Below, in pieces: positions 1 through 64,000 of a stretch of DNA of 64,000 nt. Below the pieces are notes generated by a model that saw only the letters and a program-made list of their open reading frames with translations, was not told where the DNA came from and searched no databases. The stretch is from Myxococcota bacterium (GTDB lineage Bacteria > Myxococcota_A > SURF-8). The translations under genes were made by a program, and so were the position numbers. Each line of letters begins with the position of its first letter. Position 1 is the first letter of the stretch. Location: NCBI GenBank assembly GCA_963674735.2, contig CAXXQS010000001.1, positions 288,001-352,000 on the forward strand, in the 5' to 3' direction.

Positions 1-863
1 TTTCAAACTGCGCAGGCCGAAGGTTTCGAGGAAATCCTTGCTGGTGCCGTAGATCAGCGGGCGGCCCGCCTCTTCGCGTTTGCCGAGAATGCGCGCCAGA
101 CGCTTGTCCAGTAAAAGCTTGAGCACGCCGCCCACATCCACGCCGCGAATTTCCTCGATCTCGGCGCGCGTGACCGGCTGGCGATAGGCCACGATGGCAA
201 GGGTTTCCAGGGCTGGCCGTGACAGTCGCAGGGGCTTTGTTCGGAACAGCTCGCGGATGTACTCGGCGCAAATCGGATCGCTACGGAACTGATAGCCGGT
301 ACCCACTTCAACCAGATGTATGCCGAGGCTCGGGTCGTTCCACTTGTGCAACAGCGTATCCAGAACCTGTTTGATTTCCTGACTGCGCACGTTCGCCAAC
401 AGGCGTCGGATCGCCGAAAGCTTGAGCACGCGGCCATGGGCGAAGATCAGGCCTTCGATGATCTGGGTCAACTGGGCTTCCGGTATAGACCATTCGGGCA
501 GCGTGTCGTCGAGATCGGTGGCCACGGCTTTCGGTTGCGACTCATCGACCGGCGCGTCATCGACCGGCGTGTCATCGACCGGCGTGTCATCAAACTGCGC
601 TTCTTCCGGCTCGGTCTGTTCCGTATCGCTGGGCGGGTCGACTCGGGCTCCTCCGCTTCAGCGCTTTCCGTTTCGTTTGGTTCCGCTATCGCCGTTTTTT
701 CAGGTGCGTCGTGTTCGGTCATGACCGCTTCCGTCGGCGCGTCATCGCAATCTGCGGAACTGGGAACGTCGTTTGTGGATTCGTCGGGAGCCGTCGGCGT
801 TTCCGGGGATTGCTCCGGTTTGCCGGGGGCGTCATCCAACTTGTCTGTTTTAAAGTCGTTCAT
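1..863 (-). CDS. scpB: SMC-Scp complex subunit ScpB with long acidic N-terminal extension; apparent 1-nt frameshift near 640; 3' end runs off the window
   Basis: The frame reaching base 1 reads ...[11 protein letters not shown]...[38 protein letters not shown]...[18 protein letters not shown] (ScpB signature). This frame has a stop at 658-660, while the ATG at 863 is in another frame. It lies directly downstream of scpA. Confidence 0.88.
542..591 (-). repeat. 15-bp tandem repeat x3 (encodes [10 protein letters not shown] in the scpB linker)
   Basis: tcatcgaccggcg(c/t)g repeated three times. Confidence 0.85.
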
Positions 864-903
864 CGCCTGAGTGTCCTGAAAGAAAGCCTTGTTTCAGCAT
901 TCT

Positions 904-1779
904 TCATGTCGTTTCGCCCGAATCCGCCTCGGTGATGGCGGGGGCGTCTTGTACGGGTTCTTCTTCCAAGGTTACGCGTTCCATGATGGATTTATCATCG
1001 GGGGCATCCGGACGCATGGACAAGTAAATCTCACCCTGCACGCTGGTTTGAAACAGCCGCACGACGCGCATGCGGGCCAGTTCGAGAATGGCGAGAAAGG
1101 TGGTAACCAACTCCGGCCGGGTGTAGATGTCCTTGAAAAGATGACGAAAATCAACCCGTTTCGCGGCTCGCAGCTTGCTTAGCACGTCGCGGATCTTGTC
1201 TTCAACCTTGTAATTGTCGAGCTGCACCTTGTGCGGGGCATGAAGCTTGATTTTGTCGAGCAACTCCTGGAAAATACTAATCAATTCGAAAACCGAGACA
1301 TCTTCGATGTCCTGAGCTTCCGCGTTATCGCTTTTGGGGCGTTCGGGGGAGCGGACGTACACATCACGGTTCAACAGCGGTTTGCTGTCCAACTGCTCGG
1401 CGGCGGTTTTGTACTTTTGATACTCCAGCAGCCGTCGGACCAGTTCCTCGCGCGGGTCCATCAGGTCGTCGTCCGCCTCATCCTCGGGATCGTCGCTGGG
1501 GGGCAGCAGCATCTTGCTTTTGATATGCGCCAACGTGGCGGCCATCACCAGGAAGTCGCCAGCCAGATCCAGATTGAGCTTTTGGATAACCGCCATATAT
1601 TCCAGGTACTTCGCCAGGATTTCCGCAACCGGGATGTCGAAGATATCCATCTCGTGCTGCTTGATCAGGTGCAGCAGAAGGTCGAGCGGACCCTCGAAAC
1701 GCTCCAGTTCGACCATGAAACTGGTGGGCGATGATTCGAAGTCCATTGCTGGGGTGTTGGGGGTCGATTCCGTGCTCAC
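904..1779 (-). CDS. scpA: Segregation and condensation protein A
   Basis: FEGPLDLLLHLI...FLVMAATLAHIKSKMLLP...DPREELVRRLLEYQKYK...VTTFLAILEL; GTG at 1779 with AGGAG RBS. Confidence 0.95.
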   Translation of the reverse strand: MSTESTPNTPAMDFESSPTSFMVELERFEGPLDLLLHLIKQHEMDIFDIPVAEILAKYLEYMAVIQKLNLDLAGDFLVMAATLAHIKSKMLLPPSDDPEDEADDDLMDPREELVRRLLEYQKYKTAAEQLDSKPLLNRDVYVRSPERPKSDNAEAQDIEDVSVFELISIFQELLDKIKLHAPHKVQLDNYKVEDKIRDVLSKLRAAKRVDFRHLFKDIYTRPELVTTFLAILELARMRVVRLFQTSVQGEIYLSMRPDAPDDKSIMERVTLEEEPVQDAPAITEADSGETT

Positions 1780-2001
1780 ATTTTTCTCCTTTGCGAGTTC
1801 TGCGTTTGTAGCTTGGATGGCGCGGAATTGCAAGCGCTTTCATTCAGGAAAACACAGGGAGGGCACTATTATTAGCGGGTGACGGAAAGAAAGGTCGATC
1901 GGCAAAGAACGACAGCCGGGAGGTGAGTCGTTTTTCGAGCCAAACTTCGGGAGATGAAGCGGGATGTGTTTTGCAACATGCCGATATTTATACGAAAACG
2001 G

Positions 2002-3843
2002 CTACAGCGGATCGGGCCCCGGACCATCCGCGGTGCGGGGGAGCAATCGTTTTGCGTCGATCATCGTCAGCCGACCGGCGTGGGTGATGGAATGAACGCC
2101 GATGATGGATTCGTCCCAATCCGGTTCGATGACCGACCTTTCCCGCTCTTCGTACTCTCGCTCGTTCAAGCGGACGACCTGGTGAACGCGGATTCCATAT
2201 CCGTAGTTTTCCGAACAATCTTGTCCGGGGCGATACAGGTTGCCGTTGTGCTGGAACAGCGCGCCCGCCATGCGTGCGCGGCGCACATCCGAAACGATGG
2301 GATTGTAGGGATGCGGACGCCATGGGCCGTGAATCGAATCGGAATAGAACAGGAACAATTCGTCGCAACTCGACATGCCCTCGGTTTCCATGATGTTCGT
2401 GAACAGCCACCATTTTCCGTCATGGCGATGCAAAACGGTATCGACGGCATGCACGTTGTCCAGCAAAGTTTTTTCAAAGGTCCAACGGTTGGGGAATTCC
2501 TCGCATCGGTACAAATCGATGCGGCGTTTGGATGCCGATTCGGGGACCATGTAGAGCTTTCCTTCCGCTTCGAAGACGAAGGGGAAGGAAAGGTGCCAGG
2601 GCTCTTCCAACACGACCTGCGGCGAGCCGAGCGTGCCGTCGGCTTCCATTGTCATCACCGAGATGTGGCCTTTTTTCTGCCGGTAAAGGACTTCTTCGAA
2701 GAAGATGTAATAGCGGCCGTCCCGTTCGATGGCGTGCGGGTCCGCCCAGAAACGATCCGGGGGAGGGAGAATCGGCTTGTAGCGCCAGAAAGAGGTCGCG
2801 AGTTCATCGCGCAGATCGTATAGCAGGAACCAATGCTCGAAGTTTTGTTCAAGTGTCTCGATGCGCTGATGAAAACGGGCTTGATGCTTTTCGAGCAGGG
2901 GACCGAAGGTTTTGTTCGGGGGGACGCTGTAATTCGGCTTGGAATAGAAAAACAGATCCTGGTTATAGGGACGACAGCGCCTGAAAAATTCCTCCTCGCC
3001 AACCTCGTGTAATTCTTGAAGCTTGCGCGGGATGAACAGCATCGTTTTCCAGTACATCGGATTGCGCGAGAGATAGACGTAATCGGGCATGGTGGCCGAC
3101 CAGGAGCGAAAGAGAACCGTTCCGTTGTCCAGGTCTTCGGTCAGGATCTGCAGAATCGATCCGGTGACGGGATTTCCCTCGAAAACCTCCCAGAATCCGG
3201 CCGGTCCTCCGCGATACTCGAAATTGTCGCCGTGGTGAAGCGACCAGACGCCGTACTTGGCGGCCTGTAGGATCGATCCCTTGAGAATGCGGAACCCAAG
3301 GCGAATCAAGACGTCCAGGTGCTGTTCGCGTATCCGTTCGACTTCTTCTTCGTTGAAGCGATCCACAAAGCCCGACCGTTTCGGATGCACGTTTAATACG
3401 TCGACATCGTTAAACAAATCCGATAGGTCTTTCGGCTTGAAAGCCCACCTGTCTACCGATTTGGGGAGGTAACGTTCCTCGTTTTGCATCCAATTCGCAT
3501 ATTGCGAGATGCTGGTGTCGTCTTGCTCTTGAGGGGGAAGCGCTTCGCCTCTGAGTCGTCGTTTCGCGTCGGCCATGGCCTGGCGCGTGTGCGTCCGGGT
3601 TATGGAAAGCCGTCGCCGTATCGGCAGCGGGAGCTGGTCCTTGATGAATGAGGCCAGGTTTCGCTTTCCAGGCGACTGCGCAGGGGGCGGCGAAGGGGGC
3701 TGGGCCGGTTGCGTGGGTTGTTCGTTCAGAATCACCAGGCAAACTTCCGCATAATCGCCGTTTTGGATTTTTTCCAACATTTCGCGCGTCCACGCAAGAC
3801 CTTGGAAAGAATCCAGCATCACCCCGATTCGAAGCTTGTTCAT
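2002..3843 (-). CDS. Formyltransferase-like N-terminal domain fused to a GH43/GINT1-like beta-propeller (polysaccharide-related)
   Basis: LDVLIRLGFRIL..GVWSLHHGD..YRGGPAGFWE (formyltransferase fold); FWADPH..YIFFEE..HLSFPFVF..YMVPES..ARMAG..YRPGQDCS..YG (propeller). Confidence 0.7.
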   Translation of the reverse strand: MNKLRIGVMLDSFQGLAWTREMLEKIQNGDYAEVCLVILNEQPTQPAQPPSPPPAQSPGKRNLASFIKDQLPLPIRRRLSITRTHTRQAMADAKRRLRGEALPPQEQDDTSISQYANWMQNEERYLPKSVDRWAFKPKDLSDLFNDVDVLNVHPKRSGFVDRFNEEEVERIREQHLDVLIRLGFRILKGSILQAAKYGVWSLHHGDNFEYRGGPAGFWEVFEGNPVTGSILQILTEDLDNGTVLFRSWSATMPDYVYLSRNPMYWKTMLFIPRKLQELHEVGEEEFFRRCRPYNQDLFFYSKPNYSVPPNKTFGPLLEKHQARFHQRIETLEQNFEHWFLLYDLRDELATSFWRYKPILPPPDRFWADPHAIERDGRYYIFFEEVLYRQKKGHISVMTMEADGTLGSPQVVLEEPWHLSFPFVFEAEGKLYMVPESASKRRIDLYRCEEFPNRWTFEKTLLDNVHAVDTVLHRHDGKWWLFTNIMETEGMSSCDELFLFYSDSIHGPWRPHPYNPIVSDVRRARMAGALFQHNGNLYRPGQDCSENYGYGIRVHQVVRLNEREYEERERSVIEPDWDESIIGVHSITHAGRLTMIDAKRLLPRTADGPGPDPL

Positions 3844-4000
3844 CGTGATTCCTTGGCTTGGAGCGGCGAATCAGCCGGTCGCTTCACTCATACGCATTCC
3901 CGAAAGTCAGATCGTACTCTAGCCAGAGTCCGCCGATTCGTCAACCCTGCCGGATAGCGCTGGACTGGCCCCCTTCGGCTCGATCGAATGCGCCGCTCTT

Positions 4001-4768
4001 TTATTTGCCTTCATGTTCGTGTTTGTGCGGAGCATCCGGCGCATGCAGGAGGTCGTGCTTATGCTTGTGGGCTTTTTCTCCGTGTTCCGCATGCTGGGCG
4101 GCATCGACATCCGCATGGGTGTGCGGATGCACGTGGGCGTGCTCATGGTCGTGCGAATGGGTGACGCCGTCTTTGTGCGTATGCTCGTGGGCGTGCGCGT
4201 GGGAATGATCGTGCTCGTGGGCGTGCGGGTCGTTATGGGCGTGATGATGATGGCTCTCGGAGTCGTCGTGGTCGTGGGGCACTCCCAGCATGTGCTGCAG
4301 CAAATGCTCTTTGCCCTCCAGGCTTTCCGCCCAGGCATCGCTGGCATCGTCGCGGGAGTCGATGGTTTTCAGGTAAGGCTTGATATCGAGAATCGGGGTG
4401 CCGTCGTAGAAATCGAGCGGCGAGGTGTAGATGGTATTTCCTTCCACCTTCAGTACTTTTACGATGCTCAAACCCAAGGGGCTCGGTCGCTTCGGGGAGC
4501 GGGCGGCGAAAATGCCGATCTCGACGCCATCGAGCCACGGGGGGCGCGCCGAAAGGGGGGCTTTTTCCTGCCAGGCGAAATATCCCACCACGTAAATGTG
4601 GGAACAATCCGCCACACGATCCAGGCCGTCGCTGTAAGCCGGGTCGATCTCGATGCGGAAAAGCCCCGGTTCCACATCGCGCCGAAGGGGTTGATGGGGC
4701 GTGAAATCGGGATCGTAAGGGGTATGGGCCTGTCCGATAAACCGCATTTTCAGCAACTGTTCCGTCAC
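4001..4768 (-). CDS. TrmO/TsaA-family SAM-binding protein with His-rich C-terminal tail
   Basis: FIGQAHTPY..PHQ..GIFAARSPKRPSPLGLSIVKV..LDFYDGTPILDIKPY; last ~90 aa are very His-rich. Confidence 0.85.
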   Translation of the reverse strand: MTEQLLKMRFIGQAHTPYDPDFTPHQPLRRDVEPGLFRIEIDPAYSDGLDRVADCSHIYVVGYFAWQEKAPLSARPPWLDGVEIGIFAARSPKRPSPLGLSIVKVLKVEGNTIYTSPLDFYDGTPILDIKPYLKTIDSRDDASDAWAESLEGKEHLLQHMLGVPHDHDDSESHHHHAHNDPHAHEHDHSHAHAHEHTHKDGVTHSHDHEHAHVHPHTHADVDAAQHAEHGEKAHKHKHDLLHAPDAPHKHEHEGK

Positions 4769-4893
4769 GAGCCATCTCCTTGATTGAGGTGCATTATTTC
4801 AGCAATCACGGAATATATCCGGCCACTGATCGTACCACTCTTAGAAGGGATTGTCCCCCAAAAACTTCCCAAAACCGGACAAGGAGGTACGCC

Positions 4894-5508
4894 GTGAGCG
4901 AGCAGGATTTGAAGCCCAAGCGATTAGGAAGCGCCATCGAGATCGCCACCGAAAAAATCAAGTCCCTGGATGCCGAAAAACGGGCCCGCGACATCGGTGT
5001 TGAATGGGATGGCGAAGCTTTTCTCTTCAGGTATTTCGGACGCCCCGTCCGGGTCGTCCAGGCCACCGGAGAATGCACGGTCGACGGGCGTTCCGCCCCC
5101 GGTTTCGATACGGTGCTGATCATGCACTATTTAACCGGCGCCACCCCCAACGATCTGGATCATTGCTGGATCTCGTTTCGCGAGTTGCCCGACGGGATGC
5201 CCTACCTCGCGGCCTTTCTCGAACGCGCACCGGGTGTGATCGCGAAAACCTTCGACGGCGATCCCGATTGGTTTTCCCAGGCGCTGCAGAATCTGGGGGC
5301 GACACGTGACCCCGCCTTGCCCGGGCTGGCCTTCACGCTGTCGGCCTTTCCCCGGCTGCCGCTGGCGGTGATTTTTCACGAGGGCGAGCCGGGCTTACCC
5401 GCCGATGCGACGATTCTGTTCGACTCCAGCGCGCCTTTGCATTTCTGCGCCGAAGACCTGGCGGTGTTGGGTGAACGACTGGCCAACCGGCTGGCGCACA
5501 GCGCGTGA
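4894..5508 (+). CDS. DUF3786-like protein
   Basis: LIMHYL..WISFRELPDGMPY..F..FPRLPLAVIFHEGEPGLPADATILFD..AEDLAVLG pattern; GTG start with AAGGAGG RBS. Confidence 0.75.
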   Translation: MSEQDLKPKRLGSAIEIATEKIKSLDAEKRARDIGVEWDGEAFLFRYFGRPVRVVQATGECTVDGRSAPGFDTVLIMHYLTGATPNDLDHCWISFRELPDGMPYLAAFLERAPGVIAKTFDGDPDWFSQALQNLGATRDPALPGLAFTLSAFPRLPLAVIFHEGEPGLPADATILFDSSAPLHFCAEDLAVLGERLANRLAHSA

Positions 5509-5545
5509 AAGCTTAATACGCAATAAATACAAAAAAGGTCCGGTT

Positions 5546-5563
5546 CCTTGACGTACGTCAAGG
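5546..5563. promoter_or_regulatory. FNR/HcpR-type binding site upstream of hcp
   Basis: Perfect 18-bp palindrome CCTTGACGTACGTCAAGG (TTGAC-N4-GTCAA), ~100 bp before the hcp ATG. Confidence 0.8.
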
Positions 5564-5661
5564 CGGTCTCATCGCTGCTTTGGCAAAGTGTGAAACAAGG
5601 CTGAAAGCCAATGTGTTTAACGGCACGACGAGTAACACGACAACCAAGCAAAGGAGACGAC

Positions 5662-7299
5662 ATGTTTTGCTATCAATGCGAACAGACCGCGAAGGGGACC
5701 GGCTGTACGGTCAAGGGCGTGTGCGGAAAGGATCCCGAAGTCGCCATGCTGCAGGACTGGCTGCTCTACGGTATTAAGGGGTTGAGCGTGATTGCCCACA
5801 AAGCCGGGCAACTCGGTGTCCGCGATGAGGCGATCGACCTGTTTGCCGTCAAAGGGTTGTTCAGTACGATTACCAATGTCAATTTCGATCCCGAACGCCT
5901 GCGGGGTCTGCTGGCCGTACTGGAACATCAGCGCGAACGCGCCCTGACGCTTTACCGAGAAGCCTGCCAGGCGAAAGGTGTCACCCCCGAAAGCTTCGAT
6001 CCGATTGCCTGGCATGCCGAAACCGACGTTGCGGCTCAGGAAGCGAAAGCCGACGTGATTTCGATTGCGGCGCGCAAAGACAAGCTGGGTGAAGACATCA
6101 CCGCGCTTCAGGAACTGATCACTTACGGACTCAAGGGACTGGCGGCCTATGTCGATCATGCCCAGGTTCTCGGCCAATCCGATCCGGCGGTTTACGCCTT
6201 TGTACACGAGGGTATGGCTTTTCTCACCGAAACCCACGAACTGGGGGAGTGGGTCGGGATGGCGCTCAAGGTGGGGGAAGTGAACCTGCGCGCCATGGAA
6301 CTGCTCGACGCTGCTAATACCGGCACCTACGGCCACCCGGAACCTACCCAAGTGCGGGTGACGCCCATCAAAGGCAAGTGTATCCTGGTCTCGGGGCACG
6401 ACCTGAAAGACCTGAAGGCGCTGCTGGAGCAGACGGAAGGGAAGGGCATCAATGTCTATACGCACGGCGAAATGCTGCCCACCAATGCCTACCCCGAGTT
6501 GAAAAAACACAAGCATCTGGTGGGTAATTACGGGGGTGCCTGGCAGGATCAACGCAAGGAATTCGAAGCTTTTCCGGGCGCGATTCTCATGACGACCAAC
6601 TGCATCCAGCGTCCGACCGACACTTACAAGGTCCGCATCTTCACCACCGGTCTGGTAGCCTGGCCGGGCGTCACGCATGTTGCGTCGCAGGCGTTCGCGC
6701 CGGTGATCGAAGCCGCGTTGGCCGCTCCCGGCTTCACTGAAGACGCTCCCGAAAAGCGTATCTGGATCGGCTTTGCACGCAATGCCGTGATGGAGGCCGC
6801 CGGAAAAGTGGTGGAATTGGTCAAAGCGGGCAAGGTGAAGCATTTCTTCCTGATCGGCGGTTGCGACGGCGCGAAGAGCGGCCGCAACTACTACACCGAT
6901 CTGGCTCAGGCGGTGCCCGACGACGCACTGATCCTGACGCTGGCCTGCGGGAAATACCGCTTCAATAAACTGGAGTATGGCGACATCGAGGGCATTCCGC
7001 GTCTGTTGGATGTGGGTCAGTGCAACGATGCGTATTCGGCCGTGCAGATTGCGGTGGCCTTGGCCGAGGCTTTCGAGACGGATGTCAATTCGCTGCCGCT
7101 CTCGTTCATTTTGTCCTGGTACGAGCAGAAGGCGGTGGTGATTTTGCTGAGTCTGCTGCATCTCGGCATCAAAAATATCCGCCTGGGACCGACGCTGCCC
7201 GCCTTCGTGACCCCGGCGATTTTGGATGTGCTGGTGGAGAACTTCGCGATCAAGCCCATCACCACGGTAGAGGAAGATCTGGCGGCCATTCTCGGGTAA
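5662..7299 (+). CDS. hcp: Hybrid-cluster protein (hydroxylamine/NO reductase)
   Basis: MFCYQCEQTAKGTGCTVKGVCGK, SGHDL, THGEMLP, MTTNCI, GGCDG, DVGQCND, SWYEQKA; AAGGAG RBS. Confidence 0.97.
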   Translation: MFCYQCEQTAKGTGCTVKGVCGKDPEVAMLQDWLLYGIKGLSVIAHKAGQLGVRDEAIDLFAVKGLFSTITNVNFDPERLRGLLAVLEHQRERALTLYREACQAKGVTPESFDPIAWHAETDVAAQEAKADVISIAARKDKLGEDITALQELITYGLKGLAAYVDHAQVLGQSDPAVYAFVHEGMAFLTETHELGEWVGMALKVGEVNLRAMELLDAANTGTYGHPEPTQVRVTPIKGKCILVSGHDLKDLKALLEQTEGKGINVYTHGEMLPTNAYPELKKHKHLVGNYGGAWQDQRKEFEAFPGAILMTTNCIQRPTDTYKVRIFTTGLVAWPGVTHVASQAFAPVIEAALAAPGFTEDAPEKRIWIGFARNAVMEAAGKVVELVKAGKVKHFFLIGGCDGAKSGRNYYTDLAQAVPDDALILTLACGKYRFNKLEYGDIEGIPRLLDVGQCNDAYSAVQIAVALAEAFETDVNSLPLSFILSWYEQKAVVILLSLLHLGIKNIRLGPTLPAFVTPAILDVLVENFAIKPITTVEEDLAAILG

Positions 7300-7337
7300 A
7301 TCGAGCATGAAAGCCTTACGCTGTTGAGTGATTCTGC

Positions 7338-7371
7338 AACCGGCCCGCCGAAAACGGGTCGGTTTTTTTTT
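7338..7371 (+). terminator. Rho-independent terminator after hcp
   Basis: aaccggcccg-loop-cgggtcggtt followed by a T run. Confidence 0.85.
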
Positions 7372-7647
7372 GGGCGCGCGTCGTGGTCGCGGCGTTGGTA
7401 ACGGGCTTCGACTCTCATGGATGTCCGAACGAGAATGTTTGATCCCCATGATTTTTCGCGAAAACGGGAGATGGGGCATTCCCTTTCTTTTCTCGTTAGA
7501 TGTCTTTTAGCGGTTGCGCCTTCGGTCTTGTTCTGGTAACTTTTGAGGTTAGATTGAGGTTGGTTTGAACGGCGGTTACTGCCGCGGATACGCTGTTCGT
7601 TTTCATCGATTCCTTCGTGCTTGCGGTATATCGGAAGAGGTAGATAG

Positions 7648-9420
7648 ATGTTGGCTTCGCGCTTGTTTGTCCGGCTGGTTGTTTCGGCCGCCCTCCTGTT
7701 GCTTGTTTCTCCCTTAAATGCCGAAATTCAAACCGAAATGAGCGTGGCGACACCGGCGGTGCGTGCCGCCTACGATTTCGGAGAGTGTGAGACCATCGAC
7801 GGCGTTTGTTATCAGCCGTTACGTGTCACCCTCGACCGGCACCCGGACGCTTTCGAGCCGAAAGCCGATGAACCGGTGAAACTATGGCGCATCGACGGCA
7901 AGACCGGTGCCGAGACCTATTTCGAGTTCGATCGGGCCGATGCTCCCGAATTCATTCCGCAGGACTGGATGGACGCGGAAGCGAACGAGGCGCCGCCGTC
8001 TTTTAAGAACAACATCCGTACCGCCATCGACGAAACCGATGAATACCCCTACAGCTCGGTGCTCAAGCTTTACATGCAGGTCCCCGGCACCCAATACGGT
8101 GCGGTTTGTTCCGGCATGATGGCCGGGGCGACCAACGTGGCGTTGACGGCGGGGCACTGTGTTTACAGCAACGACGCCGACCAGGGTATCCCCGAGGGCG
8201 CGCTGGATGTGATGTACGTGATTCCCGGTATGAACGGCGAAGTACATCCCTTCGGGATCGCCTCCGACGAAGAGTTGTGGGTGCCCGACGCCTGGAAGTC
8301 GGGCGGCAACAATGCGTTCAATTACGATTGGGCCGTGTTGCGCCTCAATCGCGATGTCGGCGAACGCACTCACTGGATGACCCTCGTCGCCGATAATGTC
8401 TCGGACAATTACTTCTACGGCGAGACCATCCACGTGCTCGGTTATCCGGGCGATTTGCGCGACGGCGAGTATATGTATCACGTTCAGGGGAATTTTCTCG
8501 GCGTTTCGGGCAATGTCCTCTATCACGATGCGTATGTGTACCAGGGGAACTCGGGTGGCCCTACCTACATTAATACCGGAGCAACGAATCCGTACCAGAT
8601 TGTCGGCATCGTTTCGCACAGCACCTATTACGCCGGAAGAGAAGTCACCGGCTCCACCATGATCAAGTCGGCGGTGACGACAGCTTTGCGCGAGGCGGCC
8701 GATTGCGGGAACGGTTGTGCGGTCGGTGAGCGGGAGTGCGTGAACGGGACGAATTACCGGGAATGCATCACCAATTCCTATGGCTGCAACGTGTGGAGCT
8801 GGAATACGGTATGTGTGGGTGGCAAAGTCTGCGTGAATGACGGCCAATGTACCGGCGGTTGCGAACACACCTGTACTGAAGGAAAGAAAACCTGCGGTTC
8901 CGATACGGGCGTGTCCGTTTGCGAAGTCGGCAACGAAGGTTGCTGGGTCTGGAGCGAGCCCGAGGAATGTGCGCGCGGGGAGGTGTGTGACGGTGGAGAA
9001 TGTGTCGATGGACCGGCCGATGGCGATATCCCGGTGGACGGTGATACCCCGGCCGATTGCTCGGGAAGCTGCCAGCCGGGCGCAGACGCTTTTTGCGTGT
9101 CGTCCATGGTTCTCTGTGAGTGCCGCGCCATGCAGTGGACCTTGAGCGATTGCTCGTTATACTGCCTGGAGGACGGGATGACCCTCAAAGGGTGCAGCTA
9201 TCACCCTGGCCAGCAAGCCGAGGTTTGTCTGTGCCAAGACCACGATACGCCGGTTGATGGCGATGCGCCCGATGGTGATGATTCGGACGACGATGGGGAC
9301 GGCAAAGGGATGACGGTCGGGAACGGTGGCTGTCGGCAGAGTGGCAATGGACCGCTTTGGGGGCTGGGGCTGCTTCTTTTAGTTTGGGGCGGTTTGATCC
9401 GGCGACGCGTCACCGGCTGA
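7648..9420 (+). CDS. Secreted trypsin-like (V8/S1B-type) serine protease with Cys-rich repeats, DGD linker and MYXO-CTERM-like anchor
   Basis: Signal peptide; LTAGHC, YDWAVL, GNSGGP catalytic triad motifs; C-terminus GGC..GPLWGLGLLLLVWGGLIRRR. Confidence 0.85.
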   Translation: MLASRLFVRLVVSAALLLLVSPLNAEIQTEMSVATPAVRAAYDFGECETIDGVCYQPLRVTLDRHPDAFEPKADEPVKLWRIDGKTGAETYFEFDRADAPEFIPQDWMDAEANEAPPSFKNNIRTAIDETDEYPYSSVLKLYMQVPGTQYGAVCSGMMAGATNVALTAGHCVYSNDADQGIPEGALDVMYVIPGMNGEVHPFGIASDEELWVPDAWKSGGNNAFNYDWAVLRLNRDVGERTHWMTLVADNVSDNYFYGETIHVLGYPGDLRDGEYMYHVQGNFLGVSGNVLYHDAYVYQGNSGGPTYINTGATNPYQIVGIVSHSTYYAGREVTGSTMIKSAVTTALREAADCGNGCAVGERECVNGTNYRECITNSYGCNVWSWNTVCVGGKVCVNDGQCTGGCEHTCTEGKKTCGSDTGVSVCEVGNEGCWVWSEPEECARGEVCDGGECVDGPADGDIPVDGDTPADCSGSCQPGADAFCVSSMVLCECRAMQWTLSDCSLYCLEDGMTLKGCSYHPGQQAEVCLCQDHDTPVDGDAPDGDDSDDDGDGKGMTVGNGGCRQSGNGPLWGLGLLLLVWGGLIRRRVTG

Positions 9421-9477
9421 AAACGAGACCTTTTTCGGACGAAATCGACGGGTTTATCCACATAATTTAGATCCGAT

Positions 9478-9512
9478 GGGCCGCTTGCCTTGGGCAGACG
9501 GCTCGTTTTTTT
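9478..9512 (+). terminator. Probable Rho-independent terminator
   Basis: GC-rich hairpin followed by T7. Confidence 0.65.
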
Positions 9513-9959
9513 GGCCGGAACCGGCCTTAGTCGTACAATTTTTGGAACACCAAGTTAGTCGCAATGGTTATGAATGGTGGATTCTATGGTTATCGAAAAG
9601 GATCGGGCGGAGAAGAGATGGTGGGGCTTGAAGCTGTAAAAAGCAAATATAATCAATCCGTTACGGGGAGTCTTGCTGAGCCTTTTTCTTTGATAACCTA
9701 TCGGAATGGGTCTAAGAACAAAATACCATTGAGCTGGGAAGCGTTTTTTCTTGAACTTCTTAGCGGTTTCCCTTATCCCTTCTAATTGTTTTCCGCGACC
9801 AGCGAAAAGAGTTCGAAGGAAAGGATCGGTTACAAGAGCGTGTATCAGCCTCGGATTTATCGTATGAGCGTAAATTTGATGAGGTTCGATCATCAACCAG
9901 ATGACGGGGTTTTCTCCCGTGTAGGCTCATTCCATCAATAGAAGGAAGGAGATTCGGAA

Positions 9960-10400
9960 ATGCCTAGTTTTGTAATCACTGAGAAATGTGACGGGTGCAA
10001 AGGGCAAGATAAGACAGCTTGTATGTATATCTGCCCCAACGACCTAATGGTTCTGGACAAGGATCGCATGAAGGCGTACAACCGCGCGCCGGAAATGTGC
10101 TGGGAATGCGCTTGCTGCGTCAAGATCTGTCCCCAGCAGGCGATGGATCTGCGCGGCTATGCCGACTTCGTGCCCCTGGGCGCCTCCTGCGTCCCGATGC
10201 GCGGCTCGGATAGCATCATGTGGACCGTCAAGTTCCGCAATGGTATGGTGAAACGGTTCAAGTTCCCGATTCGCACCACCCCTGAAGGTTCGGCCAAACC
10301 GGCTGGCGATTTTGGTGATGGCGAAGGATCGTTGAACGACGAGACTCTGTTCTCCGAGCCGGCTTCCCTGGGCTGTGCTGTCCCCACCTTGAAAAAATAA
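9960..10400 (+). CDS. aprB: Adenylylsulfate (APS) reductase beta subunit
   Basis: MPSFVITEKCDGCKGQDKTACMYICPNDLM..CWEC..CVKICPQQA..RGYADFVP..IMWTVKFRNG..KRFKFPIRTTPEG. Confidence 0.98.
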   Translation: MPSFVITEKCDGCKGQDKTACMYICPNDLMVLDKDRMKAYNRAPEMCWECACCVKICPQQAMDLRGYADFVPLGASCVPMRGSDSIMWTVKFRNGMVKRFKFPIRTTPEGSAKPAGDFGDGEGSLNDETLFSEPASLGCAVPTLKK

Positions 10401-10424
10401 GTGATGGAAGGAGGAGGTGTTACC

Positions 10425-12338
10425 ATGGCTAACTTTGAAACTGTTGAAGTCACCACTGATCTTCTGATCGTGGGTGGTGGTATGGCTGCCTGTGGCGCGG
10501 CTGTTGAAGCGGCGTATTGGGCCAAGAAAAACAATCTGAAAGTCACGTTGGTTGACAAAGCGGCGATGGATCGTTCCGGCGCCGTCGCGATGGGTCTTTC
10601 GGCCATCAACCAGTACGTCGGTGTCGCCGCTGGCGATAACACCGTCGAAGATTACGTGCGTTATGTCCGCCGCGACCTGATGGGTGTCACCCGTGAGGAC
10701 TTGGTTTACAACATCGCGCGTCACGTCGATGGTACCGTGCATCTGTTCGAAAAATGGGGCCTCCCCATCTGGACGGACGAAGCCGGCAAATACGTGCATG
10801 AAGGCCGTTGGCAGGTCATGATCAACGGTGAATCCTACAAGATCATCGTTGCTGAAGCCGCCAAGAATGCCCTGGCCGAGGCCGGTGGCGAATATCTCGA
10901 GCGCGTGTTCATCGTTGAGCCGATCATGGACGGCGACCGTGTCGCCGGCGCCGTGGGCTTCAGCACCCGCGAAGAGAAATTCTATGTCTTCAAGGCGAAA
11001 GCCGTGATGTGCGCCCTCGGTGGTGCGGTTCACGTGTTCCGTCCCCGTAACGTCGGTGAAGGCTTCGGCCGTAGCTGGTATCCCCCGTTCAACTCGGGTT
11101 CCTCGGCTTATTTCACCATTAAAGCCGGTGCCGAAATGACCTGCCAGGAAGTGCGCTTCATTCCCGTGCGCTTCAAAGATGGTTATGGTCCGGTCGGTGC
11201 GTGGTTCCTGCTGTTCAAATCCGCCGCGACCAACGCGTTCGGCGAAAACTACATGCAGACCCATGCTGACGAACTGCAGAAATATGCCCCCTACGGTACC
11301 GGCAAGCCGATCCCGGCCTGCTTGCGTAACCACCTCGGCATGATCGATCTCTTCGCCGGTAAAGGCCCTCTGTACATGCAGACCGCCGAAGCCATTCAGC
11401 GCATCGCTGAAGGCGTGAAAGCCGAGCACGCTGCCGATCCGAAGGCCGCCGACAAGGCGTTCAAAAAGAAGATGAAGCATCTGGAAGAGGAAGCCTGGGA
11501 AGATTTCCTCGACATGACCATCAGCCAGGCGCTGCTGTGGGCCGCCACGAACACCGAGCCTGAGAAGGCCCCGTCCGAGATCGCCCCGTGCGAGCCTTAC
11601 TTCATCGGCTCCCACTCCGGCGCCTCCGGTGCCTGGGTTTCGGGTCCGAGCGACCTCGCCCCCGACGAGTACAACTGGGGCTACGCCAACATGACCACCG
11701 TGAAGGGCCTGTTCGCCGCCGGTGACGCCTCCGGCGCCAGCAGCCATAAGTTCTCTTCCGGTTCGCATGCTGAAGGCCGTATCGCTGCCAAGGCCGCGGT
11801 GAAGTTCATCCTCGAGAACAACACCCAGCCGAACGTCGACAGTGCTTTCGTTGACGCCGCCCGTGAAACCATCCTGAAACCGCTGGATCTGTATGCCGCG
11901 CATTCGGGTGAAACCACGGATCCGAACGTCAATCCGAATTACCTCATGCCGCGCCAGTTCATGGATCGCCTCCAGAAGATCATGGACGAGTACGCCGGTG
12001 GCGTGAGCATGCAGTTCACCACCAACCAGAATCTGCTGGAACGTGGTATGGAACTGATGGAATTCCTGAGCGAGGACTCCACCAAGATCGCCGCTTCCAA
12101 CCTGCATGACCTCATGCGTACCTGGGAGAACGTGCATCGTATGTGGCAGGCCGAAGCCCATCTCCGCACCCTGCTCTTCCGCGAAGAGACCCGTTGGCCG
12201 GGTTACTACTATCGCGGTGACAAAACCGAGATGGACGAAGAAAACTGGAAGTGCTTCGCCAACTGCAAATGGGATCCCGCTTCGGGCGAATGGACGATGA
12301 TGAAACGTGAAATCATCGGCATCGGCATCGAAGACTAA
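10425..12338 (+). CDS. aprA: Adenylylsulfate (APS) reductase alpha subunit
   Basis: GGGMAACG, RSGAVAMGLSAIN, WQVMINGESYK, RFKDGYGPVGAWF, EAWEDFLDM, HKFSSGSHAEGR, FREETRWPGYYYR; GGAGG RBS. Confidence 0.98.
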   Translation: MANFETVEVTTDLLIVGGGMAACGAAVEAAYWAKKNNLKVTLVDKAAMDRSGAVAMGLSAINQYVGVAAGDNTVEDYVRYVRRDLMGVTREDLVYNIARHVDGTVHLFEKWGLPIWTDEAGKYVHEGRWQVMINGESYKIIVAEAAKNALAEAGGEYLERVFIVEPIMDGDRVAGAVGFSTREEKFYVFKAKAVMCALGGAVHVFRPRNVGEGFGRSWYPPFNSGSSAYFTIKAGAEMTCQEVRFIPVRFKDGYGPVGAWFLLFKSAATNAFGENYMQTHADELQKYAPYGTGKPIPACLRNHLGMIDLFAGKGPLYMQTAEAIQRIAEGVKAEHAADPKAADKAFKKKMKHLEEEAWEDFLDMTISQALLWAATNTEPEKAPSEIAPCEPYFIGSHSGASGAWVSGPSDLAPDEYNWGYANMTTVKGLFAAGDASGASSHKFSSGSHAEGRIAAKAAVKFILENNTQPNVDSAFVDAARETILKPLDLYAAHSGETTDPNVNPNYLMPRQFMDRLQKIMDEYAGGVSMQFTTNQNLLERGMELMEFLSEDSTKIAASNLHDLMRTWENVHRMWQAEAHLRTLLFREETRWPGYYYRGDKTEMDEENWKCFANCKWDPASGEWTMMKREIIGIGIED

Positions 12339-12352
12339 GACCTGGTATTCCA

Positions 12353-12389
12353 AACCTCCAGGCGTCTTCGGGCGTCTGGAGGTTCTTTT
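12353..12389 (+). terminator. Rho-independent terminator after aprA
   Basis: aacctccaggcgtc-TTCG-ggcgtctggaggtt followed by T-rich tail. Confidence 0.8.
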
Positions 12390-12437
12390 GTTTACCCCAC
12401 TTCATCGCGACGTACGCAAACAAAATAAGGTATACTC

Positions 12438-13649
12438 ATGACGACCCCCGACCCCGCTCTGTGTCCCCACTGCCAACAGAAGATGAGCCGCTGGAAATCT
12501 CCCACGATTTCGTCCTGGGGCGGCAATTACCAATGGGTGTGCTTCAACGACGATTGCCCCTACTTCGTCAAGGGGTGGGACCATCTGCTGAATACCGCCA
12601 ATCAGCATGCCTCGTATCGTCATCGTTACGATCCCTCGACCGGCGAATCGGGGCCTCTGCCCGTGTGGTCGCATGATGCGTTGAAGGATCAGATTTTACC
12701 GGATACGGATGCCGAAGAACAGCCGCGCGGAGCGGTGGAATTCGGTGTCCGCAAGTCGCCCGTTTCGGCCGATGCCGCCGAGTCTGCTCCGACGTCCAAA
12801 GACGAACCGGAAGACAAGATGGATTCCGTCGAGCGTATGAAAGAAGACATTATCGAGAACTATACGCGGCTGACTCCCGAGGACAGCATCCAGTTCACCT
12901 GCAATGCCGGTGTTCCGTGCTTTACCCGCTGTTGCCGCGATATCAACATTTTTCTGACCTCCTACGACGTTCTGCGCCTGAAGCGCCGCCTCAATATCAC
13001 GTCGGAGGAATTTGTCAGCAAATACACACTGGCCCTGCCGGTCAATATCCGCCATCGCATTCCCATCATTGTTTTGCGTATGAGCGACAACGAAGAAAAA
13101 ACCTGTCCTTTCCTGGGCGAGGGTGGTTGTACGGTTTACGAAGACCGCCCTTGGGCCTGCCGCATGTACCCGCTGGGTGTGGCGTCGCAGAAAACGCAAG
13201 AGAATCCCGAGGGAGAGGAATTCTACTATCTCATCGAAGACAAGCATAAGTGCCAGGGGCACGGAGTCGGGACGCCCGTCAAAATCGCCGATTATATCGC
13301 CGATCAGGGTGTGGTCGAATATGAGGAAATGAACGTGCCGTTCAGAGACCTCACGCTCCACCCCTTCTTTACCAGTTCCGATCAATCCCTGCCGCCGCAT
13401 CAGGCGCAGATGTTTTTCATGGCCGCCTACAACATCGATATGTTCCGCCGCTTCCTCTTCAACAGCCGCTTCTTCGAGGTGATGGATGTGGAAGAGGGAC
13501 TTCAGGAACGGCTTGCCAGCGACGAGGACGAACTGTATCGGTTTGCGTTCCGTTGGATGCGCTACAGCTTGTTCAATGAAGGCGACATGAAAGTCAAGTC
13601 GGAATTGGTATCCCAACGCCGCAAGGAGTTGGACAAGGCCACGAAGTAA
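12438..13649 (+). CDS. Fusion: N-terminal Zn-ribbon module plus YkgJ/CxxCxxCC cysteine-cluster domain
   Basis: CPHC..WVCFNDDCPYFVKGW..SYRHRYDP, then a low-complexity linker, then FTCNAGVPCFTRCCRD..LTSYDVLRLK..CPFL..GCTVYEDRPWACRMYPLG. Confidence 0.8.
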   Translation: MTTPDPALCPHCQQKMSRWKSPTISSWGGNYQWVCFNDDCPYFVKGWDHLLNTANQHASYRHRYDPSTGESGPLPVWSHDALKDQILPDTDAEEQPRGAVEFGVRKSPVSADAAESAPTSKDEPEDKMDSVERMKEDIIENYTRLTPEDSIQFTCNAGVPCFTRCCRDINIFLTSYDVLRLKRRLNITSEEFVSKYTLALPVNIRHRIPIIVLRMSDNEEKTCPFLGEGGCTVYEDRPWACRMYPLGVASQKTQENPEGEEFYYLIEDKHKCQGHGVGTPVKIADYIADQGVVEYEEMNVPFRDLTLHPFFTSSDQSLPPHQAQMFFMAAYNIDMFRRFLFNSRFFEVMDVEEGLQERLASDEDELYRFAFRWMRYSLFNEGDMKVKSELVSQRRKELDKATK

Positions 13650-13753
13650 GTGCGGTTTTGTGACGGACCGCCCGGAATCGAGTGGAAGGCAAATCGGAAG
13701 CCGTTGGCAAGTGGTTTGCTGCAAATAGGATGTCATTCGCTAAGGAGTGATCT

Positions 13754-15010
13754 ATGACGGAGGAGAAACACAATAGTGTAATGGTCGTTGGTGGCGGCAT
13801 CGGCGGCATATCGACCGCGGTGGAAATCGCCGAGATGGGTTACGAAGTAATCCTGGTCGAGAAAGCGCCGTCGCTTGGGGGCCGCGTTGCGCGGTTGACG
13901 AAGTACTTCCCCAAAATGTGCCCCCCCTGGTGTGGACTGGAAATCAACTACCGCCGCATCAAGGAAAACAAGAAGATTCGCGTCTTCACCCTTGCCGAGG
14001 TTCAGAAAATCTCGGGCGCGCCGGGTAACCTGGAAGTTCAGGTCGCCCTCAAACCGCGCTATGTCAAGCCCCAGGCCGATCGATTCGAGAAGGCTATCGA
14101 GGCTTGCGAGGTGGAAGTGTCCAACGAATTCAACCTGGGCATGGACAAAACCAAGGCGATTCATTACTACCACGACATGGCTTATCCCCAGTTCCCGGTG
14201 GTCGAAGCCAAGGACGATCCGGGCGTGAAGGCGGCCATCGAGGCTTCCGGCTGCACCGCGTTCGACCTGGACGAAGAGCCGCAGGACATGACGTTCAAAG
14301 TCGGTGCGGTGGTGTGGGCCACCGGTTGGACCCCCTACGATGTCTCGCAGGTATCGTATTTGGGCTACCAGCGCTATCAGGACGTCATCCAGAATGTCCA
14401 GATGGAACGTCTTTGTTCCGTCAGCGGTCCCACCGAAGGCAAGCTGTTGCGCCCCTCCGATGGCCGTGAAGCCAAACGGGTGGCCTTCGTGCAATGCGCC
14501 GGTTCCCGCGATGCCAATTATCTCGGTTACTGCTCCAACGTCTGCTGCTCGGCTTCGATGAAGCAGGCGCTGTATGTGCGCGAGAAATACGAAGATGCCG
14601 AAGCCTGGATTTTCTACATCGATTTGCGCTCCGGTCGCTATGTCGATTTCCTGAAAAAGGTGACCGACGACGACAAGATCCACCTCATCAAAGGTAAAGC
14701 CGGTGCCGTGGCGCAGGACCCGGAGACGGGCGACGTGATCGTCACCGTCGAGGACGTGACCGAGGGCGTGACCAAAAAGTATGCGTTCGACATGGTCGTG
14801 TTGGCCTCCGGTATGGTGCCCGAAACCGCCGGGAACCCGATACCCGCCGAGGGCATCGAGTACGACAAGTACGGGTTCGTCACCTCGGACCCGGCCCAAA
14901 CCGGCATCTTCCCTTTGGGCTGCCTGCGTAAACCGAGTGACGTCTCCGTGACGGTGCAGGACGCGACAGGCATTTCGATCAAAGCGATTCATACTATCTT
15001 GGGTGGGTGA
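13754..15010 (+). CDS. qmoA: QmoA (HdrA-like flavoprotein)
   Basis: VVGGGIGG, YFPKMCPPWCGLEIN, FVQCAGSRD..YCSNVCC..SMKQA, FYIDLR; lies next to aprBA. Confidence 0.93.
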   Translation: MTEEKHNSVMVVGGGIGGISTAVEIAEMGYEVILVEKAPSLGGRVARLTKYFPKMCPPWCGLEINYRRIKENKKIRVFTLAEVQKISGAPGNLEVQVALKPRYVKPQADRFEKAIEACEVEVSNEFNLGMDKTKAIHYYHDMAYPQFPVVEAKDDPGVKAAIEASGCTAFDLDEEPQDMTFKVGAVVWATGWTPYDVSQVSYLGYQRYQDVIQNVQMERLCSVSGPTEGKLLRPSDGREAKRVAFVQCAGSRDANYLGYCSNVCCSASMKQALYVREKYEDAEAWIFYIDLRSGRYVDFLKKVTDDDKIHLIKGKAGAVAQDPETGDVIVTVEDVTEGVTKKYAFDMVVLASGMVPETAGNPIPAEGIEYDKYGFVTSDPAQTGIFPLGCLRKPSDVSVTVQDATGISIKAIHTILGG

Positions 15011-15014
15011 AGCC

Positions 15015-17186
15015 ATGGACCATAAAGTAGGATTTTACATTGACGGAGGCTGCGGCCTGGATGAGCGGTTGGAACTCAGCCGTCTCGAAAAGGTCGCTAC
15101 GAGTGAATACAAGGCGGTGGTTTGCAAACAGCTCGCCAACGCCTGCAGCCCCGAGGGTCAGGACGAAATCGGTAAAGACATCGCCGAAAACGATCTGAAC
15201 ACTATCGTGATCGCGGGTGTTTCGGCCCGTCATGCCTGTCCGTACCTCGATTTCCCCGAGTGCGTGGTTGAACGCGTCAATCTGCGCGAGCAGGTGGTGT
15301 GGACCCACGACCCCGAGTTCCTCGTGGAAGAGATGGAAGAGGACGAGGACGAAGTCGAAGAAAACATCAATATGATGGCCGAAGACTATGTCCGCATGGG
15401 CATCGTGCGCGCCACCATGAGCGATCTGCCTGAAGCTCACAAAATCGCTTCGCCGCGCCGCGTGCTGGTCATCGGCGGTGGCGTGTCGGGTATGAGCGCC
15501 GCGTTGAACGTGGCCAAGGCCGGTTTCGAAGCGGTGCTCGTCGAAAAGCAGGACGTACTGGGTGGCTGGGCGACCAAGCTGTTCCGCGATCTGCCCAAGC
15601 AGGCCCCCTTCGAGAATCTTCCCGAACCGCCGATCGGCGGCATGGTGGAAGAGGTGAACGGCCACGCCAACATCACCGTTTACACCGGTTGCGAAGTGTC
15701 CTCCGTTGCGGGCGCACCGGGTGAGTTTGCCGTGGAACTTTCCAACGGCGAAAAATTCGACGCGGGTTCGATCATTCTGGCGGTCGGCTGGAAGCCCTTC
15801 GATACGGCCAAGCTCGACCCGAAATACAAGTACGGCGAGAATCCGAACGTCGTGACCAGCCTCGAACTGGAAGCGATGATCAAGGAAAAAGGCAAGCTCG
15901 TGCGTCCCTCCGACGGCGGCGACGTGAGCACGGTGGCGTTTGTCACCAACGTCGATTTCACCGACGATGTGGACCAGTCGCCTTACCTGGCCAACGTACA
16001 CAGCATCGTGGCGCTGAAACAAGCCCATTATCTGCTGGAGCAGGCCCCGGAAGCGACGCCGTATCTCTTCCACGATCACGTGAAAGCGGCCGGTTTGTAC
16101 GAAGATCTGTACCGCTACATTCAGGACGAAGGCCTGGTGCTGGTGCGCGGTCCTTTGAGCGGTGTGGACGAAGGTGCGGAGAAACCGCTGTATCTGCAGG
16201 GTGAAGACACGCTGCTGGGTACACCGGTCGAGATGGAAGCCGACTTGGTCGTGTTGAGCCTGGGCATGGTCCCGGTGACGCAGGACGAGGAAGTGCTGCA
16301 TCTGCAATATCGTCAGGGTCCGGAACTGCCGGAGCTGGCTTACGGTTATCCGAACTCGCACTTTATCTGCTTCCCCTACGAAACGCGCCGTACCGGTATC
16401 TACGCTTGTGGTACCGTGCGCGAGCCGATGGAAGTGGGACGGGCCATCGACGATGCCGCCGGTGCTGCCTTGAAGGCCGTGCAGGCCATCGAGCTGGTCA
16501 CTCAGGGTGCGGGCCTGCATCCGCGCGTAGGCGATTTCAGCTTCCCCGAGATCAACTTCCAGCGTTGCACCCAGTGCAAGCGCTGCACCGAAGAATGTCC
16601 GTTCGGCGCTTACGACGAAGACGAGAAGGGCACCCCGAAACCCAACCCCTCGCGCTGCCGCCGCTGCGGTGTGTGCATGGGCGCCTGTCCCGAACGCGTC
16701 ATCAGCTTCAAGAATTACAGCGTGGGCATGATCGGTAACATGATCAAGTCTCTCGAAGTTCCGGACGAATTCGAGGAAAAACCGCGTATTCTGGTTCTGG
16801 CTTGCGAAAACGACGCCATGCCGGCATTGGACATGGCGGCGGTCAATCGCTTGAACTATAGTAGTTACGTGCGGGTGATCTCGCTACGCTGCCTCGGTTC
16901 GATCAACCTCGTGTGGGTGGCCGACGCGTTGGCGAAGGGCATCGACGGTATCATGTTGCTGGGCTGCAAGCATGGCGATGATTACCAGTGCCACTTCATC
17001 AAAGGTAGCGAGCTGGCCAACACGCGTATGGAGAAGGTGTCGGAAACGCTCGATCGTCTGATGCTGGAATCGGAGCGAATCCGCGTGGATGAGGTAAGTA
17101 TCACGGATTACAAGGATCTGCCCGGACGCATCAACGCGTTTGTGTCGGATATTTGCGAATTGGATCCGAATCCTTACAAGGAATAA
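15015..17186 (+). CDS. qmoB: QmoB (HdrA-like FAD domain, ferredoxin and MvhD domains)
   Basis: ERVNLREQVVW, VIGGGVSG, SHFICFPYETRRTGIY, CTQCKRCTEECPFG, CRRCGVCMGACPER, ACENDA..RCLGS..GCKHGDDYQCHF. Confidence 0.94.
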   Translation: MDHKVGFYIDGGCGLDERLELSRLEKVATSEYKAVVCKQLANACSPEGQDEIGKDIAENDLNTIVIAGVSARHACPYLDFPECVVERVNLREQVVWTHDPEFLVEEMEEDEDEVEENINMMAEDYVRMGIVRATMSDLPEAHKIASPRRVLVIGGGVSGMSAALNVAKAGFEAVLVEKQDVLGGWATKLFRDLPKQAPFENLPEPPIGGMVEEVNGHANITVYTGCEVSSVAGAPGEFAVELSNGEKFDAGSIILAVGWKPFDTAKLDPKYKYGENPNVVTSLELEAMIKEKGKLVRPSDGGDVSTVAFVTNVDFTDDVDQSPYLANVHSIVALKQAHYLLEQAPEATPYLFHDHVKAAGLYEDLYRYIQDEGLVLVRGPLSGVDEGAEKPLYLQGEDTLLGTPVEMEADLVVLSLGMVPVTQDEEVLHLQYRQGPELPELAYGYPNSHFICFPYETRRTGIYACGTVREPMEVGRAIDDAAGAALKAVQAIELVTQGAGLHPRVGDFSFPEINFQRCTQCKRCTEECPFGAYDEDEKGTPKPNPSRCRRCGVCMGACPERVISFKNYSVGMIGNMIKSLEVPDEFEEKPRILVLACENDAMPALDMAAVNRLNYSSYVRVISLRCLGSINLVWVADALAKGIDGIMLLGCKHGDDYQCHFIKGSELANTRMEKVSETLDRLMLESERIRVDEVSITDYKDLPGRINAFVSDICELDPNPYKE

Positions 17187-17240
17187 CCCAACGCGATTGC
17201 GGAACCGATCCGTGTGTTTCGCTCATTATAGGAGCATGGT

Positions 17241-18410
17241 ATGGAACCGAAAAATCCATTTCCCGAAGTAACCGAGGCGATTATCGGCTGTGGAGCCAAT
17301 ACGCTGAAGTCCTGCATGCAGTGCGGTATGTGTACGGCGGCCTGCCCCTGGCGGCTGGTCGAGGGTGAGATCTCGGAACAGTTCAACAACCGCAAGCTGC
17401 AGCATATGGGCCAGCTCGGTGTCGACGGCTTCGAGACGGAAAACATCCTGTATGCCTGCACCACCTGCGGTATTTGTGTCGATCGTTGCCCGCGTGAAGT
17501 GAATGCCATCACGAATACGCGCATCATGCGTGCCATGATCGCCGAAACCTCCGGTCTGCCCAAAAGCGTGCGTCCCGCCGCCGGTAGCTTGAGCGACAAC
17601 GGCAACCCCTGGCAGGGTCCGCGTGCGGAACGCACCAAATGGACCGAGGGGTTGGACATTCCGGCGTTTACCGAAGACACCGAATACTTCCTCTTCGTCT
17701 GCTGCACGAGCTGCTACGACAAGCGCAGCATGAAGATTGCGCGCGCCATCGGCAAGCTGCTCAAGGCGGCAGGCGTGAACTTCGGCATCATCGGCAACGA
17801 AGAGAACTGCTGTGGCGAGTCGATCCGCAAGGTCGGCGGCGAGGAAAACTTCCAAACCGTGGCCGCGGCGAATGTCGAGCTGTTCAACAGCAAGGGCGTG
17901 AAGAAGATCATCACCACGTCACCCCATTGCCTGTGGACCTTCAAAAACGAGTACCCGGAGCTGGGCGGCGAATACGAAGTGGTGCATTACACCGAGATTC
18001 TGTCCGACCTGGTGAAGGAAGGCAAGCTCACCTTCAAAAACGACCTGGGCAAGAAAGTGGCCTTCCACGATCCGTGCTACCTGGGCCGCCAGTCGAAGGT
18101 GTTCGATCCTCCCCGCGATTTGATGGAGAAGATCCCGGCCGCCGAGACGGCCGAACTGATGCGCTCGCGCACCGACAGCCTGTGCTGCGGCGGTGGCGGC
18201 GGTCGCGTGTGGATGGAGACGGAAGTCGGCGCGCGTTTCGGCGACCTGCGCATTTACGAGGCGCTGGACAAAGGCGCGAACGTGCTGGCCACCGGCTGTC
18301 CTTACTGCATCATCATGCTCGAAGCCTCCAACATGGCGTTGGGCAAGGATGAAGAGCTGGAGATCAAGGATCTGTCCGAGCTGCTCTGCGCGGCGGCCAT
18401 GGACGACTAA
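17241..18410 (+). CDS. HdrD-like Fe-S/CCG-domain oxidoreductase occupying the qmoC position
   Basis: CMQCGMCTAACP, CTTCGICVDRCPR, ENCCGE, FHDPCYLGR, LCCGGGGG, TGCPYC; no transmembrane cytochrome b segment. Confidence 0.88.
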   Translation: MEPKNPFPEVTEAIIGCGANTLKSCMQCGMCTAACPWRLVEGEISEQFNNRKLQHMGQLGVDGFETENILYACTTCGICVDRCPREVNAITNTRIMRAMIAETSGLPKSVRPAAGSLSDNGNPWQGPRAERTKWTEGLDIPAFTEDTEYFLFVCCTSCYDKRSMKIARAIGKLLKAAGVNFGIIGNEENCCGESIRKVGGEENFQTVAAANVELFNSKGVKKIITTSPHCLWTFKNEYPELGGEYEVVHYTEILSDLVKEGKLTFKNDLGKKVAFHDPCYLGRQSKVFDPPRDLMEKIPAAETAELMRSRTDSLCCGGGGGRVWMETEVGARFGDLRIYEALDKGANVLATGCPYCIIMLEASNMALGKDEELEIKDLSELLCAAAMDD

Positions 18411-18452
18411 GCGCGTCTGCGTCGGATCATCCGACGCTGTTTGAAACGAACG

Positions 18453-18481
18453 AACCCGCAGGTTACGGCCTGCGGGTTTTT
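18453..18481 (+). terminator. Terminator of the qmoAB-hdrD unit
   Basis: aacccgcagg/cctgcgggtt stem plus T run. Confidence 0.8.
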
Positions 18482-18557
18482 CGTTGGGGGGAGAAAACGG
18501 TTCCTGTTGGATTGTGCTTGCCGACCGTCTTCCCGGTTGTGACTTCGCAATATCTGT

Positions 18558-18587
18558 AAAAAAAACGGCCGGTCTTTCGACCGGCCG
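18558..18587 (-). terminator. Terminator of the minus-strand lipoprotein gene
   Basis: A8 followed by cggccggtc-tttc-gaccggccg. Confidence 0.8.
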
Positions 18588-18615
18588 CGCTTGTTTGTTC
18601 GGTTGTTTCGCGAGC

Positions 18616-20331
18616 TTAGCGGGTGGTGGCCTCGTCCAGGACCGATTCGTCCCACTGGCTGGGATCGCGCACGATGTCGCAATCGACCCACTGAGCCGAA
18701 TTGGGGTTGGTCAGGGGCGACCAGCAGTTTTCGAAAATCTGCCCCAGATCCTCCGAGCGCCACCAGCAGACGCGCTCCTCATCGACGGTTTTACAGTTGG
18801 GTGGATGATACGCGCCCAGCTCGCCTTCGGGCACCGACGCGGCCCAGGGGTCCCAGTAGGGCCATTCCATATATTCCTCGATGGCCTTCAGATAATAACT
18901 GTGAATGCTGCGCACTTCGGCGCTGGTGAGCGGGTACCCGTAGGACTGCGCCTGCGTATAATACAGGGCCAGGTTGCGGTACCAGTCGTCGGGGTCGTAC
19001 TGAAACTGGGATTCGGGCAATTCCTGGTCGAGGGTGATCCGTTCTTCGAGGCCGTCCAAGAGTTTTTCGACGGCGGCATTTTCGTGATTCACCAAAGCGT
19101 TGGCGATGTGGGCCAAATGGAAATAGCGACAGATCCGTTTGTTGTAGCGGTTGAATTGGAAGGACAGCTGGTCGTACTGATTGGGTTCGCCGCGTCCGCA
19201 ATCTTCCGCGCCGCCCTGATGATAGGCGATGTTTTCGGCTGCCTGACGCGCGCTGCATTCCGCGCCCGGAATCAGGTCGCGATACATCATGAGCGCCGCC
19301 AGGTCGCCCTGCTCGGCGTTGAGTGCGGGATCGTCGGTGAAGCCGGGCATATAGATTTCGCCGTTTTCGTCTTTCGTGCGGATGTGGTAGTCGGAATCGA
19401 CGATGTCCTTGGCGAAGGCTTCAAGCAACTCCAGCGCTTCGCCGCAGGCCTCTTGGACCGCCTCGTTACCGCTACGGTCAACGGCGTAGCGCAGATTCGG
19501 AATGAGGCGGAAAACATGCGGCACGTCGTCTTTCGAGCGTAGGCTGGTGACCCATACGTCGTCCCAGAATGGATTGTCGGGGTAGGCGTAGCGGTAGCAG
19601 TTCCAGCGGTCGTAAGGCGAACGCCAGCCGTCGTAGTTGACCGCCTTGCGTTTGCCGTCGTGGGTGAGGAATTCGTGGTTCATGGCGATCACGTTGCGGG
19701 TCATCAGGTGGTGCACCGTATCGTTTTCGTCTTTCACCATGCCCAGCATGGAAGCCGACATGCCTTTGCACAGCTTTTCGGCGGCCAGGGCAATCGTTGC
19801 ATCTTCGTCCACCAGCATGTGAGCGGCCAGCACGTCGCCGAGCACGCGGCTCATGGGAATGTGCAGATTATGCCCGCCATCCGTCAGGTTTTCGGGATGG
19901 TAGAAGGTGACCAGGTCGCCTTCCTTCTTGAAACGTTCATTATACCAGAACTGCCAGTCGCGTTGACCGGTGGAGGCGTCGACACCGTGGGTGGTGTACA
20001 GGACGAAGTCGAAATAATTGATCTTCTTAAGGAAACCCATCACCCGGCGGGTGAAGGCCTGGATCTCCTCCGTCGTGACGGGGTCGCCCACATCTTCGCG
20101 TTCATAGCTGATGGCCAGGGTTTCCGGCAGACCTTCGGGGCGGGCTTCTTCGTCGGGGTCGGCTTCGATATCGCCATCAGGGGTGTCGCCATCGGGCGTC
20201 TCGTCCGTGTCGCCGTCGGGAATCACATCGCTGTCGCCGTCGCTTTGGCTGTCACTGTCGTCGCCGCAAGCGACGAGGAACAGTCCGGCCACGAGTGTCA
20301 ACACCAGCAAGAATCTCAGAGAGCCTGTCAT
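18616..20331 (-). CDS. Hypothetical lipoprotein with DGD-rich linker
   Basis: Lipobox LVAC followed by GDDSDSQSDGDSD..DGD..DGD..DGD; no recognised family. Confidence 0.8.
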   Translation of the reverse strand: MTGSLRFLLVLTLVAGLFLVACGDDSDSQSDGDSDVIPDGDTDETPDGDTPDGDIEADPDEEARPEGLPETLAISYEREDVGDPVTTEEIQAFTRRVMGFLKKINYFDFVLYTTHGVDASTGQRDWQFWYNERFKKEGDLVTFYHPENLTDGGHNLHIPMSRVLGDVLAAHMLVDEDATIALAAEKLCKGMSASMLGMVKDENDTVHHLMTRNVIAMNHEFLTHDGKRKAVNYDGWRSPYDRWNCYRYAYPDNPFWDDVWVTSLRSKDDVPHVFRLIPNLRYAVDRSGNEAVQEACGEALELLEAFAKDIVDSDYHIRTKDENGEIYMPGFTDDPALNAEQGDLAALMMYRDLIPGAECSARQAAENIAYHQGGAEDCGRGEPNQYDQLSFQFNRYNKRICRYFHLAHIANALVNHENAAVEKLLDGLEERITLDQELPESQFQYDPDDWYRNLALYYTQAQSYGYPLTSAEVRSIHSYYLKAIEEYMEWPYWDPWAASVPEGELGAYHPPNCKTVDEERVCWWRSEDLGQIFENCWSPLTNPNSAQWVDCDIVRDPSQWDESVLDEATTR

Positions 20332-20470
20332 GGCATGATCCTTTCCACAAAAAAAGTTTGGACGAGTATGGGGGCTCGTTTGGGATGGGTCAAGAAAAAA
20401 GGTGATTTAGCGGAGGTGGATCTACACGAGCCGGGAAGCGCTATTGCGATCCGTTGCCAACCATGAAAAT

Positions 20471-20496
20471 AAAAGCCCGATCATGCGACCGGGCTT
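20471..20496 (-). terminator. Probable terminator
   Basis: aaaagcccg...cgggctt. Confidence 0.55.
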
Positions 20497-20520
20497 GGGA
20501 ATGCGGTTTGTTCGTGCCTG

Positions 20521-21447
20521 TTACTTTTTCTTTTTGGCGGCCGCAGACTTTTTGGCTTTCGCTGCAAAGCGGCCGACTTTCAAGTAATGGCCGAGGTTGG
20601 CGCTGGGTTTGAGCACGGGACGAATCACCGGATCTTTGGCCGTGATCAGGGCCGTGACGCCCGGGCCATGTCCCGAAATCTTACAGTCGGAATGAATGAC
20701 GATTCCGATGGTGACCGCGCCCTTGCGCCAGTTGCGGCCGTAGCGGTTGTCGTGGTCGAGGATGGCGACGATGTCGCCAAAGCGCATCGATTTCAGATTG
20801 TATTCCTCCAGCGCGCCCTCATCCTGGGTCATGATATCGTAGTCGCCTTTGTTTGGCGTAACCGAACCGATCCCACTGCCCATGAGGTAGCCCGGAACGA
20901 AATGCGTTACCGGCACTTCCAGAACGCCGTCCTTCTTGTTTTCCTTCAGTCCCATGGTTTTGAGTAGCTGCGGACCGAGGTTGTACACGCGGATGCCGGG
21001 GTAATCGAGAAACTCGGTGCCTTGACCGACGGCGCGGACGAGAATCTTGTCGTCGTGTGTCAGCTTGTCGAGTACATTGTCCGGAAACTCGATGATGACG
21101 TGTTCGATGCCGCCGTGGTGACCGATTACGACGCCTTTGGTTCCCTTGGCCTGCCCACTGATGATCGTCGCCTGGTTTCCGGCGCAGGCATAGGCGTTGT
21201 AAGCGGAATTGACCAGTCCGTTACGCTCTTTTTCGCTGGCGCAGCTCGACACGCAAGGCTCGATATGGTCGCCCGCCCAGCCGAAAACCGGGTCGCCCAC
21301 TTTGATGTTATAGGTGATACCGCCGGTTCCGGGATGGGCGAAGGGCAGGCCTTCGGCATCGAAGCGCATGACGCCGCGCGAAATGGGATTGGCGATTTTG
21401 CCTTGTACGCTGATCTCAATCAGCTTGTCGAGGTTGGTTCGGATCAT
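20521..21447 (-). CDS. DUF4438-family protein
   Basis: GTGGITYNIKVGD..GDHIEPCVS..ACAGN..GHHGGIEH..MGSGIG..GDYDI..HSDCKISGHGPGVT. Confidence 0.85.
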   Translation of the reverse strand: MIRTNLDKLIEISVQGKIANPISRGVMRFDAEGLPFAHPGTGGITYNIKVGDPVFGWAGDHIEPCVSSCASEKERNGLVNSAYNAYACAGNQATIISGQAKGTKGVVIGHHGGIEHVIIEFPDNVLDKLTHDDKILVRAVGQGTEFLDYPGIRVYNLGPQLLKTMGLKENKKDGVLEVPVTHFVPGYLMGSGIGSVTPNKGDYDIMTQDEGALEEYNLKSMRFGDIVAILDHDNRYGRNWRKGAVTIGIVIHSDCKISGHGPGVTALITAKDPVIRPVLKPSANLGHYLKVGRFAAKAKKSAAAKKKK

Positions 21448-21628
21448 GGATTTCTCCTGTTGACGGGTGGAACACGAGTTTCAAGCCTACTTCATTTTTC
21501 ACACAGGTCAACAAGAAAGCGTGCTGGGCAGGGCGATGAATGAAATTGACGCATTGCGGCTTGACAAGGTATCATTAATAGTCTACTAAGTGTAGAACAA
21601 TACAATGAAATCGGAGGTGCGGTTCATC

Positions 21629-24600
21629 ATGCCTAAGCTATCGCATGTTTTGTGGGGAGTCTTCTTTGTGTTGGCTTTGACGGTTGCCGGTTGTGGTGGC
21701 GGCGGCGACGACGATCCGGGCCTGGATGGGGATACCGGCGTCGACGGTGATACGGACGGCGACACGGATGGTGACACGGACGGCGATACGGACGGTGATA
21801 CCGACGGCGATACGGACGGCGATACCGACGGTGATACCGACGGCGATACGGACGGCGATACGGACGGTGACACCGACGGTGATACGGACGGTGATACCGA
21901 TGGCGACACGGACGGCGATACGGACGGCGACACGGACGGCGATACGGACGGCGACACCGACGGCGACACCGACGGCGACACCGACGGCGATACGGACGGT
22001 GATACGGACGGCGATGTCGAAGATGAAATGGAAGTCGAAACCGAAATGGAGGTGGAAGCCGAGGTGGAAACCGAGATGGAAGCTGAAGTGGAGGTCGAGG
22101 TAGAAGCCGAGATGGAAGCCGAGATGGAAGCTGAAGTGGAGGCCGAGGTAGAAGCCGAGATGGAAGCCGAAGTGGAAGCCGAATCCGAGACCGAGATTGA
22201 CGCGCTATGCGACAAGGCCTTGCTCCTCCTGGCTTGCGGTGACTTTGCCGATGGCAACAATGCAGAAACGGTGGATGATTGGACGGCCTATTCCTGCCTG
22301 CCGAATGAATCCACCGAAAGCGGCGGCGAAGAGGTGTATGGGTTCGACGCGGCCTGCGACGGCACGGTGTCGATTACGATTACCCCCGATATTCTGATCG
22401 GTGTGGATGGCGATGTGTCGTTCGAAGACGGCGACGAGTCGCCCTATCTGTACGACCTCGATCTGTTCGTTCTCGATGATTGCGATCCCACAAGCTGCCG
22501 TAGCGCCGCAAGCTCGCTCGGTGTGATTCGCCACGATGTCGAAGTCAGCGCAGGGGAGCGCCTCTACTTCGCCATCGATGCGGGATTCGCCTTCGACGAC
22601 GAGGAATGCGACGGCGATAGCGACGACGAATGTGAGGTGGATGGCGACGTGGAAGACGAGGATGACATCGTTTATCTCAACGGCGGACCCTACCGGGTGT
22701 CGGTGGAATGCGTCTGTTATGCCTGCGAGGACAACGACGACGACGGCCACTTCGGTTACGATCCGGTTTATTGCCCCAGCGGTACCGATTGCGACGACGG
22801 CTTGGGGGAGGTGAATCCAGACGAGCCGGAGGTCGCCTGCAACGGCATCGACGACGATTGCAGCGGTTTCGATGATTGCAGTCATGTCGTGTGCGTGGAC
22901 GAGGACCAGGACAGCTTCTATCGCTACGACGCCCAGTCCTGCCCCATGGGCACCGATTGCCAGGACGGTCTGGCGGACATCAAGCCCGGCGCGGCGGAAA
23001 TCGAGTGCGACGGTAAAGACCAGGATTGCGACGGCATGGATTGGTGCCCCGGATCCGGCCAGCATTGCGATCCCTGTTTCGGGGCTTGCAAAGCCGGGCA
23101 TGCATGTCTACCCAACTTTATGGGGATGATCTACATCGAGGATGAGCTGCCCAACCCGCTGATGATCTGCCTGAAGGATTGCTCGGAGGACGGACGCTGT
23201 CCGGACGGCTCCGTTTGCACTTACATGACGGAAGGCTCCTATTGTCTGCCGCAAACCGAACGGGTTTGCGATGGCGATAACCTGGTGGTTCGCGATACCT
23301 GCGGCAACGAACTGGACACACGCAGCTGTCCGGCCGGATCCTGCGATAGTGAGGCCGAGGTGTGTCTGACGGTCTGCGACAGCACGCATGAAACGCTCGA
23401 CTGCGGCGAACATGAAGCCGGTCACACCGCCAACGGCGTCTCGATGATGCTGGACTATAACTGCCGGGGCAACCTGCCGGGCCGGGAGTTGATTTACGAG
23501 GTGACGCCCGTCTGCTCCGGCGTGTTGCATGCGGAATTGAGCCTCATCAGCGACACCGATCTGGTGTTGTTGGCTCTGGCGGATTCTTGCGATAACGCCT
23601 CCTGTGTCGCCGCCAGCGGTGATGACGGCTATCAGCGCGACGTGACCTTCAACGTGGTTGCGGGTGAAACCTATTACCTGGTGGTGGACGGGTCGGATGA
23701 GGACGAGACCGGACGTTTCGATCTGGCGGTGGACTGCGCCTGCACGAACGAGTTGAAGAACCACTGCGGATCCTGTAGCCAGGATTGGCAGTGCAATTAC
23801 GGGGGATCCTGCAAGGTCTACCCGGGCGAAGACGATCCGCCGGTTGGGGTGTGTATGGCCGATTGTTCCTTCAACGGAACGTGTCCCGCCGAGTCCGTGT
23901 GCTACGAAATCGAGCCCGGCGCGTTCCATTGCGTGCCCGATAGCGCCGGACAATGTCTCGACGATGTCTTGTGGCTAAACGACAGTTGCGGGCGTGCGGC
24001 CAAGTTGCAGACCTGCCCGGCCGGTACTTCCTGCGACGCCGAGGCGTTGCGCTGCGCCGATGGCTGTGTGGATGAGGATCAGGATGGTTATTTCGCCATC
24101 GACGAGATCGACTGCCCGGCCGGTGACGACTGTAATGACGATGCGTTCGGCATCAATCCCGGTGCCGAGGATATCTACGATAACGGGGTGGACGAAGATT
24201 GTCTGGGTGGCGATAACGTGGCCACGGCGACGCAATGCCAGCCCTGCGAATATGGAAATTGTGCACCGGGCTATCAGTGCGTCAGTTGGCCGGGCGACGA
24301 TTACGCCTTCTGCATTCAGATGGGCTGTTCGGACAGCGGCGATTGTCAGGGCGAGGATATCTACGATCTCACCTGCTGGTATAACGGCGACGATCCGCCG
24401 GTGTGCATGCCGCGAGACGATGATGAATTCAATACCTGCGTGCAGGACGTCTTCACCGCCACCGACGGATGCGGACACGTCTACCTGCAGGAAGACTGCG
24501 ACATTAATTGTTATCCAACGGAAGGCTGTGTGAACTACTGCGACGGCGGGGCGGATGTGCCCGCCTGCGACATGGTGCTCGCGGGCGACACGCGCACCGG

Positions 24601-25489
24601 AATCAGTCACACCACGTATTATTACAACTCGGAACGCACCTACCGCCACTTGGAAGGCCCCGAGCTTTCCTACACCTACGTCGCGGCGGCGGACGGCGAG
24701 ATGTCGGCGCGCCTGGTGAGCGACCATGATCTGCGCTTGATCGTGCTCTCAAGCAGCTTCGGGCGTTGTCGTACCTATAAAATGATTGAGTCGTCGTCTT
24801 TCGATAGCGGCGTGGTGTCCTGGCTGGTGACGGAAGGAAGCACCTATTTCCTGGTGGTCGACGGCTACGAAGGCGCTGCGGGAGAATTTGAAATCGAGTT
24901 GATCTGTCCGCAATCGGCCTGCGAAGATCTCGATAACGACAGCTACAAGGGATTCGACATCGTCGATTGTCCCACCGGGCGCGACTGCGACGACGACAAC
25001 GAGAATATCAACCCGGATGGGGTGGAGGTGGAATGCGACCGCATCGACCAGGATTGCGACGGCTTCGATGCCTGCGACAATCCCACCTGCGATGTCGATC
25101 ACGAAATCACCTGCAACGGCGGGCCGGTCCACGGCGACAACACCGGCGAGCCGAATCACATCCATGTTTACGATGACCCGGATGCCGGAGAACCCTGCTC
25201 GCACTACTATTCCGACGAGGAAACGGCGGGCGAGGTGGTCTATCACCTGACGGCTTCCTGCGATGGCACGCTGAAGGCGGAGATGGCGTTTGACGACGAT
25301 GCCCTGCTGGGTGTGTTCATCCTGGAAGGCGCGTGCGAAGCGGCAGCCTGCAAGACCTTCGGGTATCGCATGAACGTGCAGGCGGCCGAAACCGCCATGG
25401 TGGCGGGCGAAGACTATTACATCGTGGTGGACGGCGTTCGCGGCGAGGACGGCGGTTTCGATCTCGACGTCACCTGCACCTGCGATTAG
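21629..25489 (+). CDS. Large surface lipoprotein: (DGDT)n and (EAEV/M)n stalk, MopE-like Cys/Asp metal-binding repeats, PPC-like beta domains
   Basis: Lipobox VAGC; four D-x-D-x-D..DCDD..INP..E..NGxDxDC motifs; four YYLVVDG-like domains; many Cys-rich modules. Confidence 0.88.
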   Translation: MPKLSHVLWGVFFVLALTVAGCGGGGDDDPGLDGDTGVDGDTDGDTDGDTDGDTDGDTDGDTDGDTDGDTDGDTDGDTDGDTDGDTDGDTDGDTDGDTDGDTDGDTDGDTDGDTDGDTDGDTDGDTDGDVEDEMEVETEMEVEAEVETEMEAEVEVEVEAEMEAEMEAEVEAEVEAEMEAEVEAESETEIDALCDKALLLLACGDFADGNNAETVDDWTAYSCLPNESTESGGEEVYGFDAACDGTVSITITPDILIGVDGDVSFEDGDESPYLYDLDLFVLDDCDPTSCRSAASSLGVIRHDVEVSAGERLYFAIDAGFAFDDEECDGDSDDECEVDGDVEDEDDIVYLNGGPYRVSVECVCYACEDNDDDGHFGYDPVYCPSGTDCDDGLGEVNPDEPEVACNGIDDDCSGFDDCSHVVCVDEDQDSFYRYDAQSCPMGTDCQDGLADIKPGAAEIECDGKDQDCDGMDWCPGSGQHCDPCFGACKAGHACLPNFMGMIYIEDELPNPLMICLKDCSEDGRCPDGSVCTYMTEGSYCLPQTERVCDGDNLVVRDTCGNELDTRSCPAGSCDSEAEVCLTVCDSTHETLDCGEHEAGHTANGVSMMLDYNCRGNLPGRELIYEVTPVCSGVLHAELSLISDTDLVLLALADSCDNASCVAASGDDGYQRDVTFNVVAGETYYLVVDGSDEDETGRFDLAVDCACTNELKNHCGSCSQDWQCNYGGSCKVYPGEDDPPVGVCMADCSFNGTCPAESVCYEIEPGAFHCVPDSAGQCLDDVLWLNDSCGRAAKLQTCPAGTSCDAEALRCADGCVDEDQDGYFAIDEIDCPAGDDCNDDAFGINPGAEDIYDNGVDEDCLGGDNVATATQCQPCEYGNCAPGYQCVSWPGDDYAFCIQMGCSDSGDCQGEDIYDLTCWYNGDDPPVCMPRDDDEFNTCVQDVFTATDGCGHVYLQEDCDINCYPTEGCVNYCDGGADVPACDMVLAGDTRTGISHTTYYYNSERTYRHLEGPELSYTYVAAADGEMSARLVSDHDLRLIVLSSSFGRCRTYKMIESSSFDSGVVSWLVTEGSTYFLVVDGYEGAAGEFEIELICPQSACEDLDNDSYKGFDIVDCPTGRDCDDDNENINPDGVEVECDRIDQDCDGFDACDNPTCDVDHEITCNGGPVHGDNTGEPNHIHVYDDPDAGEPCSHYYSDEETAGEVVYHLTASCDGTLKAEMAFDDDALLGVFILEGACEAAACKTFGYRMNVQAAETAMVAGEDYYIVVDGVRGEDGGFDLDVTCTCD
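21743..22015 (+). repeat. 12-bp tandem repeat (~22 copies) encoding DGDT
   Basis: gacgg(c/t)ga(c/t)ac(g/c) units with only synonymous variation. Confidence 0.95.
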
Positions 25490-25515
25490 CGTCTGCGGAA
25501 TGCGTATCGGTTATC

Positions 25516-25544
25516 AGGGCCGCTCCTTCGGGGGCGGCTCTTTT
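25516..25544 (+). terminator. Rho-independent terminator
   Basis: agggccgctcc-TTCG-ggggcggctct-ttt. Confidence 0.8.
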
Positions 25545-25570
25545 CGTTTGTCAACGGGCGGAAGCCGCGT

Positions 25571-26125
25571 TCAGGCCGGAGCTTGCAGGGATTTCAGATA
25601 GGCATCCAAGCGGAACGACAGCTTGACGTATTCAGCCGCCTGTTTGGAGGACACGCGGTAGTTGTCGGCATGCACCGCTTTGTTGCGCAGCTGCCGCAGT
25701 TCGCGGAACACCCGTGCCTTGTTGTCGTTCAGCAGATCATGCTCGATCAACAGCAGCTCGATGGCCTTATGCGGAGTGGGGCTGTCGGCGGGGATGGACA
25801 GCTTGCGTTCCTGCAGCAGTGCGTGCGAGCGCTGTTCGATCTGCTGCCAGGCCTCTTGAACCGCGGCCTTGGGGGCGATGGAGGCCAATTCCAACAGGTC
25901 GACGTCCTTGTGGGTGGCCGATTCATCCACACGGGGCAGGTTTTCCTGCCGGATGCCGTCTTCGATCTGCCGAATGTCCTGCTCGAAGGTGATTTCCAGA
26001 TCTTTGTACTTCACCTGTTTCGATTTTCCGATCAGGTTTCCGAGGGGTTTACGCAATAATGCAATCGTGATCAACAGGGTCAACGCCCAGATTCCGTGTT
26101 TGATGATGGGAACCCATTCCGCCAT
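25571..26125 (-). CDS. Membrane-anchored protein with DUF4145/HEPN-like C-terminal domain
   Basis: N-terminal TM helix; APKAAVQEAW..IE; FRELRQLRNKAVHA (R-x4-H). Confidence 0.65.
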   Translation of the reverse strand: MAEWVPIIKHGIWALTLLITIALLRKPLGNLIGKSKQVKYKDLEITFEQDIRQIEDGIRQENLPRVDESATHKDVDLLELASIAPKAAVQEAWQQIEQRSHALLQERKLSIPADSPTPHKAIELLLIEHDLLNDNKARVFRELRQLRNKAVHADNYRVSSKQAAEYVKLSFRLDAYLKSLQAPA

Positions 26126-26196
26126 GACCTTCTCCCCAATCTGATTCGGATGCAGGCAGCATAGCGCGCTACAAACGCAGGGTCAAGTGTGAGCAG

Positions 26197-26373
26197 GGCG
26201 TTTCAATTCTGATTGAGTCTCGAATCATCTTCGATTGATGATGGGTGGCACGGGCAAAACCGTCAGGTTTGCCCGTGAAAACAGCATGGGCAAGCCACAG
26301 GCTTGGCCCATGGCACCCCGTAAGCCGAATGATAGGAGGTGGAAAACGGTGAAAAGCTTGGAAGTGAAACGCC
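26197..26373 (+). mobile_element. 177-bp MITE-like element, copy 1 (complete)
   Basis: TIRs GGCGTTTCAATTCT / GGAAGTGAAACGCC; internal double hairpin 26243-26318; near-identical to 34643-34769 and 55939-56115. Confidence 0.85.
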
Positions 26374-26427
26374 CTGCAAGCGAAAGTTGTCGGCTTGCGG
26401 CTGCGGCTATACGCAAACGGCAACCGC

Positions 26428-27147
26428 TTACAGATCGAAATAGTAGCCGATCTTGAGCGACACTTCCCCGCTGACGGGCAGGGGCTTGAAACTGTCGGAT
26501 CCGGCGTGAATGCGGGGATTGTTGATCGGCACATGCAGGCCCACCCAGGGGTTGAGATAGAGATTGTCGTAAAACTTCCAGATGTAGCCGCCGCCGAGGG
26601 TGTACACGAGGTTCAGCCAACGCTGGGTGGCGGCCGAGGATTTGTGTACGATGCGGTTTTCCCACAGCTCGAAACCGGTGCCCACCCACCAGCCGTCGAA
26701 CGCTTCGCCGAAGACGTAATCCACGATCAACGCGCCGACCGTCGTTTGCTGGTCGCCAAAGGCGTCGTTGCCCACCAGAAAATCGGGCATGTTCATGCGT
26801 GCGCCCACGAGTCGAATTTTGATGGAATCGATGCCCACCCAGGTTTGCCCCGACATCCCGAAATGGCCGCTCGCCGCACTCATGGCGACGGGCAGCAAAT
26901 CGAGTGTGAAGCCCAGCGCCAATTTGCGGCGCGAGGGCAGGGGCGGAGCATCGAGTCGGGACTCAACAATCGGGGAGGCGATCGGGTCATCCGTTGGTGA
27001 CGAAACCTCATCGGCGGACGCCGCCGCTCGGCTTGGAGAGAGAGACCACAAAAGCAGAATCAGGATGGAGCACAGATAAGGCGGAAACGGATTGAGCTGA
27101 GGTCGTCGATTGACACAAGGCGGATTGTTTTGAAAGCGGCACAGCAT
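26428..27147 (-). CDS. Hypothetical exported protein, probable small outer-membrane beta-barrel (start uncertain)
   Basis: Signal-like segment; alternating beta strands GWWVGTGFELW, LGGGYIWKFYDNLYLNPWVG; ends in SLKIGYYFDL. Confidence 0.6.
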   Translation of the reverse strand: MLCRFQNNPPCVNRRPQLNPFPPYLCSILILLLWSLSPSRAAASADEVSSPTDDPIASPIVESRLDAPPLPSRRKLALGFTLDLLPVAMSAASGHFGMSGQTWVGIDSIKIRLVGARMNMPDFLVGNDAFGDQQTTVGALIVDYVFGEAFDGWWVGTGFELWENRIVHKSSAATQRWLNLVYTLGGGYIWKFYDNLYLNPWVGLHVPINNPRIHAGSDSFKPLPVSGEVSLKIGYYFDL

Positions 27148-27331
27148 GAGAGACTCCCTTCATTTTTACGTGTCACCGGCAGGTGACAAGGCCGAGAGTA
27201 AGTCACTTACTGGTGACATGTCAAGTGAAAAAATGAAAAACGTGAAACCGGCGGGAAAGCCGGATCGGAATGGAATTATCGGACGGGTTGCCGGATCTAA
27301 AAGAAAGGCACGCGATCAGGAGGTACTGACG

Positions 27332-28186
27332 ATGATATTGGTCACAGGAGCAACCGGAACGGTCGGACGTCAGGTGGTTGAGTCGTTGCGTAGCAAGGGG
27401 GTTCCGGTGCGCGCCGGACTCCGCGACATCGAAAAGGGGGGGCGTTTGTGGCCCCACGGCGTCGAATGGGCAAAGCTGGATTTCGATCAACCCGAAAGCC
27501 TGGCGAAGGCCTGCGAAGGGATTCGGAAAGTTTTCTATGTGTCACCCTTTTCACCGGATATGGCGGAACAAACCGGCCACCTGGTGCAACAGGCGTTGAA
27601 AAGCGGGGTGACGCATATCGTGCGACTGTCGGTGTACGGCGCGGATGAGGAGAAACCTACGGCGTTGCAACGCGGGCACCGGGACGCGGAGCGTTTGATC
27701 GAGGAATCGGGGCTGGCCTACACGTTTTTACGGCCGAATTCGTTTATGGAAAACTTCATCCATCATCATGGTGCGGCGATTCGTTCCCAAAACCAGGTTT
27801 TCATGCCCATGGGAAAGGGGCGCGTGAGCTATGTGGCCGTGCGGGATATCGCCGATGCGGCGGCGGAGGTTTTGACGAGCGAAGGCCATGCCGGCAAGAG
27901 CTACACGCTCACCGGACCGCAGGCGCTCGATGGGCGGGATGTGGCGTTGGCGCTCTCCGAAGCGCTCGGACGATCGATCGTCTTTACCGATATTCCGGAA
28001 GACACCGCACGCGCGGCCATGTCGATGATGCCGCGGTGGTTGGTCGATGCGCTGCTGGAGTTGCAGGCCGCCTGCAAAGTGGGGAAATTCGCCGAGGTTT
28101 CCGAATCGGCGCGCCGTCTGGCCGGGCGTCCGGCGACTCCATTTATGAACTGGGCGCGCGAGCATGTCGAGGCCTGGGTGGGCTGA
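27332..28186 (+). CDS. NmrA/SDR-family NAD(P)-binding oxidoreductase
   Basis: MILVTGATGTVG, YTFLRPNSFMEN, SYVAVRDIADAA, YTLTGP; AGGAGG RBS. Confidence 0.92.
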   Translation: MILVTGATGTVGRQVVESLRSKGVPVRAGLRDIEKGGRLWPHGVEWAKLDFDQPESLAKACEGIRKVFYVSPFSPDMAEQTGHLVQQALKSGVTHIVRLSVYGADEEKPTALQRGHRDAERLIEESGLAYTFLRPNSFMENFIHHHGAAIRSQNQVFMPMGKGRVSYVAVRDIADAAAEVLTSEGHAGKSYTLTGPQALDGRDVALALSEALGRSIVFTDIPEDTARAAMSMMPRWLVDALLELQAACKVGKFAEVSESARRLAGRPATPFMNWAREHVEAWVG

Positions 28187-28227
28187 TCCTCGTATCGGAG
28201 TCGCTCGGAGCGACTTGGCTTTCGTGG

Positions 28228-28253
28228 GTTGGAGCGTGTCTCCGACGGGCTCC
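28228..28253 (+). repeat. 26-bp palindromic REP-like unit (family B), copy 1
   Basis: GTTGGAGCGTGTCTCCGACGGGCTCC, identical at 29562-29587 and related at 47685-47710. Confidence 0.8.
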
Positions 28254-28280
28254 AGGTGCTGAAATCACTCATCGTCCAAA

Positions 28281-28356
28281 AGTAGGATGGGCAACTTGTT
28301 GCCCACCTTTAATGTGTTAATCATGATGTAATGATGGGCAACAAGTTGCCCATCCT
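28281..28356. repeat. GTAG-type REP doublet (family A); the second REP is interrupted by the IS110
   Basis: AGTAGGATGGGCAACTTGTTGCCCACC (28281-28307) and inverted GATGGGCAACAAGTTGCCCATCCT (28333-28356), which resumes as ACT at 29533. Confidence 0.85.
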
Positions 28357-28369
28357 TGTATTATCCCTT

Positions 28370-28579
28370 TCAAGCGACTGTCATCGTTTGTGATGATAAG
28401 ATGAAACGACCTCCCGTAGCAAGCGGGAGGCCGTGGTGGGCGGCGAGATCGTCCCATCCTGGGGCCTGATGAGCCCGTTTTGTAGCCGGATCCGCCGTCC
28501 GTTTCGTCCGGGAAAACCCGAACAGTCGCAGGGGCCATTGTAATCGAAATGAGCCCGTATTGGCAAGGAAGGGTGCGCC
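28370..28579 (+). ncRNA. Predicted bridge RNA (5' hairpin, target-binding loop, donor-binding loop); ends approximate
   Basis: LTG CCCATCCT 28453-60, RTG GTAG 28482-85, LDG ACAGTCGC 28522-29, RDG CAAG 28564-67; each pair flanks a GGGC..GCCC inner stem. Confidence 0.85.
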
Positions 28580-29515
28580 ATGAAGAAATGGATCGGGATC
28601 GACGTCAGCAAAGCCGTTTTCGATGTCGCCGTCGACGGCGAAAGCACGTGCGTCCGCTACGCTTACACCAAAGCCGGCATGACACGCTTCGTCCGTTCGT
28701 TGAAGCGGATCGAGGTGGAGGGCGTCGTGATGGAAGCCACCGGCGGCTACGAACGGGAGCTGTGCAAACGTCTTCAGAAAGCGGGTTGGCCGGTGGCGGT
28801 GGTCAATCCCCGGCGCATCCGGGATTATGCCCGCGCCGTCGGCGTGATGGCGAAAACGGATCGACTCGATGCGGGCATCATCGCACGCTACGCAGCCGCC
28901 ATGCGTCCCGCACCGAACGAAACGCTCGGCGAAACCGCCCTCCTGTTAAAAGCCCTGTCTTCACGGAGGCGGCAGCTGGTCGCCATGCGCACGATGGAGA
29001 AAAACCGCACCGAACACGTGGGCGATCGGACGATCGGACAAAGCCTGCACCGCATTCTGGAGGTGATCGAACGGGAAATCGAGCGGCTGGATCGGGCCAT
29101 CGCGGCGGCCATTGCATCGGATCGGGAGCGCAGCGACCGGGCCGCGCGGCTCCAAACGATGCCGGGCGTCGGCGCGTGCACGGCGAATCTTCTGGTGACG
29201 GATCTGCCGGAGCTGGGGATCTACAACCGGCGGCAGATCGCGGCGTTGATCGGCGTGGCGCCCATGAATCGGGACAGCGGAACGTTTCGGGGTAAACGCA
29301 TGACCGGCGGCGGTCGTCATCGCCTGCGCACGGCGCTCTACATGCCGACGCTGGTGGCGATTCAACACAACCCGGTGATTCGCGGACACTACCAGCGGCT
29401 GGTCGGACGCGGCAAACCGAAGATGACGGCGGTGGTGGCCTGCATGCGAAAATTGGTCCTCATTCTCAACACGATGATGCGGAAAAACGAAGCCTGGAAC
29501 CCGAATTTCGCTTGA
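28580..29515 (+). CDS. IS110-family DEDD recombinase/transposase
   Basis: IGIDVSK, VMEATGGYE, KTDRLDA, MPGVG, GVAPMNRDSG (catalytic Ser), GGRHRLRTALYM, VACMRKL. Confidence 0.97.
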   Translation: MKKWIGIDVSKAVFDVAVDGESTCVRYAYTKAGMTRFVRSLKRIEVEGVVMEATGGYERELCKRLQKAGWPVAVVNPRRIRDYARAVGVMAKTDRLDAGIIARYAAAMRPAPNETLGETALLLKALSSRRRQLVAMRTMEKNRTEHVGDRTIGQSLHRILEVIEREIERLDRAIAAAIASDRERSDRAARLQTMPGVGACTANLLVTDLPELGIYNRRQIAALIGVAPMNRDSGTFRGKRMTGGGRHRLRTALYMPTLVAIQHNPVIRGHYQRLVGRGKPKMTAVVACMRKLVLILNTMMRKNEAWNPNFA

Positions 29516-29561
29516 CACCGATAACAGTCGCTACTCACTACTCACTAATCATCATTCCCGT

Positions 29562-29587
29562 GTTGGAGCGTGTCTCCGACGGGCTCC
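29562..29587 (+). repeat. 26-bp palindromic REP-like unit (family B), copy 2
   Basis: Identical to 28228-28253. Confidence 0.8.
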
Positions 29588-29592
29588 TAACT

Positions 29593-29620
29593 AAAAACGG
29601 GCCGGTTTGATACCGGCCCG
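29593..29620 (-). terminator. Terminator of the M3 peptidase gene
   Basis: A5 followed by cgggccggt-ttgat-accggcccg. Confidence 0.75.
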
Positions 29621-29641
29621 CGTGAGATTTCGTGGCTTCGA

Positions 29642-31486
29642 TCAGGCGTCCAGGGTTTTGATCCAGGTTTTGTATTGTTCGGCCATCTCTTCGAAGCTGG
29701 CGGTTTCGGTGGTGGCGATCACCTTTGCACCGTGCACCATGCGAATCGTTCCGTCGAGTTCCACCGGTCCGCTGCTGGCCGGGACGTCTTTCAGCTTTTC
29801 GACCTTGCGCCGTTGTTCCGCCACCGCTTCGTCAACGGTCAATGCCGCGTCTGCGACCAAAGCATCCATGTTGAAGGGTTTGCCGGTAAGCTGGGCCACG
29901 GCGTCCACGAACGGAATGCCGTTGCCGGGACGCCAGTAGGCCGCCTGCAGCGCCGGACCGATCTTGGGGTTGTCGGTAAGGAAACCATAGGTGGTCAGGA
30001 AATAATGCCGCGTTTGGGCCACGCCCGCCAGTGCCAGCACGTAACCGTGATAAATGCAGCTCGCTTCGCCGGAGAGCAGGTGCGGGACAGCCAGGGTGGG
30101 ACGCGCGCAGCGCGGCAGTCCCAACAGGCGCTGTTCGATTTCCACAAAAGCGGCCATCACCTTTTCCTGGGTGAGGTCGGCTTCGTCCATTTCGTAGAGC
30201 GCCTTCTCGGCGTAGCAGATGATCAACAGCGAGCGGATAAACGAGGCTTTGGCCGGTTGGTTGAGCTTCGTGGAATTTTCGATCACCTCCCAGGGGATCG
30301 GATTGCCGTCGCGGTCCTTGGCGTAGCGTGTCAGCCAGTCGGCGTCGTCCAGCAGCGAATCGCAGAACATCGATTGGGTTTCGGCGAAGGCGGCCGAGGT
30401 GGGGGCGAATTCCTGGCTGAAGCACGGCGCGCCCATCAGGACATTCGAGAAGTGGGCGGCGTGTCCACCCTCGTGGAAGAGCGTCTCGGCGGCGCGTTTT
30501 CCGCTGCCGATCTGGCCCGGTACGGCGTTCGACGTGAAGTTGACGCGTGCCCGTTCGCGCCCCTCGGCGTCCTCGAAAGGGGCCACCGGGGCGTGGCAGA
30601 AGCCGTTTTCATACTTGCCTTTGCGCACCATCAGGTCGAGTTGCAGTAGGGACTGTTCGTAGCGGATACCCAGCGCCATGAAGCTTTTGCCCCAGCGTAA
30701 GAGCGCGTCGTCGAACTGCATGTAGGGATCGATGTCTTTCATGGCGTCGCCCTGGGTGAAGTAGCGGAAATTCCAGGGCTTGAGCGCCGCTTCCCCATGC
30801 TGGGCGGAGACACCGGCGATGTAGCGGGTTTGCGCGTCGCGGGTGCGGGCTTCCAGGTCGTCGAGCAATTCGAACAGTTTCGCTTTGCCGAAGCCTTCGG
30901 TGGTGCTGACTTTCCAGTCGTAGTAATCTTCATAGCCCAGCAATCGGGCGAAGCGGTTACGCGCTTTGACGATCTCGAAGAAGCCGTTATCGATCACATA
31001 GCTTTCAATCGATTCGAGTCCTTCAAAGGCGGCTTTGCGCAGCGCTTCGTCGTCCGCCGACCCGATTTTCAACGCCAATTCCACCGAACTGGCGGCCTGA
31101 TGCGCGCCGCTTTGCGGGTCGGTGTAGCCAAGCGGCATGCCGCCGCGTGCCTTGGCCAGTTCGCTTTCCATGCCGATGATGGTGTCCGACAGCGCCCGGG
31201 CCTCTTCGTTCTCGATGACGTTGGCTTCGAAAAAGCGGATCCAGCCGTTCAAGGTGACGGTCTGAGCCTCGTCGGCATTCCCCGACGCCAGCAGCTCGCG
31301 GCATTGATTGAGCTTGGTTACGTCGTTCTTGAAGGCATTGAGCGCGCCTTCGGCCTTGTTGAAGGGGGCGTATTCGTTGGAGATGCCCATCTTGGTTTCC
31401 CAAAACAGTTCTTCCTTGGCGACGTGCAGGCGGTGGTATTCGCGGTTCAAGGCGACGATGGCCTGGGTGATTTCGTTGTGGGTCAT
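29642..31486 (-). CDS. M3-family oligopeptidase
   Basis: RKGKYENGFCH, TLFHEGGHAAHF (HEXXH), FAETQSMF, YHGYVLA. Confidence 0.88.
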   Translation of the reverse strand: MTHNEITQAIVALNREYHRLHVAKEELFWETKMGISNEYAPFNKAEGALNAFKNDVTKLNQCRELLASGNADEAQTVTLNGWIRFFEANVIENEEARALSDTIIGMESELAKARGGMPLGYTDPQSGAHQAASSVELALKIGSADDEALRKAAFEGLESIESYVIDNGFFEIVKARNRFARLLGYEDYYDWKVSTTEGFGKAKLFELLDDLEARTRDAQTRYIAGVSAQHGEAALKPWNFRYFTQGDAMKDIDPYMQFDDALLRWGKSFMALGIRYEQSLLQLDLMVRKGKYENGFCHAPVAPFEDAEGRERARVNFTSNAVPGQIGSGKRAAETLFHEGGHAAHFSNVLMGAPCFSQEFAPTSAAFAETQSMFCDSLLDDADWLTRYAKDRDGNPIPWEVIENSTKLNQPAKASFIRSLLIICYAEKALYEMDEADLTQEKVMAAFVEIEQRLLGLPRCARPTLAVPHLLSGEASCIYHGYVLALAGVAQTRHYFLTTYGFLTDNPKIGPALQAAYWRPGNGIPFVDAVAQLTGKPFNMDALVADAALTVDEAVAEQRRKVEKLKDVPASSGPVELDGTIRMVHGAKVIATTETASFEEMAEQYKTWIKTLDA

Positions 31487-31699
31487 TCGCTTTCTCCCTT
31501 CGCGGAAAGTAGTCGATAAGCGGCGGGGAGCGTGGTTTTCCGCCGAGCGGCACCACCCTGTCACCTTTTTTGCGGCTTGTCAAGCGAAGCCCGTTCTTCT
31601 CGTCGGGCAATCGAAATAGGTGGGATTGTTCAGGAAAAACAGGCAAAGAAAGGGCTCCGCAAGGGGAGCCGAGAAGGGTTGTGGGAGACAAAAACCGCT

Positions 31700-32383
31700 T
31701 TAAAATCCGGCGGCGATATCCTCAAGCTGGTCGCGGTCGAGAATGTGAATGCTGTCTTTGGTGGTTTTGAGGATTTCTTTTTTCGAGAGGCGGCTCATGG
31801 TGCGGATGGCCGTTTCGATGGTGGTGCCGGTCAGATCGGCGATGTCCTGGCGCGAGAGCGAAATGTGCATCATGATCTGCCCGTCGCCGCTGGTTTCGCC
31901 GATTTTTTCGCCGAGTTTCAGCATCATATTGGCGATGCGCGTGTCGACTTTCCCAACCGACAGCTCGCGGATCAATTCCTGCTGGCTGCGCAAACGTTGA
32001 CCCAAACCGCGCAAGGCGATCTTCATCATTTCGATATACTGCCCCGTCACGCGTTGAAAGGTGGTTTTATCGATCATCAGGACGGACGAATCCTCGGCGG
32101 CGATAACGGAGGCCGGATATTTTCCGCCGTCGTAGAGCGGTTCTTCCATGAATCGTTCGCCGGATGTGGCGATATCCAGAATCACGTCCTTTCCGACGGA
32201 GGTATGCTTGACGATTTTGACTTTGCCGCGATGCAACAGGTGAAAATGCGAGCACGTTTCGTCTTCGTGACAGATGACATCGCCCTTTTTATATTCTTTC
32301 AAGACCGCCATGCGAGCCAGCAGACCCAGATCGATCGGGGAGATCGGGTCGAAGATGTCGTATTTCTTGAGAATTTCTTTCAT
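31700..32383 (-). CDS. Crp/Fnr-family regulator (Dnr/HcpR-like)
   Basis: cNMP-binding-fold domain with YPASVIA; HTH LSRQDIADLTGTTIETAIRTMSRL. Confidence 0.9.
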   Translation of the reverse strand: MKEILKKYDIFDPISPIDLGLLARMAVLKEYKKGDVICHEDETCSHFHLLHRGKVKIVKHTSVGKDVILDIATSGERFMEEPLYDGGKYPASVIAAEDSSVLMIDKTTFQRVTGQYIEMMKIALRGLGQRLRSQQELIRELSVGKVDTRIANMMLKLGEKIGETSGDGQIMMHISLSRQDIADLTGTTIETAIRTMSRLSKKEILKTTKDSIHILDRDQLEDIAAGF

Positions 32384-32674
32384 TTCGCCTTTACCTCACG
32401 GCATCCGCCGATCACGTTTTGGATCGGCCCGGAATCTTCACAATATAAGAGTGATTACAAACGGCGATTCTTCCCATAACCGACAAAAATCATAAAACGC
32501 GTGACCGTTCCACAGGAGGAACGGCTTGGGATATGTGAAAAGCGAAAAGATAACGGATAGATCGGAGAAAAAGCCGTCGAGGGGCGTGTCCAGGCAAAAC
32601 TTCTTTGGAAAGATGATTTTTTTCTTTCCCGTAACCGCTGAGCGCGTTACGATACGGAACACAAGGAGAATTCA

Positions 32675-33799
32675 ATGAAGGACGAGATCAAGCGACTCAA
32701 GCAGCGAATCCGGGAACTTGAAGACGAAAACGGCCGGTATCTGGCGCGGATCGAACGTCTGGAGCTCCAGGAAAACCAGCCCGCCACCGCGCACACCATC
32801 CATGGCCTGGCGGTGATGGTGATTCAGATGGACAAAGACGGCCGGCTGACCTACGTCAACAGCGCCCTGGAAGAGCATCTGGGCATCAAGCGGGTCGACG
32901 TGCTGGGCAAGCCTTTGTCGGCAATCGATAAAACCCGCCTGGGCGCGGGGTACCTCGACCTCATTTATTCGCAGGCGCAACAGTCCGGCGAGGAAATCCA
33001 GGCCGACCACCATTACACCGACCCGCAGACCGGCCGCCTGCGGTATGTCAAGGTGAGTGTCACCACGCAGCCAAACGGCGGGCAGATCATGGTGGAGGAT
33101 CAGTCCAACTTCAAACGGCTGGAGTCGTCGTTCAAACGCTATGTGTCGCCCAAAGTCATCGAACAGCTGCTCAACTCGGGCTTCGATTTGTTTCGCCCCG
33201 AAAAATACGAGCTCACCGTGCTGTTCGCCGACCTGCGCAATTTCACCCGCTTGTGCACGCGTTTGACGCCGGAAGAAGTGAAGTGGGTGATCGACCGCTT
33301 CCTGGGTTTGATGATGCGCGTCATTATCGAGGCGGACGCCACGGTGGATAAGGTGGTGGGCGACGAGGTGATGGCGCTGTTCGGCGCTCCCATCCGGCAC
33401 GAAGACCACGCCGTGCGGGCGGTCAACGTGGCGTTGAAGATGCAGGAAGTCCAGCGCATGCTGCAGCAGGAATGGCGCGAAGCCGGGCTGATCGACCCGC
33501 CGCTGATGGGCATCGGCATCAACACCGGCGAGATGATCGTGGGCAACATCGGTTCGGAATTGCGCATGGACTACACCGTTTTGGGCCACCACGTCAATCT
33601 GGCTTCGCGGCTGTGCAAGGCGGCCAAGGGCGGCGAGATTCTGGTTTCGCCGCGCACCTTCGAACTGACCCGCAACCAATTGCAGTCCAACCCGCAGGCC
33701 ATCACGCGCTCGGTGAAATTTCGCTCCTCTCAGGAAATCTTCGCCAAGGGCATCGATGCCCCCATCCGGCCCATCAATGTGGTGGAGGTGAAGGGCTGA
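32675..33799 (+). CDS. PAS-domain class III adenylate cyclase
   Basis: FKRYVSPKV, TVLFADLRNFT, VDKVVGDEVMALFGAP, GIGINTG..GNIGS..DYTVLGHHVNLASRL. Confidence 0.92.
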   Translation: MKDEIKRLKQRIRELEDENGRYLARIERLELQENQPATAHTIHGLAVMVIQMDKDGRLTYVNSALEEHLGIKRVDVLGKPLSAIDKTRLGAGYLDLIYSQAQQSGEEIQADHHYTDPQTGRLRYVKVSVTTQPNGGQIMVEDQSNFKRLESSFKRYVSPKVIEQLLNSGFDLFRPEKYELTVLFADLRNFTRLCTRLTPEEVKWVIDRFLGLMMRVIIEADATVDKVVGDEVMALFGAPIRHEDHAVRAVNVALKMQEVQRMLQQEWREAGLIDPPLMGIGINTGEMIVGNIGSELRMDYTVLGHHVNLASRLCKAAKGGEILVSPRTFELTRNQLQSNPQAITRSVKFRSSQEIFAKGIDAPIRPINVVEVKG

Positions 33800-34642
33800 G
33801 CCTCTTCGACTGACGTTAAAATACGATGCATAAAAAACAATAATAATACGTCGAAATGCCACGTGGTTCGGTGAAATGATGGGAAAATCGGGGGGCGACT
33901 GTGTGGCCTAGGCTGTTCTCGATGCGCGTGATGCGCTCGTTGCGCCGTTTTCAGCGTCGCCTTTTTCGCTTTTCGCGAAATCATTGGGTTTTTCGGCCTC
34001 AAAACGGGACGTAAATTCGTAAACCTATCGGAAAACCGTTATTGCCGTAATATGTCACACATGCGCGGGGCCGAGAGTCGCAGAAGGCCTGGGTGGCGAG
34101 GGGGCGGCGCGTCGAGTCGGCCTTTGATAAAGTGAAAAAGACAGGTATATCCGGTTATTTGGCTATCAGTTTCGCCGATGGCAGCCGACGACGGACACCC
34201 CTTCGAGGACGGCGGCGTGGGTCGGAATCTGCACTCATTATCATATATTAAATATATTATAGAGAAAATATTTCAGTGACGAGGGGTTATCTCGTTGATA
34301 TTATAAGGCTTTTAGCGTTTCGGTCGGATGGCCTCGAAATACCCTCGGAAATGTCGGCGAAAACTGAATAAAGTGTAAGTAATATCAGTTGGTTACGAAT
34401 GCGAGGGCAGCGACGGGGGCGTTGAAACCCCAACCCTCTGCGTCGTGGACCCTTTCTCGCGGGGGAGGACTACCAAGACAAACCTGAGGAGCATAACAGA
34501 GCCAGGCTTCTGCTTGAAAATGTGTATGGATAGTATGTATCATTATTACCGTTAATTGTGCACAATTTGGAGGAAAAGGCGGGACGAAACATCAGGTTCA
34601 AGTCGACGGGTGAGATGGAAAGAGGAAGATTGATTTAGTTGG

Positions 34643-34769
34643 GGCATTTCAACTCTGATTGAGTCTCGAATTATCTTCGATGGATGATGGGTGGCACGGG
34701 CTAAACCGTCAGGTTTGCCCGTGAAAACAGCATGGGCAAGCCAAAGGCTTGGCCCATGGCACCCCGTAA
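34643..34769 (+). mobile_element. MITE-like element, copy 2 (right end missing)
   Basis: GGCATTTCAACTCTGATTGAGTCTCGAA...GGCCCATGGCACCCCGTAA matches the first ~125 bp of copy 1. Confidence 0.8.
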
Positions 34770-34829
34770 CCATCCTTCGAACTATTTTTCAATCATCGTT
34801 TGGTTACGGGTTTGGGTGTGGGTGGAATA

Positions 34830-37070
34830 TTACTCGTCGTCGGTGTTTCCGGCGAGAACGTCGGCGATGGGCAGAAGCGTGCTGCCCGGATCGAATGCGC
34901 CGTGGTAGATTCCCGATCCGTCGCCCGTGTCGAACCACCAGTTGTTCTGCGCGTCCACGACGACGCGGCTGTTGAGGGTCCAGTCGATGGCGAAAAACGC
35001 GCCCAGGTCGTCGGCCGGATCGTCGGGTGTGTCCATGGGATCGCGCAGCAAAAAGCCGCCCTCGATAAAGGTGACGATGCGCCCCGCGCCGTCGATGGCG
35101 AAGCTCGCGGACTGGCCGGTGTGCTCGTATTTCACGATCGTATCGTCGCCGGTATCGGCAGTCCCGGCAGTGTCGAGATAATGCAGACCCGACAGCGTCG
35201 TGATGAAAAACGCGCCGTCGCCGATGTGTTCGATGTGTTTGATCAGCTTCGCGCCATCGAGCAAGCCCGTTTCGGCGATGTCGTCGGCGGGGTCGAGCGG
35301 GGTGGCGTTGCAGTCGTAATAATGCAGGCCCAGCGAGTTTCCGATGAGCGCCTTGCAGCCGTCGAAAAAGGCCATGCAGTCGGCCGCCGCACCGGCATTG
35401 AAACCGAAATAATCGGTGTCGATGTTTTCGGTTTTGTCGTCGAGGGCGGTTTGCGGTGTGCCGTTGTAATCGTAGACGGCGAAGGAAATAACCGTCACGA
35501 TGGACTGCTGCACCGACGTCAGCCACAGGATGTCGCTTTCACCTTTCGCGACCATTGAAATGCTGGTGGGCGATTTCGCTTCCCAGGTCGAGAACGCGCC
35601 CGCCTCGTCCATGATCGCCAGCACTTCGCCGCCCACCAGAAGCCCGTCGGAGACGGTATCGAGCACCTGAATGTTGAAGGGCGTAAGTTTGCCCGGCGCC
35701 TCCAGCGCATAGGCGTTGAAGGCGAAAGCGTCGGGATCGCCGTCGCCGAGCTCGATGGCGACCACACCGTTGGGACCGCCGAGGAAAACCCGGTCGTCGG
35801 TGACGGTGAAGCCCGCCAGATCGTTGGCCGGAGCGAGGCCCAGATCGATGATCCGCTTGCGAACCCAGCCATCGCTGGCGGGATCGTCGGCGAGGGTGGC
35901 CGTCCCGAAATCGTTCTGGCTGGAAAACCATACAATCGACTCGTCCTGCACGACCGCCGACACCAGCTTGTTGCTGTCGTCCATGCCCAGTTGGGGTAAA
36001 AGGGTGACCGCGTCATCCGCGCCATCGGCGGTGTTCTTCGTGTCGAGCAGGAAGAAATCGCGCAGGTTGTCTTTGTAGGCCACGGCCTGCCCGGCGGCAA
36101 CGGGTATCAGCGTGTTCACCGACAGGCCGGAAGGCGCGGGCAATTCGATCCAGGTGTCATCGGCCGTATCGGACGGCGTTCCGCCGTGCCCGAAATACCA
36201 GGAGGATTCGTCGTTGACGATCCACAGACCGCTGTCGCCGTCGGCCGCCAGAGCGGTGGGGGACGGATCGGCGAAGCCGAAGGCGATTTCCGAGGTGCTG
36301 CCGCCGACCGACGCATAAAGCTTGTAGGTATCCACATCGAAAATCGTGATCCACAGGCGGTCGGCCGCATCGAGCGCGGCGTAATGGGGGCGTTTGGCCA
36401 GCATGTCGCCGTCGTCGCGATGGTCCGTGACCGTCCAGCTGTTCGGATCGTCGGGCGAATCACCGGCGGCGATTTCGAGGAAGCCGAAGGAAGTGGAGAC
36501 CCACAAGCCGTCGCCGCCATGCAGGCACAAGAGCTGAAGCAGATCGCGTCCGCCGGTCAGAGTGTCGTCGAGCGCCGCCTTGAGCACCGGGGCCGGGTCG
36601 TCATCGTCGCCGGGAGCCAGACGGAACAGGCCGGTTTTGTCGGCGAACCAGATGGCGTCGCTTCCGTCGCTGCAGGCGTCCACCACGGTCGTTGTCGGCC
36701 ATACGTCTTCGGTGAGTTCGGAACGGATCTCGCGTGTATCGTCGCTGCGATCATCGGGGGTGCCGTTCATGTCGAGCAAAACCAGGCCCGCTTTCGAGGC
36801 CGAAACAAGACGCCCTTGGCCATCGAAACTCAGATGGGAACCGTTGCCGGACAGCCATTTGGAAAGCGACAGGGAGGGCGGGATCATTTCGACTTCTTCT
36901 TCGGTGTCCATATCGCCGTCGATGTCGCTGTCGCCGTCGATGTCGCCGTCCGTCGGATTTGTATCGACGGAAAGCTTTTCGTTCTTATGGCAGCCGGAAA
37001 AGCCAAGCCCCATCATGCAAAAAACCATCAGCGCCGCTGTCGCCCAACCTGTACCGCTGCTCGCTTTCAT
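34830..37070 (-). CDS. Beta-propeller lipoprotein with repeated GTPxDxxDD loops and DGD linker
   Basis: Lipobox FSGC; recurring DMNGTPDDRSDD, GGTPSDTADD, YNGTPQTALDD, CNATPLDPADD, TAGTADTGDD. Confidence 0.75.
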   Translation of the reverse strand: MKASSGTGWATAALMVFCMMGLGFSGCHKNEKLSVDTNPTDGDIDGDSDIDGDMDTEEEVEMIPPSLSLSKWLSGNGSHLSFDGQGRLVSASKAGLVLLDMNGTPDDRSDDTREIRSELTEDVWPTTTVVDACSDGSDAIWFADKTGLFRLAPGDDDDPAPVLKAALDDTLTGGRDLLQLLCLHGGDGLWVSTSFGFLEIAAGDSPDDPNSWTVTDHRDDGDMLAKRPHYAALDAADRLWITIFDVDTYKLYASVGGSTSEIAFGFADPSPTALAADGDSGLWIVNDESSWYFGHGGTPSDTADDTWIELPAPSGLSVNTLIPVAAGQAVAYKDNLRDFFLLDTKNTADGADDAVTLLPQLGMDDSNKLVSAVVQDESIVWFSSQNDFGTATLADDPASDGWVRKRIIDLGLAPANDLAGFTVTDDRVFLGGPNGVVAIELGDGDPDAFAFNAYALEAPGKLTPFNIQVLDTVSDGLLVGGEVLAIMDEAGAFSTWEAKSPTSISMVAKGESDILWLTSVQQSIVTVISFAVYDYNGTPQTALDDKTENIDTDYFGFNAGAAADCMAFFDGCKALIGNSLGLHYYDCNATPLDPADDIAETGLLDGAKLIKHIEHIGDGAFFITTLSGLHYLDTAGTADTGDDTIVKYEHTGQSASFAIDGAGRIVTFIEGGFLLRDPMDTPDDPADDLGAFFAIDWTLNSRVVVDAQNNWWFDTGDGSGIYHGAFDPGSTLLPIADVLAGNTDDE

Positions 37071-37098
37071 GTTTCATCCTTGCAAAAACTGAAATGAA

Positions 37099-38508
37099 TT
37101 AGAGTGACTGTTTTCTCCGCCGCCGCAGCGCCAGGACGCTCAGGGCGACCAGAAGCCACGCGCCGAACGCCGGGCCGTCGCCGACACGACACCCCGCATA
37201 ACCGTAATCGGGGTCGTAGGAGTCCTGTTCGTTCAGCGAAAATCCTCCATCGTCGCCGTCGGCGACATCGAATCCATCGTCGCCATCGGCGGGGTCGTCG
37301 CCGTCGCCGGGGTCGTCGCCGTCGGCGGGGTCGTCACCATCGGCGGGAGTGTCGCCGTCTGAGGGAATTTCGACCGGATCTTTTTGACCTTCCCACTCGA
37401 AGGTTTCGAGAATGTTGCCTTCGGAGTCCTTCGCGGTGGCTTGGACGTGTTTGCCGTTGATGTCGAAGACGACGTAATTGAAGGTCTTTTCGCAGGCGTG
37501 ATTGATGACGCCGAAATCCGGGCGCGGTTCGCAGTCGTATAGACCGGCTCCGCCGCCGCCGGCCACGATGATGTTTAACCCGTTGGGATCGGTGGCACGG
37601 TAGTAATGGTGATCATGGCCCGCAATCACCGCCCGCACGTCGTATTCGACCAGCGTCGGGGAGAGCGCACGCAAATACTGGTTGCCGCTGCGTCCCGGTT
37701 TGGCCGTATAGGGACCGATGTGCGTGTTGATGAAGACGTGCAGGGTGTGGTCGTTGGACTTGGCGTCTTCCAACACCTGGATCAACCAGTTGTATTGGAC
37801 GCTGCCGACATTGAGCGGAGCCAGAGTGGAGTCGAGCGTGATGAGGCGAATCGGTCCCCAGTCCTGGAAGAAGAAGTTTTCGTCGTATTCGCTGCCTTCG
37901 TCGCCCGAATAGGTGGGAACGTCGAAGTACTTCTTGTACTTCACGCAGTTGAGACCGTCCACGTCGTGGTTGCCGATGGCGGGGACGAGCATACGAGTCG
38001 CCATCAAGTCGCGCTCCACGTCAAAATGCATTTGCCAGCTCACTTCGTCGTCGCCGGTGCTCACCAGATCGCCGCTGTTGCTGTAGATGTCGGGATCTTC
38101 CTCCATGATGCGCGCCACCACGCGCCGGTGGTCGTTTTCACCGCTGCGCGAATCGCCGAACGCGATATAGCGAATGGGGACGTTGCGGTTCGGGGCGGTC
38201 CAGAACTGATAGACCTTACTGGTCTCGCCGCCGCTGCTTACCTGGTAGAAATAGGCGGTGTCGGGGGACAGGCCTTCGAGTTTCACAACGTGCATGGTGC
38301 CGGAGGCGGCCGGGATGCTTTCGCCGAGAGCGTCGTCGGTACCCCATTCCACGGTGCCGTCGGCATCGTTGTCGGTTTCCCAAACCACGAGGGCGGAGTT
38401 TTTACCGAGACGTTGCAGGTACGGACCCTTTTTCAACTCGGCCTGGGCGGTTGAAAGAAAGACAAGGGGAAGAACCAGAACGACGAACAAGGTGATGATG
38501 TTCTTCAT
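37099..38508 (-). CDS. Purple acid phosphatase-like metallophosphoesterase with FN3 domain, DGD linker and MYXO-CTERM-like tail
   Basis: KGPYLQ, FGDSR, SGDLV, IGNHD, AGHDHHY; C-terminus YAGCRVG..AWLLVALSVLALRRRRK. Confidence 0.9.
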   Translation of the reverse strand: MKNIITLFVVLVLPLVFLSTAQAELKKGPYLQRLGKNSALVVWETDNDADGTVEWGTDDALGESIPAASGTMHVVKLEGLSPDTAYFYQVSSGGETSKVYQFWTAPNRNVPIRYIAFGDSRSGENDHRRVVARIMEEDPDIYSNSGDLVSTGDDEVSWQMHFDVERDLMATRMLVPAIGNHDVDGLNCVKYKKYFDVPTYSGDEGSEYDENFFFQDWGPIRLITLDSTLAPLNVGSVQYNWLIQVLEDAKSNDHTLHVFINTHIGPYTAKPGRSGNQYLRALSPTLVEYDVRAVIAGHDHHYYRATDPNGLNIIVAGGGGAGLYDCEPRPDFGVINHACEKTFNYVVFDINGKHVQATAKDSEGNILETFEWEGQKDPVEIPSDGDTPADGDDPADGDDPGDGDDPADGDDGFDVADGDDGGFSLNEQDSYDPDYGYAGCRVGDGPAFGAWLLVALSVLALRRRRKQSL

Positions 38509-38537
38509 AGCGAATCCTCCTGGGTAACAAATAATCG

Positions 38538-39908
38538 CTACAGCAAGAGCTGAAGCTGGAACACGACTTCATCGTTTTTCAGGCTTTTGAGACGCTTGGC
38601 GGTGAACTCTTCCGTTTCGGCGGCTTCAAGCTCCTGTTTATGGGTGTAATTGACCATCATGCGCAACAGATCGATCGGCCACCAACTGAATCCCACCGTG
38701 ATCCAACGCAGAGCCTGATTGGCGCTTTGCGGAACCGGTTTGATCAGGTTGGTGTTGTCCGGGTCGTACCATTGATAACGAACGGCGATTTCGTATTCCC
38801 GCTTGGGAAAACTGTAACCGGCGAAGACCTGGTAACCCATGGCGTGGGTGTAGGTGTTGGAATAGTTGAGACGCTCATACTCGCTGGCGTTGATGCCGTC
38901 GTCCATTTCATGCAAAACCCATTCACCTCCGACGAACGCGCCGTAGACGTGCAGGCGCGCGTCCACCGCCACGGCCTGACGGCTGTTTTCGAAGTACTGA
39001 GCCATCGTGTTCTGCTTGTAGTAACCCGCCCCGGCTTCGATGCGAATCCGGTCGTGGATGAGTTTTTTCGTATCGACTTCGCTGCGCAGGGCCATGATGC
39101 CGATCTGCCAGTTTTCTTCCTTGGGGTTTTTCGGGTAGTAGAGCCCGCCTTCGATACTCAGCACGTCGTCGAAAAAGCCCAGCTTCAAACCGGCTCCGGC
39201 GCTGCGATGCAGGCCGATTTCGAAGGTGGCGTATTTCGCCCCGTAGGGACGGGCGTATTGCGGGCGGTCGTAAAAGTAGAGCTCGCTGTCGCTCTGCAAC
39301 TCCGCCCACATGAACGGCACTTTCTGATAGCCCATCCGCAGACGCGGGGTGAACCAGTAATTTTCCAGCGCCGCTTCGATGTAGGCGTCGGAAACGGAGG
39401 CCCCCGATGCGAAGCTGCCGGTGAATTTGTAGGCGATGGCCAAGTCCCAGTTTTTGGCAAAGGGGAAGGGATCCATGTCGCTGCGGAAACCGAGTTGCGC
39501 ATCGAAAAGCTTGAAACCGGCTCGACGCAGCACCACGTTGGTTTCGTCGTACTGTTCGTAGATCGCGCCGGTGCGCAGCAACAGGTAGGGACGCAGGTAT
39601 TTCCAGGCGGCCTGGGTCTGGCCGTCGAAGAAATCGCGCACGGAGCGATTGACCGTTTCCTGTCCCTGCTTATAAGCGGAAATTTCATCGGGGGGCGTGG
39701 CCACCTCAGGCGCGGCCGCCGGTTCCGGTTCGGGAACCGGGGTTACCGGTGCGATCGACGGCGGCGGAGCGGCTTCGCTCGCGGCTTGCGCATCCGGGTT
39801 TTCCTGAGCCGCAAGCGAGCCCATAAGCGCGAACACACTCAAGCAGGCTGCTATCCCAATGACGAAAAACGTCCGTCCCAAACCCCATTTGACCATTGAC
39901 CGCTCCAT
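38538..39908 (-). CDS. Outer-membrane porin (OprO/P-like)
   Basis: Signal peptide; GFKLFDAQLG, DAYIE, LRMGYQKVPF, EIAVRYQWYDP, ITVGFSWW, LRMMVNY, NDEVVFQLQLLL. Confidence 0.7.
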   Translation of the reverse strand: MERSMVKWGLGRTFFVIGIAACLSVFALMGSLAAQENPDAQAASEAAPPPSIAPVTPVPEPEPAAAPEVATPPDEISAYKQGQETVNRSVRDFFDGQTQAAWKYLRPYLLLRTGAIYEQYDETNVVLRRAGFKLFDAQLGFRSDMDPFPFAKNWDLAIAYKFTGSFASGASVSDAYIEAALENYWFTPRLRMGYQKVPFMWAELQSDSELYFYDRPQYARPYGAKYATFEIGLHRSAGAGLKLGFFDDVLSIEGGLYYPKNPKEENWQIGIMALRSEVDTKKLIHDRIRIEAGAGYYKQNTMAQYFENSRQAVAVDARLHVYGAFVGGEWVLHEMDDGINASEYERLNYSNTYTHAMGYQVFAGYSFPKREYEIAVRYQWYDPDNTNLIKPVPQSANQALRWITVGFSWWPIDLLRMMVNYTHKQELEAAETEEFTAKRLKSLKNDEVVFQLQLLL

Positions 39909-40119
39909 TATCTCTGCTAAATGCTCACAGATCGTTTCATTTGCACTATATCTGGAATTTCAAACTTGGCAATGGGTGATTCGTTAAAAATGCGTTTGGA
40001 ATGAACGTTTTAGAGTCCATCCAGTTTGCAATGATTGTAAAATAGAGAAATCATTTTTGCAAGGGAGAATTCCGATCGGAAAACCGATTCATTTTAATCC
40101 ATTGAAAATAGAGAAAAAA

Positions 40120-42201
40120 TCAAATCGTTTGTCCGGAAATGGCAATGGCGATGTCGGTGATGCGACGATGAATGCTTAGAATCGAATCGATGACGGTCAG
40201 GTGGCCTTCGCTGCTTTCGAGGGTTTCCGACTGGCCGGTATGCAGCCGTTTGATATGCTCGGTGCGCAGACGGCGTGCGGCCCATTCGACGGCGGTGCCT
40301 TCTTCGCGGATTTTCTGAGCGGCTTGACCATCCTCCCGGCGCGCCGCCTCGCTGAGACGGTCGAAGCGCTCAATCAACGAGCCGAGGTAGTAGAGCAGTT
40401 CGTCCTTGCCTTTTTGCGAGAAGCCGAGATCGTGCTGAGCCATTTTTTCAAGGGCGTGCAGCAATGATTTGACGATGATATCGCCCATGCTTTCCAAGGC
40501 GTCGGCCGCCGTGATGATGGCCTGCTCCCGTTGCAGGAGCCCCTCATCGTCGATTTCGCTGTGGTCCATCCGAGCCAGAAAGGGGCGGATGCTGCGTTCC
40601 AGCCGGTCGATTTTATCGTCTTCCTCGGCCAATTCGTAACAGCGGCGTTCGCTGGGGTTCTGAATTAAAAGCGCTACGCCCACTAATTGTCGCCGCAGCA
40701 GCTCGGCCATGTGCAGGGTTTCCAGGTAGGCTTGATGAATGGCTACGGAGGGGAAGGCCAGGGAGCTTTCCTCCAGGTATTTCGGCTGAAAAGCCTTTTC
40801 GGAGGCATCCACCGGAATGATGAGCAGGGTCAGTTTTTCGAGCAGCTTGGCGAAGGGCAGGAAGGCAACCGCCGCTCCGACCGCAAACAGCGTGAAGCCG
40901 ATGGCCACTTGCCGGGCGATGCTGGTATTGTTCATCGCGGCGCTGATCCATTCGGTGGCCTGAACGAACACATCGAGAAAAGGTAGAAAAACCGCAACCG
41001 CCAGGAGGGAGTAAAGCAGGTGGGCGACCGCGACCTGCTTGCCGCTGCGGCTACTGTTCAAACTGGCCAGAAGGGCGGTGGCGCAGGTGCCGATGGCGGC
41101 TCCCATGCTGATGGGAATGCAGGCGCTCAAACTGAGCATCCCCTGCGAGGCCATGGCCATGGCGACACCGATGGTGGCGCTGGAGCTCTGGATCACGGCG
41201 GTGAAGACAGCGGCGAACAGCAAGGCCAGTACCGGACGGCTACCGAGGCTCAGCATCAGGTCGGCCACCTGCGGTTCGGACCGCAGCGGGATCATGGCGT
41301 CGCTCATCAGTCCCATGCCGAAAAAGATGAAGCCGAAGCCCATGATGATTTTACCGATTCGCCGATAGCGTTTGATTTTCGACAGGGTGTAGAGGAGGAG
41401 GCCGGAGGCGACCAGCCCCAGTGAGTACTGACCGATATTGAAGGCGATGATCTGGACGGTGAGGGTGGTTCCGATTTTGGCTCCGATGATGATGCCGATG
41501 GCCTGGGAAAGCGTGAGAAGGGTTGCGCTGACCAGACCCACCAGCATGACCGTACTGGCGGAGGAGCTTTGCAGAAAGAAAGTGATGACCGTTCCCAGGG
41601 CCGCTCCACGCCAGGGGTTGCGCGTCATGGCACCCAAAACGGCCCGCATGCGGTCGCCCGCCACCTTTTGCAGATTGCGGCCCGCCTGATCCATTCCGAA
41701 CAAAAACAAGGCCAGTCCGCCGATCAGACCGATCAGCAGGGTGATCAGCCACGTGCCGGATTTGACCACCAGCCGAATCAGGACGGGTTCGACGGCGCTT
41801 CGCTCATCGTTCAGGCTCGCCGCGAAAACATAGTCGCCGGGGCCTTCTTCCGGCAAAACATGAAAGACGGCCCGACCCTGGGCGTCCGTCACGATGGGAG
41901 GCCATTGGATCGGATGCGCACGCCGACGGCTTTGAGGCGATTCGATCAAGGACAGTCGGATCGCACGCTCGGGGGCGGGTTGGCCGTTCTCCTGCAGGAC
42001 AACGATCAAGTCTACCGGGGTTTCTTGTCGTTCGGAAATGCTCAGGTGATCGGCGCTCCGCGGATAGGAAAGCTGGGTGAGGGTGAAGGATGGCGTTTGA
42101 ACGACCCGACCGGCTTCCAATCGGCCCGCTTCCGTCTGTCCCAGGCATGGGGCGGCGAGGATGAAAAGGAACCCGGCCAGAATGTAAATAACTGTTTTCA
42201 T
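40120..42201 (-). CDS. Na+/Pi cotransporter (NptA/PhoU-domain type) with extra N-terminal exported Ig-like domain
   Basis: GGLALFLFGM, QSSSAS, GAKIGTTLT, QSSSATI, GAAIGTC; C-terminal PhoU-like helices (EDDKIDRLE, LESMGDI). Confidence 0.9.
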   Translation of the reverse strand: MKTVIYILAGFLFILAAPCLGQTEAGRLEAGRVVQTPSFTLTQLSYPRSADHLSISERQETPVDLIVVLQENGQPAPERAIRLSLIESPQSRRRAHPIQWPPIVTDAQGRAVFHVLPEEGPGDYVFAASLNDERSAVEPVLIRLVVKSGTWLITLLIGLIGGLALFLFGMDQAGRNLQKVAGDRMRAVLGAMTRNPWRGAALGTVITFFLQSSSASTVMLVGLVSATLLTLSQAIGIIIGAKIGTTLTVQIIAFNIGQYSLGLVASGLLLYTLSKIKRYRRIGKIIMGFGFIFFGMGLMSDAMIPLRSEPQVADLMLSLGSRPVLALLFAAVFTAVIQSSSATIGVAMAMASQGMLSLSACIPISMGAAIGTCATALLASLNSSRSGKQVAVAHLLYSLLAVAVFLPFLDVFVQATEWISAAMNNTSIARQVAIGFTLFAVGAAVAFLPFAKLLEKLTLLIIPVDASEKAFQPKYLEESSLAFPSVAIHQAYLETLHMAELLRRQLVGVALLIQNPSERRCYELAEEDDKIDRLERSIRPFLARMDHSEIDDEGLLQREQAIITAADALESMGDIIVKSLLHALEKMAQHDLGFSQKGKDELLYYLGSLIERFDRLSEAARREDGQAAQKIREEGTAVEWAARRLRTEHIKRLHTGQSETLESSEGHLTVIDSILSIHRRITDIAIAISGQTI

Positions 42202-42468
42202 ACCATATATTATCATTGCCGCGGAATGGGAAGGCCGGATTGTTCAGGCTTGCCAGCCGCCTTTTTCAATCATAACCCGGATCCGGCGGGCCATGCAAAC
42301 ATTCCGTTGCGAAATATACCTGGAAAAAGGGATTAACATAGGTTATCTTCTTCGCAGTTAGGAGGGGGCTCCCAATCAACCGCTTACGAATCTTCAAGAT
42401 TGACCCTGTCGGGAAAATTGGGTATAATAGTTGAGTTATAACGACATTACTAAAGATAGTGGGCGTCA

Positions 42469-43560
42469 ATGACCGAAATTCAATTGACAGGCGAAGCGAA
42501 GAGCTCGAACCCCGATGCTCCGCACTATCGCATTCTCATCGTGGATGATGAAGAGATCAATCTCAAGATTCTTCGGATCTACCTGGAAGACAAAGGGTAC
42601 GACGTCGTCAGCGCCATCAACGGCGATGAAGCCATTACGATCCTGAAAAACGAAGAAGTCACGGTTTGTATCTGCGATATTCGCATGCCGAAAATTTCGG
42701 GCATCGATGTGCTCAACTTCGTGCAACAACACAAGCCGATCGTGCCGGTGATCATGCTTACCGGTTTCATCGATATCAATACCGCCGTCAGCGTCATGCG
42801 CCAGGGAGCCAGCAACTATCTGACCAAGCCCATCGATGCCGGAGAATTGATCATTTCGGTCGAGAAAGCGATCGAGCATCGGAAGCTGGTTGAGGAAAAG
42901 CACCGCCTGGAGCGTGAAAACCTGGATTATCAGCGTGGTTTGGAACGGCGCATCGAGGAGAAAACGCAGGCTTTACAGCAAGGCGTGCTGGATATGGTGG
43001 TGTCGCTCGCCAACGCCGTTGAGGAACGCGATAAACATTTGATCGGACATTCCAAGCGTGTGGCGCAATACGCCAATATGCTGGGACGTAAAATCGGACT
43101 CGACAAAATCGCTTTACGGCTCTTGCAGAACGCCGCCATTTTGCATGATATCGGTAAGATCGGATTACCCGACGATATCCTCAGCAAGGGCGAGGAACTG
43201 GAGTCCGAGGAAGCGCAGATCATGCACACCCACGTTATGCGTGGGGTCAATATCCTTCAGCCGAGCGGTTTTCTTCAGAACGTGATTCCCGCCGTGCAAT
43301 ACCATCATGAAAACTGGGATGGTTCGGGCTATCCGGCCGGGGCGAAGGGGGAGGACATTCCCTTACCGGCGCGCATTATCAGGCTGGTTGATTTCTTCGA
43401 TGTACTGACCACGCCGCGTGCCAATCGTCAGGCTTTGGAGATCGAAACCGCCGTTGAAAAGCTGAAAAAGGCCAGCGGGGTTGAAGTGGATCCCGATCTG
43501 GTCGGACCCTTTCTTGAGTTGGTTGAAAAAATGATAGCCAAATTGCCGAAGCGTGATTGA
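42469..43560 (+). CDS. RpfG-family response regulator (REC + HD-GYP c-di-GMP phosphodiesterase)
   Basis: ILIVDDE, CDIRMP, YLTKP; GHSKRV, LHDIGKIG, HHENWDGSGYP. Confidence 0.93.
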   Translation: MTEIQLTGEAKSSNPDAPHYRILIVDDEEINLKILRIYLEDKGYDVVSAINGDEAITILKNEEVTVCICDIRMPKISGIDVLNFVQQHKPIVPVIMLTGFIDINTAVSVMRQGASNYLTKPIDAGELIISVEKAIEHRKLVEEKHRLERENLDYQRGLERRIEEKTQALQQGVLDMVVSLANAVEERDKHLIGHSKRVAQYANMLGRKIGLDKIALRLLQNAAILHDIGKIGLPDDILSKGEELESEEAQIMHTHVMRGVNILQPSGFLQNVIPAVQYHHENWDGSGYPAGAKGEDIPLPARIIRLVDFFDVLTTPRANRQALEIETAVEKLKKASGVEVDPDLVGPFLELVEKMIAKLPKRD

Positions 43561-43617
43561 ACCGATTGACCGAATTCCACGATGCCCTAACATCCTTAAT
43601 CCAACGAATGAGTCACC

Positions 43618-45846
<2,229 letters not shown>

Positions 45847-45849
45847 TCC

Positions 45850-47592
45850 ATGAGACATCTCAACCATTTACACAGCCTGTGGTTTTCGATTCTTCTGCTG
45901 GCGGTCATCGGCGTTTCCGGCTGTGCTCGTCCGGAATTGCCACCGGTGCAAGCGCCGCCGGTTCTTGTTCCGCCGCCCGCAGCAGAGCCTGTGGTGGTCG
46001 AGCCTCCCGCATCGCCTCCGCCGGTCGTCGAAGCGCCGCCCCCGCCGTTTCGCTTTTCGGGTTCGCCCAATTCTCACTACGGCAAAGCCACGCTCGCCAT
46101 GCGGCCTTTGGGCGATGAAATGTATTACGAGGATCTTCTGCGCGCGGAATGCCGAGAAGCCGGATGGGACGCGCTGGAAATCGATCCGCAGTTGCGCAGT
46201 GCCGCCCGTGAATTATCGCGCTACTACGGTGAGCGCCAGAGCGTGCCGCCCCAGGCGTTGCTGCGGGAGGCCATGGTGTGGGCCGGGGTAGGGGAAATTG
46301 CGCCGACTTTCCTTTACTATGGAACCCGAGATGAGCTGAATCTCGAAAAATATCGGGAGTTTGTACGGGAGTGGATACAGGGTTTGAAGCAACGCAAACC
46401 CTTCAACGTGGCCGGAGTGGGGGTGTTCGTTCATCAGCCGGACCCGAACCGCGCGGCGGTGAGCTACGTCACGATCCTGGGCGTGGATCGGCGCTTGGAT
46501 CTCGATCCCATTCCACGTGTCGTGCCGCTGGAAAATCGTTTTATCGTGCGCGGCGACACCCGCGATTCCGATCTCAATCTACATTTCTACCTGGATTTTC
46601 TAGGAAATCACATCTTCGATGCGGCGATCTCCACCGAGAAGGGCGCGTTCGGCTTCGAAGTCCAGGTGCCGGCCACCGAAGCGATCTATCATCTTGAAAT
46701 CACCTCGGTTGAAGAAGACGGGAATCGCGTTCTGACCAGCTTCCCGCTGTATTTCAAAGTGGAGCCGCCCCAGGAATTCAAGCCGGTGCCCGATCCGCCG
46801 CGTTGCACAAGTCAGGTGGATTGCGAGTCCATCTTTCATCAGCGCATCAATGAATTGCGACTCAAGTCAAAAACCGCCGACCTGATCGTTTCGGAAAAAC
46901 TGGTCGAAGCGGCGCGCAGCCATGCAAGTGACATGCTGACCCACCATTACACCTCGCTGTTCGATCGCCAGGGCCGCCCGGTGCAGGCGCGTGTCAAGGC
47001 CATGGGGCTCGACACCTTGCAGGTGGGCGAAGTGGTGGATGGCGGCTACGATATTTCCGCCATTGCCGACCATTTCGCCGATAGTCCGAGCTTGAGCCTG
47101 TTTTTGCAGAATGCGCAGATTTCTCATGTCGGTTGCGGGGTGGCGACCCAATCCGGCGAACGGAATCGCCGTTATTATTCGGTAAGTTGCATGGTGGCCA
47201 CCTTGATCGACTCTCGGGAGGGTGCGGAACTGGCGGCCGCCGTTCGTCAGGAATTGAACGCCATGCGTCATCGCGCCGGGAAACCGGTTTTCTTCGATGA
47301 ACCGCGCTTGCAACAGGTGGCCGATTGGGGCTTGGACGAGCTGCTCAAGGATCCCGGACGCGCCGAGGAGATTCAAGGCGAGATCAACATCGAAATCGAG
47401 AAAAGCCGACTGGTCAGCACGCGTTCAATCTTCGGAGTGGTGACCGTGTACGATCTGGGTCAGCTGGCCGTCAATAGCACGATTCGGAACGTGATCGAAT
47501 CGGATGCCACGCGAATCGTCTTGGCCGTCCGCAAACGTGTGGCCCCCGAGAACCCCTACAAGGGCATCTTCTTGTACTATATCGCCTACTAG
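45850..47592 (+). CDS. Lipoprotein with Pro-rich linker and CAP/SCP-like domains
   Basis: Lipobox VSGC; INELR..LVEAARSHASDM..SHVGCGV. Confidence 0.7.
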   Translation: MRHLNHLHSLWFSILLLAVIGVSGCARPELPPVQAPPVLVPPPAAEPVVVEPPASPPPVVEAPPPPFRFSGSPNSHYGKATLAMRPLGDEMYYEDLLRAECREAGWDALEIDPQLRSAARELSRYYGERQSVPPQALLREAMVWAGVGEIAPTFLYYGTRDELNLEKYREFVREWIQGLKQRKPFNVAGVGVFVHQPDPNRAAVSYVTILGVDRRLDLDPIPRVVPLENRFIVRGDTRDSDLNLHFYLDFLGNHIFDAAISTEKGAFGFEVQVPATEAIYHLEITSVEEDGNRVLTSFPLYFKVEPPQEFKPVPDPPRCTSQVDCESIFHQRINELRLKSKTADLIVSEKLVEAARSHASDMLTHHYTSLFDRQGRPVQARVKAMGLDTLQVGEVVDGGYDISAIADHFADSPSLSLFLQNAQISHVGCGVATQSGERNRRYYSVSCMVATLIDSREGAELAAAVRQELNAMRHRAGKPVFFDEPRLQQVADWGLDELLKDPGRAEEIQGEINIEIEKSRLVSTRSIFGVVTVYDLGQLAVNSTIRNVIESDATRIVLAVRKRVAPENPYKGIFLYYIAY

Positions 47593-47684
47593 CGATTTTC
47601 CGGTTTCGACCATCACTCACCGCGAGTGGTTGTCGCTCTTTGGGGAAAGCCGGAGATGGGGAGGACGGCTGTCGGTCTCTTGTG

Positions 47685-47710
47685 CCGGAGCGCGCCTCCG
47701 ACCGCTCCGG
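47685..47710 (+). repeat. Diverged family-B palindrome
   Basis: CCGGAGCGCGCCTCCGACCGCTCCGG shares the GGAGCG..CTCCGAC..GCTCC core. Confidence 0.55.
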
Positions 47711-47804
47711 AGGAAGCGCCGGGGAATGAAATCCCTTGCGTGATTTCATTGAATGTGTAAAATGAAATGTCCGAAATGCGAAGGAATTTAAAGGAGATGT
47801 ATTC

Positions 47805-49049
47805 GTGAGACGCTTTACTGTTTGCCAGGAGGTTACGTTGTCAAGCCAGCGATTTGCACAAATTTTAATCGTGATGGTTACGTTGGGTATCGCGTCTTGG
47901 GCCTTTGCCGCGCAGCCCGAGGCCGGTCTTTTACTGATGCCGATCGTACCCGATCCCGAAGTCAGCCTGGACGATGCCGAGCAGATCGATCAAATACTCG
48001 GCAAACGCATGAAAAAATTCAAGAAATTCGATATTTCGACCATCGATGACTATACCGATAAGTTCGGACGCAAGCGCGCCCGCAGTATGATGCGCTGCGG
48101 CGATGACGTGAAATGTCTGGATCGCTATCTCCGGCGTGCGCCCTACGATCTGGTTGTAGTCGGCCGTGCCGGGTTCGAAGGCAATGGCAGACTCACGGTT
48201 CGTTTCCAGGTTTATAACCTGGCCGAGGGTGAGGTTGTTCGTCGGAAAGAATTCAAATTGAATGCCGGTACTTTTTCCGATAAAAAACATGCCCGCAAAT
48301 GGACCCTCGCGCTATTGGTGCCGGTTGAGGATCTGCTGGGTGAATCGGATGTGATCGAGCCCGAACCGGAACCGACCCCGGCTCCGGTGGCGGCACCCGT
48401 CCGGCGGCGACCCGACCTCGCTTCGGCGGAGGATGTTAAAGATGGTATCCGGACGGCTTACATGTACTTTGCCGACGGCAACATCAACGGTGCGGTCGGA
48501 AAAATCCAGCAGGTGGTCAAGCGCCGCTGCGGCTGCGATGAGGATGGCCGCGCTTATGGCATGAAGGCCATGTTGGAGGCTTTTCGGGTGGCCCACGACC
48601 GCGTGGCGACGGCCATGCAACGCTCGGATTCTAAAACGATTATCGGGAACCTGGAGGAGATGAAGACGCTGGAAGGCGAGTTGTCCGAAGAAGGCCACAA
48701 GCTGAATGTCAAGGGGGAGAGCCGCTACGCGAAAGATATGGGCCGGGCTTTTGCCAAAGGTTACATTCTGCAAGGCCAGGGGCAGCTGAAAGCGACCCAG
48801 TATCTGGATGCCCGCGACAGTTTCAACAAGGCGTTGGAATACGATTCGAACGCGGTCGAGGCCAAAGAACAACTGGACAAAATGCCTCGCTATGCCAATC
48901 AACTGTTGATGCAGGGAACCTTTATGGTCGACTATGCGCCGGAAGAAGCGCTCAAAAAGCTGCGCATGGTGCAGGAAATGGTGGGCGAAGGCGATCCCCT
49001 CTACGCAAAAGCCCAGGAAAAAATAAACGAAATCGAAGAGATGGACTAA
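47805..49049 (+). CDS. Exported TPR-containing protein
   Basis: Signal peptide; YLDARDSFNKALEYDSNAVEAK TPR. Confidence 0.7.
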   Translation: MRRFTVCQEVTLSSQRFAQILIVMVTLGIASWAFAAQPEAGLLLMPIVPDPEVSLDDAEQIDQILGKRMKKFKKFDISTIDDYTDKFGRKRARSMMRCGDDVKCLDRYLRRAPYDLVVVGRAGFEGNGRLTVRFQVYNLAEGEVVRRKEFKLNAGTFSDKKHARKWTLALLVPVEDLLGESDVIEPEPEPTPAPVAAPVRRRPDLASAEDVKDGIRTAYMYFADGNINGAVGKIQQVVKRRCGCDEDGRAYGMKAMLEAFRVAHDRVATAMQRSDSKTIIGNLEEMKTLEGELSEEGHKLNVKGESRYAKDMGRAFAKGYILQGQGQLKATQYLDARDSFNKALEYDSNAVEAKEQLDKMPRYANQLLMQGTFMVDYAPEEALKKLRMVQEMVGEGDPLYAKAQEKINEIEEMD

Positions 49050-49131
49050 TTTGCCTTGTATGCTGGCCGGTCGTTGCGGTCAGTCGGGTTGTATCGCTGC
49101 TATAGGCGAGCGTTGGAAAACGAGCGGGTTG

Positions 49132-52100
49132 ATGATGAAATGGCGGGCGGTTGTCTGGTGTCTTCTGTTGTTCGGGATGGGTCTATCCTCTTCGCGGGTT
49201 GCCCAGGCCGAGACCGCTACGGGTTTCATTCCCCCGGGCGGCATGGTCGAGTTGAGTTCGGATTCTCCCCAGAAAATCACTTTGGCTTTCCTCGACTTCA
49301 TCAGTCCGCGGCGCGACCGCGCGGAACTGGATGGCTGGGTGTATCTGTTTGCCCATGATCTGCAATACCGAGGTCTCGGTCGCGGTTCGCACAAGCTACA
49401 TGCGCTTGATTTTGATGAAATGCGCGGTCTTTTCAGAAAGGAACTGGGCGTTTCAACCGTCACTCCGGCGCAAATGATGGCGCTGGCCGATCTGCTTTCC
49501 ACGGATTACGCCGTTTACATCGATGAACGTCTCACCCTCGATGGATGGGTTTGGTGTGTACGGGTTTACAATGGCCGCTCCGGAGCCTACCTTGCCCGAA
49601 CCGATATCCCGGTGATCGAAGAGCATTGGCGCTGGATGGCCGATCACGTTTTACATGCCATCGGGAGCGTGCTTTTACCCATGGGTGAAGCATTGCCCGA
49701 AAGCGGGGAGGCACCGGCGGAGGCGTTGCTGCTTGATTCCGTCAAGCGTTTCGGGCGTATTGTCCCCGCTTGTCAAAAAGGACAATGTTTAACGGTTTTG
49801 GACGACCTGGAATGGATCGGCCTGAACAACCGCGAGTTTTCCGACAGCCTGCAACGCGATCCGGTTTACCTGAACATGTTGATGCGTGAAGCCGACGATC
49901 CGGTTTCGCTTGCGCGGATCGGATTGTGGGCGGGCAATGCCTTCGATGTTCTTTTACGGATCGAGAACCTGCTGAAGAACACGAAAGACCGCAAGATGCG
50001 GGTCCGGTTGCTCGAACTGGCGATCGAGGCGGCAGTGGCGCTTGGTCAAGGGGAAAAAGCCGAGAAACTCGGGCTGGATCTGAAAGCCATCGATGTTGCC
50101 AATCCGCTGGTTAACGCCGCGCTTGGAGTCGGTTTGCAGATGCGCGAGCGATGCCGTGAAGCGATGCCGTACCTGATGCGCGCATCAGGAAAAACGCGCC
50201 TTTATCCACAGGTTCTCGATGCACAGATGGTTTGCTGTCGGGATCAGGAACAACCCGAACAGCTTTGGAAAAGCAAAGAGCGGCTGGCGGATTATAGCTT
50301 CGCTTTGGAAAATTTCCCGGTGACCGCGCCGCGCTATCTCGAACTTTTGGATCACGACTTTCAGACGAAATTCCTGAACCGCATTCCCACCCGCATTCTG
50401 AGTCGATACGACCGGCGCAATTTGTCGACGCTGCTCAACCAGAAGGGGGCGGTGCATGTGAAAAACGACGCCGAAGTTTTCAGACGGCTGGCCGAGTTGA
50501 TGCTTCTGGAAAAGCGGTACGACGAAGCCGACCGGATTTTACGTGGTGCGCTGCAGGTTTACCCGCAGAACAGCGCCCTGGTATTGTTGGCCGTGCGCGA
50601 AGCCATCAAGACCAAAGAGGGCGTGGTGCGAGCTCAGCGTTTGATGGAAGGCCTGAAGGAACACGACCGCGAGCCTCTTTTACAACTGCGCTTGATGAAG
50701 GAAACCGGGCAAAACAAGGCCGCGCTCGATTTGATCGATCAAACGGACTGGCCTGCCGGATGGGCCGATGAGTTGGTCATCATACGGGCCGGGTTCCTGA
50801 TGCGGGCCGAGAAATATTCGCAGGCGGCGGAACGGTTGGAGCGGCTCAAACAGGCGCAGCCCGAGCGCGAGGATGTGGCATGGATGCTCGCCGACGCCTA
50901 TGAGCAGCTTGGGCGCGACAAGGACGAGACGGCGGTACGGGCTTTGGCCTGGCTGCTTGGCGGAAAGCCCCTGCCGGAGGTCGGTGAGGAACGCTTTGCC
51001 AACCTGGATTACGCCGGTTTGATACTGCCGCATCCGCTGGTTCGGTCGCGAGGAGCGGGGAAGCTCGAAGCCATCGGCTCGGTTATTCTGCTGGATGGGT
51101 CGGGGAATGTTTGCCTGGAAAACGATTGTAAACTCAAGCAGCTTTTGCGCATGTATGTTCCGCAGGAAGAAGGGCGGACGTTGCACGACGTGTTGGAACT
51201 GCTGAAAACCCGTTATACCGTGGTCGAATCCGAGATTGCTCAAACGTCGTTCAAAGAGCGCGTGTTCGACGAATCCACCCAGCCATTCAAACGCTGGTCC
51301 AATCAGGACTTGGTCGAATTCGCATCGACCCTGAATGTCGAGGGCTTGTTCATTCTCAAAACCGAAGACAGCCTGGACCTCGAAACGGAGACACTCGAAA
51401 AACGGACCCAGCTCTTTTTCTTCGATGCGACGATGAATCGCGGGTATGCAACCGGCAACCGACACGAAATCGAGCTGTTCAGCGTTTACCGTTTCAATTC
51501 TCTGTACATGATAGTGCCTCTGCTGGTGATTCTCATTATGCTGTACCTCATGTGGGAATTCCGGCGCATCATGCAGCATTGGGGCAGCCCTGTTTTAAAG
51601 GCGCAATATCTGATCGCCCATAAAAATTTTCGCAAGGCTGCCGACGTCATGGAGCGGTTCGGTTATACCGACGACGCCGCCAACCTGCGCGCTCACGCGC
51701 AAATGAATCAGGGGCACTCCGACGAAGCCTTGGAATTGTTCATGCAGTCGCGCGATTACGAGAATGCCCTGGTCGTGTTGAAGTACTGTTCCGATTCACC
51801 TGCCGTGCAAGCCACTGCCGCCGAATTGTATTTCATTCGCAAGGATTACGAGCGGGCGGAGGCTTATTATCGAAAAACCCGCAACCTGATCGGCATCGCC
51901 AAAGTGAATGAGGCGTTGGGACGCAAGGAAATGGCGGCGCGCGTACTGGGCCAATACTATTTTGAATCCGCCAACCCCATGGCGGCCATCGAGGAATATC
52001 GCAAGATCGAAGACTACGACAGCATCGGGATGGTGTATTTCTACTATCACAAATTCAAGCATGCTGCGGTGATGTTCCAGCAATCCGGAAACGACGAAAT

Positions 52101-52185
52101 GGCGAAAAAATGTCTGTTGCGCCAGGGCGTTAAAGCCAAAAACGGAGGGTTCGACAGGACGCCGGAAGGGTCGAATTTGACATGA
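49132..52185 (+). CDS. Large TPR-repeat membrane protein
   Basis: Signal peptide, TPR-like helices, TM MIVPLLVILIMLYLMW, cytoplasmic helical repeats. Confidence 0.7.
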   Translation: MMKWRAVVWCLLLFGMGLSSSRVAQAETATGFIPPGGMVELSSDSPQKITLAFLDFISPRRDRAELDGWVYLFAHDLQYRGLGRGSHKLHALDFDEMRGLFRKELGVSTVTPAQMMALADLLSTDYAVYIDERLTLDGWVWCVRVYNGRSGAYLARTDIPVIEEHWRWMADHVLHAIGSVLLPMGEALPESGEAPAEALLLDSVKRFGRIVPACQKGQCLTVLDDLEWIGLNNREFSDSLQRDPVYLNMLMREADDPVSLARIGLWAGNAFDVLLRIENLLKNTKDRKMRVRLLELAIEAAVALGQGEKAEKLGLDLKAIDVANPLVNAALGVGLQMRERCREAMPYLMRASGKTRLYPQVLDAQMVCCRDQEQPEQLWKSKERLADYSFALENFPVTAPRYLELLDHDFQTKFLNRIPTRILSRYDRRNLSTLLNQKGAVHVKNDAEVFRRLAELMLLEKRYDEADRILRGALQVYPQNSALVLLAVREAIKTKEGVVRAQRLMEGLKEHDREPLLQLRLMKETGQNKAALDLIDQTDWPAGWADELVIIRAGFLMRAEKYSQAAERLERLKQAQPEREDVAWMLADAYEQLGRDKDETAVRALAWLLGGKPLPEVGEERFANLDYAGLILPHPLVRSRGAGKLEAIGSVILLDGSGNVCLENDCKLKQLLRMYVPQEEGRTLHDVLELLKTRYTVVESEIAQTSFKERVFDESTQPFKRWSNQDLVEFASTLNVEGLFILKTEDSLDLETETLEKRTQLFFFDATMNRGYATGNRHEIELFSVYRFNSLYMIVPLLVILIMLYLMWEFRRIMQHWGSPVLKAQYLIAHKNFRKAADVMERFGYTDDAANLRAHAQMNQGHSDEALELFMQSRDYENALVVLKYCSDSPAVQATAAELYFIRKDYERAEAYYRKTRNLIGIAKVNEALGRKEMAARVLGQYYFESANPMAAIEEYRKIEDYDSIGMVYFYYHKFKHAAVMFQQSGNDEMAKKCLLRQGVKAKNGGFDRTPEGSNLT

Positions 52186-52985
52186 TCGTCACCTGCGTTC
52201 AATTCGAGCCGACTCATCGTCATGTTGCAGCCAACCTGGACAGCATCGACCGGCTGACCCCGGATGATGCCGATCTGGTGGTGTTTCCCGAACTGGCGAC
52301 CTGCGGCTATCTGTTTCTCGATCCGACGGATCTTCGCCGGGTGGCTTTTTCGCGCAAAAGCCCGGAAATGGAGCGTTTGCACGGGGTGGCCGAGCGCTGC
52401 AACTGTCATCTGGTGGTCGGCTTCGCCGAAGCCACCGCCGAGGGTGTGTATAACAGTGCGGCTCTGATCGGACCGGCCGGTCTGGTGGATGTCTATCGCA
52501 AGGTGCACCTGTTCAATACCGAAAAGCGGGTGTTTGTACCCGGCAACGAAGCATGGCGAGTCAACAAGATCGGGGACGCGACCGTCGGCATGATGATCTG
52601 CTTCGACTGGCAGTTTCCCGAAGTGGCGCGCATTCTGGCGCTCAAAGGGGCCGATCTGATCTGTCATCCGTCGAATCTGGTTCTTCCCTATTGTCAAACG
52701 GCCATGGTGACGCGTTGTCTGGAAAACCGGGTTTTCGCCGCGACCTGCAACCGAGTCGGGACCGAGACGGTCGGCGGGGAACAGGTGAATTTTACGGGGC
52801 AAAGCCAGATTTTGACGCCGCTGGGCGAACGTCTGGCGCAGGCCTCGGTCGACACACCTGACGTGATTCGCGCCACTCTCGATCCGTCACAGGCGCGCCA
52901 TAAAAACATCAACGAACTCAACGACTGGCATGCCGACCGCCGGCCGGAATTATATGGAGATCTGACTCGTGACGACCGTTCCTGA
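52182..52985 (+). CDS. Carbon-nitrogen hydrolase (nitrilase superfamily)
   Basis: VFPELATCGY, YRKVHLF, MICFDWQFPE (E-K-C triad). Confidence 0.93.
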   Translation: MIVTCVQFEPTHRHVAANLDSIDRLTPDDADLVVFPELATCGYLFLDPTDLRRVAFSRKSPEMERLHGVAERCNCHLVVGFAEATAEGVYNSAALIGPAGLVDVYRKVHLFNTEKRVFVPGNEAWRVNKIGDATVGMMICFDWQFPEVARILALKGADLICHPSNLVLPYCQTAMVTRCLENRVFAATCNRVGTETVGGEQVNFTGQSQILTPLGERLAQASVDTPDVIRATLDPSQARHKNINELNDWHADRRPELYGDLTRDDRS

Positions 52986-53451
52986 TTCTCGGCCCTATCG
53001 CCGCAATGTCGCTATGATCGTCGTCGATCAGCGGGGGCGCGTGTTGGTGGGCGAACGCGCCAACCTCACGGGTGTCTGGCAGCTACCCCAGGGTGGGGTG
53101 GATGACGGCGAGGATGAAGAAACGGCGATGTGGCGAGAATTGCGGGAAGAAATCGGCACCGCCGACGCGCGTCTGCTGGCTCGCTCGAACGAGGTCTATC
53201 GTTACGATTTCCCCGACTGGCTCAAGCACGCTCCCATTGCGCAGAGCTATCGCGGACAGGAACAACGCTATTTCGTTGTGCGCTTGAATCCGGGAGTGGA
53301 GCCGCAACTCGATCGGGCCGATGAGGAATTTACCGCGTTCAATTGGATCACACCGAGTGAACTTTTAGATCAGATCGTGCCTTTCAAACGCGAGGTATAT
53401 CGGCGGGCTTTTGCCGAACTCGCGTCCTGGCTGCGTCCCGACGACGACTAG
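52969..53451 (+). CDS. rppH: RNA pyrophosphohydrolase (Nudix)
   Basis: YRRNV, WQLPQGGVDDGE..RELREEIG, YRGQEQRYF, IVPFKREVY. Confidence 0.9.
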   Translation: MTTVPDSRPYRRNVAMIVVDQRGRVLVGERANLTGVWQLPQGGVDDGEDEETAMWRELREEIGTADARLLARSNEVYRYDFPDWLKHAPIAQSYRGQEQRYFVVRLNPGVEPQLDRADEEFTAFNWITPSELLDQIVPFKREVYRRAFAELASWLRPDDD

Positions 53452-53524
53452 CCGGTGAAGTGGCGCGAGTGGACCAGCCTTCTAGCAGGAGAAGCCCTTT
53501 TGTGGCTTCGGAAGTAATAGGAAC

Positions 53525-55891
53525 ATGATGACGATTCGCCAACGCGTGGCCATTTTGGCTGTTTTCTCGATGAGTATTCTGGCCAGCGAAATCGCTTTGA
53601 CGCGCTTGTTCAGCGTTATTTTCTGGTACCATTTTGGGTTTCTCATCCTTTCCACCGCGCTTTTGGGCTTTGGTCTGGGTGGGTTGCTGGTTTCGACTTT
53701 CAAGTCACGTCTGGCCGATTTCGATCCCGACCGCGTTATCCTGTGGGGCGTCGGCGCCAGTGGCGTTCTGCTGGTTTTCGCGTTGTATCTGGTGACGCAC
53801 AACAAATTCTCGCCGCTGTTCGTTCAGGATAGCGCGCAGGAATCGGCTAAACTGATCTTGGCGACCTTGGCTTTCTTGGTTCCTTTCACCGCCATGGGGG
53901 CGACGGTTCTGTTTACTTTGCAGAGTTGGCCGCAACAGGTGGGCAAGCTTTACGCCGCTAACCTGCTGGGCTCGGCGCTTGGCTGTCTGGCCGCGTTGGG
54001 GGTCATGGAACTGGCCGGAGGGTTGTGGGCCTATCTTCTGCTGGCGGCTTTGATGCCGATTTTAGCCTTCGTTGCGTCCTGGAAGCTGTGGCGGCGCGAT
54101 GCGTTTGTCTTCGCTGCGCTTGGATTGGCTTTGCTGCTGGTGCTGCCTGCGATGGAGCACCTGTTTCCCATGAACAGCCCTTCGGACAAACCGGCCGCCT
54201 GGGCGCGCAACAAGGAATTGGTGTTCACCGACTGGACCAGCTTGTCGAAGGTCGATATTTACGCCGAGCAGGAACTGCATGCCAGCGGCTACGGCCTTTG
54301 GGGTCTTTCCCTTAAAAACACCGCGCCGTTACCCGAACGGCTCGCCGTTCTGATCGACCACTGGGCCTATACGACCATCATCCGCGACAAGCCGGACTCC
54401 GGTTACTATGACTTCTATGATGCCTTGCCCATGTATCTGGCCTACAAAATCAAGCCTAAGGCGGAAGCTCTGGTCATGGGCTCGGGCGGCGGAATGGATA
54501 TTCGCGGCGCCCTCCACTATGGGGCGCGGCATGTGGATGCGGTCGAAATCAATCCCTCCATCGTGCGTGCCATGCGCACGGACCTGGAGGATTATTCCGG
54601 CGGCGTTTATACCGATTCGCGTGTGACAAGTTATTTGGCCGAGGGGCGTCACTTCGTCGAAACGATGGAAAAACAGTACGATATCGTCCAGTTGTCGGGA
54701 GTCGATACCTATAGCTCTACCCAGGCGGGCGCGTTTGCGCTATCCGAGAATTATTTGTACACGGTGGAGGCGGTAACGCGTTACCTGGACCTCATGAAAG
54801 ATGACGGCGTTCTGACGCTGACTCGTTGGTATTCGCCGGGCAAAAACGGACACCCCCGTTTTTCCATGCGCTTGTTCACCCTGATCGTCGACAGTCTGGC
54901 TCAGGTGGGAGTGACCGATGCGGCGCGAAACGTGGTGTTTTTACGATCCGGCACCTTCACGGTGATTCTGGCTAAAAAGCAACCGTTCACCGAAAAGGAA
55001 CTGCTGCGCCTCGAATCCGATGTCGGGCGTTGGGGGTATTTGTTTCTTTATCATCCCGAAATCAAGAATGACGATTCGCTATACTTCGATGAGTACATAA
55101 ATAGTTCAGATCGGCAGGCTTGGCTGGAGGCCTATCCCTTTAATGTCGCCGCTCCGACAGACGACAACCCGTTTTTCTTCGAGCATCGCAAGTTCTCGAA
55201 AATACACCATTTCCAGTCTTTTTTGCCGGGTCTTACCGAGGGCCTGGACGGTCAGACGATTTTGGTGCTGTTGTTGCTCGAACTGCTGCTGGTTGCCGGG
55301 GTAATGCTGGTTATCTCGTTTCGCCTCGCGCCTCCCCGGCGTCGCTTGAGTGGGGGCTTGCGTTGGCTGTATTTCGTCCTGATCGGGCTTGGCTTCATGT
55401 TCGTCGAAATCGGTTTGAGCCAGCAGCTTATCTTGTTTCTCGGGCACCCGGTTTATGCGCTGAGCGTGGTGATTTTCGGCGTTCTGCTCTTTTCCGGGTT
55501 GGGCGCGTTAGCTGCGCCGCAGTTGGCCCGACGCATTCCGATTCCGCCGGTTCTGGCGCTCGGTGCGGGGTTGATCCTTGTTATGAGCCATGGATTGATA
55601 CCGCAACTGGCTTCGCTGATGCAATGGGGGCAGGTGTTGCGCATGCTGGTGGTCGTTCTGATGATGGCTCCGATCGCCTTCATCATGGGGTTGGCTTTTC
55701 CCGAGGCGATTCGACGCTTGACGGCGCAAGGGATCCGGGATTTCGGTGTGGAATGGGCTTGGAATGGTCTGGGTTCGGTGGCGGCATCGGTTTTAGCCGT
55801 TATGGTGGCCGTTTCCATCGGTTTTTCCGTTGTGTTTACGTTGGCCGCTATTTGTTATGTTCTGGCGGCGATTCTTTTGGTGCGTCTCTAA
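53525..55891 (+). CDS. Polytopic membrane protein with spermidine-synthase-like SAM-binding domain
   Basis: EIALTRLFS..LYAANLLGSALG; VMGSGGGMD..DAVEINP..EGRHF..ENYLYTVEA..PTDDNPFFF; C-terminal TM bundle. Confidence 0.85.
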   Translation: MMTIRQRVAILAVFSMSILASEIALTRLFSVIFWYHFGFLILSTALLGFGLGGLLVSTFKSRLADFDPDRVILWGVGASGVLLVFALYLVTHNKFSPLFVQDSAQESAKLILATLAFLVPFTAMGATVLFTLQSWPQQVGKLYAANLLGSALGCLAALGVMELAGGLWAYLLLAALMPILAFVASWKLWRRDAFVFAALGLALLLVLPAMEHLFPMNSPSDKPAAWARNKELVFTDWTSLSKVDIYAEQELHASGYGLWGLSLKNTAPLPERLAVLIDHWAYTTIIRDKPDSGYYDFYDALPMYLAYKIKPKAEALVMGSGGGMDIRGALHYGARHVDAVEINPSIVRAMRTDLEDYSGGVYTDSRVTSYLAEGRHFVETMEKQYDIVQLSGVDTYSSTQAGAFALSENYLYTVEAVTRYLDLMKDDGVLTLTRWYSPGKNGHPRFSMRLFTLIVDSLAQVGVTDAARNVVFLRSGTFTVILAKKQPFTEKELLRLESDVGRWGYLFLYHPEIKNDDSLYFDEYINSSDRQAWLEAYPFNVAAPTDDNPFFFEHRKFSKIHHFQSFLPGLTEGLDGQTILVLLLLELLLVAGVMLVISFRLAPPRRRLSGGLRWLYFVLIGLGFMFVEIGLSQQLILFLGHPVYALSVVIFGVLLFSGLGALAAPQLARRIPIPPVLALGAGLILVMSHGLIPQLASLMQWGQVLRMLVVVLMMAPIAFIMGLAFPEAIRRLTAQGIRDFGVEWAWNGLGSVAASVLAVMVAVSIGFSVVFTLAAICYVLAAILLVRL

Positions 55892-55938
55892 GGGCTTCCG
55901 GTTTCCCAAATACGCACACTCCTCTCCGATATGTTCAC

Positions 55939-56115
55939 GGCGTTTCAATTCTAAGCTTTTCACCGTTTTCCACCTACTATAATTCGGCTTAGGGGGTGCC
56001 ATGGGCCAAGCCTTTGGCTTGCCCATGCTGTTTTCACGGGCAAACCTGACGGTTTAGCCCGTGCCACCCATCACCAATCGAAGATTATTCGAGACTCAAT
56101 CAGAATTGAATCGCC
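55939..56115 (-). mobile_element. 177-bp MITE-like element, copy 3 (complete, inverted) with 15-bp TSD
   Basis: GGCGTTTCAATTCT...AGAATTGAATCGCC flanked by CTCCGATATGTTCAC at 55924-55938 and 56116-56130. Confidence 0.92.
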
Positions 56116-56240
56116 CTCCGATATGTTCACTTCGATTGCATTTTCAGCCTGGAAATGCTAAAAATAAACAATACGTAACGAGTGAGTGGGACGGATGTTC
56201 AACCGATATCGGGTGTACGACTCCGGAGGAGGCGGGTTTG

Positions 56241-56474
56241 GTGTTCAGGAATGTCTTGAAACAGCCTGAATGGTGGGTCTCGTTTCTGGTCATTGCTTTG
56301 ATCTTCTTTTCATGGCCTTTCCTTTCCAGCGCCGGGTCTTCGTCTGATTGGTACCTCTTTCTGTTTCTAAACGGGATATGGGTCGTGACTATCGGGATTC
56401 TTTATCTCTTGGGGCGGGTTTTAGGGAAACACCGCCAGCGAGAGACCGGTCGACAATCCATGGCGGGGGATTAG
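56241..56474 (+). CDS. Small two-TM membrane protein preceding the SLC5-kinase
   Basis: GGAGG RBS; two hydrophobic helices; ends 6 bp before the next ATG. Confidence 0.7.
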   Translation: MFRNVLKQPEWWVSFLVIALIFFSWPFLSSAGSSSDWYLFLFLNGIWVVTIGILYLLGRVLGKHRQRETGRQSMAGD

Positions 56475-56480
56475 ACGCCC

Positions 56481-59400
56481 ATGTTTCAAGCTCCCACCGT
56501 TATTGTCTTACTGTGTGTGTATTTGCTGCTTCTATTCGTGGTGGCGTTGTGGGTGGAAAAACGGAGCCGTTTTGGGCAACGTCTGATTTCTTCTCCGCTT
56601 GTCTACACCCTCTCCCTGGCTGTTTACCTGACATCCTGGACCTACTACGGAAGCGTCGGAAATGCCGTCAACTTCGGCATTATGTTTATGACGTTCTATA
56701 TCGGGCCTACGCTGGCGATGATTTTCGCCTGGCCGCTGATGCGACGGATGATCCGCATTAAAAACAAGTACCGTATCACGAGCATTTCCGATTTCATTTC
56801 GGCCCGTTACGGACGCTCCCAGTCGATTGCGGCTCTCGTGACCGTTATGGCGATTATCGGGATCATGCCGTACACAGCCCTGCAACTCAAGGCCATTATC
56901 AGCTCGTCCAGTGTGATTATCGGCCAGCACGATCCCCACCAAGTCTGGATGGCCGAACATATCGGTCCGATCGTGGTGTTGATCATGATCGTGTTTACGG
57001 TGATTATCGGTGCGCGGCGGCTCGATCCCACCGAACGACACCAGGGGATGGTACTGGTTGTGGCGCTCGAATCCATCATCAAGCTGGGCGCCATGCTGGC
57101 GGTCGGGCTGTTCGTGGTGTTCGGAATCTACGATGGATTTTTCGATATTTTCGAGCGTCTGGCCGACAGCCCGTATGCCGGTTTTTTGCAGATTCATGAA
57201 GACAACAACAATACCGTGTTTACCTGGCTCTCATGGATTCTGATGTCGGCCACGGCCTTTTTGTTTTTGCCTCGTCAATTTCATATCGGGGTGGTGGAAA
57301 ATTCCGACGAGCGCCATGTCCTGACCAGCATGTGGCTGATTCCCGTATATATGCTGTTGATGACGATCTTCATCGCTCCTTTGGCGGCGGCGGGTTTGCT
57401 GAACGGGTTACCCGTGGCGCAGGCCGATACCTTCGTTCTGCGTCTGCCGATGCTATACGCCAAACCCGTTCTGGCGATGGGGGTTTTTATCGGCGGGCTT
57501 TCCGCCGCCACCGGGATGATCATGATCGGTACGATGACGTTGGCGACCATGATTGCCAATCACCTGGTTTTGCCGCTGATCAACATGGTTCCCCTGCTTG
57601 CGGGCGGACGGCGTATTTTATTGCAGATTCGTTGGCTGGCTGTCGCGGGCGTTATCTTGATGGGCTACTGGTTTGAGAAAAGCATCGGCGAATCGGTTTT
57701 ATTGGTCAGCATGGGGAAATTGTCTTTCAGTGCGACCCTTCAATTCGCACCCGCCATTTTGATCGGGATTTTTTATCGTAGAGGGAATTCCATCGGTGCA
57801 TTCTCGGGGCTTCTCGCCGGCTTTGTGGTGTGGATCTATACGATGCTGATCCCGAGCTTCATTCAAAGTGGGTGGCTTGATGCCGATCTTTTGACCGCCG
57901 GACTCTGGGGATTGTCCTGGTTGCGTCCCGAACAGCTTTTCGGACTCATGGCTCTCGACCCGGTGAGCCATTCCATTTTTTGGAGCTTGCTGTTCAATGT
58001 CGGGTTTTATCTGCTTGGCTCGGCCATATACGAACTGGAGCCTTCCGAGCAGGCGCGCATGGACGAATTTACCGGTGATTTGAGTGGGAACAGCGAACTC
58101 TGGCATGGGGAAAGTGGGCAGGCCGATATCATACTCGATGAAAAAACGGCCATCATCGAGTCTCTTTTCGAGCCTTATTTGGGCAATGTAAGGGCTGAAT
58201 CCTTGACGCGGATGTGTGTTGAAAAAGCCGCGTTGCAAGACCGCAGTATCATTACCATCGCGGAACTGGCGGAGCTTTTCGAGGAGGTGCGTCGCAATTT
58301 GTCGGGGTTTATCGGGGCTGCAACGGCCCAGCATGTGATTAGCAAAGCGGGACTGTTCTCGAAGATCGAGTCGGAATCGCTTTCAAAGGAATACGGGCGT
58401 ATTCTGGCCGAACTGAACGTGCCGATGTCGGAGTTGAAAGGCAAAATCGACTACTACAAAGAGCGCAACGAGCTTTTGACGCATCATGCGGAAGAACTGG
58501 AAAAGCGTATTTACGAACGCGAAAAGGAAATCGTCGAGCGTAAGCGGGCGGAGGAGGCCTATTACAAGCAGATGGTTTTCAGTACCAATCTGGTGCAGGC
58601 TTCACCGGCTTTCTTCGTTGCGGTGGACACCAAGGGCGCGGTTATTATGATGAATCGCGCCATGTTGCAGGCCACCGGCTATACGTCTGGAGAAGTGGTG
58701 AAAACGCCTTATATCGATCAGTTCATTCCGCGTAGCGATCGAGCCTCGGTGGAAAAAGTTTTCGATAAGATGGCGACTTCGATCGAACCGATCGGGTTTG
58801 AAAGCGGCTTAAAAGCGAAGGACGGAAAAGAACTGTTGGTGGAATGGCACGGTCGACCGGTGTATGATGCCAAGGAACGACTGGATTTTCTCTTCGCTCT
58901 GGGAATCGATGTCACCCTGAAACGGGTGGCGGAGAACGAAAAACAGGCGCTGGAAGGGCAGTTGCGGCAACAGCAGAAGCTCGAATCCATCGGGACGCTG
59001 GCCAGTGGCGTCGCCCACGAGATCAACAACCCCATCAATGTCATTATGAACTATGGTCAATTGATTTCAGATCGCCCGGGGGTGCCCGAGGAAGAACGCG
59101 GGTTTGCCCGTGAGGTCGTCAACGAAAGCGAACGAGTGGCCATGATCGTTCGGAATCTGCTGGCTTTTTCGCGTCAGGAAGCCGAAATTCAAAGCCCGCA
59201 GAACCTGGAGGAGATCGTTTCGGCGACCTTGTCTCTGGTCCGTACCGTCATTCGCAAAGACCACATCGAATTGAAAACCGTCATCCCCAGCGGATTGCCG
59301 CGTGTACATTGCCGTAGCCAGCAGATTCAGCAGGTTTTGATGAACCTGCTCACCAACGCACGGGATGCCCTGAATCAAAAGTATGCGAAGTTCGACCCGA

Positions 59401-59684
59401 ACAAAATCATTCGTATCTCCGCCGAGCGCATCGGTTCGGATACGGAACCCTGGGTGCGGATTTGCGTGGAGGATTACGGGATTGGAATGACCAGCGAGCA
59501 GATGACGCGTATCTTCGATCCTTTCTACACAACCAAGCCGCGTGGAATCGGCACGGGGCTGGGGTTGTCGGTCAGCCACGGCATCATCAAGGAACATGGC
59601 GGCCGCTTCTGGGTGCAAAGCGAGCCCGGCGAGTATTCTCGCTTTTACATCGAATTGAAAACCGAATTGAGCAAGGACGTTTAG
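56481..59684 (+). CDS. Sodium:solute symporter-PAS-histidine kinase fusion (CbrA/CrbS-like)
   Basis: VYTLSLAVYLTSWTYYGSVG, TSISDFISARYG, PYTALQLKA, LPRQFH; PAS; GVAHEINNP, GTGLGL. Confidence 0.92.
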   Translation: MFQAPTVIVLLCVYLLLLFVVALWVEKRSRFGQRLISSPLVYTLSLAVYLTSWTYYGSVGNAVNFGIMFMTFYIGPTLAMIFAWPLMRRMIRIKNKYRITSISDFISARYGRSQSIAALVTVMAIIGIMPYTALQLKAIISSSSVIIGQHDPHQVWMAEHIGPIVVLIMIVFTVIIGARRLDPTERHQGMVLVVALESIIKLGAMLAVGLFVVFGIYDGFFDIFERLADSPYAGFLQIHEDNNNTVFTWLSWILMSATAFLFLPRQFHIGVVENSDERHVLTSMWLIPVYMLLMTIFIAPLAAAGLLNGLPVAQADTFVLRLPMLYAKPVLAMGVFIGGLSAATGMIMIGTMTLATMIANHLVLPLINMVPLLAGGRRILLQIRWLAVAGVILMGYWFEKSIGESVLLVSMGKLSFSATLQFAPAILIGIFYRRGNSIGAFSGLLAGFVVWIYTMLIPSFIQSGWLDADLLTAGLWGLSWLRPEQLFGLMALDPVSHSIFWSLLFNVGFYLLGSAIYELEPSEQARMDEFTGDLSGNSELWHGESGQADIILDEKTAIIESLFEPYLGNVRAESLTRMCVEKAALQDRSIITIAELAELFEEVRRNLSGFIGAATAQHVISKAGLFSKIESESLSKEYGRILAELNVPMSELKGKIDYYKERNELLTHHAEELEKRIYEREKEIVERKRAEEAYYKQMVFSTNLVQASPAFFVAVDTKGAVIMMNRAMLQATGYTSGEVVKTPYIDQFIPRSDRASVEKVFDKMATSIEPIGFESGLKAKDGKELLVEWHGRPVYDAKERLDFLFALGIDVTLKRVAENEKQALEGQLRQQQKLESIGTLASGVAHEINNPINVIMNYGQLISDRPGVPEEERGFAREVVNESERVAMIVRNLLAFSRQEAEIQSPQNLEEIVSATLSLVRTVIRKDHIELKTVIPSGLPRVHCRSQQIQQVLMNLLTNARDALNQKYAKFDPNKIIRISAERIGSDTEPWVRICVEDYGIGMTSEQMTRIFDPFYTTKPRGIGTGLGLSVSHGIIKEHGGRFWVQSEPGEYSRFYIELKTELSKDV

Positions 59685-59709
59685 ATTTGCTGGCGAAGGG
59701 GAATACCGC

Positions 59710-60393
59710 TCATTCCTTAAAGCGATAGCCGATCCCGCGCACGGTTTCGATGAGGGATCCGGCGTTACGCAGTTTTTTACGCAACCCCACCACCTGTACG
59801 TCGACGGATCGCTCGGTCACCGGGTAGTTTTTGCCTTTCACTGCTTCGATGATCTGGTTGCGCGTGAATACCCAACCGGGATGCTCGGCAAGAAACTGCA
59901 GGATGTTGAACTCGGTGGCCGTCAACTGGGAGGACTGTTGGTCGGCCGTCACCGTATAGCGGACCGGATCTATTTCGATATCGTGCACCTTCAGGACGGA
60001 CGGCTGCGAAGGGCTGCCGCGGTGTTCGCGCCGGAGGGCGGCTCGCAAGCGGGCGATGAGAACGCGCGGGCTGAACGGCTTGGTGACGTAATCGTCCGCT
60101 CCCAGTTCGAGGCCGGTTACGATGTCGACCTCTTCCCCTTTGGCGGTCAGCATGACAATCGGGATGTGCGAGGTTCGAGGCGCGGATTTGAGTTGGCGGC
60201 ATACCTCGAACCCGTCTACATCCGGTAGCATGAGGTCGAGCAGGACCAGATCGGGCACGTGATCGCGGGCGACGGCCAGTGCGTTTTCACCGTTAAGCAC
60301 GCAGGTAACCCGGAAGCCCTCTTGCGACAGATTGAAAGCCAGCAATTCCAGAATATCCGGTTCATCGTCGACAATTAAAATGTGTTTGTGCAT
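59710..60393 (-). CDS. OmpR/PhoB-family response regulator
   Basis: LLDLMLP, GADDYVTKPFSPR, LTATEF, GWVFTRNQI, RSVDVQV..LRKKL, ETVRGIGY. Confidence 0.95.
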   Translation of the reverse strand: MHKHILIVDDEPDILELLAFNLSQEGFRVTCVLNGENALAVARDHVPDLVLLDLMLPDVDGFEVCRQLKSAPRTSHIPIVMLTAKGEEVDIVTGLELGADDYVTKPFSPRVLIARLRAALRREHRGSPSQPSVLKVHDIEIDPVRYTVTADQQSSQLTATEFNILQFLAEHPGWVFTRNQIIEAVKGKNYPVTERSVDVQVVGLRKKLRNAGSLIETVRGIGYRFKE

Positions 60394-60672
60394 TGCTTTC
60401 TTTCTCAGATATAAAGCACCTTACATCTGAATACAGAAGGCGTGTTAGAGGGTGATGAGTTGCGCGCTAGAACTGGATTGCGGCTAAATACCGGACTGAC
60501 AAGCAGGCACCGAATCTTTTTGACATTATCGGCCGCATTAACTAGACTTGGCGCATATTGAGGACGGATATGCAGCCGGTAAGAGGGTCATGGGTCCCAT
60601 TGCCATGCGGACTCGTCACTCGTTTTTTTTAAGCAACCGATACGGCACGATGAGTGGTAGCGGAGGAAGTGG

Positions 60673-61968
60673 ATGCAGCACGCGTACATCGAGGATATTG
60701 CGAAATTCGAAGGTCAGACGGTCGAATTAAGAGGATGGTTGTTCAATAAACGCAGTTCGAAAAAACTGGTGTTTTTACAGGTGCGCGACGGAACGGGCAT
60801 TATCCAGGCCGTCGTGTTCAAGCCTGAAGCCGGAGAAGAATTGTACAATCTCTGCGATCGCATGGGACAGGAAACGTCCATCATCGTGCAGGGTGAAGTG
60901 AAAAAAGACGAGCGCTCGCCCATCGGTTTCGAGCTGGGAGTCACGGACGTCAAAGTGGTGGCCGAACCGGTGGCGGAATATCCTATAACGCCGAAAGAGC
61001 ACGGCGTCGGATTTCTGATGGATCATCGGCACTTGTGGCTGCGTTCGAGCAAGCAAAACGCCATCATGCGCGTGCGCCATACGGTCATCGACGCCATTCG
61101 TTCCTTTTTCGACGAACGCGGTTTTACCAATCTCGATGCGCCGATCTTTACTCCGTCCTCCTGCGAGGGGACCAGCACTCTGTTTTCGACCAAATACTTC
61201 GATACCGAGGCCTACCTCACGCAGTCGGGCCAGTTGTACATGGAAGCAGGAGCGGCGGCTTTGGGCAAGGTCTATTGTTTCGGACCGACTTTCCGCGCCG
61301 AGAAATCGAAAACACGCCGTCATCTGACGGAATTCTGGATGCTGGAGCCGGAAGTCGCCTATCTGGATCTCGACGGCGACATGGAACTGGCCGAGGATCT
61401 GATTTGCTATATCGTCGAGCGGGTTCTGGAGCGTCGTCAGCCTGAATTGAAAACTTTGGAACGCGACATCGAGAAGCTGAAGAAAATCACCAAACCGTTC
61501 ATTCGCATCAGCTATGACGACGCAGTGGCCAAGCTCAAGGAATTGGGTTCGGATATCGAATATGGGGATGACTTCGGGGGCGATGACGAGACGATTTTGA
61601 CACAGGCTTTCGAAAAACCCTTGATGGTGCATCGCTATCCGGCGGATGTGAAGGCCTTCTACATGAAACGCGATCCTGAAGATCCCAGCAAGGCCTTGTG
61701 CGTGGACGTTCTGGCGTCTGAGGGCGTAGGCGAGATCATCGGCGGCAGCGTGCGCGAAGACGATTACGAAACGTTGCTGGCCTCGATCCGCAAGCACAAA
61801 TTGTCGGAAGCGGATCTGGCCTGGTATCTCGATCTGCGGCGCTACGGTTCTTTCCCGCACGCCGGTTTCGGTTTGGGCCTGGAACGAACGGTCGGGTGGA
61901 TCTGCGGAACGCATCACGTGCGCGAATGCATCCCGTTCCCGCGTATGCTGGAGCGATTGTACCCCTGA
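60673..61968 (+). CDS. asnS: Asparagine--tRNA ligase
   Basis: [67 protein letters not shown]. Confidence 0.97.
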
Positions 61969-62381
61969 TGGGCGGCATGGACGAACAGACGCTTTATACC
62001 ATTGCGGCTTTGGCGGCTTTGATCGTTTTGTTGCTGGTTTGGCGACGTTTGCGCAATCCGACCGATCATTTCATCGAATTGGATGATGACGACGGATCGG
62101 GTGGGCGCAATCCCAAGGACGTTAAGGGAGTGGCGACGGCGAAACTCGATAAGCGCCCGGTGGCGAATACGGGCAAACGCAAGAAGGTGATGCGGGTTAG
62201 TGAAGGTTGCGATCATCACTTTGAAATTACCGGGATTCCCGCCGATAAGATGGGCACACATGTGAACGTGCAGTGCCGAAAATGCGGAACGAACGGGACG
62301 ATTACCGTGGAGGAAAGTGAAGCGTTGCTACGCCAGCGTGATGATGTCCGCCAGGCGGTCCGGCGGGCGCGTGGCGACTGA
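61968..62381 (+). CDS. Small membrane-anchored protein with putative Zn site
   Basis: ATG overlaps the asnS stop (TGATG); N-terminal TM; CDHH...CRKC. Confidence 0.65.
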   Translation: MGGMDEQTLYTIAALAALIVLLLVWRRLRNPTDHFIELDDDDGSGGRNPKDVKGVATAKLDKRPVANTGKRKKVMRVSEGCDHHFEITGIPADKMGTHVNVQCRKCGTNGTITVEESEALLRQRDDVRQAVRRARGD

Positions 62382-62453
62382 GCGCCATGCGCCATAATAT
62401 GGCTGAATCCTCCGTTGAAGACTTGAATGGTTGTGATGTAGTGAGAGGCGAAT

Positions 62454-63419
62454 GTGACGGAACGCAATATTCTGATCATCGATGACTCGATTACCATCCT
62501 CCAGGGCATCAAACTCGTGCTCAAGCAGGCGGAGCTATTCGACCACTATTTCGAAGCTCGATCGGCCGCTGAAGGGATGAAAATTCTGAACGAAAATCCG
62601 GTGGATGTGATTCTGTGCGATATCATCATGCCGGGAATGGATGGCTTTGAGTTTTTGAGCGAGGTCAAGGCTCGGGAAAAGTACATGGATATCCCCGTTA
62701 TTCTCTTGACTGGCCAGGAAGCGCTGGACAAGAAAATAAAGGGGCTTGATATGGGGGCGTCGGATTATGTCACCAAGCCTTTCGACCCCGACGAACTGAT
62801 CGCGCGCGTGCAGGTGCAGACGAAAGTCAAGCGGTTGCAGGACGAACTGAAGTTGGCCAAACAGCGGTACAAAGAACTCTCCATCACCGACTATCTCACC
62901 CAGATCCACAACCGGCGGCATTTCATGGAACTGTTCGACCGGGAATTTTCTCGCGCCACCCGTTACCTGTACGACTTGTCGCTGGTCATTTTCGATCTCG
63001 ATAACTTCAAAATGGTCAACGATACTTATGGACATTTGCAGGGTGATCGGGTGTTGAAGGGCGTGGCTGACGGGGTTAAATCCGAAATTCGTAGCCATGA
63101 TGTCTTTGCCCGCTATGGGGGCGAGGAATTCATTTTGCTGCTTCCCCAGACGCCGCTCAAAGGCGCCAGCCTGGTGGCCGAAAAAATCCGACGCAACATT
63201 GCCGAAACAAGCATCGACGGAATGGCCATCGGGGATGTCACGATTTCAATCGGCGTGGCCAGCTACCCAAACAGCCGAGTTAAAGACAGTCACAGTCTCA
63301 TCAGTCTGGCGGACGAGGCGATGTACAACGCAAAGACGAACGGTAAAAACCGCGTGGAGGTCGCCGAATCCCTTCCCGAATCGGCGGATGATTCGTCCGC
63401 CAATGTGCAAAAGGACTGA
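62454..63419 (+). CDS. REC-GGDEF diguanylate cyclase
   Basis: CDIIMP, YVTKP; DLDNFKMVNDTYGH..GD, RSHD I-site, RYGGEEF. Confidence 0.95.
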   Translation: MTERNILIIDDSITILQGIKLVLKQAELFDHYFEARSAAEGMKILNENPVDVILCDIIMPGMDGFEFLSEVKAREKYMDIPVILLTGQEALDKKIKGLDMGASDYVTKPFDPDELIARVQVQTKVKRLQDELKLAKQRYKELSITDYLTQIHNRRHFMELFDREFSRATRYLYDLSLVIFDLDNFKMVNDTYGHLQGDRVLKGVADGVKSEIRSHDVFARYGGEEFILLLPQTPLKGASLVAEKIRRNIAETSIDGMAIGDVTISIGVASYPNSRVKDSHSLISLADEAMYNAKTNGKNRVEVAESLPESADDSSANVQKD

Positions 63420-63682
63420 GCGCAGGTATTCTTTCGGCCTCCGCTTGTCTTTCTATCTCTCCAATATTTTACGTTGAAAACCGATCTTCCGCTTGGCCGA
63501 TCCGGCCCTTGCCTCATCCGATTCTTGTCGCGAATGCGTGAAAAATCCCACCCGGGATAACTCTTCAAGCGAATTATCACTTCCTCCCGCATGTCTTTGC
63601 TTGTGAAAAAAGTGGGAGAAGAGGCCCTGCGAATAGATGCGAGGGATGGGATCCACTATCCGAGGAAGGGAGAAAAATCCAC

Positions 63683-63710
63683 AAAAAAAGCCCCCGCGTT
63701 TGCGGGGGCT
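63683..63710 (-). terminator. Rho-independent terminator
   Basis: A7 followed by gcccccgc-gttt-gcgggggc. Confidence 0.8.
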
Positions 63711-63737
63711 CGTTGGAACATGATGATACAGAGGTGC

Positions 63738-64000
63738 TTACAGGCAAGTGCCCATCAGGCAGGTGCCGCTGCAGCAGGTGTCCACGCCTTCGATGCAGGA
63801 GGCGTTGGCCGGCAGGCAGCTCGAACCGGAGCGTTCGCCGTCGCCATCGACGGGGACATCTTCACAGAGGAAGCAAGTGGCGGCGCTGCAAGTCTGGTTC
63901 GCGCCACAGGTGGGGCATTGCAGCGGTACGCACGTATCGCCCAAGCAGGCCTGACCTTCGGCGCAGGGCGGAATGCAGGGGCTGCCGCAGTACCAGAAGT
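63738..64000 (-). CDS. C-terminus of a Cys-rich exported protein with DGD motif (5' part outside the window)
   Basis: The frame is open to the edge: FWYCGSPCIPPCAEGQACLGDTC..VDGDGE..CCSGTCLMGTCL. Confidence 0.7.
   Translation of the reverse strand, partial: FWYCGSPCIPPCAEGQACLGDTCVPLQCPTCGANQTCSAATCFLCEDVPVDGDGERSGSSCLPANASCIEGVDTCCSGTCLMGTCL

Follow-up and report, generated by a model that had tools for sequence, protein, structure and literature searches.

The locus, in a window of 64,000 nucleotides (the whole stretch of DNA that was analysed), is occupied by an insertion sequence of the IS110 group spanning positions 28357-29532 of the plus strand. It combines a recombinase gene with a non-coding left end of 223 nt, as against a right end of 17 nt past the stop codon, and it lies in a REP-like repeat accompanied by an inverted partner. 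The closest relatives and the kin genomes point to Myxococcota. The features are listed below by position (as RNA where guides are concerned).

28281..28307, minus strand: inverted partner REP carrying a CT-AC tail of its own; a near-target, unoccupied (GGTGGGCAAC...CCCATC-CT-AC), identical to the restored target at 26/27 positions
28333..28354, plus strand: REP-like palindrome GATGGGCAACAAGTTGCCCATC, with a 9-bp stem and a 4-nt loop
28348-28354, plus strand: left target GCCCATC, the 3' arm of the REP palindrome
28355..28356, plus strand: CT core, left copy, read from the sequence and the same in 8/8 copies
28357..29532, plus strand: insertion sequence, 8 copies in the genome, 100% identical over 1176 bp
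28359..28364, plus strand: -10 hexamer TATTAT, completed as a promoter only in the circle
28373..28386, plus strand: left arm of a 14-nt inverted repeat whose other arm lies in the right terminus (13/14); complementary, as RNA, to the left donor guide
28406..28434, plus strand: 5' stem-loop of the putative bridge RNA (CCUCCCGU / GCGGGAGG), from folds
28438..28500, plus strand: target-binding loop with outer stem, internal loop and inner stem GGGGCC/GAGCCC, from fold and consensus
28452..28460, plus strand: left target guide (LTG) UCCCAUCCU, positions 2-9 equal to target CCCATC-CT
28482..28487, plus strand: right target guide (RTG) GUAG, complement of CT-AC, then two handshake-position bases CC
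28516..28574, plus strand: donor-binding loop with outer stem ACCC/GGGU and inner stem GGGGCC/GAGCCC, from fold and consensus
28522..28530, plus strand: left donor guide (LDG) ACAGUCGCA, 8/9 equal to the right end ACAGTCG-CT
28559..28569, plus strand: right donor guide (RDG) AUUGGCAAG, of which CAAG pairs with CT-TG
28580..29515, plus strand: recombinase gene, 311 aa (PF01548 + PF02371, NF033542)
29512..29517, plus strand: -35 hexamer TTGACA, which overlaps the stop codon and stands 17 nt from TATTAT across the joined ends
29519-29532, plus strand: right terminus, with the right arm of the inverted repeat (29519-29532), the left donor ACAGTCG (29524-30) and the CT core (29531-32)
29533..29534, plus strand: right target AC

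A RuvC-like DEDD domain forms the N-terminal part of the recombinase, and its catalytic serine is carried by a C-terminal Tnp domain. Both Pfam domains score above their cut-offs (PF01548 79.5 bits, PF02371 68.2 bits), and the model NF033542 ('IS110 family RNA-guided transposase') is matched at 218 bits for a cut-off of 140. The catalytic residues, which an earlier note on this DNA had read as intact, are indeed so: D8, E52, D94, D97 and S233-G234 are invariant across 26 relatives, and the DEDD and serine positions align with those of the solved IS621 and ISCro4 recombinases (residue names from PMC11208158). Among solved structures the best match is the recombinase of ISCro4 / IS622 from Citrobacter rodentium (PDB 9T56; 131.5 bits over residues 4-300, E 3e-37), a system of the same type; IS621 from Escherichia coli (PDB 8WT6; PMC11208160, PMC11208158) is matched with an E-value of 1e-34.

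The right end reads ...ACAGTCG-CT (29524-29532) and the left end opens with TGTAT (28357-), in agreement with the circle junction (donor) ACAGTCG-CT-TGTAT that had been predicted for this element. The very ends carry no terminal inverted repeats, CT is present at both junctions, and the orientation is fixed in a specific target in 8/8 copies. The 14-nt inverted repeat joins left-end positions 17-30 to the right terminus, where its right arm is terminal; the inverted repeats reported for the IS110 group measure only 2-3 bp (PMC11208160). A repeat of 14 nt falls within the 7-17 bp quoted for the STIRs of the IS1111 group (seekRNA / right-end bridge RNA), which also has a DEDD/Ser recombinase, but membership of that group was ruled out by the RNA in the 223-nt left end, the 17-nt right end (the IS110-group arrangement) and the terminal right arm.

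In the integrated copy, TATTAT stands 18 nt from a weak TGGGCA. The arrangement TTGACA-17-TATTAT (6/6 plus 5/6) forms only across the joined ends, and it is kept in 33/33 distinct relatives (at least 4/6 in both hexamers, with the 17-nt spacing), which supports a sigma-70-type promoter reconstituted at the circle junction, of predicted activity.

The predicted left-end RNA and its guides

The four guide strings were found where the earlier note had placed them, namely TCCCATCCT at 28452-60, GTAG at 28482-85, ACAGTCGC at 28522-29 and CAAG at 28564-67. They match their presumed partners at 8/9 positions for the LTG, 4/4 for the RTG, 8/9 for the LDG and 4/4 for the CAAG of the RDG, plus AU; the mismatches are LTG position 1 (U vs G) and the last LDG base (A vs T). 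In IS621, too, the left donor guide fails to match its donor at the last base of the core. The 8/9 claimed previously for the LTG is correct as to the string and the match, but in this clade position 1 does not behave as a guide position: it agrees in 21% of cases, which leaves 8/8 informative positions. The AU of the RDG could pair with ..AT if two bases bulge, the placement of this bulge being our own; a pattern of nine guide nucleotides on seven bases is described for the RDG in PMC11208160. With handshake positions as defined in PMC11208158, the bases GA after the RDG are complementary to target positions 6-7 (TC). Donor G7 can pair with the C that follows GUAG, and target C7 with the G that follows CAAG; handshake covariation of this kind has been reported for IS110 (PMC11208158).

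The guides follow the flanks across relatives. From 46 rows we retained 29 distinct loci, dropping those in which the two ends were not both present, those with a gapped LTG and duplicates. On the left side 146/203 non-core positions match, compared with a shuffled mean of 100.2, and on the right side 52/58, compared with 38.2; both values were reached by 0/10,000 shuffles, in permutation tests that ignore relatedness among the loci. Retargeted right guides of relatives fit their own flanks (GTCAG/CT-GAC, TTAAAG/CT-TTAA, CACGGAG/CT-CCGTG and GCCGCAG/CT-GCGGC).

In each of the three single-sequence folds the target guides lie on opposite sides of a single internal loop, flanked by the outer stem and the GGGGCC/GAGCCC inner stem; in the donor loop the inner stem is formed by GGGGCC (28531-36) and GAGCCCG (28551-57). 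The proposal that guides occupy internal loops stands for the target guides, with one qualification for the left donor guide ACAGUCGC: when the initial 50 nt of the left end are folded along, as in two of the folds, this guide is paired with 28374-81. In the trimmed fold, which is no more stable than its shuffles (z -1.32), the 3' half of the left donor guide forms weak pairs across the loop. A consensus computed with RNAalifold from 30 left ends contains both loop hairpins, and the guides occupy the same alignment columns in the 30 elements. Considering the 22 pairs of this structure, which was derived from the same alignment on which it was tested, 97.1% of cells are paired and both sides have changed in 8 pairs (58 cells), with compensatory changes in four helices; these pairing and compensatory values were reached by 0/500 shuffles, and slid controls pair at 33-54%. 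Overall, the reading of the element as one of the IS110 group with an IS621-type bridge RNA, its loops carrying LTG, RTG, LDG and RDG, is supported by guides matching both the REP target and the element's own joined ends, by their tracking across relatives, by the conserved stems, by the position of 8/8 copies at the target, by the conserved promoter at the circle junction and by the intact catalytic residues.

A scan of 28000-29800 against Rfam 15 (E up to 10) returned no family at threshold. Its sub-threshold matches were rejected; over the REP pair these were miRNA models from plants and animals, and on the minus strand sX15 (23.5 bits for a gathering score of 55). The assignment of the left-end RNA as an IS621-type bridge RNA is supported by its predicted architecture, not by a curated model. 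On the minus strand a promoter-like site (10/12) and a terminator-like site were seen, which might correspond to an antisense RNA, but the conserved CATTGTA doubles as the 5' half of the inner stem in the donor loop.

A function for the 14-nt repeat appears unlikely, although two could be imagined: an 8-bp helix of the first bases of the RNA with the left donor guide, which would stay masked until opened by the recombinase or by donor DNA, or a long subterminal DNA repeat that would link the IS110 group to the IS1111 group. In 11/30 relatives, left-end positions 9-19 hold a complement of 7/8 or better, and in only 5 of these is the match rare in shuffles when taken singly. Its position varies among the relatives (10, 15 or 18), and elements with the donor ACAGCCG show no covariation. 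Were the RNA mask real, it would constitute, with the REP hairpin over the left target, a pair of structural checks beyond base pairing in this clade.

Insertion sites and the choice of target

When 28333-28356 is joined to 29533-29535, the resulting 27-mer agrees, as its reverse complement, with 28281-28307 at 26/27 positions, and the restored inverted REP partner described in the earlier note is confirmed. All eight copies are inserted between GATGGGCAACAAGTTGCCCATC-CT and AC, in one orientation, and the check suggested with that description, whether each genomic copy lies in CCCATC-CT-AC, gave 8/8 at GCCCATC-CT-AC. The genome contains 40 matches to the 16-nt centre of the REP, about 37 of them with the full palindrome, and several REPs form inverted pairs spaced by 25-47 nt. 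As to a cognate RAYT (Y1 transposase) gene, five Y1_Tnp matches are present in the genome, none beside a listed REP. Sixteen perfect 11-nt targets are unoccupied, all within REPs. Depletion of the 10-nt target outside REPs is not significant (0 seen for a Markov expectation of 1.7; 12/300 composition-matched 10-mers also give 0).

The left target being the 3' arm of the REP hairpin, this hairpin may act as a second specificity determinant. Taken further, the recombinase would choose its target mainly by recognising the hairpin as a DNA structure, the guide matches being secondary or carried along with the REP. The left target coincides with a 3' hairpin arm not only here but in 23/41 distinct related loci (6/7 or better; 14 perfect); the contributions of guide and hairpin are inseparable in this genome because every perfect 10-nt target falls in a REP; and a preprint on ISPpu10 reports specificity gained from a stem-loop in the target that lies 5' of the paired bases. 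We nevertheless hold this explanation to be improbable, since guides change with flanks across relatives, including to the right, beyond the hairpin, since the 18/41 loci (mostly more distant) that have no hairpin over the left target keep their guide matches, and since rewriting the guides of IS621 retargets recombination (PMC11208160). A mixed model, guide plus hairpin, is compatible with guide-directed targeting as well.

We also considered that the element might be a domesticated or inactive relic, multiplied through the duplication of larger repeat units and not by transposition. An identical right flank of 54 nt is common to two copies, and one and the same second repeat stands to the right of three, so that some could have been duplicated with their surroundings; three contig-only runs from one study contained neither a circle junction nor an empty site at the locus. 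Set against this, 6/8 copies have unrelated right flanks, and past the REP most left flanks are unrelated too; the eight identical copies all retain the open 311-aa frame together with intact catalytic residues, promoter halves, guides and ends, which makes such a history very improbable. A joint of 28305 to 29558, with 13 other letters between, was rejected as an excision product, as it comes from another locus where a REP adjoins the second repeat. In two runs the depth of the element's contig was 7-8x that of its flanks, a depth figure that is not a copy number. No solo copy of the RNA gene was found in the genome, its matches being the 8 full elements only. The kin genomes provided no orthologous empty site: only the right-hand peptidase gene is conserved between the locus and 6 of them, with no adjacent REP or empty target.

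Finally, that the loop-flank matches are chance in a GC-rich leader, the left end being merely a 5' UTR, is scarcely credible: the matched strings are short (8, 4, 8 and 4 nt) and the trimmed fold is not significantly stable, but chance is excluded by the 8/8 identical insertion sites and the flank/guide permutation tests, to which the compensatory changes and the constant alignment columns of the guides may be added.

Proposed mechanism and related elements

Guide-directed targeting remains our preferred reading: 28357-29532 is very probably an intact and recently active insertion sequence of the IS110 group that moves by bridge-RNA-guided recombination. The element itself is real, and it is probably active. 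Following the IS621 model, excision would yield a circle whose junction creates the TTGACA-17-TATTAT promoter, from which a bridge RNA of about 200 nt would be transcribed, starting near 28371-28373. Loop 1 would then present CCCAUCCU and GUAG, matching both strands of the target CCCATC-CT-AC, and loop 2 would present ACAGUCGC(A) and AU..GCAAG, matching the joined ends ACAGTCG-CT-TGTAT. Recombinase tetramers would hold the RNA, the circle junction as donor and the REP as target; the serine would cut past the CT core on each top strand, and strand exchange and resolution of the Holliday junction would leave the element after the CT of the REP.

The likeness to IS621 extends to both protein domains, the aligned DEDD and serine residues and the CT core and, by the text of the two papers, to a left-end bridge RNA built of a 5' hairpin and the two loops for target and donor, an LTG of 9 nt, an RTG of 4 nt (GUAG for CT-AC), a discontiguous RDG, a circle-junction promoter and a REP target. 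The natural 11-bp target given for IS621 in PMC11208160, ATCAGGCCTAC, also ends in CT-AC. The two elements are nevertheless distant (phmmer 123 bits; 311 vs 326 aa), the left target here is CCCATC, and the present clade apparently has only 8 informative LTG positions; blastn against 5,426 E. coli genomes gave no DNA match. Identical copies of one intergenic palindrome or REP are also the site of the IS110 elements ISPpu10 and ISPpu9 of Pseudomonas putida, the latter with 7 copies in REPs, but hosts, REPs and guides differ from those described here.

The present element is apparently an ordinary new member of its group, an ortholog within a family described in 2024 whose protein is already covered by the NCBI model NF033542; a literature search on myxococcal IS110 bridge RNAs found no paper. 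It adds one natural bridge recombinase that is well defined in its ends, guides, target and donor and whose lineage is remote from the enterobacterial elements investigated so far, and the 8 identical copies and 16 empty targets in one genome offer a practical natural setting in which to study copy-number control and REP targeting. For editing purposes it would be one more candidate among thousands; in a published screen 18/72 orthologues were active in human cells and one was useful. ISCro4 was picked among 72 tested orthologues for its human-cell activity (bioRxiv 10.1101/2025.05.14.653916).

Comparison with relatives in public genomes (41-64% protein identity, the nearest protein at 64%) weakens the novelty that had been proposed. 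The donor pair is not new, since the ends are clade-wide (right end ACAGTCGCT in 35/46 related loci, left end TGTAT in 44/46); the same LTG and RTG are present in three other relatives (L016, L036 and L054); and the 'only 311 aa' correspond to the commonest length in the clade (326 residues in IS621). The clade data may serve more generally, through the uninformative LTG position 1, the hairpin-embedded left targets, the invariant junction promoter and the anti-guide repeat. The unnamed 311-aa relatives (L009-L060, from Myxococcota, Desulfobacterales, Zixibacteria and Planctomycetota; 49-62% identity) have the same ends, loop scaffold and junction promoter, and differ in that their REP has another stem or loop.

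The element and its target in the host genome

The observation of the earlier note, made on a proposed bridge-RNA-guided IS110 recombinase with readable guides, is confirmed (ends, core, guide strings, sites and catalytic residues), and we regard an IS110-group element with a predicted IS621-type bridge RNA as a very well supported reading. Its novelty is modest: descriptions of the class, which include structures and reprogramming rules, go back to 2024 (PMC11208160, PMC11208158), and the present element therefore belongs to an already known class, of which 72 orthologues were screened in one preprint (bioRxiv 10.1101/2025.05.14.653916). Our literature search found no paper combining IS110, bridge RNA and Myxococc; the element may already stand in published ortholog tables.

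The sequence was re-read, and the coordinates and strings first proposed were all correct. The palindrome GATGGGCAACAAGTTGCCCATC followed by CT stands directly left of the element, whose final two bases are CT again, with ACT next. When 28333-28356 is joined to 29533-29535, the resulting 27-mer is complementary in reverse to 28281-28307 at 26/27 positions. The ORF list has the recombinase gene given below, with 223 non-coding bases of the element on its left and 17 on its right.

28580-29515, plus strand: recombinase open frame, 311 aa

In its own genome (5.26 Mb, 3 contigs), the element has eight full-length 1176-base matches at 100% identity, four on each large contig and none on the small one. 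Extraction of the flanks upheld the single target: all eight copies lie in one orientation after GATGGGCAACAAGTTGCCCATC-CT and before AC, the triplet on the right being ACT in seven and ACG in one, and their outer flanks are unrelated, shared repeats excepted. The element is thus mobile, with one target. No further IS110-family gene was found in this genome, no circle junction and no empty site at the locus in the public contigs aligned there, and no orthologous empty site in kin genomes. The large contigs measure 2.69 and 2.37 Mb, with G+C of 54.7% and 57.5%, and the third 198 kb.

The 311-aa protein matches PF01548 and PF02371, as well as NF033542, the NCBI equivalog "IS110 family RNA-guided transposase" (218 bits vs a cut-off of 140), and its residues 4-300 match the solved structures of ISCro4 (E 3e-37) and IS621 (E 1e-34) by sequence. 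The catalytic DEDD and serine are intact, since 26 aligned relatives show no variation at D8, E52, D94, D97 and S233-G234, and these residues align with D11, E60, D102, D105, S241 and G242, the motif residues named for IS621 in PMC11208158. The nearest protein in a search of 5.8 billion clusters is 64% identical. The size, presented earlier as small, is typical of the clade, because most of the best 120 protein matches also have 311 aa. Genomes placed in the same family and order as the window's own genome carry elements with 69-70% DNA identity, and the closest named relatives are Myxococcota.

Predicted bridge RNA and target guides

Folded as a single sequence, the whole left end gave -93.9 kcal/mol (z = -4.10) and the stretch from the likely start site -87.6 (z = -2.64); the trimmed fold, 28404-28575, was not significant (-69.9, z = -1.32). 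Three hairpins were considered.

28406-28434: 5' hairpin, in all three folds
28438-28500: target hairpin, inner stem GGGGCC/GAGCCC, in all three folds
28516-28574: donor hairpin, outer stem ACCC/GGGU, inner stem GGGGCC/GAGCCC, in the trimmed fold

The internal loop of the target hairpin carries UCCCAUCCU on its 5' side and GUAG on its 3' side. In the two longer folds, the left donor guide ACAGUCGC is paired with GCGACUGU at 28374-81. The placing of all guides in loops hence holds for the target guides in every fold, and fails for the left donor guide in the two longer ones.

Scanning a single genome for each species yielded 80 loci encoding relatives at 40-62% identity, from Myxococcota, Desulfobacterales, Zixibacteria, Planctomycetota, Nitrospirota and others. 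For the 46 non-redundant loci with the ACAG[TC]CGC motif, we aligned the 260 nt that precede the gene. A left-end alignment was also made of 30 whole left ends, that of the window and 29 from 42 candidates; the other thirteen, which were more distant, truncated or near-duplicate, were left out. RNAalifold on these 30 predicted exactly the two loop hairpins. After removal of three predicted pairs inside the donor loop, the 22 kept pairs showed standard pairing in 97.1% of 653 cells, with both-side changes in eight pairs (58 cells); the observed pairing, compensatory counts and covariation score were reached by 0/500 column shuffles. Sliding the partners by 1-3 columns lowered pairing to 33-54%; the structure has an advantage in this control, as it derives from the same alignment. 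No Rfam 15 family reaches threshold on the left end. As a separate observation, 28487-28511 (3' side of the target hairpin and linker) and 28913-28937 inside the recombinase gene form a 25-nt inverted repeat (80% complementary) that may be due to chance.

Nine columns that follow the conserved GAGATCG were taken as the left target guide (LTG), and the four that precede the conserved GC..GATCC as the right target guide (RTG); both were compared with each locus's own flanks. Of the 46 rows, 34 combined an ungapped LTG with two known ends, and removal of duplicates left 29. Non-core agreement was 146/203 for the left target (shuffled-pairing mean 100.2) and 52/58 for the right (mean 38.2), neither being reached in 10,000 shuffles, with kinship of the loci uncorrected in both; five distant loci are shifted by one column, which makes the observed count smaller. 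At the level of sequence, the guides thus track the flanks across relatives. For instance, the guides TTGACACCT and GTCAG of L040 go with the flanks TTGACA-CCT and CT-GAC, L043 and L046 have TTAAAG with CT-TTAA, L057 has CACGGAG with CT-CCGTG, and L071 has GCCGCAG with CT-GCGGC. Agreement at LTG position 1 is only 21% of loci, against 66-97% at positions 2-7, so that this position is uninformative in the clade and the U-for-G mismatch of the window there is no defect. The target guides cannot be called new, as identical LTG and RTG recur in three relatives (L016, L036, L054).

Donor side and predicted transcription

Nor is the donor pair a novelty of this element, because its ends recur across the clade and the donor guide columns hardly vary in the 30 left ends. 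Among 46 rows, 35 have ACAGTCGCT as the right end and 6 have ACAGCCGCT, no right end being found in the other 5, and 44 have a left end that begins TGTAT. This agrees with the remark in PMC11208160 that conservation is higher for donors than for targets. The left donor guide is ACAGUCGCA, whose last base mismatches the T of the core, and the right donor guide region AUUGGCAAG can pair with CT-TGTAT given two bulged bases, in keeping with the "9 RNA bases on 7 donor bases" arrangement of PMC11208160; we infer the exact bulge placement. The bases after GUAG and CAAG are the handshake positions of PMC11208158: C follows GUAG in 30/30 left ends, donor position 7 being G, and G follows CAAG in 30/30, target position 7 being C in nearly all. 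As to the second handshake bases in the window, A of the donor loop also pairs with target T6, and C of the target loop does not pair with donor C6.

Segment 28373-28386 and the right terminus 29519-29532 form a 14-nt inverted repeat, complementary at 13/14 positions. It is much longer than the subterminal repeat of 2-3 bp given for the IS110 group and falls inside the 7-17 bp quoted for IS1111 (PMC11208160). If the RNA starts near 28371-28373, the repeat arm would be its 5' end and could mask the left donor guide, a pairing present in the two longer folds. In 11/30 relatives, left-end positions 9-19 hold a complement of 7/8 or better, which varies in position and shows no covariation where the donor differs among the 30 left ends.

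Joining of the ends would bring together two promoter hexamers.

29512-17, plus strand: -35 TTGACA, overlapping the stop codon
28359-64, plus strand: -10 TATTAT, 17-nt spacer once the ends are joined

The spacer consists of fifteen right-end bases and TG of the left end, and such a junction promoter (at least 4/6 in both hexamers, exactly 17 nt) occurs in 33/33 distinct relatives with both ends found. In the integrated copy, the scan gives only TGGGCA-18-TATTAT (9/12). This fits the published view that the circle is the main source of bridge RNA, with only weak expression from genomic copies (PMC11208160, PMC13626964). A subgroup (L024, L030, L031, L034, L048, L049, L052) has a left-end insertion (columns 18-60 of the left-end alignment) carrying GTTGACC, then TATAA or TATGA about 17 nt on, which may be an internal promoter able to express the RNA without circle formation.

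On the minus strand, Rfam sX15 (RF02234) matches weakly across both loops (28434-28566; 23.5 bits, E 0.31). This stretch also has a terminator-like hairpin (28434 to 28406) and, from 28566 to 28537, a promoter-like site (10/12). PMC3300014, on Xanthomonas, describes sX15 and asX7 as transcripts complementary to each other and gives 10 homologues for Stenotrophomonas maltophilia. The sX15 family may derive from an IS110-type end.

The REP family and a second repeat

The palindrome belongs to a low-copy, oriented, REP-like family, its 16-nt centre having 40 genome matches at up to 2 mismatches, with the whole palindrome in about 37. The orientation AACAAGTT is always accompanied by CCTAC as its tail, and several copies stand in inverted pairs. 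Sixteen unoccupied perfect 11-nt targets (GCCCATCCTAC) exist, every one within REPs, so that guide and hairpin determinants are inseparable in this genome; the absence of the target 10-mer outside REPs is not significant (Markov expectation 1.7; 12/300 permuted 10-mers also absent). It is the 3' arm of the REP hairpin that serves as the left target, and a 2026 preprint on ISPpu10 states that such a target stem-loop adds specificity. Among 41 distinct related loci, 23 have an upstream partner (at least 6/7 to the 7-nt left target, within 30 nt), 14 of them perfect, and those lacking one are mostly more distant elements. Relatives in kin genomes sit in different palindromes with a common arm ...CCCATC or ...CCCGAC.

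A genome search found IS200-like Y1 transposase frames, two identical of 150 aa and two weaker of 182 aa. None adjoins a listed REP, and therefore no RAYT was identified for the family.

C1:107653-108018, C1:1746961-1747326, C1:276756-277121 and C2:350140-350490 (contigs of the window's genome): Y1 transposase frames
28229-28253 and 29563-29587: second repeat family, TTGGAGCGTGTCTCCGACGGGCTCC, a direct repeat around the REP pair plus IS

The TTGGAGCGTGTCTCCGACGGGCTCC repeat has 32 genome copies at up to 3 mismatches and stands right of 3/8 IS copies; a joint seen in public contigs is another locus, with REP and this repeat 13 nt apart. Two IS copies share an identical 54-nt right flank, second repeat included (C1:317533-317586 and C1:2103626-2103679), which suggests a composite repeated unit or the duplication of an already occupied site.
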